Source: Adineta vaga (taxonomy: Eukaryota; Animalia; Rotifera). Taken from it: DNA of 64,000 nucleotides. The translations under genes and the position numbers were made by a program. Shown here piece by piece: positions 1 to 64,000 of the stretch (the stretch's first letter is position 1; each line of letters opens with the position of its first letter). The stretch is from assembly GCA_021613535.1 (NCBI GenBank), contig CP075494.1, positions 14,074,001 to 14,138,000 of the forward strand. Direction: 5' to 3'. The notes below the pieces were generated by a model. It was not told where the DNA came from, did not search any database, and saw nothing but the letters and a program-made list of their open reading frames with translations.

Positions 1-3000
1 AAACCTGCCGTGGTTTGTATAATGCCTTTGTCAACCGATGATGTATCATTCAATGAACAGACAAGTGATGATGATACACGACGTGTATCTGCATGCGTTG
101 ACGATGATGATGGTGATGAACCAAGTAGAAGTTGAGCAATTGTACCATGACTACAGTATTCCATAAAGAATAATATATGATCATATTCAAGAGCAATGCC
201 ACGATATTTAATTAAATTTTCATGTTTTATATGCATTAATGGTACTAATTGTTCAAGAACTTTAGCAATAGCAGCAGCATCATTATGTTGAATTTTGTAT
301 TGTTTATAGCAGAGTACTTCATTCGATTCAACAGTACATTTATATGCTAAATAGAAAATTGAATGTATTGATTTGCTTGTTTTTTTAAATATTTCTATTA
401 ACTTACTCGTTGCATATTGTCCTCGTGAAAGAAGATTTAGTTTATGAAAATTTCGTATTTTTAAATACGCTAAATCTTGTTCCATGCGTTTGGATATTGA
501 TGGCATTTTAATTGAACGTTCATCACGTTGTGTAATTTTACCAATAAGACCATCTTTACAACGTTGTCGATCAATAAGTTTATCCATGCGTTCAAGTTGT
601 TGAATTTTTGTGTAACGACTAACTTTTCGTTTGCGTTTGTCAGAATCTCGATCTACTGTTGTAGATGAATTTTGAAATGGTCTTGGAAATTTTTTCGGTC
701 GAATATGTGGATTCGTTTGTTTTGATCCACTACTATTATTACTTGGATTATTCAAGTAATGAATGGTTTTTTGCATATTATCATAGAATTTCTCAAAAAC
801 TTCATCATTTATATGTGTAGTAAATTGCATTAAACAAACATGTCGAAGAAAATGTATACCAGGCAATAACCACATGGGTAATGTTGCAGGATATTTTATT
901 GCACTTGTAGTTACTTTTTTCTTTCGAACGAAATTCAACCAAGTATTACCAAATGAAAGTTGTCTTTCAGCTTGAATTTCTAATGTATTCGCGTCTAGTT
1001 GCGTTGTATAATAACTTGTTTCTCGTATGATATCCATTGCAAATGCAAATGCACGTTCTTCAGTATGCTAGACAAAAGAAGAGTAATATGAAAATATCTT
1101 CCTTCTAAATTACTTACAACATAAGCTCGTGTATCAATTTTCCCCAAACATTCTCTCTCATTATCATTTCCAGTTTGTTTATCAATTTTCTCAATAATAT
1201 TTTCAAATTGTTCAACATTATTTGCTACACAATTACTTAAACTCAATATTGCATGTGCTAAATCACTCATTGCACGATCGATTTTTTCAAAACATGATCG
1301 TTTTTGTAAGATTTGTTCTTTTTTCGTATCAAAATTGTATAAATCATCTTGTTGAACATTTGTTTTTGATAAACGTTCTCGAAATGATGTTTCAAATTTT
1401 TCCATATTACTCGTTTGTTGTGTCAATAAAAATATCGTCGTTGTTTTCCAATTTGTATGCAAAGGTAAAACAGGTGTTAACGTTTTTTGTGCTGGTATTG
1501 TATGTGTTACTCCACGCCATTCGGATTCAACTTCATTGGATATTGGAACACAAAGTACATAAACGAGAGGAGGTGTTGTTTCCATCGGAGGATTTGATGG
1601 TTGTTGAAGTGAAGTTGGCGATTGTTGTTGAGTTTGTGTTTGTTCATCAGTTGAATCTGCGGAGGATGTATTATTAGTATTGATACGAAATGATGATGAT
1701 AATGTTCGAGCTAATTGAAGTTTTGTTGCATTATCTTCAAAATATTCAGCAGGAGCAAATAGAAGACATTGAGATGCTGATGACGAATCTTTGTGATTTT
1801 TAATTTGTGTATGTTGATATTCAGTAGCTAAATAAAAGATACTTGTCGAGAGAAGAAGAAAAATTTTTTTCAACTCGTTACTTACCAAATTTAATTCTCT
1901 CAAAACCAGCACGTTTAAGTATGAGTAAAAATCTTCGACAAACAGATTTTTGTAAATAAATATTAATTGTTAATGCACAATCATCATAGATTGCTTTTGC
2001 TTCACGTAAAATATCGATCGTTAATTTTTTTTGATATTTTTTATGCATTTTCTTTTTAATATGTTCGATTTTAATTGTTTCATTTGTTGATGTTACTGAA
2101 TGAAAAACATCGATATATTCATGAAAATGTTTGATAATATTGGAATACATATGTAGAAATTTCTCTCCAAGAACTTCTTCAGCATTCATCATAGTTGCAT
2201 ATATTTTTAATGATTTCCATTGTTCTTTAAGTAAAATAATACAATTATGAAATAGATTTGAACGTAATGATAATTCAACATAACGTTCAATATAAGTTAA
2301 CATTTCATAGAGAGTATCAACAATATTTCCATCAAATTGTGTTAATTCATCTTCAACAATTTGTATTTCAGATTTTTCTACAAACAAAAATGAAATTAAT
2401 CAAAAGCATTATTAAATATAATCTTACCGAATACATCCTTAATCATTGTTTTGACATATTGACGAATTAATGTTGCACTATGAATTAAGATTTTACATTC
2501 ATCAATGAGTAACAAAAGAGCACCTAGAAAAATGAGTAGTACAATGTTTATCTATTTTATTATTGACATTACCTGTTGTTGAAGTATGATCCATCTTTCG
2601 ATCTTGATGATATTTTTGCCAAGCAAGCATTAAATCTAATGGAATTTGTACGAGAAAAACATATTGAGGATACAATGATGGTAAATGAAATAATTCAAAC
2701 ATATCCAAAAATTTCGCTGTATCACTCCAAACATGTTTATCATAGAGACGATAACATATGGTTAACATTTTTGCGATTAATATACTTTCATCTGTTGTTA
2801 ATTGTGAAAGAGAATTTAAGGATAGATTATCAAGAAATGTGCATGGATCGGGAAAGAGAGTTGAACCAGGTAAATGTGGAAATAAAGTTGGATCAAGATA
2901 ATCAAGAAAATATGATTGACGTTTGATAATACTTCGATCGTGAGATAAAATTTTTAAAACTAATGTTGGTGCAGAAGCAGGAGGAAATGTACTTGATGTT

Positions 3001-4911
3001 AAAGTTGGATTTTGATCAAAACGATTGAGAATATTTATCACTTGATCAGGATAATTTGTTGCATTCTTCTTTTTCTTTTTATTCGCTAAATATAAAGATA
3101 CATAAAAGATTTGATCGAATTCGAAACAAACAAATTTACCAAGATTTGGATTCTTTAGTTGTTGTAATTGTTTATTTAATGTTAAAAATTCATCGATTAA
3201 TTTCTCAGCTCCAGCATCATTTAGATAATCAGTTGGAACGAGATTTGCTGGTAATAATAGATGATTTTTATATACGAAATCAAATGTTGTTGGTAACATA
3301 ATACCATTTATTCCTTGTTCTTTACGAAACATATATCGTAAACGTTGTAATAATGGACCATGTTTCGAACGAAATATTGTTGCAATTAACTCAATTCGAG
3401 CATGAGTTAATTGATCATCGATATATCTAAGAATAGAACGATCTTTCGAACAGAAACAAGATCAAATGATAATCTAACGTTACCTGTAATAATAATCGGG
3501 TAATGGTGATGTAAATGTGAGTGCTTGATGAATATTATCCATACTAGGCATTGAAGTTATTGTATGTTGTCGTTTAGTTGTTATTTCAGGTGTTGTTGAA
3601 AATGAAGATGATGTTGACATACGTGATGAATTTGATATAGATGAAAATTGTTGTTTTAATGGTGTTTGAGAAAGTAAATAAGAAGATGAATTTGATGGTG
3701 AATCAACAGAAATATCCTTTTGTTCCGTACTTGATGTTGATGATGGTGTTGGTGGACGCGATGCATTTATTGTAGTTATATCATTATGTTTTGATGTTGA
3801 TGGACATGAAACATTTGGCCATGATTGACATTGTGCACATCCCATAATACGACCGAGAACAGTAATTAAACGATTAATTTCTGAATTTAAATTAAACCAA
3901 GCTTGAAAAACGGATAATTTTTCATAAAATTTCCTTCCAGTATCAGTACGTGAATCAAAACGTTTATCATATTGTTCTAAGGCTGCATACGATGGAAATA
4001 AAGATAAAATTTGATCCCATTTATAGAATAAATTTTCCAGAATTTTATCGACTTCATTACAATAATTGATATGAAATTCACTTAAATGACGACGTTGTAC
4101 CGGCGTATCATCATATGGATAATGTGTATTTTCAAAATTACAATGCGTAAATTGAATATAAAAATTATCGAGATATTGTTTACGTTGATGATCAATTGAA
4201 CGTTGTTCTAATTCGATACCATGTTCATCGGAAGGATTTATTCCATTAAAATATCGTTTTAATTCATACCAAAGTGTTGTTGTATATTGTTTTCGTTTAT
4301 CATTATTGGTTGGATCATCATTCATACCGGATATATTCGAATGTTGTGCTGATTCGAGACAACCTCGATAATATTCCATAAATTCAGTTAATTCTTGACG
4401 ACGTACATCACCAATGGATTTTCGTCGATGACTTGTATCTGTTTTAGGATCAAAATTATTCGTACGACTTGGCGAAAAATTGTTTCTATCATTAAATTTA
4501 ATTTGTTTAGAATCTTTAAGTGAAGATTTCTTTGGACGACCAGGTCGAGTCGAATTTGATGATGCTCGATCGCGAGAATAATCATTCGACGATGGTAATG
4601 TTATATAATAACGTACGATTTTCGTTTGCTATAGGTGAAGATGGTTCAACTAAAGTTGATGTTGACTTGCCCGAATATTTTATTGATGGTCCACCGCGTG
4701 CATCATCGCCTTCTGATGTAATATCATCAATAATATCATTTAATAGATCTAAATCACCACTGCCTGATGATCGTGTAGTTAACGAATCGGTATGATGCAA
4801 ATATTGTGCAGCTATTTCACCAGATATGATAGGTCGAAGAGGAATGGGTCGAGCTTTTCGTGTTTGTTTCGGTAGTTTATTATGACGGGTACGTTTGGAA
4901 TGATTATCCAT
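1..4911 (-). CDS. MAP3K4: MAP3K4/MEKK4-like kinase, multi-exon, 3' end outside window
   Basis: Joins ORFs 4582-4989, 3480-4379, 2502-3332, 1878-2387 and 995-1912 plus exons below 995. MEKK4 N-terminal motifs (LWYELKRYFNG; WDQILSLFPSYAALEQ). Kinase N-lobe at ~1-480: LLSRGQYATTYKC...VLCYKQ...IKHENLIKYRGI...FFMEYCSHGTI. ATG at 4911 follows ttttctag. Confidence 0.8.
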
Positions 4912-4996
4912 TCTATCTAGAAAACAAAACAGAATTTTTTTTTTCTCTTTTTGTTTAACAATAAACAACAAAAACAACAACAACAACAACGGAGTT

Positions 4997-6461
4997 TTAT
5001 TCTAATGTATTTTCTTCATCATATTTTTCCATAATCGTGCGAATTAATTTGCATTTCACACGTTCACATGAACATGGAATTGGATGTTCATCTTCATCAT
5101 TTTCATCATCATCATCATCATCATTATCATCATCATCTTCTTCTTCGCTACTTGTACTATCATTGGTTGTATCCATCGCACGTTTATCAGATGATATTGT
5201 TGATGAACGTCTTCGTCGTCGTTTCTTTACGGACAATAAATTTTCATCATCCTCAGTGGTATTATTTGCACCTTCTCGAATTTTCTTCAATGAGATTGTT
5301 AGATTATAATGTCGTCGATTTTCTGATGATTGTTTTAATTTAATATTAACGGGAACAATATCACCTTTCAATGGATAAATATCTTCTGGAAGAAAAACTA
5401 ATGTTTGTTTCCAATGAGTTTTTGATGATTGTGGACTCGTTGTTAAACGTACAGAACGTAAGATAGATGAATTATTTGTTGATGAAAAATAGCAATCAAA
5501 CCAAAAACAGAATCCTGAAATAATACATGTATTATCAATTTCAAATTCACAAAATGAACGCATTGAACGAAGATCATCAATTCGAACAGTACGAAGATCA
5601 ATAGATTGTATTAATTGTGCATCATGAACAAGTTGCGATGGTTCAAGTGTTTCAATAACACATTCACGTAGATCAGAATTTTTTATATGTGGAACTAATG
5701 ATGACATATTTAAACCAAAATAATCATTCCACATTGTATTTGATTCAATACGAATATGTTGATCAACAAATGGAGCACAATACTAGAAGAAAAATAAGAT
5801 TTTTAATAATTGAATAGAAGATAAACGTTTTCAACTAACTAAATAAGCATGAGAGGGAAACATAACAATAGATTCAATTGGTTCAGGTGTCTTGTCATCA
5901 TTTGATGATGATGATATATGTAGAAAATGATCACGAGCATAGATTACTGATTCAAGCATACTTTCATGAAAAAGATAAAAACCTAAATCGAAAATTTCAT
6001 TGACACTTTCTTTATTCTATGTTGAAATTCTTACCCATCCATTCACTAATAATAATATCGATCTTATGTTCAAATTTATCAATTTCTTCTACACGTTTAT
6101 TCAATACTTTGACACGATCTTGTAAACCATTACATTGAATTAATTCTTCAGCTAATTGACATATATTTGGACAAGCATCAACAGCATAAACAAGTTTAGC
6201 ACCAGCTTTCGCAGCAAACATACTCAATATTCCTGTTCCCGATCCTACATCGAGTACGATCTAATTGAAATGGAAAATTCTTTCATTAAATTGAAGATAA
6301 TTTTAAAGATATACTTTATTTTCAAACAAATGTTTATTATTCATCATAGCATCATAATATGCAGACACACGTGGTCGATCACGTAACATTAATTCATGAA
6401 TTTCAAATTGATCATACGATTGAAAATATTGTTGATCATTAGTTGTTTGTCTAGAATCCAT
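4997..6461 (-). CDS. Type I protein arginine methyltransferase (PRMT1/3/6-like; resembles insect Art8-type)
   Basis: Spliced model has YFQSYDQFEIHELMLRDRPRV, motif I VLDVGSGTGILSMFAAKAGA, double-E loop IISEWMGFYLFHESML and THW loop KTHWKQT. C-terminus carries KKRRRRR, an acidic tract and HPIPCSCERVKC. Confidence 0.92.
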
Positions 6462-6573
6462 TATCTAGAATAAGACAGAGCAAAAAAACGAATAATAATC
6501 AATTTTTTTTCTCTCGGAAAAAAATCAGATTCTTTTATTTATCCTAAAAACAAATAATGACTATTTTTATTTA

Positions 6574-7855
6574 CTATTTATCAGATGTTTTCAAAATTTC
6601 TCCTAAGAATTTCTGTATTTCAGCATGATTTTGCCAAAGATTTTGTTTTAAAATATCTTCTTGAATTTGTTTAGCTTGAACAAGATTATTCATTTGCTTG
6701 ATTGCTGAAAGCACAGCAAGATATGTTGGCACATCTGGTTGAATTTTTCGTTGTAATTTCATTTGATCATATAATTTCAAAGTATCTTCCCATTTTCCTG
6801 ATTGATTATAATGATTCATTAATGCAACATAATTCGATACGTTTGGTTCTTTAATTTGTCTAAAATATTCTTCCGCTAGTTGATAATCGCCCGATGCTGT
6901 ATACATTGCTACAATTTGATTCATTAATTCCTATATAAATACAAATCTTAACATTCAAATTGATATTAGCAATTGCTTAAATACTTCTTACAATTGAAAA
7001 AAGAGTAATGATATCTACGAGTGGTTATATAAATTACCTTATTTTTGTTATATGTCGATGATTTTTGCTTAAGTTCTTCATGTATAGCTTTGCCCTTATC
7101 GAATGCTTTACACTTAATACAAGCTTGAATGTACAGCATATACGACATACTATTTGGTTTAAAATTATCTTTTTCTTGTATTGTATGAAATAAATCAATT
7201 GCGCGTTCTGGATATTCATTATTATTATAAGCTCTAAATATAAAATAAACACACAATGAATATCGTATGAAAGAGGAAAATGTAAATATCATCTAGAAAA
7301 TTTACGTCATTAATGAATTGTATTCTACTATTGTTCGATGTTTCAATGATTCAAACATTTCTCGAGCACTATCCACATCGCCACATTTCATATAGAAATC
7401 CTAAATAAAAGAAATCATTCGTTTTTCTTGTACTGAAATGAAATTAATCGATATACCATCAAGAGAGTTTGTATACGAGTATTTTCTCGTACAGATGAAT
7501 TCCAAATACGTCGATGAATGTATCGTCCATTATCCACATCTTTAATATCTTTGCACATTTCAAGCATACTTATATATGTAATATAATCAGGTTGAAATTG
7601 ATGTTTTCGTAAGCCAATTTCAAATAATTTTAAAGCTTTGTTACTTTCACCACGCATACGATATGCTTTTAGTCTTTTATTCCATTCGATGGTATTTTCA
7701 CAGGGAAGATTTTCTAATTCATCATTCGTTTCAAGTTCGACAGGTGCTTTTTTATTTATTAAATCTAAGATTTTTTGTGATTGATGACGACAAATAAATA
7801 ATTGTGGATTAATCAAATTTTTTAATGGATAATGAATATATTTTAACAGCGACAT
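6574..7855 (-). CDS. PLS-class (plant-like) pentatricopeptide repeat protein, ~348 aa, putative mitochondrial presequence
   Basis: Exons 7855-7457, 7400-7306, 7233-7038 and 6930-6574 splice in frame. Repeats include WNKRLKAY..GESNKALKLF / QPDYITYISMLEMC..DNGRYIH / TLLMDFYMKCGDVDSAREMFES / YNSLMTAY / KPNSMSYMLYIQAC..DKGKAIH / IVAMYTASGDYQLAEEYF / YVALMNHY / QPDVPTYLAVLSA. Confidence 0.9.
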
Positions 7856-8149
7856 AGTTGTCTATTATCTCAAGATTAAGAAAAAGATGAAATGTAGAGA
7901 AATAAAGAATATGTAGGTATATATAAATATATATATAATCACTGTTGAATTTTTAATAAATAAAAACAAAAAAAAAAAGAATGAGAAATACCACAAAATA
8001 AATATTGCACAAATATCTAACATTAATTATTACACAACGACGAAAAAAGAAGATTTCAAACATATGACTAAATAAGAGAAAAAATGTGTTCACATTTTGA
8101 ACAATAATTTCTTTGAGATTTAAAATTGATTCAGTAATTTTGATTATTA

Positions 8150-10228
8150 TTAGAATGTAAGAATGGGAATTTGATTAGATTCAAGAATATCTTTCACAAT
8201 AAACTGACATGGTAATGTTAAATATGTTAAACATGTTTGTAATGGTAGAGTTTGAATAGGTTGATTTAAACGAGAACTTGAACCACGCATCCAACTCATT
8301 GCTTGACTAAGTGTACGACCAAGGAAACCACTTGAATCATCAGCTAATTCTAAAATATAAATTCAAATGAGTAACTAATCTTTAGTAATAGAAGAATATT
8401 ACCTTGTTGAATATCCGTAGATTCAACTTCAGGTGTTGTGACATTCGATGCAATTTGTTGTTGTCGAGAAGTCGGTGGAATCCATCGACCGATAGATATA
8501 CTATCAAGTGCACGACGTTTGTTCCACTATGGATAAAACAAAGAACAAAACATTCGTAACATTGAAATTTAACGAAATGTGATTAGGAATTAACATACAC
8601 TTTCTTCATCGAAACTACTTGACATGGGTGTTGTTGGAATAGATTCTGGAGTTGTAATACCGGAGTGAATTGTTCGACATCGGCTGACTGCCATTTCTGC
8701 ATGACCTTTACCCTTTAAAAAAAAAGTAATAAATCATAAATATTTTCTTTGAAAATACAACTAATAGTAATTCATTAATATTCAGATCTTTTATAACAAT
8801 AATTTTTTTCTAAAAACATTCATACCCTCTTTGTATTTCTATCTCACTATTCTTAATTAGAAATATGTAGATTATTTCCTTGATAAACTCTACAATAGTC
8901 ATGACATTTATCATTTAATTGCTATATTGACACTTTAACATAACTATTAATTCGTTTTCTCTCATCAAACTAAGTGCATGAACTATTATTTTTACCGATA
9001 GAACAAAAAAACAAAAAAGTTCTTTCTAAATTATTACTAACTCGATAATAACATAGCTAATCGAGAGTTTTGTTTTAATGAGATCAATACCCTAGATGAT
9101 TCATCGTCGAGATCTCCTGGAAATGACTAAACTTACATTTGGTCCACGCATTCGTACAAATTCCATACGTCGTTTTGTATACATTCCTAAGGACATACGT
9201 TGAGCAACTCGAGTACTTGTTGTTGCCTGTGAAAACAAAAGATCGATAGTCTCTTGAAATATTCATATATATTTATTTCTACTCGAGTTTCATAAACTTT
9301 TTTCAAAGCTTCATATTTGATTGAACCAAGAAAAAGTACTCGTGGTTCATTTAAACGTAGATTTTTTGCTACTAATTCAACACATACCATCTGACCTTCA
9401 TTCACAACCATCTCACAAAATGTCTAAAAGAATCGATAAAAATATTTGAGTTGTTTTTTTTTCTTCTTTCATTACATCTTCGAAATTATCAACGGTAAAA
9501 TAAATATTTGGATAAGTTATTTTCTCTTCCGTTCCTTTGCTTTCCATATCGCGACGTGATGGACTCGCATAAACTTTCTAAAGAAGAATTTGTTTTTCAG
9601 ATTTTCTATGAGACAAAAAAATAACGTCATTTTCTTTCTTACAGTTGATAAACGTTTGAGAATTTGAAGATGTTTATTACTTGTTTTTGTACATACAGCT
9701 GTCGTGACGGTATATTCAAATTGATGAAGAACAAGATTAAGATTTGTTGTTTCTTCCCAATCATATTCTGGTGTTCCCTTATATCAAAAATTTATCATTG
9801 AAGAATTTGTTGAAAACAAAACGTTTGCTCACTAATCTTGGTTGACGTTTTATATCATGATGACGATAAACTTCTACCAAATGCTAAAGAATCAATGACA
9901 AATTGATTTATAGAAGAATATATTCAAGAATAATGTTTACTAATGGATGATGAAAATCATTGTCTACTTGACGTGTGACATAGAAAACTAAATCATCATC
10001 ATTTGTTGTTTGTGAGAGACGAGTTATCGGTGAAAGAAAATATGATTGAAATAATCTTGGCCATTGAGAGTTTAATTGTTGAATATGTACATAATCATCA
10101 TCTAAACGAAAACAGAAAACAAACTAAGAGAGATTTTCTTATTTTTCAAATGAAATACCTTCATCACTTTTATTCTTTCGTCGTTCATTGACCATAGCCA
10201 AAAGAAGATTTTCAATTGACAATGTCAT
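8150..10228 (-). CDS. KIAA0930: KIAA0930 (DUF2045) homolog
   Basis: Spliced translation gives DDLVFYV, YDWEETTNLNLVLHQFEYTVT, KVYASPSRR, ITYPNIYFTVDNFE, VCVELVA, LFLGSIKYEALKKVY, MEFVRMRGPNGKGHAEMAVS and C-terminal LTYLTLPCQFIVKDILE..PILTF*. Confidence 0.88.
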
Positions 10229-10691
10229 TTTATTTTATCTTTAAATGATAAACAAAAAGAAGTATTCAAATTTTTTAGAATCAATTCAAATTAATTGGTT
10301 AAGATAACCACGAATAATCGATGCAGCGAATTTCTCTTTTCGAATTTTTCAAAATACATTTGAAGATATTGTTTTGAAGAAGAAAAAAATTCTTTTCTGT
10401 GATAATGCATTTATTCAATTCGTCTATTCATTGTCACTAGTTGTATGTTGAATCACTGTTATTCCATATCTTGATAAGGAAGAAAAAAAACATGGCGTCG
10501 TTTATTTTCTCTCTCTCTCTCTCTCGTTTCTCTCGGCACGATCTCTTTTCTTTTCTCTTCTTCTTCTTTTTTTTCTTCGTCTTGATTATTATTTGTGTCT
10601 TGTATTGATTACAAACCTGCAAATGATTATTTATATTAAAACATAAGATTTCTCGAAAAAAAAAGCAGATTTGATTTCAAATAATATCGTC

Positions 10692-12190
10692 ATGGGTTGT
10701 GCGACAAGTCAAGATGAAAAGCGACAAAAAGAAGTATGTGAAGTTTATCTTTGTTCATACATATATATATATAGTTTTTATTCTTGCAGAGGATTTTAAT
10801 ATGTAAGATTTTGCCTTTATTAAAAGCTATAATAATTAACAAATTATTTTTTTTAATATTTACACTAAAAATGCTTTGTTAGAGGAGAAAGAAAGTGTTC
10901 AGTATTTTGAATGATAATATTTTCTTTTATTATGTTTTAGTATAGCAAAGCACTCGATCGATTGATAAAAGAAGATGCAGATCGAGCAGCGAAAGATGTT
11001 AAACTTCTATTACTCGGTAAGAAATTGTGAGGAAAAAAAAGAGCCGAAAAAAATTTCATCATTGAAATTCTTAGGCGCTGGTGAATCGGGGAAGTCAACA
11101 ATTGTTAAACAGATGCGTATTATTCATCAGCATGGTTATACAAAAGAAGAATTTGAACAATATCGTCCAGTTGTTTATTCGAATACAATACAATCTTTAG
11201 GAGCAATTATACGTGCAATGAATATGCTCAATATACAATTTGCATCAGCAGAACGAGAAGCTGATGCTCAACGTGTCCTTGAAGTTATTCAACGTATGAA
11301 AGATACGGAACCATTTAATAGTGAATTATTATCATCAATGGAACGTTTATGGGCTGATGCAGGTGTTCAACAATGTTTTCTTCGTAGTAATGAATATCAA
11401 TTAAATGATTCAGCGCAATATTTTCTTGATCAATTATATCGAATTGGTTCACAAGATTTTCTTCCCAATGAACAAGATATTCTAAGAACACGTGTGAAAA
11501 CAACAGGCATTGTGGAAATTAATTTTTCATTTAAAAATCTTAATTTTCGTTTATTTGATGTTGGTGGACAAAGATCTGAACGAAAGAAATGGTTTGTTTA
11601 TTTCATAAAATATTTTTTTCTTTCTCATCAATTCTTCTCTCATAGGATTCATTGTTTCGAAGATGTAACTGCAATTATATTTTGTGTTGCACTTTCCGAA
11701 TATGATCAAGTTCTTTATGAAGATGAATCAACAAATCGTATGCATGAATCATTACGTCTATTTGATAGTATTTGTAATAATAAATGGTAAGACATGTGAG
11801 AAGAAGAAAAAGAAAAATTTCTTGATTCATTGAAATATTTTTAGGTTTGTTTATACGGGTATAATTTTATTTCTCAATAAAAAAGATTTATTCGAAGAAA
11901 AAATCAAACGTTCATCATTAACAATCTGCTTTCATGATTATACTGGTCCAAATGAATATGATCCAGCAGCCGAATATATTCAAGCACAATTTGTAGCAAA
12001 AAATAAATCAACACAAAAAGAAGTTTATTGTCATCATACATGTGCTACAGATACTCAAAATGTTCAATTTGTATTCGATGCTGTTACTGATGTAAGAATG
12101 AACGGAAATTTTTCGAATGAAAATCGAACTTTTGTTTTTACTTCTTAGGTAATTATCACATTGAATCTTCGTGGTTGTGGTCTGTATTAA
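10692..12190 (+). CDS. GNAO1: Heterotrimeric G protein alpha subunit, Go class
   Basis: MGC N-terminus (lipidation sites), [54 protein letters not shown] and C-terminal NLRGCGLY*. Confidence 0.95.
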
Positions 12191-13969
12191 AAGACGTTTA
12201 TGCTCAAAATTCTTTAGAAAATCACATTAGACTTTCGTTATATATAAATAAATATACATATATTTTTATTCGTGTTCTCTATTAGCCTTTACCTGAATGT
12301 TTTGTTTTGTTTTGTTTTGTTTTCATAAAAAGCTCCAGTGACTCTCTTTCTCTTTCTTAAGACCTATCTAGTCAGGTCAGATGGACAGTGAAATTTCAAA
12401 GTCAAACTATTTTCTTCAAGTGCATTTTTGAAGCACATTTCTGAACGCAAAAGAAAGACAGTTTTCGAACTCGTGCACTATTCCATATCTCTTTTTTTCT
12501 TCTTCTCTTCAAACGTTCTCTATCGTTTTGTATATGTTGTCAGATGTGTGTATCAATTGATCCTCTGTCAAGTTGTTTTACTTCATATACTTTTCTCTTT
12601 TTTTTATTTTCTTTCGTCTAATGTAAACGAAAAGAAAAAAAGAATTATTTATTTACTCGGTTGCTTTTTACAAGAAAATATACCAAAAAAAAAAACTCTT
12701 TTTTACGTCGCTGAATTTATGATTATGCATATGAAATGAAAGAGAACACGTTATTTGGTACTGACGTTGATGTCTAGTCTTTATGTACTATATATACGTC
12801 GTGTGTTTTTGTTCTACTCACAAAACGTTTGTTTTTTAATCAAAATAAATCAGTTTCAAATGATAAAATGAGCTATTTAATATCCGTTTTTATTTTCTTG
12901 AAGGAAAGATAAGACTTATTTGACCAATAAATCAGATGGAAATAATGCATTCTGACATGAATGTATGCAGATTTATTCTCTCTTCTCGAGAGACTATTTA
13001 CAGACGATAAATCTCTTCAAAAAAAGGAAAAATGAGAAAGAACAATATCAAACCCTTGATAACAAACGATCTGATCTAAAATTATGTTAATCAATTGATA
13101 ATCGAGTAGTTTATTGATGAATAAAAGACGAAAAATTTATTTCATTGAATCAATTGATAACGATTATAAGTTCCAGATGTTCATTTTTGTTCAAGGTTAA
13201 TGGGTATTGTGATATGAATGACAGATGATTAGAAATGTTGATACTTCCCATATTTTATATCTAAGCTCTCATGTCAACTGAGATGCGAACAGGATGATGA
13301 TGATGATGATGTTGAAAGGAATTTCTTGTTTTGACAAATATCATATTGCGACTTCAGTCGGCAGTACCTAATTGATATTGTCAAAGTCAAGATTATCTAA
13401 CGTTTTCCATTTTCTTAGTTGAAATTCTTTTGAACATTTGTTTAACAATGGCATTACATATTTGTGATCTTTTCATTCATTTCTTTTTTTGTTGCAAGAA
13501 AAAAAGATCACAGAACAATTAATATAGAAAATTTCCCTAAGGAGTAATAAAAGGTATAAAATATGTCAGACATATTCAATTCTATGAAAATTTATGTAAT
13601 AGACGACGATCTATGTAGTAATTGAGAAAACGTCACGTTCTTTTGTTTTTTGTTAGGTACATAACAAGGAAAACTCACTATTGATGAGAAAAGAAAAAAG
13701 CAAGAAGATTAAAATACTTTGAACTGATATTTATCGAAACATATGTTTGAAACGTTATAATATGATTACTTACATATGAAAATACGAACAAGTTTTCTTT
13801 TTAATTAATTAGGCTTTTCTCGACATATTTATCATTGTCAGAAAAGTATGAGTTTTTTTTCTTCTTCTATATAATTCTATTGATTAAGAACATGAAAAAC
13901 TTCGTTCAATCTTGATCTTTATTTAAAACAAAAATAAAAACATAAGCAAAACAATTATGCTGTTTTTTT

Positions 13970-14389
13970 TTAATAAACTTGTTCATTTTCTCGTACATGT
14001 TCGAAAAGAGCTTGTTCAACTTCACCTAATAACATATCGTTATCAGCATCATTAGCAAGATTAAGACTAATATAGACTTGTTTTTGTCCGCCGAGACGAC
14101 GTGCTAATTTTTTACTTAATGATAAAGATTGTTCATAAAAATCTGTGCCAAAAAGTGTCGTACCAAGTAATTCTTTTGTCGATGATAATGTCATAGGCAT
14201 TGTCATCGCTAAATTTGACATATCACATGATGGCGTTCCAATCCAAATAAAAAGACATCGATCAGGATAACGAATGATTTGATAGAGAATGATTTGATCT
14301 GCAATACGACGTGAAAATTGTGTTACTTTAATTCCATTGGATTGATCAGTATTACTAATAGAATCCGAACTGATCACTGTTGATGACAT
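13970..14389 (-). CDS. PSMG4: Proteasome assembly chaperone 4 (PAC4)
   Basis: 139-aa single-exon ORF with LFIWIG..MSNLAMTMP, TTLFG, SLSLSKKLARRLG.KQVYISLNL. Confidence 0.85.
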   Translation of the reverse strand: MSSTVISSDSISNTDQSNGIKVTQFSRRIADQIILYQIIRYPDRCLFIWIGTPSCDMSNLAMTMPMTLSSTKELLGTTLFGTDFYEQSLSLSKKLARRLGGQKQVYISLNLANDADNDMLLGEVEQALFEHVRENEQVY

Positions 14390-15054
14390 TCGTTTATCTA
14401 CAAAATTGAGAAATATATTCGTTAATGCATCATCTGAAGTCCAATTTTCTGCTAAATTAAATCCGAACGTGTACTTTCAGTAAATAAGTACATTCTTAAC
14501 GGTAAACTAGATCATTAATCGATTATAAATTCAATTATGGAAGCGTTCGGTAGTTTAAAAAAACACATTGATTATTGTGGGTTTTTTTTATTTATCAAAA
14601 CATCTGCATTTTATTTTAACATGACAAATGAAAAATGAAATTTGCTTAATCCGATGTAATTCAACTATTGATATTTTCTGACTAGTGTCGGATTTTATTT
14701 TCCTTTGGAGTTCGTTTTTTTTTTGTTTTCAATTATTGGTTTGTATAAAGCTGGTAAAAACTGTTCTGTTTACAAACACACACAAGTTCCTGAGAGCACG
14801 AAAGAGAAAGAGAAGAAGACGAAGAAATGAGAAAGCCAAGGCGCATATACAGATGTGCGAGATTCTAGCGACAAAATGTCTTGAAATGCTACACTGGTCA
14901 ATTGAAGACAAACATAGAAACACAAATGTAAAAGACAAAAAGAAAACAAAGAAAACAAACAATAAACATGAGCATTTATATGTATATTTATAGCGAGAGA
15001 AAGAAAGATAATCAATACATAGACAAATTCGCATTGCTTAAAGATGATTAAATG

Positions 15055-20454
<5,400 letters not shown>

Positions 20455-21904
20455 GTTTGGTATTTTTTTACTTTCAATCAATGTTTAATAAACAACACCT
20501 TGATGAAAATAGTCATATCAACAAAGAGACATACATGCACACAGCGTCGCATGTTTCACCGACGAATTGATATTTTATTTGTGTGTAAATATCTACAGAG
20601 AAATAAACAATCGATGATTAAACATATTATATATGTAAGAAGAAGAAGAAAGCTTCTCGTAATTCTTTCAAATATGAACAACGAAACAAAAAAGAATGCT
20701 TATGATGATGCCCGTAGAGAAATTAACAGACACGAGAGAGAGAGCGAGCGAATGTGAACGTGAGAAGAATCGACACATGCAAAGCTATTAGCGTAATCAA
20801 GATTGTCATCGTTAGTCGGCATTCATTTTTTGCATATGTATAATTTCAATTGAAAGAAACGAAAAACTATCTTGTTATCATTTTCAAAATGAAAAGTGAC
20901 AATACGAATGATAATCATCTGTACGGTTGTTTTACACTAAATAAAACTATAATATAAAATGTGTTTTCCATCATTGATTTATCTATTCAACCAAACGAGT
21001 ATAATGATAATTCTTATCCCCCCCAAAAAAAGAATTCTTTTTTCTCTTTCGGTCATAGACATCGAGTGGATGAGTGAGTGAGGAAAAGAACGTTTGCTAT
21101 CGTAGCTGCTCAATCGTCACGATCTTTCAGTATATATGTATTTATGTATATGTGTGTGTGTATGGTTGTCTGACTATGTAGGCGGCAGAATGAGGAAATA
21201 GATTGTAAGGGGTGACCAAAGAGAAAGAGGGAAAAGAACGAAGAAGAGGTCATCAAGACGTCGCTTATTTATCGGACATGCGATTACGTCCGTCAATCCT
21301 TCTATGTAATCGATTGACCGACTTGTTTCTCTGAGAAAAAAACAATGAATGAATAAAAAGGAAACGTTAAACAACAAGAGCATCAATATCACTAAATGAG
21401 AACCAGATTTTTTCTATCTAGAAACAAAGACGAGAGACGACAATGAAGAAGAAAAGACAGAATCTTTACTTACGTCATTAACTGACATTTACTTGGCTTT
21501 TTTTTCTGCTCAAAAGGTTCGCCTAGGTCTAATTCTTTTTCTTTTTATCTTTTAAACTAAAATCAAATTTAGAAGATTTATCACACATAAGACATTTAAC
21601 TCGAAAGGAAATAAATCAAACGAAAAAAATCAGATATATTACCATATTGAACAAAAAGAAACCGTACATAAACGACAGAAAGGGTAAGACAAATGTATAT
21701 AAAGAGAAGAACAAGAAGAAGAAGAAAAAAAGAGAAAGAAAAAGAAGCACATCTCACTAGAGGAATGGAGAGTTATCGTTAACCAATAAAAAATCGAATT
21801 GAATATTGGGGGCGCTAGATAACATATGATACGAAATAAGGAAGAAAAAAAAGTAAATATAACTTGTTTTGCTTCGATACTATCACAAAAATTTGTTTTC
21901 AAAG

Positions 21905-23382
21905 ATGCCTAAACCATCACGTCGTGTTATAGGGAAACCGGGAGCCTTGACATTCAATGATGTTCATGGAAAAGGAATAATTCTTTCGAATAATAGTCGA
22001 CAAGCAACAAGAACATCAGGCTTTGGTGATGCAATTGTATTTAGTTCTCGAACTATACGTACATATGAAAAAGTGTTTTTGAGACATCGTCAAAAACAAG
22101 TCGACTGGATCGGTAGCCTTCGAGTTGGATTTTGTATGCATGATCCAAAAACACAATTTACACAAGATACATTACCAAGTTTAGCTTTTAAACATTTAAC
22201 AGGTATGTATATGTAAAGTAGAAATTGATTTATTAAGTATTTATTTGTTTATTTATTTAGATAAAGCTGGTTATTGGCTACGTGCTTGTTCAGATGAACT
22301 TCTTCGAACTTCGCCAATTATTTACGTATATTATTCTTTTGGTAAGAAGATAAATGATTCATAGTCATCCGAATATTTCATAATTATTCTATTTAGATGG
22401 TCAAATCTATGTTGGAGGTTACGGCCAAACAACGCCTGCTCAAGCGGTCTTAACTATCAATGAACATTGTGGTCCATATTATTTATTTTGTGAAGTTTAT
22501 GGTAAAACAGATCAAATAGAAATTGTCGATCAATCAACTTTACCAGATCAAAATTTACTTAATGAAGGTGTTTCCCTTTCAATTCATGGTAATGTTATTG
22601 ATTCAGTCAATACAAAATTAGCTGCAAATCCTAATCTTTCTCATCTTCAATATTTTAATTATTTATTTACATCAAATTCTTTACATAAATTAACATTTCT
22701 TCCTACAACTAAACATAATGTTATATTTACAAATAATCAACGAATTGCATGTGTGAATAATCTTCGTTTCAAATCGAGTTATGTTTTTCTTGATACATCA
22801 ATGAAAGCTGGTGACATTCTCATTTGTAAAGTAATGGATTGTGATGCTAACATATCATCTTTACTTCTTTTTGGTTTAACAACACAAAATCCATCAATGT
22901 TACAATCTCATACATTACCCGAAGAAAGTACAACACTTGTAGATAATTATTCATTATCACAATGGTTTATCGATACTGATATCAATGCAAATATATCATT
23001 ATATGATGAATTAGCATTTTGGTTTGAATCTGATGGTTATATTTATCTTTCGATTGACAATCGTCCGCCAATAAAACTTAAAACTCCAACTATACCATCA
23101 GATATGATTAATATGAGTTTCTATCCATTTTTCGATCTCTATGGACAAATAACGTCACTCTATTTATACAATTTTAGTTCATTAAATAGATTGAATTTTA
23201 GTAGACCATCGACTGCTCGAACATTATGTTTAATTTGTTGTGAAAATCTAGCCGATACACAATTGTTGCCGTGTCAATGTATATTATGTAGTCAATGTGC
23301 ATCTGTTATTAAACGTCCAAGTTTACTTTCAGATTGTCCATTTGATCGAAAACATATTACTCAAATTCAACCATTATTGTGA
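21905..23382 (+). CDS. Neuralized-like E3 ligase (two NHR domains + C-terminal RING variant)
   Basis: NHR1 LTFNDVHGKGIILS..ATRTSGFGDAIVFSSR..WIGSLRVGFCMHDP; NHR2 ..LLFGLTTQNP..FYPFFDLYGQITSL; RING CLICCE..LLPCQCILCSQCA..CPFDRKHI. Introns at ~22204-22260 and ~22342-22396. Confidence 0.85.
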
Positions 23383-23929
23383 TTTGATTTATTTACAAAA
23401 GATATAAACTTATACATGATATACAATTAATTTTAAGACACAATTAATTCTTTTTCTTTCTTGTATTTTTTTATTCATTTTGTTCTGTAGTCAGATTTCG
23501 ATTATATTTTTCAATGGAAACGGTGTTTTGTGATATATTCAAAAAACGAAATAAATATTTTTTTTGCAGAACAAATCAACTTAAAAATATTTGTTTATAT
23601 AATATAACAACAATGATTTCTTTATCTTTGGTCTAACTTTATAAAAAGAAAACAGCATATGAGTATATATAACCATTGAACAACTAATAGAAATGAGCAA
23701 CGGACGAATATATTTGACCGTGGTAGCTTGAGGGAATAGAGATGTTCTTCGAAACTATCTTTCTTTTTTTTATTCTAACGGGTAAAAGTGCTTTAGATTA
23801 GACTAAGAATAACTTTAATATCCTTTGAGAAGTTAATGCAGGGAAATATAGACAAGATAAATTCAATTTAGATGAGTGAAGTTAGTAACGTACTGGATTC
23901 CTCGGAGAAATATAATGTAATAGATAAAA

Positions 23930-24686
23930 CTAGGTTCTCTGTTGCTGACGACATTGGATTTGTTCACGAAGCAACTTGCTTGTCAAAGTAAAGAAAAAAA
24001 ATGCTACAATGACCGGTAGCTGTGATGCATCCATCTAGATTATAAAATAAACCTTCTCTTTATAACTGAATAGTAGATTTCATTTGAATTGGTGATAATA
24101 TTGTATACCGTTGTCCAATAACTAAACAATGAACAAACAACATTCGAAGGATATGTTTATCTTTGTTTGCATGTTGTGTTCCTTGACTAACACGATCAGT
24201 CGTAGACTGGATTTTTGGTTAACGAATAAGCGGTATTTGCAATAGAACAAATTCGACGAGGTTGAAGGATTTCATAGAAGATCAGAACATTTGCATATGC
24301 AAGATGAACGAAGAAACATATCAATCGAATGATGTGAGGAGCGACTTTCTAACTACTCCATTGTCATACATTGACATTAGATGAACTACGGAGAAATCTG
24401 CTAAGCAATAGAGTGAAATATCAACACAAGCAAGAATAAGATACTAGATTGTCAATGCTCTAAGAACATAGTTCATTCAAATAGACAAAACGATACCCGG
24501 CTTGTAAACATCTAAGCACACTGTTAATGATAACAGAGATAAGTGCAACATGGATTTTGTTTTAACACTGGTCATGTAAATACAAAAATGTTTAATGTGT
24601 TACTAATTGTAACAAATACGCTTATCCAAGGAAATATTCAACGTGCCATAAAGACAATATAATAAAATTGATAGTATTGATTTCAT
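23930..24686 (-). pseudogene. Decayed intronless rhodopsin-like GPCR pseudogene
   Basis: Manual minus-strand translation gives fragments colinear with the intact GPCR at 55360: ISNTLNIFVFT*PVLKQNPCCTYL, RALTI*YLILACVD, RFLRSSSNVNV*QWSS*KVA, LIFYEI...C, KDKHILRMLFVH, FFTLTSKLLREQI. Multiple stops and frameshifts; TM5 apparently deleted. Confidence 0.8.
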
Positions 24687-25349
24687 TTTGAACGTCAAGT
24701 GGCATAGTCACATTAGATGATACCATTTTAATTGAATCTTGTAAGAGTTGTGTGTATTCTATTTCGCTCAAGAAATAAATAAAAGTATTGTTAAAATTAC
24801 ATCTTAACGTATTTATAACATTTCAATCGCTATGAAAGATTGTCTCAGATATAGAAGCGTAGAAAATCTGTTTTCTTCGATTTTTCATATAAGAAAATTT
24901 AAGTTGCCGTGCTTTATATTCTTCGAATGATTGAAATTGTCGAAAAGATTAAATCATCACTTTTGTAAGGAAACATAACCGAACTTCGGCAAGGGAGAAA
25001 AAGGAGATCTTACTCTTTTATAATGCAAGTACGAAAAGTATGAAAAACAATATTTTTGGACGTAATATTAATCTTTTATGTTGTTTTATATTTCCGGTGT
25101 AATCTGATTACGAAAACATTCGCGTACACAGATATGAATACACAATCAATCTACCGTAACAAAGTATTCACATCACGAACATAGAAATGATCGATATTGA
25201 TTCAAATTTTCTCATAGATTTACAGATATTCTCATCTGCAAAACAGAGTCTAACAGTAATGTAAACAATATCAATATATACATATATATGTAAGACATTT
25301 GATAATTTTCATTTGACCTTTATTTATCAATAACAACAAAACAAATAAA

Positions 25350-27042
25350 CTATGCTAATCCTTGTTGTTCACGCCATTTAATTATCGCATCTTTGATCAA
25401 TGTTTTCAATAGATCTGGTTTATTGAAGATAAAATATTTATCACTTGTATCGATGATTCGATGTTGTGCTTGATTACGAAATAATTGTGTACGGAGATAT
25501 TCCTGAGAATCATCCCAAGCCTGAAATCCATAAAATATATCACTCTTCAATCTTTAGAAACCAAAACTTACTTTATTTAAATCAGTTGAGAGACTTTTAT
25601 CATATGGACGCCGATTGAGAATCGTAACCGAAACATTCGATGGAAAAGCTTTCATTCGCCAAGCTAATCTAGAAAACATTCTTCTGCTAATTACGATTCA
25701 TGTTGAATAACTAATTCGTACTTCATCTGTGAAAAGGTTTCATTCATATAAAAATGTTCTCGAATAGTTGAACTAATATGTGCAGCATTACAAAGCAAAT
25801 GTTTCTGAAATAATCATCAGAAAACAAATGATCAATGTTAGATTATGATTTCAATGTAGTTACTTGTCGATGATTGATATTGATATTATCAGCTTCTGTT
25901 TCATCAGATGTTTTTACACTCAGCGGCATGTCAATCATATTTGTTAAAACAAGAATACGATTAATACCAAAGGCTGCTGAAAGTTGCATAGCATGTAAAC
26001 GTGGAATCAGTTTATTGTACCTAGAGAGACACTATTAGAATGAGAAAATAATAGATTTGTTGAACATAAATCTACCAATGATCTTTCCATTGTTCACTAT
26101 CGAACAACGTTTCAACTAATGGATCAATTAAAAATAAATGACTGACATCACTAAAAGTAGGCATAGTATTTGTAACAAATACCGAAAGAAATCATCTGAA
26201 TTCACTTACAATTCATACATTTGTGTATAAAACCGAGTAATAATAGCACCAAGATCAGCACCGACGAGAATAAATGGTTTGGGTTGCTGACTTGTCGCTG
26301 TAACAAGACGATTTAGATCTTCAGACATTCTATTAAATCAACAGTAAATCGTTATTAATTACTTTTTTCAGAAATCGAAAATTTACTTTTCGACTGTATT
26401 ATCCATTCCACGATGTTTCGGCATTTTATTTTCTATACCATCTGATTCTATAGTAAATCAATCGATCAATATTGATTAATTTACTTTTCAATTAAAATCT
26501 TACGTTGCTTAGTTGCTGAAGTTGATGATGGTGGTGGTGGTGGTGGTGGTGGTGGATCACTCATCCCTAATCCAGCTCGATCATAGATACATACCTAAAA
26601 AATATTCAATTACATCCATAATAGTATAACAATGATTCGCTTACTGTTGTCATCTTTTTGAGTTTCTCTTGTAGAGGAATCCAAATATCAGAATTCATAC
26701 CAGTTGGTGCATCGAGAATGACTATTAAAATGAAATCTTTCAATTCTATGTTCTAGGCCAGTTCATCTCTATACCTGTTGGTGCACCTTGTCCTCGACAG
26801 CGTAGAAATAATTTCTGACCATGTCCAATATCATATGGTAGACCTGAAATAATTTTCCAAGAAAATTAAGATAAATCAAACATTATTTTACTACCATGTT
26901 GTGCTAATAAAGGTGCTTCACGTTTTAATGAAGCATAATTAATCAATGGTGGTACAATGATTATAAATAATAATAATTGAACTAATTTCCACAATGTCTG
27001 AACACATATTTTCAATAGATTTCTTATTGAAATAACAACCAT
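25350..27042 (-). CDS. Membrane-anchored alpha/beta-hydrolase-fold protein, multi-exon
   Basis: N-terminal hydrophobic segment; KLFLRCRGQGAPTVILDAPTG, VCIYDRAGLGMSD, RMSEDLNRL, PFILVGADLGAIITRFY, LFLIDP; last exon is ORF 25350-25550. Confidence 0.85.
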
Positions 27043-27765
27043 GAAGTAATCTATATCAATAATGGAGAAAGGAAAAAGAGATTTTCTTGAAATATTCAAA
27101 TCAAATTAACAATCAGTATTTAGAGTGTTTTGTGTAAATTTGATTGCATCGCCTTCTTTCCACATATATATACATGTACTTTAACAAATCAAACACTTGC
27201 GCCACCAGATATTTAAATCAGTATGAAGCAAATCATTTTATTACATAGTCATCATGGAATATTTTATTAATTTATTTCAATTTTCCATCCTTATATTTGT
27301 AAAGATATGTCAAATAACCTGAGAGAAAACAACATTACTCATATTCAACAAAAAATATCTTTCGGTCACTTCAAGATACAACATACATCTGTTCATTCTC
27401 AATGTAATGCATTTGTAGACAATTTTTTTCTAACTATTCATCCTTTATCCACGCGGTTCTCTTCAATTTTTTTTGCAATATTATAAATGATTGATAAACA
27501 GTTTATATATTTGTCTGATATTATCTTATAAAAAGTCAGACAAAAAACAGTAGAAGACAATGTTATAAGTCATGAGAAATGAGAAAAATAAGACAATACA
27601 TACAAGCTAAGTATTTGTTTTCTTTTTTTGATATACATCAAACGCGTCACAGTAAGAACAAATACAAAATGAAAACAATCAAAATCAAAAGTGCACATAC
27701 ACAAATATGTACATTAATCAAATGGAATTAAAAAGGTAAAGAAAAAAAGAAGAGAAACTTTGATT

Positions 27766-29915
27766 TTATCTATCACCTTCAATTTCGGTGTGGTGATTAT
27801 TATCCTCATCATGTTGTTTTAAATGATTTGTATTAACTGATGTTAATGTTTGATATGTCGTCTAAAAAAAAACGATATTATTTCAAAATTTTCCCTTTCA
27901 AATTATTTGTTTCTACCTGATGTTGAACATGATGTTGTGGTTGTAACGCTTGAAATTGTTGCATTTGAACCTACGAAAAAAGATAAATATCTCTGTAAAA
28001 TCAAATTAGTTCTATTAGAATAACTAAGCACATGTACACACACACACACATATAAACATCAGAAAGAAAACGAATATTTACCTTTTTGATATATTTCATA
28101 AAAAAATTAGAGTAGGTGAATTTTTTGCTCGTTTATATATCATATTTTTCTATCTTTGTGGTATATTATTTGTACATACAAAACAAGAACAACAAACAAA
28201 AAAATAATTGACAACAAAATTATTTTTTTTCTTCAAAGAAATGAAAAAGAAAAACATAAACCGGAAGAAATTAAATGTTGATTTTTTTTTCTATTCATTT
28301 AGATTATCAAGACTGGAAGAAGAACAAAGACATTCAATTATTTTATAGACAGATATGAATAATCTGTTATTGTATACTCAATGTTGAAGAGAAAAATTGA
28401 ATGTGTATATATGTGTGTATTTATGTGCATAGCTATTTCTACTGTTCACTAATATCCTACATTGTTATGAGGCATTTGTAATGAATAACCATTATAATGA
28501 GGAAAAAGTGATGTTGTTAAACCATTATCTTGAAAATTATTCATTGGAGTAAAATTCTGAAACAACAAAATTTCTATTAGAAATCAATTTCTTTCTTTTC
28601 AACTGTTTTACTTGTTGTGGAAAAGTTTGCATGGGATTAAATGTTGGTAGTTGATAGGATGACGACGAATACTGTTGTTGTTGTTGTTGTTGCTAAAGAT
28701 ATAACGAATAGTTGTAAATTAGAAGTATGATATGAATGAAAAAAATTACATCTTGTTGTATTCGGATCTGTTGTTCAGAATGTTGTTGTGGTAATACCTG
28801 AGAGGTTGAATTTGATTTAGCTTTTTTATTTGCTAATTTGAATTCATTCATTTCCTATGAGGAACAAATAATCATAATTTCATCAGAAGAAGAATTAAAT
28901 TTATCTTAACGAACTTTTTCATATCGTTCTTTATCTTTTTGTGCTGATTCTTCATACGCTAGTTTTCCATCAGGTTGTGTATGATTCCATCGGTCACCTA
29001 ATTCTTTTGCTATTTCACCCACTGATAGACTTGGATTTACTGCTTTTAATTTCGGTCGTTCTTCTTTACAATAATGAAAAAATGCTGATCTAAATATACA
29101 AAATACAATCAGGATTTTTCTCGGATGAAAAGACTATTGTCTTTACAAAGGTCGTTTTGGTGCTAAAGGATCTTTTTTCTTTTTCTTTGTTCGTTTTTCA
29201 CCAGGTTGATATACAGCCATTTCACGTTCAAATCTTTGTTTATCAGCTTCAGCTTGTGCAGCAAATTTTGTTTTATCACTTTCAGACATTGTCTAAATTG
29301 AAATAACAATATAAAATAAGTAAATAAAGTGCATGAACTATTCAAATCAAATCCTCGACTTAATCCGATTTTATTCTTGTCTGTCCTTGATGAAAAGAGT
29401 ATGAAAACGAGTTCGTAAATTTAATTTAGTTTAAACGATTAAAGATCAATGAAGAAAAATTTTCTTACCTTCCATTTTTCTGCACATTTTTTTGAAAATT
29501 CACTAAAATTCGCGTTCTCATTTGGATAAGCTTTCCGATGTTCATCTCGACATTTCTGAACGAAAAATGTATATGCACTCATTCGACCTTTTGGTTTATG
29601 CATTTCTTTTGGTGGATGTTGTTGTTGTTGTTGTTGTTCACGAGTTTGTACTGGTGTAGATGGAAGCATATGATGAGTTGGATGTTGTATCAGTTGTGAT
29701 TGATGTTGTTGTGGATGATAGCTAGAAAGAAAAGATTTGATGAGAATATTAGAAAGAGAAAAAAAACATCGCTTTTCCATTTTGTCGACTTACTACATCG
29801 ACATTTGTGAGGGTAGTTGTTGCTGATTTTGTTGATGTTGTTGTTGTTGCTGCTGCTGCTGCTGTTGTTGTTGCGGAGGTACTATCATTGATTGATAATA
29901 TAATGTCGAAGTCAT
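27766..29915 (-). CDS. HMGB/DSP1-like dual HMG-box protein with polyQ N-terminus; two candidate terminal exon sets
   Basis: Box [37 protein letters not shown]; box [38 protein letters not shown]. Stops at 28449 (proximal) or 27766 (distal). Confidence 0.9.
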
Positions 29916-30593
29916 TTTTTAAAGTAATAGTATAGCGAATTACATGGAGAAAGAATCGATCTGTAATCGAAATAATTTTCAAAATTCTACTCATTAACAA
30001 TAATCTCATCGTTATCATCAGCATTGATGCAGATACAAGAAAGAAAACCTTCAAGAAATTGAGCAGATTCTTCTTGTTTGTATGATGATGATGATAATGA
30101 TGAGACTCACGTGATACACATTTATTTTACATGCAAGAAAAATGTACTGAGAAACACGCGGAAAGTTCGATGCATATTTTTCAAAAACAAATAGATAATT
30201 TCGAAAGGAAAAAAGAAGGGAAAACCGACATCTTGAGTGATGGCATGGTAATGTTTGTAAACGAAAGGTCTCTTTTTTCTCCTTCTCTCCTCTCTTCCCT
30301 TTTCTAATCGCTCTTCTTTCTCTGTTAGCCTCGGACACATCAATGCATATAATTATTTCTTGTTTCGTTCGTAAAAGAAAAATAGAAGAGAAAAAGAGAG
30401 AGAGAGAGGGAGAAGGAGAGAAGGGAAAAGAGGATTGTTCTGTTCTTAGCAATCGGAGAATATGCCCTCTTCTTCCTCCTTCGTTTTTTCTTGGCTTGTT
30501 TGAGAACAGAACAGAGAAAGAAAAAACTCAATTAATCGAGGGCATCTATAGGTTTGAATAGTTTGCCGGACATGTTCGCCAAGGGTCAAGTAA

Positions 30594-30620
<27 letters not shown>
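30594..30620. repeat. (GA)n microsatellite upstream of HMGB gene
   Basis: Run agagagaga... directly visible. Confidence 0.8.
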
Positions 30621-30626
<6 letters not shown>

Positions 30627-31491
30627 GAGCAAATAAATGAATGACCATGATGATTTATCGCCTATTGATTTTGGGTCAACTATGAAATATTTCTTTTGGA
30701 ATCGACAATTGAACAAATATAATTCTCTTTAATCATCTCAAATATTTTAATGAAAAGAATAAATGTCATTAATAACTAGAAAAGGTTATGCGAAATGTAA
30801 ACAATAGAAAAATGCCAAAGAAAAAAAACATGTATTTTTTTTGTTGGTCCAACTGATAATGACAGCTACTTCACAAATCATTATCGAGTCTTTCATCGTA
30901 CGTATGTTCGCTCATTCAAAATCAATTAGTAAAAGACAATTTATATACGAACATCATACATTCAAGTGTTCGACACGAGCAATTATGCATTGACAAAAGA
31001 ATGTCAAGTGATTCGATGAATAGATAGATAAAAAAAGAGGAGAAATACAAGAAAAAAAGAACAAGATACTGATATCTAACACAAATTCTTTAACGATTGA
31101 AACAATAGAAAAACCGTAACTAGTTTTTTTTCTACTCGTCATTCAATATTTACCTGTACTCGACATATTCACTATCTCATAATGACGAACATAGAAGTTT
31201 TTTTCTTTTTTTTTTCAAAAAAAAAATTCAAACGTGATTTTGATTTCTTTTCGTTCGAAGCAATTTCATTGATCAACGAGTTCCACCAATCAGAGAAAGA
31301 TTATAATGCATTACCATATGATATCGATTTCGGTAAAATAATTTGTTTAGAACTTTTACAATACCAAATCGATTAACTTTTTCTGACAGTTCACTGCGTG
31401 TAAAAAAAACCCTATGAACAAGTCGAATTTTTATTTCTGAATTTCAAACATGATAAAGAAAAACTAATCTTTATAGATCTAAAATAGAAAC

Positions 31492-34400
31492 ATGAGTGAT
31501 ACAGCAGCAATTGAATTATTAAAACGAGCTGTACAACTCGATGGTGAACAAAAGTATCCTGATGCATTAACTTGTTATTCTGAAGGTATTCGCATGTTGT
31601 TAAATGTTGTCAAAGGTAAGAAGATATGAAGATCAAGTTTTTTTTACGAAGAGATTTTCAAATAGATATTCCATCGACTGAAGAACGAAAACGAACTGCA
31701 TATCGAGAGAAAATTACTGAATGTATTGATCGTGCTGAGAAGCTCAAAGATTTAATTGATCAACAGAAAGGTATAGTAACCATTACTTTCATTTTAAGAA
31801 TAAAATACAATGTTAGCTTTTGTTCTTCTGTACTTTGATATAAAAATTTCATGAAAGAAAAGAGAAAGAAATTCTGAGATAACATAAGAGTTTATCATAT
31901 CTATTGTCACATTGACGTTACTTGTACTTTCGTCATATATGATAATATTCTTTTAAAACAATTTATCTATTTGATTATGTTGAAATTCATCTATTTTACT
32001 TTGTACATATTATCAAATATTCTTTTTATCAATGGACAATATGTTCAAACTATGTCAACTCAAGAAACATGTGTTCCATCAACGATTACTCTTCGTTGTC
32101 CAAATAATTATGTCGTTGTTGTTCGAAGTGCATCACACGGTGTGGCACAAATCACTGATTCTTGTTCATATAAACCCGGAGATTGTATTGTTGATGCCAT
32201 GAATAGTGTAACATGTCTAACGGATTCTATACAATGTTCAATTTATGCTGTTAGAAAGAAAATTGCTCAATGTAATGATCTATATAGTAGTTATTTTCGT
32301 GTTGAGTATGATTGTGTACCAATCTCAATGGATGATACATCGAATGAATATAATATATGCCATAATAATACAGATATAACAACTAATCATGGAATTATAC
32401 ATAGTCCTGGTTATCCATCACAATTTCAATTAACACCATTTGAATGTTTTCGTGCGATACATATTCCTGAGAATAAACATGTACGTTTATGGTTATCTGA
32501 TCTTGCTATTAGTTCAACAAGTACAAATTGTGCAAGTGATTATGTTTATGTTGTCGATAATATTCAAACATATAAACATTGTGGTTCAAAACGATATGCT
32601 TATCCATATTTGTGTTCATCAACGATTCTTATTCAATATTTTGTTCAAACTAAGTTTACTAGCTATCGAGGAATGAGAATCTATTTTGAAATCAGCGATC
32701 GATCTGTACATGATAATTGTCCGAATGTTACTGTTACACCAGTTCCAAGTTCAACAACAACAATGTCAACTCTCGAACCGGAAACAACAACAAATATACC
32801 AATTTATGTTCTACTTGGTATTGCATCACCAACACGTAGTTTTCAGATATGTGCAGGTAAATTACCATTCTTTTCCAGTTTTTTTTCCAACAAATAAATT
32901 TATTTAGGTGAATTTTATACAATTCAATGTCCAAATGATTATACAATAGCAGTAACAACGAACATATTCGGTGTAACATCATCCGATCAATGTGAATCAC
33001 ATGATGCAAGTCAACATTGTGTTGTAACTACTGATCCAATATTTTTATGTCGACAAACTTGTGTTTATATGTATCCTGGAAATCAAATTCTTCCATCCTG
33101 TAACAATAAAACTGCTGCTTATCAATATGTTGAATATCAATGTATTCCGACGAAAACGACTCTCGTTTCTCCAGATATTCCATGTTCTCATGATGGATCT
33201 AAAACGGACATTCGAATTGATCGTAATGGTCGATTTCAAAGTTATAATTATCCAAAATTAGAAAAGATGAATTGTAAATATCGTTTGAAAACGAAACCAG
33301 GTTATATTATGCATATTTATGCATTAGATATTAGTCTGAATAATTATGTTCCAAATTGTCAATCTAATAAAATGACATTGATCGAAGATAATGATAATCA
33401 AAGTACAGATTTTTGCGAACAACGAACGAATAGTTTGATCTATTCTAGTTGTTCTAATGAATTGGATTTACATTATGTTATTAATGATGATTCCCAACCC
33501 TTTTCCTATGGATTAGAATTATATATTGAAAGTCAAGCACGTCCATTCGATTGGTCTTGTGGAGAAAGTTTATCGACATCAACACATTTAACAACAAATC
33601 GAATAACACCAACAACACCATCACAAGCTACATCAATAACGAGTCTTTCTATGATGACTGTACTTAATCCAGTTGAATATGATATCTGTTACAATGATAC
33701 ATTTGTTGGAACTTGTCCATATGGATTTACATTTATGCTTCTTGATGCATTTTATGGTGTTAAAAATCAAGTCTCGAATAAATGTGCTTTTATTCAAGAT
33801 GATTGTGTTCAAGAAGCAACGTCAACAATCACACAATGTCATACCGATTTACCAAATTGTATTCTATCGTATTTAAATAAACGTCGATTAGCTCATTGTT
33901 CAGATAAGTATGCAGATTATTTACATATTACCTATCAATGTGTACCAAGCTTTCCAATCAGTTCAACATCTAGTTTAATTATCTATGATATTTGTAATAC
34001 AACAAATCAAATAGAAAATATGAATGGAATATTGATAAGTCCAAATTTTCCCAATTATGAACGAACTAATATTGAATGTAAACGAGAAATTCGAGGAATA
34101 CTCGATAAAGCATTAAAAATTTGGATTAATGAAATGGCTATAGCTAGCAATAATCAACGTACTACAGGTATACTATGATTTTTGGGAAATTTTTGAAATG
34201 TTTTTTGAATTATCTATTTATTCCTTAGAACATTCGAATCAACCAGATCTAACGATTTTTAAAACAAGTAATCTCGAACGAAGTTATCCATCAATTCGTG
34301 AAACATGTATCGATGATTATTTAACTATCGATACTCCACATATTATCTATGTTTACTGTGGTCTACGAAAAGTGGCTCTTGAACCTATTTGTGCAACAAA

Positions 34401-37400
34401 TATTATTGTACAATATAAAACAAGTTCATCATCAAATCTTTCTTACAAAGGTTTTAAATTATATTTTGAATGGGTTGAAAAACCATTAGATATATTTTGT
34501 CATGGTAATCCTTCTACTTATGATCCATCCATATCAACTACAACATCTATGACTGAACTCTTACCAATTTGGGCACAAAATCTTGATGTATCCTATACTC
34601 TTAGTAAACAAGTTTGTCTTGGTACAATCGAATCATTAACATGTCCACGTGGAAATGATTATGTACTTTCTATACGAAATTCAAATTATGGTGTCACAGG
34701 AACAGGCTTATGTGAATTCCCATCATTTTCTCATTGTCGGCAAGAAGCTTCATTAGGTTTAACATGTGCACATACTTGTTCCGTTGAATATATCATTCCT
34801 AAACCACTTTCTCAATGTCAAAATCAAAATGCTGATTATCTCAAAATTGAATATGAATGTATACCAACACGTTTACTAGATCATGAAAATCCTATAGATA
34901 TATGTGCATCAATACCAACAGAGACTATTGCAATGAATAAAGGTATGATGATAAGTCCACATTATCCAACATTGAATTCTGCTCATAGTTGTTCGAAAAA
35001 AATTGAAACTTTACCAAGTAAATTATGGATGGTTTATCTCGTTGATTTATTTTTGGAAAGTGAAGATGAATTTAGTGATTGTACACATGCATCATTAACA
35101 ATCTATGATGGAAAAGATAAACTTATTATTTGTGGTTTACAACAACCTGGCTTAGTTCTATTCAGTTGTTCTAATATTGTTCAATTTGATTTTATGTCAA
35201 ATCAACAAGCACTTGGTTATCGAGGTTTTAAAGTTTATTTTAAAACGATTGATATACCAATTGGATGGTCATGTGTACCAAGTGGATTTAGTACATCGAC
35301 AAAACAAACAACAACTTCATCATTTCCATTAACAACTTTAATTCCACCAACTCTTCAAAGTAAGTTTTGAGTCAATTGTATCGAACAACAGACAAATTTA
35401 TCTTTTGTGTCTATTTAGTTGCTGTTTATGGTGGATCAACTATTCATGGTATTCGACAATATTGTCAATTTCCATTTATATATCAAGGTATTCAATATAC
35501 CAATTGTATTGCTGATAAACCACCACATGCAACACCAGATCAAACTATCTATGATCCATGGTGTTCTCTAACTAGTAATCATGATGTTGATAGACAATGG
35601 GGCTTTTGCGATATTGGTGTAACAGATTCAACATTTCATGATGTATGTCGAAATCAATTACAAAATCTAAAATGTCCATCGGGATATGTTATTGATATGA
35701 TAACAGCTGATTATGCAGCAAAAGCAAATGGAATAATAGATTCAAATTCATGTTTTTATAATGAAAATGATTGTTTTCAAAATGATGCATCAACTATACA
35801 GAATGTTTGTGCCGGTAAAACATCTTGTACAGCATATCATTATGCTAAAAGTTTAGTGTCATGTCAAAATCGACCATCTGCTTATTTACATCTTGATTAT
35901 ACTTGTGTTCCAAATGATGTTCAAAATATTACGACATATGATATTTGTAGTAATGAAATAAAACCATTTGGTGATATTCGTCGTGGTTTTTTAATTTCAC
36001 CTAATTTTCCCAATTCGAAGAATAATATAAGTTGTACATATGATTTACATACATTAAAACCACATCAAGATATTTATCTATATATTATTGATATGGATTT
36101 AAATAGTCCAAATATCGTCGGACAAAGTTGTACAAAAGATCGATTAATTATTAATGCAGATGATAGTATTACTGAATGGTGTGGACGATCTTATACAAAT
36201 CTTCTTTTACGAACATGTCATGCATCTATATCTTTACAATTAATTCGATCATCAGATGCAAAAGGACGTGGAATAAAATTTTATTTCGAATTTCGACAAC
36301 GATCTCCCAATGAAATTTGTGAAGAAGTTATTACACCTAGTCCACGACCAACATTATCACCTCCACTAACAACATTACCATCACGTCCAAACTATTTCCC
36401 AAATCCATCTCCTCGAATGATAAAAACACTTTGTTATCCCGATGTTTCAGCACTATTCGGAACAAATAATTTTCAATGTCCATCAGATTATATTCTTGTC
36501 ATTCATCGAGCATTCTACGGTAAAGGCACTCAATGTGTTTATACACCTGGTGATTGTACGAGTGAGGCAGACAATATCTATCGAATATGTTCAGGAAAAC
36601 AAGTATGTTCAGTATCATTTTTAAGTATATTCAATTTACCTGAATGTGATAAAGCTATTGCCAATTATCTTTCCGTTCAATATCAATGTTTACCAGCAGC
36701 ATCGATTGTTCCCAATATCAATAATATTTGTACAAATCAAATGAATGAATTAATTCCAATTAGTGGTCTACTTCAAAGTACATCGTATCCATCTTATATT
36801 CCAAGTCAATGCGTACATGTAACATTAAGTTCACCAGAAGGATCGAATCTTGTTATTTATATGTATTTAATTGATCTTGATATTGATTTACCTGATGTTC
36901 AAACTGGTAATTGTACATATGATTATCTTTTCTTATCATATCAATGTAATAATGAATTATATGAAATAAATATATGTGGTACACATCAAACCGAACTTTT
37001 ATTTGATACATGTTCACCAACAGATAAAATATTTATTTCTTATAATTTAACAAATTCGAATTCACAATCACAACGTGGATTTTCACTTCTCTATCATCTA
37101 TTACCAACATCAATTCGAACAACTCCATCTTTATCAACAGTAACATCAAAAGCAAGTACATCAATGACGACAACAACAACAACAGAAGTAATAATTGGAC
37201 CTGGTCCAATCAGTACAGTCATATCACAATCAACAGCATGTGTTCAACAGAATATACAATTACGTTGTAATCCAACTTATGGTCTTGTTCTACATACAAT
37301 CGATCTTGCCGTCAGTCGAACAGGTAGCTGTAATTATTCTTCAGATGATTGTTTCGAAGAACGCAGTTATTTACATGGCACATGTGGTGGTAAATCTTCT

Positions 37401-39886
37401 TGTTATATATTTGTTCCGTTACTTACATTATCAAAATGTAATAATTCCAAATCCAATTATTTCTATGCTGAATATCAATGTATTCCATTAAAACCCAAAT
37501 TAAATATTGATATATGTTCGTCAATGACGACATTGGAAAGAGTCGAAGGTGGTGCAATTGTTCAAACAAAAGGTTATATATCAGAGAATACAAAATGCCA
37601 AGTTCGATTACAGTCAGCGAAATCAGTAGAACATTCTGTTCATAAAGCATTTGCTGTTTATGTTGTTATGCTTGATTTACCATTTCGAGCATTTCGTGAA
37701 CAAGGTACACAATGTTATGATTCTGATCCATATATTGAAATTGTTGATGCACAAATAGGCACAACACGTCTTTGTGGAAGTATGCATACACGTCAATTAT
37801 TTGAAACATGTGCAGATACAATTGAAATTCGTTATAACAATTTTAATATTGGAGCTAGTGAACGATATAAAGGTTTCCAATTATATTTTGAATCAATCGA
37901 GAAGAGAGAATGTTCCGATTTTGTTACAACAAGTCCACCAAAACAACGAGAACCATTGATTATCAATGAAGATATTGTTTGTACATCAGCAGAACGAATC
38001 AGTTTTTCATGTACAACAAATCATGGTCTTGTCTTTTTACAATCATATGAATTTATTACCAGTAACCCACAAGCTTGTGATATTAATCAACAATCTTGTC
38101 ATTATCTTGCTGAACAACCTCAAGCACTTTGTTCCGGTCAACAAACTTGCACTTATATTCATACAATTCCCATCGGTCCACATTTGAATACATGTCAAGG
38201 TATAAAAGGTGATTTACTTCAATTTTTCTATCAATGTATACCAATGAGATCAACACCGATCTATCCAGTAGCAAAATTTTGTGATGATACAATTGTTACA
38301 TTCAATCAAGGATTTATTGAAACGCCAAGATATCCAAATACATATGAGAATGATCGAAAGCAATGTACTTTACGTATTGTATTACCGAACACTCCGGAAG
38401 GAAAACAACTTTCAATCTTTCTCTATATTATCAATTTATCTATTCGTGATACATCAATAATGAATTCAACATCATCAACTATTGAATGTTATGATTCAAT
38501 TACATATCGTGATGGACAAACAAGTGAAACATTATGTGGAAATATTGATCAACCTGTATTTCAATATCAAACAAATAAAAATGATTTAGAATTAATATTA
38601 AACATAACTGAATCTCTTTCTTCTTCGGATACTTCTTCATCCAAATGGCATGGTGCACGTTTGTTTTTCTTTATTGGAAATCAATCACTTCCATCACCAC
38701 CAAGAAATCCTCTAACAACAACCTCAACAATAATAACAAAACCAACCGTAGAAGATATTTCGACAAAACCTACTAATCAACATTCCAAAAACGGACCTAT
38801 TATTGGTGGTAGTATTGCGGGTGTTATAGTTTTAATATTATTAGCAACAATTGCTTCGATATATTATCGACGTCGTTCATCTCCGCAATCGAGTGAAACT
38901 CCATTAGTTGAATATCGAAAAAAACCTGATTCCATTCAGGAGAATAACATTGATGAATCATATGATAAACATTGTAGTAGTATACCCACATCATCGTTAA
39001 GAGGCTCAGCTATTCCATCCTTTACTAGTCCATTTCATTTAAGATATAATTCTGAAAATGATAATGATACTTAAAAATCGAATAAATAAATATTTTCCCT
39101 TTTTTATATTTGACATATCAAAATAAATAATAATTAATCGAAATTCCTTCTTCATTTTAGCAAAAACTTATCATGAACAACTTCAAATAAAAGATGGTTC
39201 AATAGGCAACAGTTATGAAAAGATTTTCAGTCGATTTCTCAATGAACATGTGACACAAATTACCGTTCAAGATCCATATATACGAGCCTATCATCAAGTT
39301 TGTCTTCGATTTTTGTCATCGAAAATTTATATTTATCAAACAAACTCTTCTTTAGATCAGCAATTTTCTACGTTTTTGCGAAGCTGCTATCAAATCACCA
39401 GCAAATATTAAACGAATCGATTTGATAACGAGTACGGAAACGGTAGAATCAATTCAAGACTTTCTTTTATAATCTTCTTTTCTGATTATTTATTAGAATG
39501 ATCAAGCAAAGAAAACTCAAATTGAACAATTAAATGAATTTAAAGAACATCTGATGAAACGGCATTCAATTGATTTAACAATCAATTATATAACAGGATT
39601 ACATGATCGAGAAATAAAGTAAGTGAGTACCTAGGATCGCATTCTTAATTTCTATTAATTTCAAGATTGAATAATGGTTGGATAATTAAAATCGGTCGTG
39701 GACTGGATTTTTACAAACCACCAGAAAGTGACTAATCGAAACGTTTTTTTTTCTCAAAAATATGCATTATTTTCTTATTTGATTTAAGGCAAATTCTCCA
39801 TAGGATACTACGATCTTGATCTACGTCCATGTCATCAAACTACAATTGATATATTTCATAGTGAAAGAGTGCAATCATCTTCTTAA
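31492..39886 (+). CDS. MITD1: MIT domain-containing protein 1 (MIT + PLD-like MIT_C), with 7390-nt second intron
   Basis: Exon 1 31492-31615 ([28 protein letters not shown]) and exon 2 31666-31770 ([17 protein letters not shown]) splice in frame to exon 3 at 39161 ([34 protein letters not shown]). Later exons give [30 protein letters not shown] and [16 protein letters not shown]. Confidence 0.93.
31977..39074 (+). CDS. Large type I membrane protein (~2308 aa): signal peptide, 8x[SUEL/Gal-lectin-like + CUB + Thr-rich linker], one FN2, TM, short tail; nested in MITD1 intron 2
   Basis: Exons 31977-32856, 32908-34167, 34229-35359 and 35419-39074 total 6927 nt and are in frame. Each unit has C..L.CP..Y...A.YG...YL.VEY.C.P followed by G...SP.YP...C...CG...GF..YFE. 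FN2 [28 protein letters not shown] at ~35463-35610. [25 protein letters not shown] followed by RRR. Confidence 0.9.
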
Positions 39887-40015
39887 AAAAACATTTCTGA
39901 ATATCTTGTAAATTTCTTCTTCTTTTTTTATTCATTGTCAAAGTGTAGATCTAACATGTTATCTTTTTCAATAAAAACATTCAATATATTTTCTGATATT
40001 TTCAATTGAATTTAG

Positions 40016-40873
40016 ATGGAAAATATTCGAATAGGTTTTATTGGTGGTGGTAGAATCGTTCAAGCATTACTTGAAGGATTCTATGAAATAGATTATCTTC
40101 GAAATATGAAGATTTGGATAAGTTGTCCATCTGCTGAGAATGAAAACTCAACTTTAAAACGTTTTAATACTCATATACAAATGACGACATCGAATACAAT
40201 GTTATGTAATAATTGTGATATTGTTTTATTTGCTGTTAAAGCGAAATTAATCAAATCAGTCTGTGCAGAACTTGAAAAAGCAGTAGATAATACTCGTTTA
40301 TCACAAATATTATTTGTTTCAATCATTCCGGGTTTAACTATTTCAACAATAACACAATGGCTTCATACACAAGAGAATATTATGAGAATTATGTATAATG
40401 TTAATGTTGCTAAATGTAATGGTTCCTATGCAATATCATCATCATCAAAAATGAATGAGAATAATCTCAATCAGATCTATTTAAAATCAATTTTTGATAA
40501 AGTTGCTTATTTTGCTGGTAATGTTAGTGAATCGGAATTGGATATCATGTGTGCATTGATTGGTAGTGGTCCAGCATTTTTCTGTACAGCAGTTGAAGGT
40601 TTAGCTGATGGTGCCGTTAAAGCTGGTCTATCACGTCAATTAGCAAATACTTTAGCTGCTCGAACAATGCTTGGTTGTGCTGATATTCTTGTGACATCAT
40701 CAAAACATCCAGCTGAATTGAAAAATGATATATCCACGCCAGGTGGTACGACAATCTACGGTTTACATGAACTTGAAAATAGATGTGTACGAGGTGCATA
40801 TATGGATGCTTTGATGTCAGCATTTAATCGTGCGCAAACGATGGCTGATCAATTAGCCAAAGAATTAAAATGA
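40016..40873 (+). CDS. PYCR: Pyrroline-5-carboxylate reductase, intronless
   Basis: Rossmann IGFIGGGRI, IVLFAVK, ALIGSGPAFF, EGLADGAVKAGL, HPAELKNDISTPGGTTIYGLHELE. Confidence 0.95.
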   Translation: MENIRIGFIGGGRIVQALLEGFYEIDYLRNMKIWISCPSAENENSTLKRFNTHIQMTTSNTMLCNNCDIVLFAVKAKLIKSVCAELEKAVDNTRLSQILFVSIIPGLTISTITQWLHTQENIMRIMYNVNVAKCNGSYAISSSSKMNENNLNQIYLKSIFDKVAYFAGNVSESELDIMCALIGSGPAFFCTAVEGLADGAVKAGLSRQLANTLAARTMLGCADILVTSSKHPAELKNDISTPGGTTIYGLHELENRCVRGAYMDALMSAFNRAQTMADQLAKELK

Positions 40874-40916
40874 ATAAAGATCTAAGTTCTTTTTAGTTTA
40901 TTTTCTGTTTTAGATC

Positions 40917-41711
40917 ATGTTATCTATACTTCGAAATCTCACTCTTTGTCAATCGACAAATTCGATTCGATTAACATCTTTAATTCGTTTCGCTGGTTCA
41001 TTACAAGAAAAACATAAAGAACATTCAATAAAAGCGAAAGATTTCTTTATCGATCCAAATCTACAAAAATCCTTTGAAAAATTAAAGAAAGGTGATTTTA
41101 TTCCTGAACCAATTAATACAGGTTCATTTAGTTATATTCGAAATCAGTCACCAATCGAATCAAAATTTGATACTACATTATCTAAACGAGAAGTTCTTCG
41201 TCAAGATTTTCTGGGCAAACTTGTCTATATTGGCAAATTAGATAAACCATTTCGTGCAGCGAAATCTCTTTCCTTAGCATCAAGTCTTGGTGGTGCTATT
41301 TGTTATCCAATAATGTTACCGAAAATCATCGAAGAAGCATCAATATTTATGGTAATCGGTTACACAATTATTTCTGCTACATTTGTTTTATTAACACCAT
41401 CTTTAATACAAATGATTTGTAAAAGATATTTAACATCAATCTATTATCATGAACAAACGGGTGAATTCACTGGATTTTATAAGAATTTCTTTATGATGGA
41501 AAGACAAATTAAATTTCGTGCTGATGATGTTCAAGTCCCACCAATTACTGGCATGTTTACATCGATGCTTATTAAAAATCAACCATTCTTTGTTAATCAT
41601 GATGATTTTCTTGATAAACCAATATTAATGAAGATGTTAGGATATGATAAAGAATTTGATTTTAGTAAATATACAAAAGATCTTACAAATGATGAAAAAA
41701 AAGAAACATAG
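40917..41711 (+). CDS. TMEM70: TMEM70-like mitochondrial ATP synthase assembly factor
   Basis: Presequence-like N-terminus; GKLVYIGKL..AAKSLSLASS, two TM segments, LTPSLI..KRYL, KFRADDVQVP...MFTS, KMLGYDKEFDF. Confidence 0.88.
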   Translation: MLSILRNLTLCQSTNSIRLTSLIRFAGSLQEKHKEHSIKAKDFFIDPNLQKSFEKLKKGDFIPEPINTGSFSYIRNQSPIESKFDTTLSKREVLRQDFLGKLVYIGKLDKPFRAAKSLSLASSLGGAICYPIMLPKIIEEASIFMVIGYTIISATFVLLTPSLIQMICKRYLTSIYYHEQTGEFTGFYKNFFMMERQIKFRADDVQVPPITGMFTSMLIKNQPFFVNHDDFLDKPILMKMLGYDKEFDFSKYTKDLTNDEKKET

Positions 41712-41799
41712 TTTGTTTGTTTTTAGTCATAATAAATAAAATAAAAACTTAGACAATCGATTGTCTTTCTTTTTTTAAGATTGAAATAGAGAGAAATGT

Positions 41800-43110
41800 T
41801 CATTTATTTTCTATGCATAGAATAATATTCATAACAATTCTCGTAAGTGTATGCATTAGATCTTCATGAAGCATTCGATTTCACTACCATTATCTAATTG
41901 ACACCTTCTTCTCGCATAAAATATAAGACACTCTTTTTAATTGGAAACAAAATTTTATTTCTTTTATCAAACATAAACGAGCGAAGTTTACTCTCAAACA
42001 AATGACAATGAAATCATTTCGAATAATACAAAAGAAAGAAAACTATTTTACATATCTTTGAATGAATCAATGTTATTATTTGTCAAATAAATATCATTGA
42101 AACTTAATCGACATAGAAGAAGGAGAAGACGAAGAAAACATTTGATATAGCTTATTCAATCTATCCATTGATAGGCTTCGAAGAAAACATAGAAAAATTT
42201 GAATGAAAAATGTCTTTTTACATACATAGATATGATAATTCATGTTTAGCCAATTGTAATAGATGAAGTTAATTAGTATGCCCGTTCAATACAGGTTTTG
42301 ACGACAACGAACAAATAAGAAAATCAATGTCCGAATTATCAACAAAACCTGCACTTATAGACTATAAAATAGTTTGTTTTATTCATTGGATCTATTGAAA
42401 TGGACGTCAGCTTGTCGTAGAACATAGAGGTTTGTTTAGTTGTCAGTCGATGACTCTTTATGGTATTCAGCTGGTGGAAATTTCTTCGAGTGAATATTCT
42501 TGATGCGGTTGATGGTGACTAAAAAAAAAGTTATGACTTTTCTTTTGATGCATTTTTAAAGACAAATGGTTGACGTTCTACATCACTTGAGAAAAGAATG
42601 GAAAATTTAGAATAAAGAGAAGAAAAAAAGTGAAGAAAAGAGAGAAGAGAGACAGACAAAAGGAAGGAAAATGATTGTTTAAAACATTTGATATTTGATA
42701 TAATAGAATATTTTGTTTGTTTTTCTCGTTTGTCAACAATGAATATGTTGAGAGAAAAGAAGAAGAAGTTTCTCTTTTGTCTCAAAGAAATATATCATAC
42801 CCAAAGAAAAAAAATCGTTCTTCTTCTCTGAACATGAGTTAGTTGAAGCGGCAAAAACCCATAAAACTGTAGTGTATGTCAACATATAACATATCTAATA
42901 GCCGACACAAGTCTAATTTCTCTAGGGTTGTTTGTCGACATGCGTGCCTAACTATATGAGTATGTATGCGTTTCTCAGTACCGCTTTCAGTTACAACTGG
43001 CAAGGTGATAGGTAGTCTAATAGAATAGAGTGAGAGCAAGTCTCCAGAGAATCATCGTCGCTGTTGTCGCTCGTCTCGAAACATAAAAATGAGTTTCCGT
43101 TTCTTCTTCC
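41800..43110 (-). ncRNA. Putative spliced non-coding pri-miRNA host transcript
   Basis: No convincing ORF; candidate donor GTATGA at 42800 and acceptor (T)8AG at 42519; TATATAAG at ~43143-43150; minus-strand AATAAA near 41803. Boundaries are approximate. Confidence 0.4.
42288..42355 (-). ncRNA. mir-981: microRNA precursor, mir-981/mir-76 family; mature 3p 42290-42311 (UUCGUUGUCGUCAAAACCUGUA)
   Basis: Fold-back GCAGGUUUUG/CAAAACCUGU, GAUAA/UUGUC and CGGACA/UGUUCG. The 3' arm matches recalled Drosophila miR-981-3p (UUCGUUGUCGACGAAACCUGCA) at 19/22 with identical seed. Confidence 0.88.
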
Positions 43111-43759
43111 TCTCATTTTTTTCTTCTCATTCTTACAACATCTTATATATATATTCTACTCGTCGCGCAGTTTCACTGAAGTTTTAACACTTTGAGATAG
43201 TAATAACAAGAAAAAAGAAAAAAAGTTTCTGCATGATAAACTTACTTCGTCCTTTTCTTTTACATTGTTGATTGTAGTAATGGATGAATGAATAACAAAA
43301 ATTTTTTTGACAAACTTTAATATATAGACACTTCCTTATATACATACGTAAATGAGCGATTCAAGTATCCAATAGAAAGAATGACAAAAGAATAAACTTT
43401 CATTTTCTTTTGAACAAATCCAATCAATTTCGACATACGTTTTATATCTTTATCATATTGACATCAGACAAATAGAAATGATATTTGCTATTCGAACATA
43501 AGAAATTATCATTAGATAATATTGACATTCTTTATAATGAAGATCGTATTCAAGTGATTCGTAGTTATTTTAAAGAATAGAGGTTGTCTTCGTTTTATTG
43601 ATTCTCTCTTACATCTGTATTACAACAATTTTGTTGCACACACACACACACACGCACATACACGAAAATAAAGGAATAAAGGGTTTACAAGAAGATACTC
43701 TATACAAAATATGATAGTTATTTTTGTTTTATTAACATAGAATTTGTTCAAAAAAATAT

Positions 43760-48149
<4,390 letters not shown>

Positions 48150-48849
48150 CTAGAAAACCGTTTTTTTTGGTAATATAATTATGAAAAACAAGATCATTTG
48201 CTTGACTTGTGTATTATCGATCGCAAAAGCACCTACCTTGTACTAACCAATATGGTAAAATGAAATGAAATAGTTAGAAAAGTGATCATACGCAACAACA
48301 ATGACAGACATACAAAGGGGAATTTTGTCATTGGTTAAAATATAAATGTATATTCATCCAATAGGATTATGTGCCGAAGTAAAAGTAGAGAAAACGCCAC
48401 CTTTTCAATTTCATTTTAATGAAAAATAAGTTAGTTAATTTTTAATTTTGTACTGAACAATTAAAAGAGATTTTCAATCTGATTGTCAGCTAAGGACATC
48501 TTCTTCTCTGTGGTCAGTGCGAAGAATCCATCTTAAGCTTGAACAAACTGAAAATAGTTCACCAATGTTTTCAATTAAAGCAATCAAATGAGTTCCATGA
48601 TTATTCTTGACTATGTATAGTACTTTTAACATAACTGCATCAAGCTTTTATATTATGCTTAAAATCTCTTTGAATTGACTTTGTTTCATACTGTAACCTT
48701 AGATAAGGTCATAAATAGTTCTCATCTAGTTTTTGCTCTTACTATTATGTGCCTGTTAAAAGATGTAGACATATAGATTCAATTTAAATTTATTTCAAAG
48801 AAATGATAACACAACAAGTGTATTCTGCTGAGAATCAATCTTGAAGTGG

Positions 48850-50604
48850 TTAATTAGCTGATGGTAAAACATTTTGAACACCATTAAGAATATTTTGAAG
48901 TGTTTCTTGAAGAACAGCTGGAATTTGATGAAGATCATTGTTGAGAGCATTGACATTGTTTAATAAATTCAACAAGGAAAGAACAGTTGAAATTGATGTA
49001 CCTTGGGGTAAAAGATGGCTGATACTTGAGAGTAAGTTAGCATTTTGACCAAGAGCACCCAAGAGATTGCGGCTAGTAGAAGCTATAAAACAAATAAATA
49101 GTTTTGTAAAGTAATTTTATGGTATCGGAGATGCAAAAGTTACCATGGGGTGTAACAAGAGCAATCAATTGATCGACAATGATTTGTGTAGCTTGACCAG
49201 CTCCACCAACAACACTGGCTAATGTTTGATTGAGTAAAAGTGGAATTTGATGGATGTCGTTGTTAAGTTGGTTAACATTGTTCAATAAGTTAAGGATTGA
49301 AAGAATGCTAGCAATTGATGTACCTTGTGGTAAAAGATGAGTAATGCTTGAGAGTAAGTTAGCATTTTGACCAAGAGCGCCCAAGAGATTGCGGCTGGCA
49401 GCACCTGTAGTAAAACAGATAGATACTTTGATAATACAATTTAGTACTCTAGAAATGTAAAAGTTACCATGGGGTGAAACGAGACCAATCAATTGATCGA
49501 CAATGAGTTGTGTAGCTTGACCAGCTCCACCAACAATGCTAGCTAATGTTTGATTGAGTAAAAGTGGAATTTGATGGATGTCGTTGTTAAGTTGGTTAAC
49601 ATTGTTCAATAAGTTAAGAATTGAAAGAATGCTAGCAATAGATGTACCTTGTGGTAAAAGATGGCTGATACTTGAGAGTAAGTTAGCATTTTGACCAAGA
49701 GCACCCAAGAGATTACGGCTAGCAGCATCTATCAGTTGAATTAGAAATAATATTTCATATGAACAAATAAATAATTTACTTTGATGATTCATTCCAGAGA
49801 CAACACCAATTAATTGATCAACAACGATTTGACTAGCTTGACCAGTTGTGTTAAGAATGTTAGCGAGTGTTTGATTGATCAAGAGGGGAATTTGGTGAAT
49901 CTAAAGAAGCAACTAGAATGATTTTGTTTTCGGACAAAGGATCGAATATTTGCATACATCGTTTGTTAATTGATGAACATTGTTAAGTAAATTCAAAATT
50001 GATAAAACTGTTCCCATATCAGTACCATGTGTAGCTGATGTCAATGTTTGTAAAAGATTGCTACCACCAAGAAGTGAACCAAGTGAACCTAATGGATTGC
50101 TTCGACTAGCAATACCTATGAATACAAAATAAGTGTTAACGATCTTAGTTTTACACGAATTGTGTGTCTAGTTACCATTTGTTTTACAAGCTGTAAGGCT
50201 TGGGCAACATCCACCAACTGGAACTGGAGCAGGTGTACCATCGGGACAAACTTTAAGATCCATAGTGCACATAACAAAAGCACAGTTGGAGATAGCTAGA
50301 AAGAATACAATCATGCCTAGTTCAATCAAATTATGAGTTATGTACGTTTGATTGGGTTGACACTATTTTTGCAAGCACTCAACGATGGACAACATCCACC
50401 AACTGGAACTGGAGCAGGTGTACCATTGGGACAAATTTTAAGATCCATGGTACAAAATGTTGCCATGCAGTTGGGTTTCAATGCTATTCAAAAACAAATT
50501 GAATAATCGTAGTAAAATATACGGATCTATTTCTTATTTAACATACGGAAAACAACACCATGAGCAACACCAAGAGTAACAAGTAAACAGACGAGAGCTC
50601 TCAT
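48850..50604 (-). CDS. Orphan secreted protein: signal peptide, two 6-Cys modules, four Leu/Asn-rich amphipathic repeats
   Basis: MRALVCLLVTLGVAHG; CMATFCTMDLKICPNGTPAPVPVGGCCPSLSAC and CAFVMCTMDLKVCPDGTPAPVPVGGCCPSLTAC; repeats (A/T)SR-NLLGALGQNANLLSSI.HLLPQGTSI..ILS.LNLLNNVN.LNND.HQIP. Eight coding exons splice in frame. Confidence 0.85.
48900..49730 (-). repeat. Tandem exon+intron duplication, period ~322-324 nt (3 close copies plus one diverged upstream)
   Basis: cccaagagatt(g/a)cggct recurs at 49058, 49380 and 49704. Exons are near-identical and the introns share a gtaactttt start. Confidence 0.9.
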
Positions 50605-50745
50605 TTTCGTAGATTTAGTCTAGAAAAAAACCAATTCAATATTCAAAACTATTTTCGATTCATCTTGTTACCTTACCTTTTATAAGTAACAGAAAAGGGG
50701 ATAAAAGCTTTGATAAGCAAATACTCAAATATAAACGTACTGGTC

Positions 50746-50751
50746 TTTATA
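50746..50751 (-). promoter_or_regulatory. TATA box of the secreted repeat-protein gene
   Basis: GCTATAAAG on the minus strand, upstream of a short 5'UTR exon (donor GTAAGG ~50676, acceptor ~50620) and ATG 50604. Confidence 0.55.
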
Positions 50752-51240
50752 GCCTGCTATATATGGATTTTATCTCCAGCTGACATAATTCCCAAAGTCG
50801 ATTATTATTGAAATAGTCGTCTTTCTTTGGCGTTAACTAATCGAATTTGCAAGCGATTTTGTCACACCTACGTGTTTTTTCTGTATTTTAGTTAAATATT
50901 TATTTAATAGACTAGATGACACGAAAATCTTATTACTTATTGTTTTTTTCAAATAAAAATCAAATGATGATTTTCTCATAAACATGATTTAGAGAGACAA
51001 GTTTTAACGAAAGAAAATGTCTGATCGTTATGTAGCGACATCAATTGATAAACCCTCCTTCTCTGACGAATAGATATATCAGACTAACCAATACTAGAAA
51101 ACGTCGACCGGTGAGGGCATTTTCTGAAAATAGAACACATACGACAAGTAGAATCACCTCGAGTAAATTTTCGTCTGACATATTAAGTACATTTTCATAT
51201 ATTATAGATTTGTTTTCAAGCTTTTGATCAACAGTTCAAT

Positions 51241-51958
51241 ATGAGCGATCAATGGCAAGATGAGACTGCATTGAAAGCTCAAGTAGTCGATGATGATGAA
51301 GTTCTCGATAGTTGGGAAACAGCTTTAGAGGAAAAAGTATGTGTAATTGAATTTCATTCATTTTTGTTTTTCAATAACTTTTCTTTAGCCTAAAAAATCT
51401 GATGTAGAAGAAAAACCCAAAGTAACAGCCAAATCCAGTAAAAAGAAATCAGATGATTCTCAAAAAACCATTAAACAACCTGATGGAGATTATACACCCG
51501 ATGAATTAGATACAATTAAACAAAAAGAAGAACTCAAAGCAGAACATGATAAATTAAATATGGCTTCAGATTTAGTTGATCCAGATGGTAAACATCGATC
51601 ATTAGATAATTTGGATTTATATACAAAAGATGAATTTCTAAATTACAGTACTCGTTTATATAATCATTTAAAAATTGTATCAAATTCAGAATTCTATCCC
51701 GATTTTATCGATAATTTTCTCCAAGGTCTAGCCAAATCAATGTCAAATGAAGGTGTTCAACGTTTATCAACAACATTACAAGCGATAACTCTACGTAAAC
51801 AAAGTGATGAACGTGAAAAGAAAGCCAAAGCAAAAACGAAAAAACAAACAAAACCACAGTTAAGAACTGGTCGACAATCGGATTATGGAGCGTTTGCTGT
51901 CGCCGCAGGTGATAATGATTATGATAATGACGATTATGATGATGAAGATTTTATGTAA
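51241..51958 (+). CDS. EIF3J: Eukaryotic translation initiation factor 3 subunit J
   Basis: Acidic N-terminus DDDEVLDSWE, TKDEF, S.FYPDFIDNF, KKAKAKTKK and diagnostic C-terminal DYDDEDFM*; one intron at ~51337-51388. Confidence 0.9.
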
Positions 51959-52799
51959 AGAGTCCAGTTATTTTTGTTTGTATTTTTAAAAGAAAGAATA
52001 AATTTGATAAAACAAAATCAAATGATCTAGATTGATTGAAAATGAATAGACATATAAAATATTGTCAACAGTCTATATTCTTGCTCTGTTATAATGTGAC
52101 GGTGCGTCATTGTTGAGGCACATTAGATAAAAAAGGAAAATGGCGACTAAAACGATAACGATTATTGATGAATGTGTATAATTTATTCCATCTTATTATA
52201 TCTTAATACATTGAATTTGATTAATCTCAAATGAAAATTTCATTGTGTGTTAGTCTTACGCTTGACAGAACTTTTCGGAATCACACAATGTACATTTCAA
52301 TCAAGTGTATAATAAATACATGTAGAACATTGAGAACTTATCATTGTTTATGAGCGGATATGTGCATATATGTATGAAAGAGAAAGTGATGTTATTCTTA
52401 TGATTGTGTGTCGTATTTCGTTTATTTTTCTTTATTATTAATGTTTTGAGAAAAAAAAGCTTTGGGCAGATGCGCGCTCATGTGATTAATAGAACAGTGC
52501 GGAATATTTTCTTTTCCATGATAAATTACAATAAAATTAGAAATTTCATTTTTGATTTTTACATCATTCGTATTCTATATCTAAACAGTGATTTTTTTCT
52601 TCTTCTTCATGTTTTTTTTTCTCTATGCATTCAGTTACATTTAATGAGATGAGGTCGACGGCAGATGTCGTCTTCTGATTTACGGCAAAAAACAAGTCAT
52701 ATTCTTCTTTTCCAAAAGTCTTTAATCTTCTTGAATTGTTTATTTTCTTCTTAGATTAATTTTTTCCAATGATTGATACTCAAGAATATTTTTATCGTC

Positions 52800-54840
52800 A
52801 TGAATATTGCTTCATCATCTATCACTAGAGATGATCACAATGAACGATTAAAAATTCCATTGAATCGTTTTTTCTCATTTCATGAAAATACATTATCATC
52901 AGTGGAAAATCGTCGTCGTTCAATAAACGAAGTAAGTCAGTTGATTGATCGATCGATCGATGATTTTTATTTTATTTATTTTTCTTCTTATAGTTGATAT
53001 CGAATTTAAACGAAGAAGATAAAACTAATCTCAACGAAACATCATTCTCTTTTGAATGTCATCAATGTTTTAAAATCTTTGCGAGTCAATACGGATTTAA
53101 TTTTCATTTGAATATGTATCATCCGCATCAATCAATACTTTGTCCTGATTGTAATATTACATTTCGTTCACATCGTGCTTTGAAAAATCATCAACAACGT
53201 TTTCATTTCAATTATCCTGAAAATCTTCCAAATTATTATTATCTTTCATCCTATTTATTTCTTGCTTTTTCTACCGAACAATTTTCATTGGTTACAAAAA
53301 ATGCTTGTGAACAGGGACGTTTACCATTAGGACAATTATCTTCAAAATTATTTTCATGTCAATCATGTCATCTAGCATTTCCTTGTTCGAATGCATTGAA
53401 ATATCATTTATTAAATAAACATGAACAATATGAATACGAAATTTGTCGATCTATTCTTCATGATATTATTGTACAAGTGGAAGAAAATAACAAAATTGTT
53501 GATCTTAATAATAATGCTGATGATAGTGATAATATTGAATCCATGAAATTCTTATTAGCAAAACAAGCATCAATTTTTGGACTTGTAGATAAAAATTTAG
53601 CAAAAGATATTCGTTGTATGAAACACGAACATCATAAATTAATCTTTCCTTCATGTCAACATTCAAATCGAACATGTGCAAATTTATGTTTGAAATATCT
53701 TTCATCCTATGATAAACTTATTGAAAACTATTCATATCCAATAACAACAATCCCGAAAACGAATCCATTTGCTCAAGGTTCAATCGTTTCTAAACCCCTA
53801 ATTGGATCATTGATTAATAGTAGTTCACCATCAAAAGATACGAATCAAAAACGTACATCGTTTAAACGAGTTCAATCATCAATATCGGAACATTCATCAT
53901 CACCTCAATCGAAAAGAAGAACGATAGAACAAATCAAAGTAATTCATTTCTACTTATTTTCTCTATTATCTACTTCTCATTTAGACAAATGAATCCAAAC
54001 TTTTTTCGTCTGAACAAATCTTAATTTCACCAAAGAAATCCTCTTCGAAAATCAATCATAGTTACGGTATGTTTTCCATTATTGAACTAACTATATGTTC
54101 ATATTTTGTTCTTCAGCACGTTCATTATCTTCGACGTCAGGTAATTCATCAACATCTACTCGTATATCATTAAAAAATTCCAGACAATCAACATCAAAAC
54201 GAAGTTTATCTCCAGCAATGACACTTGCAGTTGAACGTTCATCGGAAAAACGTCGTCAACAACGTGAACAAAGGAAAACAAAAGCTTCTGTATCATCATC
54301 AAATATTACATTGAAAAAATCACGTAGTATTGAACAAGAAAATGATGATGATGATGATGAAGATAATATTATTATTCCGTCGAAATCTGACAAACAAAAA
54401 AGACAACGTGAAGCTTCAAATAGTTCCGTTGAATATGTTCAAGTACTCAATAATGAACAGCAAACAATACCATCATTAAATAATATTGAAAATTTCAAAT
54501 TAAAAACAAAATCGGATGAAAAAGATATTATTCTATGTGATTCGCCAACAACTAAGAAGAAAGTTATTTCATCACCGAATAAAAATCTTTCAAATGGTCA
54601 TCAGGTAACTTCAAAAATAAAACAACATATAAATAAATTTATTGAAATGATTTTCAATTATTTTAGACGCCTGAATATGATGAACATGTTCGTGTTCGTT
54701 GTAAAATTTGTGGTGATATTCTCGAAGGACGAAGTCGATTTTCCAAACATGTATTAACAATGCATTCACATCTTATAAAACCTAATACATCCAATATCAA
54801 ACAACAACAACAACAACAACAAACTACAATTGTTCTATGA
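52800..54840 (+). CDS. C2H2 zinc-finger protein with Ser/Lys-rich low-complexity region
   Basis: CHQCFKIF..FNFHLNMYH, CPDCNITF..LKNHQQRFH, CQSCHLAF..LKYHLLNKH, terminal CKICGDIL..FSKHVLTMH. Start codon uncertain. Confidence 0.8.
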
Positions 54841-55359
54841 AAATTCCTTGAATGTTCTTTTCTGTATAGATTAGTATATGTGCTTGTTTTTCTTTTACAC
54901 ATTTTCATTTAAGAACACAAGACGAGAGTTTCTCTTTGTCAATGTTAATATGTATTACTAAGAAACAAGAATGCTTGGAATTATTTTTTTTTCTTCTCCT
55001 TTTTGTATTTGTTCGATTTTGTTTGTGTTTTCTTTTTCTTCTGGTGCATATGTCAATAAAAGAAAGTTTGAATAGAGTACCTGGAATTTCGATTAGTCAA
55101 AGGAGATTATATTGCATCTTTTTATTTTTGTACTTGATCGATCAGATGTGAAAATCTGTGAACGTGATGAAAATAAGTGAAATACAAAACTCACACCCAC
55201 AGTTTTGCACGTCTATTAAACGATTAGCAAGATGAACAACAGATTATATAGTGATCACACCCTCAAAAAAGATTATTTTGAAAAGTTTAGTCTAGATTAA
55301 CACCAAACACGAAGAACATTTTTCTCTTCGCTTGATGAATCCAGTTATGTTTAGCGCGG

Positions 55360-56379
55360 ATGATTAATACAACGAAAACAACGATCTTTGATGTTGTGCG
55401 AACAGTACACAGGCTTGAACAGATTCATAAATACATGGTTATTATACTTTATAGTATTGGTATCTGTGGAGCATGTTTAAATATCATAACATTTCTTCAA
55501 AAACAACTTCGAATTAATCCATGTGGTGTTTATTTTTTCTCAACATCGCTTATTGATTTTGGTATAATGAATGTATATCTTCTAATCGAGATTATTGAAG
55601 CATTCAATAAGCCTCTTTCTAATACAATTCAAAACACGAGATTTTGGTGTAAAACTGGAAAATTTTTAAAATTTATATTTCCTTGTTTATCATCCACTTA
55701 TCTGACACTTGCATCTTTCGATCGATTTTGTATTAGTTCATCAAATCCAAAATTTCGACAATGGACTAATTTAAAAATCAGTCGTCTTGTAGTCAGTAGT
55801 GTTTTTATTATTTGGACTTTAGTTGGATTACATATTCCAATTTTCTATGATCTTATTTACAGTTCATCATTCAAGATCCCAAGTTGTCAAGTGATGACCA
55901 GTTTGGCACGAGCTATTTTAATTATTGATGATTTTGTGTTTTCAATATTTAATGGAATAGTTATTCCATTTATTCTAACTATCTTTGGTTTATTAATTTA
56001 TTATAATATAAAACAAAGTCGAAGTCGAGTTCATTTTCAACCAATGACAGCAACGACTATTAGTACAACATTTCTTGGTCATAGAACAAGAACAATCCAT
56101 CATCGTCGTAGTTCTCATATGCTTTTTATGTTATTAGTACAAGTATTTTCAACAGTTATTCTGAATATACCATTTATAATCATCTATCTTTTAACTTATA
56201 CAGATAATTTACCAAAAGATTTATCTAAAATTAGAGTTTTTTATATATTTAAATCTATTGGTTTATGGTTTTATTATATGAACTATTGTAAAACATTTTA
56301 TATCAATACATTAACAAGTCGATTATTTCGGGAAAGTCTTTGTCAACAATTTCGTCAATTTTTCTCGCTACATTATTAA
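55360..56379 (+). CDS. Intronless rhodopsin-like (class A) 7TM GPCR, orphan/chemosensory-type
   Basis: Seven hydrophobic segments; LNIITFLQKQLRINPCGVYF, WCK, LASFDRF, IPFILTIFG, MLLVQV, FYINTLTSRLFR. Confidence 0.9.
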   Translation: MINTTKTTIFDVVRTVHRLEQIHKYMVIILYSIGICGACLNIITFLQKQLRINPCGVYFFSTSLIDFGIMNVYLLIEIIEAFNKPLSNTIQNTRFWCKTGKFLKFIFPCLSSTYLTLASFDRFCISSSNPKFRQWTNLKISRLVVSSVFIIWTLVGLHIPIFYDLIYSSSFKIPSCQVMTSLARAILIIDDFVFSIFNGIVIPFILTIFGLLIYYNIKQSRSRVHFQPMTATTISTTFLGHRTRTIHHRRSSHMLFMLLVQVFSTVILNIPFIIIYLLTYTDNLPKDLSKIRVFYIFKSIGLWFYYMNYCKTFYINTLTSRLFRESLCQQFRQFFSLHY

Positions 56380-56611
56380 GACTAATGAACATTTACTATC
56401 TTCTTTTTATGTACATTATATATATCCATGTCTAATTGATTTCTAGATGTTTTGTTTATGATCAATGTCTGTTCATACACATGAAATAATAGAAATGTCA
56501 ATCAAAAAAATAATAATAAATAAATAATAATACAAAGAAGACATGTTCTGTAAAATGATACGAATAAAAATATCCTTTCGTCATCGATTAATTTATACAA
56601 TTAATACGGAA

Positions 56612-57535
56612 TTATTCTCGATAGCTTCGAGTCATTGATGTTTTATCATTACTACGTGATTTGTAATCAGCAGGTAAAGATAAAATTGATTCGGTAAGCA
56701 TCTTTTTAACATTATCATATTTCGGTTTTTCTGCAAGTAGAAAACCACTATCACTGGTGATGTCTACACGACATAATGGACATGTATGAGATGATGTAGC
56801 AGATACTTGAGATGACCTAAATATCGAACAAATATGTTGAAAATAAAACGCTTGATAGGATGAAAGTTACCATTGTTGAAAACATTCGTCACAAAATTTA
56901 TGTGTACAAGGCAAAACTAGATTTGATTGACGATCCAAACAGATACAACATTCATTATCATTCGGTAAATTAAATGATCTGAAAGGAAAATCATAAAATT
57001 TATGATGAGTTATTCTTCCACTTACAATTTAGCTGTAGAAAATGAAGAAGAATGTTGTTTTACTGGTTCTGAATTATACAATAATGTTGATGGACATTTT
57101 TGTAATGTTAAAATTTGTTGACTTAAAGATCGATGTACCGATAAGAATTGATGTAGATTTAAAATAATTTCATTCGATTTACTTTGATCTGCTCTTAATA
57201 TCTAGAAAATGTATTTTATTTATTCAACAATTCATCTAAAGTTTCTCATATACTTTCGAACATGTAATACGAATTAAAGCTTTCCAAAGTATCGTCGAAT
57301 CTGATTGTGGTACAATGGTGAAATGTAAATAGTGCGGTTCATCTCTGGTGAACGCTTCTAATGTTTTATTAAATTCCTTAAGTAATTCATTAAATTCATT
57401 ATGTCGAAGAAAAATGATTTCTTTGATTTTTAAAATTGTTGGAACAAATTCCAAACCATTCGATGACATATTTGCTTCCATTTGATGTCGATTATTCGAT
57501 TCATCTTCGTCGGAATGTTCGTGTTCATGAAACAT
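56612..57535 (-). CDS. RNF141: RING finger protein 141-like
   Basis: LHFTIVPQSDSTILWKALIRITCSK, ILNLHQFL, and RING ECCICLDRQSNLVLPCTHKFCDECFQQW..TCPLCR. Confidence 0.85.
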
Positions 57536-58354
57536 GCTTGTTTTCTTCTGCAATGATACAAATGACTAAGAAAAAGATACCAACAATAGTGCAAAGTAGC
57601 AGAGCGACATCATTCAATGACTCATTTAGTCAATCTCTAGACAGTTCTAGATGATGATAAATTCAACCAACCAAAACGGAAGATTATTTTAAATACTTAC
57701 ATTTTATTCCAGAAAAATTATTATATCATGAGACTGATTTTTGATTAGGAGAAGAAAATTTTTTCTAGACTATTTCTTATAGAGGCTGATTCTCCTTTAC
57801 GCTCAAGATGGCTATGAAAGAAAACGTACAACGTATATATTTTCATATATCTTTGTTTCGAAACATTTTCCTCCATTGATCGATTGATGCTCTGTTTTTT
57901 GTCGTTTGGTACCATCGTTTTATTCTCTTAGTTTATGACAGTTCGTTTATTTTTTTTTCTCAAGTATTTATCATCCTCAGTTCTTCTCATCTATAATAAT
58001 GTGTAAATGTTGTTCGACAAGTATGAAAATTTAAGAAATGATTAGGAAAACTTAAGTGAACAAGAATGCATAGCATGCATGCGCATAATTCGCTCATTCG
58101 TTCAACGACGAATCTCGCGAATGTGTGTCCACGAGGAATTAACCTTGTCGGCGGCAAAAACAAAACACAGCCGAGCTGCTTTACACCTCTTGTGATCTTA
58201 TTTCATTGGAGTATTTAAATGATTTCAAACTACTATACTGATTCTTCATATCCAGTTGAAAAACAACAGCGAATGTACCATACAAAAGAATGAAGTTTTT
58301 AGATTAACATCATTTCATCATCATCATCATCATCATCATCATCTTCGCAATACA

Positions 58355-59276
58355 ATGGCCGATGCAGATAAACTTGGACTTGGTCTTGACGAAATCATTC
58401 GGATAGATAATTCTTCAAATCGACGTGGTGGTAAACAAGGATTTCGTGGACGAGGTGGTGCTCGGACCGGTCGAGGCGGTGGTCAAATGAATGGATTTCG
58501 AACACGTGGAGGTGGTGGATTGGTAAAATAAGTGTTTTCTATGTTTCTATGTTTCGAATTCAATTATTTTTAGCCTCGAACATCAAATGCTCCAGCAGGA
58601 CGTTGGAAACATGATTTATTTGAAGATAATTCAAATCGTGGTCGTGGTGGACAACGAAATACTGGTATGAATAGTACAACAAAATTACTTATATCAAATC
58701 TTGATTATGGTGTAACAACGAATGATATTCAAGTAAAAAGACTAAGCTTTTCGATGAAATTAATATACATTCATATGTGTTATTCAAGGAATTATTTGAA
58801 GATATTGGAGCAATTCGTGTAGCACGTGTTCATTACGATGAAAGTGCTCGTTCATTAGGTACAGCTGAAGTTGTTTTTGAACGTCGTGCTGATGCAACAA
58901 TTGCTCTTCAAAAATACAATGGACTGAATCTAGATGGTAAGATAGACGATTTTCATAATTCTACCAAACTATTTTTGATTTATTTTCGTTTTCAGGTCGA
59001 CCAATGGATATCAGACTAGTCGGTGGTGTCGATGATGGATCACAGCAACCACCGAATCGTGGTTCATATTCGAATGGAACCGGTGGTGGTAATCAAAGAT
59101 CAGGTTTTCGTAATAATAATCAACAAAATGGCAATCGAGGTGGAGGTAATCGATCACGTGGCGGTAGACAACAACAAAATGGCACTGGTGGTAATGCAAA
59201 AAAGGGCAATGTCACTGCTGAAGATCTTGATGCTGAACTCGATGCTTATCGTGCTGAAAGTGCACCAAAGAAATAA
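58355..59276 (+). CDS. ALYREF: mRNA export adaptor Aly/REF (THOC4)
   Basis: MADADKLGLGLDEII, RGG boxes, GRWKHDLF, RRM KLLISNLDYGV..DIQELF..VHYD..RSLGTAEVVF..KYNGLNLDGRPM, C-terminal TAEDLDAELDAY. Confidence 0.95.
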
Positions 59277-59937
59277 TCATATTGTAATCATTCCTCGTTG
59301 TTTTTCACAATTATCTCAAAAAGAACTTAATAACACTTTTTTCGTTTTGTTTTTTGTTCGAAAAAGTATCAATGTGCTTCTATGAAACGCTTTAATTTAC
59401 ACACAAGTACAAAATGTGTTTTCAAAACAAAAATCCTGATCTTTGTTGTTGTTGTTTCTTTCTGCTCTTTATGTATCTCTTGTTTTTCTTTTTGTTCGAT
59501 ATAAATATGCTTGTGTGTGTAATATATACTCTTGTATAAATACTGTGCTGGAAAAAAAACTGGTTAAGTATATCAATGACAATGATAAAAAAGAGAAGAA
59601 ATGAATATAGTCAATCCGATCGTATCATCAACGAAATAGAGTTTTTTTCTTCTTCCTAGTTGATTTTCTTTTCTTCCAACATAGATTTAAGACGCCATCT
59701 GTTGAATTGTTCTTTCTTTAAATAAAACTGTTATCCGATTGGCAAAATCTGTTTCATATGAGGTAAAACAATGACACTTAACCAATTCGCTTAAAACACA
59801 TTCTATACAACAAAACAAAATGCACAAGAATTGATGACATAAGCAATAAATGATGAATAAGACATGTTTTCATTTTTCTTCTAGAATAGATAAATTAGTA
59901 ATTGCATAATTTATTACAATATAAGCAAACTATTCGT

Positions 59938-62900
59938 ATGGTTGATGGTATGATATATCAAATTCGTTAATTCAATTAATTTTATCTTTTCGATGTTTTT
60001 AGCTAGAACTGCTACACGTTGTTATTTTCAACAACTGACACAAGGTTGTGGTATGTAAAATTAACTTTTGCAATTCTTTTCTTTAAATTTGATTTCGTCT
60101 TTCATAGGAAATAATCAATGTTTAAATGTGTATTGCTCATCAAGTTCATCATTTAAATACGATCGAGAACATTTCAAAAATGCAAATAATGCAGCAGCTG
60201 AAGCAGTTAAACTTATACATGAACGTGGTTCAGCTTATTTAGATGAATACATGAATTCAAATTTATTTCTAATCGAAGATAATCTAGAACAATTCATAAA
60301 GAAATGTAAAGAAAACAATAATTTCGATTTACTTCAGAAATTAATTCATTCCGTTTTTTCGAATCGACAAAATCTTTCATCAAGTTTTCTTCGAAAAGGT
60401 TTTCCTTTGAATCTTTCACCAAATACCGATACATCATCAGCAAGTGCCACACCAAAAAGTGCGAATTTAACAATTCGAAATTCTTTGAATAACTTCGATT
60501 ATTTTTAGGTAGTTTCTTACATGATTCACGTATTACAATGGAAAATGATGAGGTAACATTAGATTTTGATATGATGAAACGAATGATTAAATTATTAATG
60601 TTATATGAAGATGAAATATCTTCAACAATAAATAATGCTATAGGTATTTTATTCAAACAAATTTATAATGAATTATCTTCATCAAAAAAACAAGAATTAG
60701 AAAATGATACAAATTTTTTAAATATCTTCTTTATTATCTTTCATTTACCATATCTATCCGATCCAACATTTATATATGAAATCGCCTATTCATTCTATTC
60801 ACTTTTCATAAAATTATCAACTGATTTACAAGCTAAATTCGTTCGAATTTTAGCCAAACATCAAACTGATCTAAGTGCGCATGTAGCACATGTACAACAA
60901 TATATTACCATGCATACACTTAGATGGTGTGATCATACGCAGATGCCGGATACCGACGGAGCACTTCTATCAACTGAACATGGTAAGCAACCCATCGGGC
61001 ATTGAAACAGACAATGTTTGCCTTTTTTTTCTCTCAATAGGAATGTATGAAGGATTAAATGTATTACGTATGTTATTCTATGCAAATCTTCTTGCGGGTG
61101 AACGTGATACAACAGAAATAATTGAAACGGAACGTGATAATGATCAAAAAATGGATGTTGAATTAGTTCATCGTCGTGAAGGACAGAATGAAGATCAAGG
61201 AAATAATGATAAACAAGAACAAGATAATGAACAACGATCACAACAAGAAACACAAGGACAATCACAACAACAGAATGAAAATAGATCTTCAGCAACAACA
61301 ACATCAACGACGACGACTAGTCCGACAAGACGAAATCGATCATTGAGTTTTTCTATGCGTACAACTACGAGTGAGCAAGATGAAATCGAATCAATCTATG
61401 AAAATCCTTTACAAATTAAACTTAATCTTGAACCTAATGAATATCGTCATGGATATTTATCATTTGATAGTTTCATAAACGAATGTGCCAATGAAAAGAT
61501 TGAAATTAACAAAGAATATTTGAATTTTGTTCAACAAAGACCTGATGCACTTCATTTTTCATTTATTTTATATCCATTTTTCTTATCAACAATTAATAAA
61601 ATTGGTAAGTTGAAAATCGAAGAAGAAAAATAAATCCTTCATTTTTATCGTTTAGCACTTCTTAATATTGAAAATAAAGTTCAAATGTATCGACAACGAC
61701 ATACATCATTTGTTCACAGTATATTCAGTGGTATTCGATTGGATCCATTCTTTAAATTATGTGTTCGAAGAAATCATTTGATTGAAGATGCTCTAATCGC
61801 TGTATGTTATCATCCCTCATTTTTCCTCAAGCAAGTTTTCTCTCTATAGAAGACAATTTATTTTGTCTAGCTCGAATATCAAGGTATCGAACAACCAGCT
61901 GAACTGAAAAAACAATTGTTCGTCGAATTCGAAGGTGAACAAGGACATGATGAAGGTAATTGAAGAAGAATAGAAAGTAATTCTTCATCAATACTTTCTT
62001 TTTCTTTTCAGGTGGTTTATCAAAAGAATTCTTTCAATTAATCACAGAACAAATCTTCAGTCCTGAATATGGTAAAATTTTCATTGAAATTCTTCATGAA
62101 AAATCTCGTCTGTTCTAGGAATGTTTATGGCTGATCCAGAAACACGTTCGCTATGGTTTAATCCTTCCGCACCGGAAGATCTCGAACGGGAATATACATT
62201 GATTGGCATGTTATTAGGTTTAGCCATTTATAATTCGATTATTCTTGATATTAAATTTCCACCTGTTCTTTATCGGAAATTAATGGGTAAAATTGGTACT
62301 TTTGAAGATCTTGAAACATCACATCCAGTAAGAATTTAATCATATAGTATCTCTTCTTACTATACGTTTTTGATTTAGACAATTTACCAAAGTTTAAAGA
62401 AACTTTTATCTTTTGATGAATTACAAGAGAATATGACTGTTGAAGATGCATTTGGTCAAACATTTCAAATTGGTATTACAGATGCGACAGGATCACGTGT
62501 TATATTTGATTTAAAAGAAGGCGGTGATTCTATTCCAGTGACTAGTGCTAATCGAGAGGTTAGTTGAGAAAAGAAAACGTTTTTCTTTCATAAATCTTTT
62601 CCTCTTTGATTTATAGGAATTCGTACGTCTTTACGTTGATCTTGTTCTAAATAAAAGTGTAGAAAAACAATTTCATCCATTCTTTCACGGTTTTCTATTA
62701 GTAACACGTGACAGTTCATTACGGAAACTTTTTCGACCTGATGAAATCGAATTACTCGTTGCTGGTAGTCAAGTTTTAGATTTCGATCAACTTGCTTCAG
62801 CTGCTGAATATGATGGTGGTTATACCAAAGATAGTCCAACAATTAAGTGCGTTTCTTCTTTCAAATGGTTAGATTTCATATTTCAATAAACAAACTTTTT

Positions 62901-63240
62901 CTCTTGATTTAGAAATTTTTGGAATGCCTTGGGAAGTTTTACAGAAGAACAAAAACGAAAATTTCTTCGATTTACGACGGGTAGTGATCGTGCACCGTGA
63001 GTATCATATATACTATAACATTGGCAATAGGTGTAACGTTTTGTTTTGTTTATATTTAGTATCGGTGGTTTAGCACGATTGAAATTGATTATATCTCGAA
63101 ATGGTCCCGATACTGATCGTTTACCAACAGCACATACATGTTTCAATGCTTTTCTTCTTCCTGATTATTCAACTATGGAGAAGTTACGTGAAAAACTTTT
63201 GATTGCAATCAATAATGCAGAAGGATTTGGTTTACTTTGA
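59938..63240 (+). CDS. UBE3A: HECT E3 ubiquitin ligase UBE3A/E6AP
   Basis: [23 protein letters not shown]; [10 protein letters not shown]; [26 protein letters not shown]; [11 protein letters not shown]; [16 protein letters not shown]; LPTAHTCFN; EGFGLL*. Confidence 0.95.
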
Positions 63241-63659
63241 AACAAAACAGAGAAAAAAAAAGAAGACTAATAATGAAAAGAACATTGCTGAATTCCTAGT
63301 CGATCTTTTCCTATGTGCTATTCTTGATTTGATGCTCACATACTTCAACATAATTACCTTTGTGTGTGTGTGTGTGTGTATATATCGAATGAGATTTTTT
63401 TCGAGGTATTTTCACATTCACTGTGATATAACTCTTCTTCTGTTTTTTTTTAATATAACTCAGAGTGTACGTGCGTGCGTGAAACGAAATTTAAACTATA
63501 TTAAACGTTGGCAAACATATTCACTTCTTATTGAAACGTTGAATCGAATATTTAAAGTATGAAAATCACTGTCGATAAGAATGATTCGATCAATTAAGTT
63601 TGTACATGTTTTAAATATTAGAGAAAAAAAAACGAAAAGAAATAATCATTTGGTTTATT

Positions 63660-64000
63660 TTAACGTTGAAAGATTTTTTCTCCAATAACTTTGATATCTG
63701 AATTAACACTTTCGATTTGTTCATTGATTAGATTTTCTATACGTTTTTCTAACATTGGATGAGTGAAATAACCTTAATTGAAAGAGATTAGTTTGTTTAG
63801 AAAAAGAAAATATAAGAAATCTACCAGCTGCAAATTGACGAATATCACTAGGTTTTTGTAAACAAGCTTGTCGAATGAAATCGCGCATCAATATGTTTAA
63901 TTCCGGATGTTGTTGGAGATACCGTTCATTTTCAATGCGTTTTTTAATCTAAAATAGATGAAGAAGCATTGAACAGAAGTTGATCAAATTAAATCAACCT
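63660..64000 (-). CDS. RIIAD1: RIIa domain-containing protein 1, 3' part only
   Basis: Exons ~63948-63825 and ~63772-63660 give IKKRIENERYLQQHPELNILMRDFIRQACLQKPSDIRQFAAGYFTHPML...QR*, an RIIa/DD fold pattern matching recalled RIIAD1. Confidence 0.8.

What the first reader, a model, noticed from the sequence alone, without database searches (positions are those of the whole stretch)
31771..39160. Complete 7.1-kb receptor gene nested on the SAME strand inside MITD1 intron 2
Seen: MITD1 exon 2 (AAA G|gtatag, 31770) joins in frame to exon 3 (ttttag|CA AAA ACT TAT, 39161), giving QQKAKTYHEQ, colinear with known MITD1. The 7390-nt intron is over 100x the usual ~55-nt introns here. It is almost entirely filled by a 4-exon, ~2308-aa membrane-protein gene with its own ATG (31977), stop (39074) and AATAAA (39081). 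Established: nested genes are usually antisense. Inference: MITD1 pre-mRNA must ignore six internal splice sites and an internal polyA signal, so the two genes could be mutually exclusive outputs of one locus. The intron falls at the MIT / PLD-like domain boundary. No AG occurs for ~85 nt before the nested ATG, which suggests an internal promoter rather than a trans-splice site.
Basis: partly seen in the sequence, partly recalled or inferred. Interest (0 to 1): 0.85.

Follow-up and report, generated by a model that had tools for sequence, protein, structure and literature searches.

The report
Receptor gene nested inside MITD1 intron
In this bdelloid rotifer a complete gene for a 2,308-residue membrane protein lies on the same strand inside one 7.4-kb intron of the small MITD1 gene; RNA data show both genes are correctly spliced, and the arrangement is old but is an ordinary kind of gene nesting.

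Summary

**The junction is real.** RNA contigs from three studies join MITD1 exon 2 (ends 31770) to exon 3 (starts 39161). The 7,390-nt intron is therefore removed. It is about 130 times the local median intron of 56 nt.

**The guest gene is real.** 96% of the intron is a four-exon gene (CDS 31977-39074, 2,308 aa). It encodes a signal-like N-terminus, CUB, FN2 and SUEL-lectin domains, and one membrane span. All three of its introns are spliced in RNA.

**The host.** MITD1 mRNA carries the bdelloid spliced leader, added at 31476/31477. MITD1 is single-copy in this genome.

**The nesting is old.**
- It is also found in Adineta steineri, Didymodactylos carnosus and two environmental bdelloids.
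- The homoeologous block on contig 2 kept the receptor but lost MITD1, PYCR and TMEM70.
- Three other relatives have a 51-69-nt intron at the same position and no guest there.

**Mechanism.** Most likely the guest has its own promoter in the first ~140 nt of the intron, while host transcription reads through it. This is inferred, not shown. "Mutually exclusive outputs" was not tested.

**Context.** Same-strand nesting is common in animals, and this scan has already noted other cases elsewhere in this genome. This is a well-documented new member of a known kind. Public annotations of two relatives wrongly fuse the two genes.

The parts
31475..31476 (+). AG acceptor where the spliced leader is added to MITD1 mRNA, 15 nt before the ATG
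   Evidence: The loose letters ACTTACCAAG lie before 31475 in runs X9 and X18. ACTTACCAAGAG followed by GT occurs 53 times in the own genome, in SL RNA genes.
31492..31615 (+). MITD1 exon 1 (coding part), first half of the MIT domain
   Evidence: Pfam MIT positions 3-39, E 1.5e-9. The exon is single-copy in the own genome. It is joined to exon 2 in three RNA runs.
31666..31770 (+). MITD1 exon 2, end of the MIT domain; its donor is at 31770|31771
   Evidence: Pfam MIT positions 42-66. An RNA joint 31615^31666 is seen, and the contig continues beyond 31770 with the first letters of exon 3.
31771..39160 (+). MITD1 intron 2, 7,390 nt, phase 1, GT..AG; the host intron
   Evidence: Searches give the model. 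RNA from three studies shows the intron removed.
31771..31910 (+). Presumed promoter region of the guest gene, with TATAAA at 31839 (inferred)
   Evidence: The guest contig of X9 starts at 31911 without leader letters. TATAAA lies at 31839, and A. steineri has a TATAAAA at about the same place. No 5'-end mapping was done.
31977..32856 (+). Guest exon 1 (coding part): signal-like N-terminus and a CUB domain
   Evidence: Pfam CUB, E 4.5e-9. The N-terminus reads [20 protein letters not shown]. The exon lies in RNA contigs.
32857..32907 (+). Guest intron 1, 51 nt, phase 1
   Evidence: RNA joint in X7 and X9; absent from the DNA run X6.
32908..34167 (+). Guest exon 2, with a CUB domain
34168..34228 (+). 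Guest intron 2, 61 nt, phase 1
   Evidence: RNA joint in X7 and X9.
34229..35359 (+). Guest exon 3, with a CUB domain
35360..35418 (+). Guest intron 3, 59 nt, phase 1
   Evidence: RNA joint in X7 and X9.
35419..39074 (+). Guest exon 4 (coding part, stop at 39072-39074): FN2, SUEL-lectin and CUB modules, membrane span, short tail
   Evidence: Pfam fn2, SUEL_Lectin and CUB. The membrane span [23 protein letters not shown] is followed by RRRSS.
39081..39127 (+). Guest poly(A) signal candidates (AATAAA at 39081, 39085, 39122), 33-79 nt before the host acceptor
   Evidence: One search gives the hexamers. An ATAAA(A) box about 40 nt before the acceptor is shared with A. steineri and L012. The cleavage site was not mapped.
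39161..39297 (+). MITD1 exon 3, linker and start of MIT_C; its acceptor is at 39160|39161
   Evidence: Pfam MIT_C positions 1-31. Its first 28 letters follow exon 2 in RNA.
39356..39886 (+). MITD1 exons 4-7 (39356-39442, 39497-39618, 39666-39727, 39789-39886; stop at 39884-39886)
   Evidence: Pfam MIT_C positions 32-142, colinear, and the translation.

Best explanation
This is a genuine host/guest gene pair on one strand.

**Host.** MITD1 is a small ESCRT-III-associated protein with a MIT domain and a phospholipase-D-like MIT_C domain. Its gene is transcribed from upstream of 31476. The mRNA receives the bdelloid spliced leader at 31476/31477. RNA polymerase must then cross the whole 7.4-kb intron 2. 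The intron is removed by joining 31770 to 39161, so the guest sequence on host transcripts is discarded with it.

**Guest.** It is a four-exon gene for a 2,308-aa type I membrane protein built of CUB, SUEL-lectin and FN2 modules. It is most likely transcribed from its own promoter in the first ~140 nt of the intron. It splices its own three introns. It ends at a poly(A) signal only about 35-80 nt before the host's 3' splice site.

**History.** The nesting arose before the split between Didymodactylos and the other bdelloids. After the old genome duplication, the homoeolog on contig 2 kept the guest and lost the host. Some other lineages have a short host intron without a guest.

**Shown:**
- both mature RNAs exist, with the stated junctions;
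- the leader is present on MITD1;
- the arrangement is conserved.

**Inferred:**
- the guest's own promoter;
- the guest's poly(A) site;
- read-through by the host polymerase as a single molecule.
For: **Junction.** The 31770^39161 junction is seen in RNA contigs of three studies: X7, X9 and X18. The host intron 1 joint is in all three. The three guest introns are spliced in X7 and X9, and none of these joints is in the DNA run X6. The 28 loose letters occur only at 39161 in the window.

**Leader.** Leader letters lie before 31475. SL RNA genes with that sequence are present in the own genome.

**Host is single-copy and intact.** MIT_C and exon 1 occur only here. The exons are intact and colinear with Pfam MIT and MIT_C.

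**Independent regulation.** X18 holds the host without the guest.

**Own promoter for the guest.**
- The X9 guest contig starts at 31911 with no leader letters.
- The X7 contig is unbroken across the last AG at 31889-31890.
- A TATAAA lies at 31839.

**Not an assembly error.** A DNA contig of another sample runs colinearly from about 30592 to 34981.

**Same order in relatives.** The order MIT exons, receptor, MIT_C exons, PYCR, TMEM70 is found in A. steineri, in L036 and, from the receptor onward, in L012. D. carnosus shows receptor, MIT_C, PYCR and TMEM70, and the MIT domain appears only in its annotated upstream product, not in the DNA fetched.

**Homoeolog.** The block on contig 2 has the receptor and no MITD1. 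Contigs 2 and 5 fit the homoeologous pair of Adineta vaga (PMC8494291).
Against: - Only assembled contigs, not raw reads, were available. They cannot show 5' ends, 3' ends, strand or abundance.
- In X7 the guest contig is continuous with the last 30 nt of MITD1 exon 2. Transcripts unspliced at 31770 therefore run into the guest, so some guest RNA could start at the host promoter.
- By its length, the 5,542-nt guest contig would end 28 nt inside MITD1 exon 3. That suggests read-through past the guest poly(A) signal.
- The TATA-like box is weak evidence in 30%-GC DNA.
Confidence: 0.75

Rival explanations
1. The guest has no promoter. Its mRNA is an alternative product of the MITD1 primary transcript. 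Either intron 2 is removed, giving MITD1, or the transcript is cut at the guest poly(A) site, giving the receptor. The locus would then be a true either/or switch.
For: The X7 contig links the last 30 nt of exon 2, unspliced, to the guest. The guest poly(A) signal lies within 80 nt of the host acceptor, and this spacing is kept in A. steineri and L012.
Against: - X18 has spliced MITD1 but no guest contig, and the X9 guest contig starts at 31911 unlinked to exon 2.
- Such an mRNA would carry the MITD1 start codon and 76 codons ahead of the guest ATG.
- No usable AG for leader addition lies within 86 nt of that ATG.
Confidence: 0.15
2. Host and guest exons are spliced together into fusion proteins (MIT-receptor or receptor-MIT_C), as the public gene models of A. 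steineri and D. carnosus propose.
For: Host intron 2 and all three guest introns are phase 1, so every cross-join would stay in frame. The public models are P0162 (1,996 aa with MIT, CUB, fn2, SUEL and MIT_C) and a 2,318-aa D. carnosus model with MIT plus receptor domains.
Against: - No host-guest joint appears among the joints of three RNA runs over 31380-37379, though contigs drop rare forms.
- A cytosolic MIT domain ahead of an extracellular protein that has lost its signal peptide makes little sense.
- The guest has its own stop and a conserved tail.
- Phase identity has a one-in-three chance.
Confidence: 0.04
3. The two MITD1 halves are separate transcription units, joined by trans-splicing between two pre-mRNAs.
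For: The organism has an active trans-splicing machinery. Short contigs cannot tell cis from trans.
Against: - The halves are colinear on one strand with a standard GT..AG pair.
- Relatives with a 51-69-nt intron at the same position plainly splice in cis.
- Exon 3 has no start of its own.
Confidence: 0.03
4. Assembly chimera: the receptor was wrongly placed between the MITD1 halves.
For: None found.
Against: - An independent DNA contig crosses the left boundary.
- DNA runs of three studies hold 0.99-1.00 of the sampled words of 31400-39900, though these may be the assembly's own source samples.
- Four other assemblies of related species show the same order.
Confidence: 0.01

Closest known systems
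Host/nested gene pairs of animals: a protein-coding gene lying wholly inside an intron of another, in the same orientation
   Same: - The guest lies entirely in one intron, which is the host's only long intron and near its 5' end.
- Both genes give mature mRNAs.
- In mouse and human, nested genes also sit preferentially in long, 5'-proximal introns, and the two orientations are about equally common (PMC11694760).
   Different: - The genome is compact, with a median local intron of 56 nt, so the host intron is about 130 times the norm and 96% filled by the guest.
- The host mRNA is spliced-leader trans-spliced.
- The host heads a conserved tight cluster MITD1 > PYCR > TMEM70.
- The guest's poly(A) signal lies within 80 nt of the host's 3' splice site.
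Spliced-leader operons of nematodes and other animals
   Same: - The genes are on the same strand.
- An upstream gene's poly(A) signal lies tens of nucleotides before the next acceptor.
- The organism trans-splices.
   Different: - The acceptor after the guest is used for cis-splicing to MITD1 exon 2, not, as far as seen, for leader addition.
- The guest shows no leader.
Other same-strand nested genes noted by this scan in the same genome (chitinase in an LRRK intron, BEN gene in a TPR-like intron)
   Same: They are same-strand guests in enlarged introns, reported as conserved among bdelloids (unchecked notes).
   Different: - The guest here is far larger: 7.1 kb with four exons.
- RNA evidence was obtained here.
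- The matching sequence boxes proposed for the BEN case are not found here.

Membership tests
Intronic same-strand host/nested gene pair | The guest lies wholly inside one host intron, on the host strand | tested here: met
   The guest CDS 31977-39074 lies inside intron 31771-39160, both on +.
Intronic same-strand host/nested gene pair | Host exons on both sides of the guest are joined in mature RNA | tested here: met
   The exon 2 contig continues with the first 28 letters of exon 3 in three RNA runs of three studies.
Intronic same-strand host/nested gene pair | The guest yields its own processed mRNA | tested here: met
   All three guest introns are spliced in X7 and X9 and not in DNA.
Intronic same-strand host/nested gene pair | The guest has its own promoter and poly(A) site | tested here: inconclusive
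   A contig starts at 31911 without leader, and X18 holds the host alone. However, the X7 contig is continuous with exon 2, and contigs cannot show ends.
MITD1 family (host) | N-terminal MIT domain plus C-terminal MIT_C (phospholipase-D-like) domain in one protein of about 245 aa | tested here: met
   Pfam MIT positions 3-66 over exons 1-2 and MIT_C positions 1-142 over exons 3-7. The model gives 244 aa. The C-terminal half of a Rotaria ortholog is 47-56% identical to MITD1 proteins of other animal phyla, and the window's own MIT_C half falls with it in the bdelloid clade.
MITD1 family (host) | Binding of ESCRT-III subunits and a role in abscission | not testable with these tools
   This needs experiments.
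Spliced-leader operon, with the guest as a downstream cistron | Leader added at an acceptor shortly before the guest start codon | tested here: not met
   No leader letters on guest contigs; no AG in the 86 nt before the ATG; the X7 contig is unbroken across AG 31889-31890. Rare forms cannot be excluded from contigs.
Single fused MIT-receptor-MIT_C gene (public models of relatives) | Splice joints between host and guest exons | tested here: not met
   Only within-gene joints appear over 31380-37379 in three RNA runs.

The most novel reading that the evidence does not exclude
The guest's poly(A) site and the host's 3' splice site lie tens of nucleotides apart, and this spacing is kept in Adineta and a further bdelloid. 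They may work like an operon's intercistronic junction. Transcripts started at the guest promoter would read through and feed the downstream MITD1-3'/PYCR/TMEM70 cluster, with the 39161 acceptor taking the spliced leader on those molecules. On host-promoter transcripts, the same site would compete between cleavage and cis-splicing. The nested gene would then be a working part of an operon and a switch on MITD1 output.
Probability: 0.12. Interest if true: 0.65.

Novelty: new member of a known kind. Interest (0 to 1): 0.4.

Why it matters
- It is an RNA-verified case showing that a genome with ~55-nt introns can keep and correctly splice a 7.4-kb intron holding a whole same-strand gene. The arrangement has lasted across the bdelloid radiation.
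- Three outcomes of one nest are on view, which makes it a clean natural series for studying how nested pairs resolve: both genes kept; host lost and guest kept (the homoeolog); host with a short intron and no guest.
- On the practical side, public protein records of A. steineri and D. carnosus fuse or split these genes wrongly. Examples are a 1,996-aa 'MIT domain-containing protein' and a MIT_C-only MITD1. Gene finders for bdelloids need to allow for such nests.
- It also offers a tractable locus for asking how polyadenylation is suppressed on a host transcript in a trans-splicing animal.

Tried and rejected
1. **Assembly chimera.** Rejected on the evidence.
2. **A second MITD1 that would make this copy dispensable.** None exists. 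Pfam MIT_C and exon 1 hit only this locus in the own genome.
3. **Relics of MITD1, PYCR or TMEM70 beside the receptor copy on contig 2.** tblastn with the exon peptides (word size 2, E 0.01) and with all window ORF segments found none in 52 kb.
The best duplex between 31771-31976 and 39075-39160 is -20.5 kcal/mol. Dinucleotide shuffles give -16.6 +/- 3.0, and 10% of shuffles do as well, so this is not significant.
5. **Known RNA families and tandem repeats over 30500-40500.** No Rfam family reaches its gathering score, and the only tandem repeat is a short one inside guest exon 1.
6. **The sigma-70/terminator scan.** It is irrelevant for a eukaryote and gave chance-level hits.
7. **The contig carrying P0003.** It could not be read because no DNA is held. 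Its gene table shows no long ORF before MIT_C, so it may be a further guest-free relative, but this is unverified.
8. **The Rotaria sp. Silwood2 contig.** It starts at MITD1 exon 3, so its state is unknown.
9. **Searches with the joined proteins.** Left out. The spliced MITD1 and receptor proteins have no reference, so all searches were made exon by exon, by reference. Exons were joined only inside local scripts, for translation and trees.
Full report
**Organism and setting.** The window is contig 5, 14,074,001-14,138,000, of a 100.8-Mb genome in six contigs. Its GC content is about 30%. The closest named relative at this locus is Adineta steineri (85% identity over MITD1 plus PYCR). Six chromosome-scale pieces, with 2 and 5 homoeologous, fit the published Adineta vaga assembly (PMC8494291). 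I take it as A. vaga or a very near strain; this is an inference.

**The observation.**
- The seven-exon MITD1 model translates to 244 aa with a stop at 39884-39886.
- Taken one by one, exons 1-2 match Pfam MIT positions 3-66. Exons 3-7 match MIT_C positions 1-142 in order. Intron 2 therefore falls in the linker between the two domains.
- Intron 2 is 31771-39160, 7,390 nt, GT..AG, phase 1. The other eight introns of the two genes measure 47-61 nt, median 56, so the ratio is about 130.
- The guest CDS (31977-32856, 32908-34167, 34229-35359, 35419-39074) gives 2,308 aa with one terminal stop. It has a hydrophobic signal-like N-terminus and a single membrane span followed by RRRSS.
- The guest carries CUB domains in every exon, an FN2 domain and SUEL-lectin domains. 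It fills 96% of the intron.
- The last AG before the guest ATG is at 31889-31890.
- AATAAA lies at 39081, 39085 and 39122. The hexamer also occurs 12 more times on the + strand inside the intron, so by itself it means little here.

**RNA evidence.**
- Public runs of the same organism were found. Four were laid on 31380-37379.
- X7, X9 and X18 come from three different studies and behave as RNA, with introns removed. X6 behaves as DNA, colinear with no joints.
- In all three RNA runs one contig joins MITD1 exon 1 to exon 2 (31615^31666). It continues beyond 31770 with CAAAAACTTATCATGAACAACTTCAAAT.
- These 28 letters occur once in the window, at 39161-39188, which is the start of exon 3. The unspliced genome reads GTATAGTAACC... 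at that point.
- In X7 and X9 the three guest introns are also removed at exactly the predicted sites. No joint between host and guest exons is listed.

**Spliced leader.**
- In X9 and X18 the MITD1 contig begins with ten letters, ACTTACCAAG, that are not in the genome before 31475.
- ACTTACCAAGAG followed by GT occurs 53 times in the own genome, against 0-2 for the reversed control. The copies lie mostly in divergent pairs.
- One copy read in full looks like an SL RNA gene...ACTTATTACAACTTACCAAGAG|GTAAAT.
- Bdelloids are known to add a 23-nt leader to many mRNAs (Pouchkina-Stantcheva and Tunnacliffe 2005, as cited in PMC1925144).
- MITD1 mRNA is therefore leader-trans-spliced at the AG 31475-31476, 15 nt before its ATG.

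**Ends of the guest transcript (weaker evidence).** Contigs cannot show true ends.
- In X9 the guest contig begins at 31911, 66 nt before the ATG. It has no leader letters and no link to exon 2.
- In X7 the guest contig begins at 31741, which is 30 nt inside exon 2, the expected k-mer overlap. It runs unspliced through 31771 into the guest. Some RNA in that sample is therefore unspliced at the host donor.
- That same contig is unbroken across the only candidate acceptor AG (31889-31890). This argues against frequent leader addition there.
- X18 has the spliced host contig but no guest contig. The host can therefore be expressed without detectable guest RNA.
- The 5,542-nt guest contig of X7 and X9 has 1,809 letters beyond 37379. 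If colinear, it ends at 39188, again 28 nt inside exon 3.
- I infer that some RNA runs uncut from the guest 3' UTR into exon 3. It could be host pre-mRNA or guest read-through. This was not seen directly.

**Assembly.**
- A 4,390-nt DNA contig of a sample not flagged as the assembly's source runs colinearly from about 30592 to 34981. It crosses from MITD1 exons 1-2 into the guest.
- DNA runs from three studies hold 0.99-1.00 of the sampled words of 31400-39900, though these may be the assembly's own source samples.
- Four independent assemblies of relatives show the same gene order (next section).
- A chimera is excluded for practical purposes.

**Copy number and the homoeolog.**
- MIT_C and MITD1 exon 1 occur only at this locus. 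This split gene is therefore the organism's only MITD1.
- The receptor has a full-length paralog at contig 2, 3,299,507-3,306,600, on the minus strand. It is 52-62% identical exon by exon.
- That paralog lies in an inverted colinear block. Window 15-21 kb, 28.7-29.8 kb and 44-55 kb have their counterparts on either side of it, in order.
- The block holds no trace of MITD1, PYCR or TMEM70.
- After the old duplication, this copy kept the guest and lost the host and its two downstream neighbours.

**Relatives with the nest.** All searches were made exon by exon, by reference.

| Genome or contig | MIT exons before the receptor | Receptor | Spacing, receptor stop to MITD1 exon 3 acceptor | Host intron 2 | Followed by |
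|---|---|---|---|---|---|
| A. steineri (L016) | exons 1-2 present | four exons | ~87 nt | 5,840 nt | PYCR, TMEM70 |
| Logan genomic contig (L036) | exons 1-2 present | complete | ~100 nt | 7,354 nt | PYCR, TMEM70 |
| JGI metagenome contig (L012) | contig too short | last 763 aa, 60% identical | 85 nt | unknown | PYCR, TMEM70 |
| Didymodactylos carnosus (L026, L027) | see below | complete | ~1.2 kb | see below | PYCR, TMEM70 |

In D. carnosus the annotated upstream product carries MIT plus the receptor domains. Its MIT exons lie beyond the fetched DNA, so the intron is inferred to exceed 10 kb. About 1.2 kb, including a long inverted repeat, separates the receptor stop from exon 3.

**Public models are wrong in both named species.**
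- A. steineri has one fused 1,996-aa protein with MIT, CUB, fn2, SUEL and MIT_C (P0162).
- D. carnosus has a MIT-plus-receptor fusion and a separate 187-aa MIT_C-only protein.

**Relatives without the nest.**
- ORF fragments that read from exon 2 through a short in-frame intron into exon 3 led to three contigs.
- These are L014 (ENA metagenome, intron 63 nt, followed by PYCR and a third ORF where TMEM70 lies in the other loci), L028/L029 (Logan, 51 nt) and L037 (JGI, 69 nt).
- The intron position and phase are the same as in the window.

**Trees.**
- On the MIT_C half, with seven non-bdelloid animals, the bdelloid sequences form one group (95/95). D. carnosus branches first (90/82). The short-intron forms fall among the nested ones.
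- Adding PYCR does not resolve the crown further.
- PYCR identity to the window is 84% for A. steineri, 80% for Rotaria sp. Silwood2, 74% for L014 and 51% for D. carnosus.
- The receptor tree has two well-supported groups. One holds the window, A. steineri and L012; its fully mapped member P0151 (contig L036) was mapped as nested. The other holds the contig 2 copy, A. ricciae and the Rotaria copies. None of the mapped members of the second group has MITD1 exons beside it. The D. carnosus copies lie outside both groups, on a midpoint root.
- The simplest reading is that the nest predates the D. carnosus split and the contig 2/contig 5 duplication. The duplicate lost the host. The short-intron loci either lost the guest or are the other homoeolog that did.
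- The direction of change rests on D. carnosus being the outgroup and is not proven.

**How it most likely works.**
- *Shown:* both mature mRNAs exist, and MITD1's is made by removing the entire guest-bearing intron.
- *It follows* that host transcription passes the guest's three donors, three acceptors and its poly(A) signal without fatal use of them. The exception would be joining in trans, which I rate at 3%.
- *Inferred:* the guest is an independent unit with a promoter between 31771 and about 31910. TATAAA lies at 31839, and A. steineri has a TATAAAA at about the same place. Its transcripts end just before the host acceptor.
- An ATAAA(A) box about 40 nt before the acceptor is shared by the window, A. 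steineri and L012. The stop-to-acceptor distance is 85-101 nt in four genomes.
- Cleavage of the guest and recognition of the host's 3' splice site must therefore happen on nearly the same stretch of RNA. That makes competition plausible, but it is untested.
- Host intron 2 and all guest introns are phase 1, so cross-joins would stay in frame. This probably misled the gene finders. No such joint is seen, and the chance of matching phase is one in three.
- No significant complementarity links the two intron ends.

**Comparison with what is known.**
- Host/nested pairs are common in animals. In mouse and human the orientations are 'broadly similar' in frequency, and nested genes favour long, 5'-proximal introns (PMC11694760).
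- Nested genes can provoke premature polyadenylation or intron retention in hosts (PMC11694760; title of PMC3192792).
- No paper in the library pairs 'Adineta' with 'nested gene'.
- This scan has already noted other same-strand nests elsewhere in this genome: a chitinase in an LRRK intron, a BEN gene in a TPR-like intron, and housekeeping genes in an ABCA intron (unchecked notes).
- The present case is thus a new, unusually well-supported member of a known kind.
- Its particular points are the size contrast, the great age, the three different evolutionary outcomes, the leader-trans-spliced host heading a conserved MITD1 > PYCR > TMEM70 cluster, and the guest poly(A) signal abutting the host acceptor.

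**Limits.**
- Only contigs, not raw reads, were available.
- One read-laying run of 6,000 letters was allowed, so the acceptor side, the guest's 3' end and MITD1 junctions 3-6 rest on sequence and conservation.
- The joined MITD1 and receptor proteins were not sent to any search tool. Exons were joined only in local scripts.

**Verdict.** The guest's own promoter is likely (about 0.75 for the whole picture). 'Mutually exclusive outputs' stays open. Interest is 0.4.

Noticed in passing
L016:9979-12142 (A. steineri) against window 35419-39074: The nested receptor of A. steineri has a last exon of 721 codons against 1,217 here. It keeps the membrane span and a similar tail, so roughly 500 residues (about two lectin-CUB modules) differ between the two Adineta species.
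   Followed up: partly
L026:9015-10211 (D. carnosus): About 1.2 kb separates the receptor stop from the MITD1 exon 3 acceptor, against 85-101 nt in the other species. It holds a long inverted repeat (about 9290-9420 against 9860-9990) that looks like a foldback or MITE-type insertion. The first exon of the public MIT_C-only model (10001-10056) starts at its edge.
   Followed up: partly
P0162 (A. steineri), gene models in L026/L027 (D. carnosus), P0184: Public annotations fuse MITD1 with the nested receptor (1,996-aa and 2,318-aa models) or leave a MIT_C-only MITD1 of 187 aa. UniRef names such as 'MIT domain-containing protein' and 'Cubilin' rest on these models.
   Followed up: yes
window 39884-41711 and L012, L014, L015, L016, L026, L036: The tight same-strand order MITD1 > PYCR (P5CR) > TMEM70 is kept in every related locus long enough to show it, including D. 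carnosus. In the short-intron contig L014 the third ORF sits in the TMEM70 position but has no Pfam hit on record. This fits an old operon-like cluster.
   Followed up: partly
own genome, e.g. contig 5 at 9.88-9.93 Mb and 10.91-10.93 Mb; L009:1480-1600: Spliced-leader RNA genes (ACTTACCAAGAG|GT) occur at least 53 times, mostly as divergent pairs about 167 nt apart. There are large clusters on contig 5.
   Followed up: partly
L014 (GC 48%) and L037 (GC 43%): Two environmental contigs have bdelloid-type MITD1 (and, in L014, PYCR at 74-78% identity to Adineta and Rotaria). Their GC content is far higher than the ~27-32% of the named bdelloid loci. They are unsampled lineages or unusual genome regions.
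   Followed up: no
L015:465-1598 (Rotaria sp. Silwood2): The intron between MIT_C exons 5 and 6 is about 1.1 kb there, against about 50 nt in all other loci. D. carnosus has no introns between exons 5, 6 and 7.
   Followed up: no
window 31771-39160: Host intron 2 and all three guest introns are phase 1, so any cross-splice between host and guest would remain in frame. None was seen in RNA contigs.
   Followed up: partly
L017 (Rotaria magnacalcarata) 18845-22186, minus strand: A PPR protein with a DYW deaminase domain is annotated two genes downstream of the un-nested receptor paralog.
   Followed up: no
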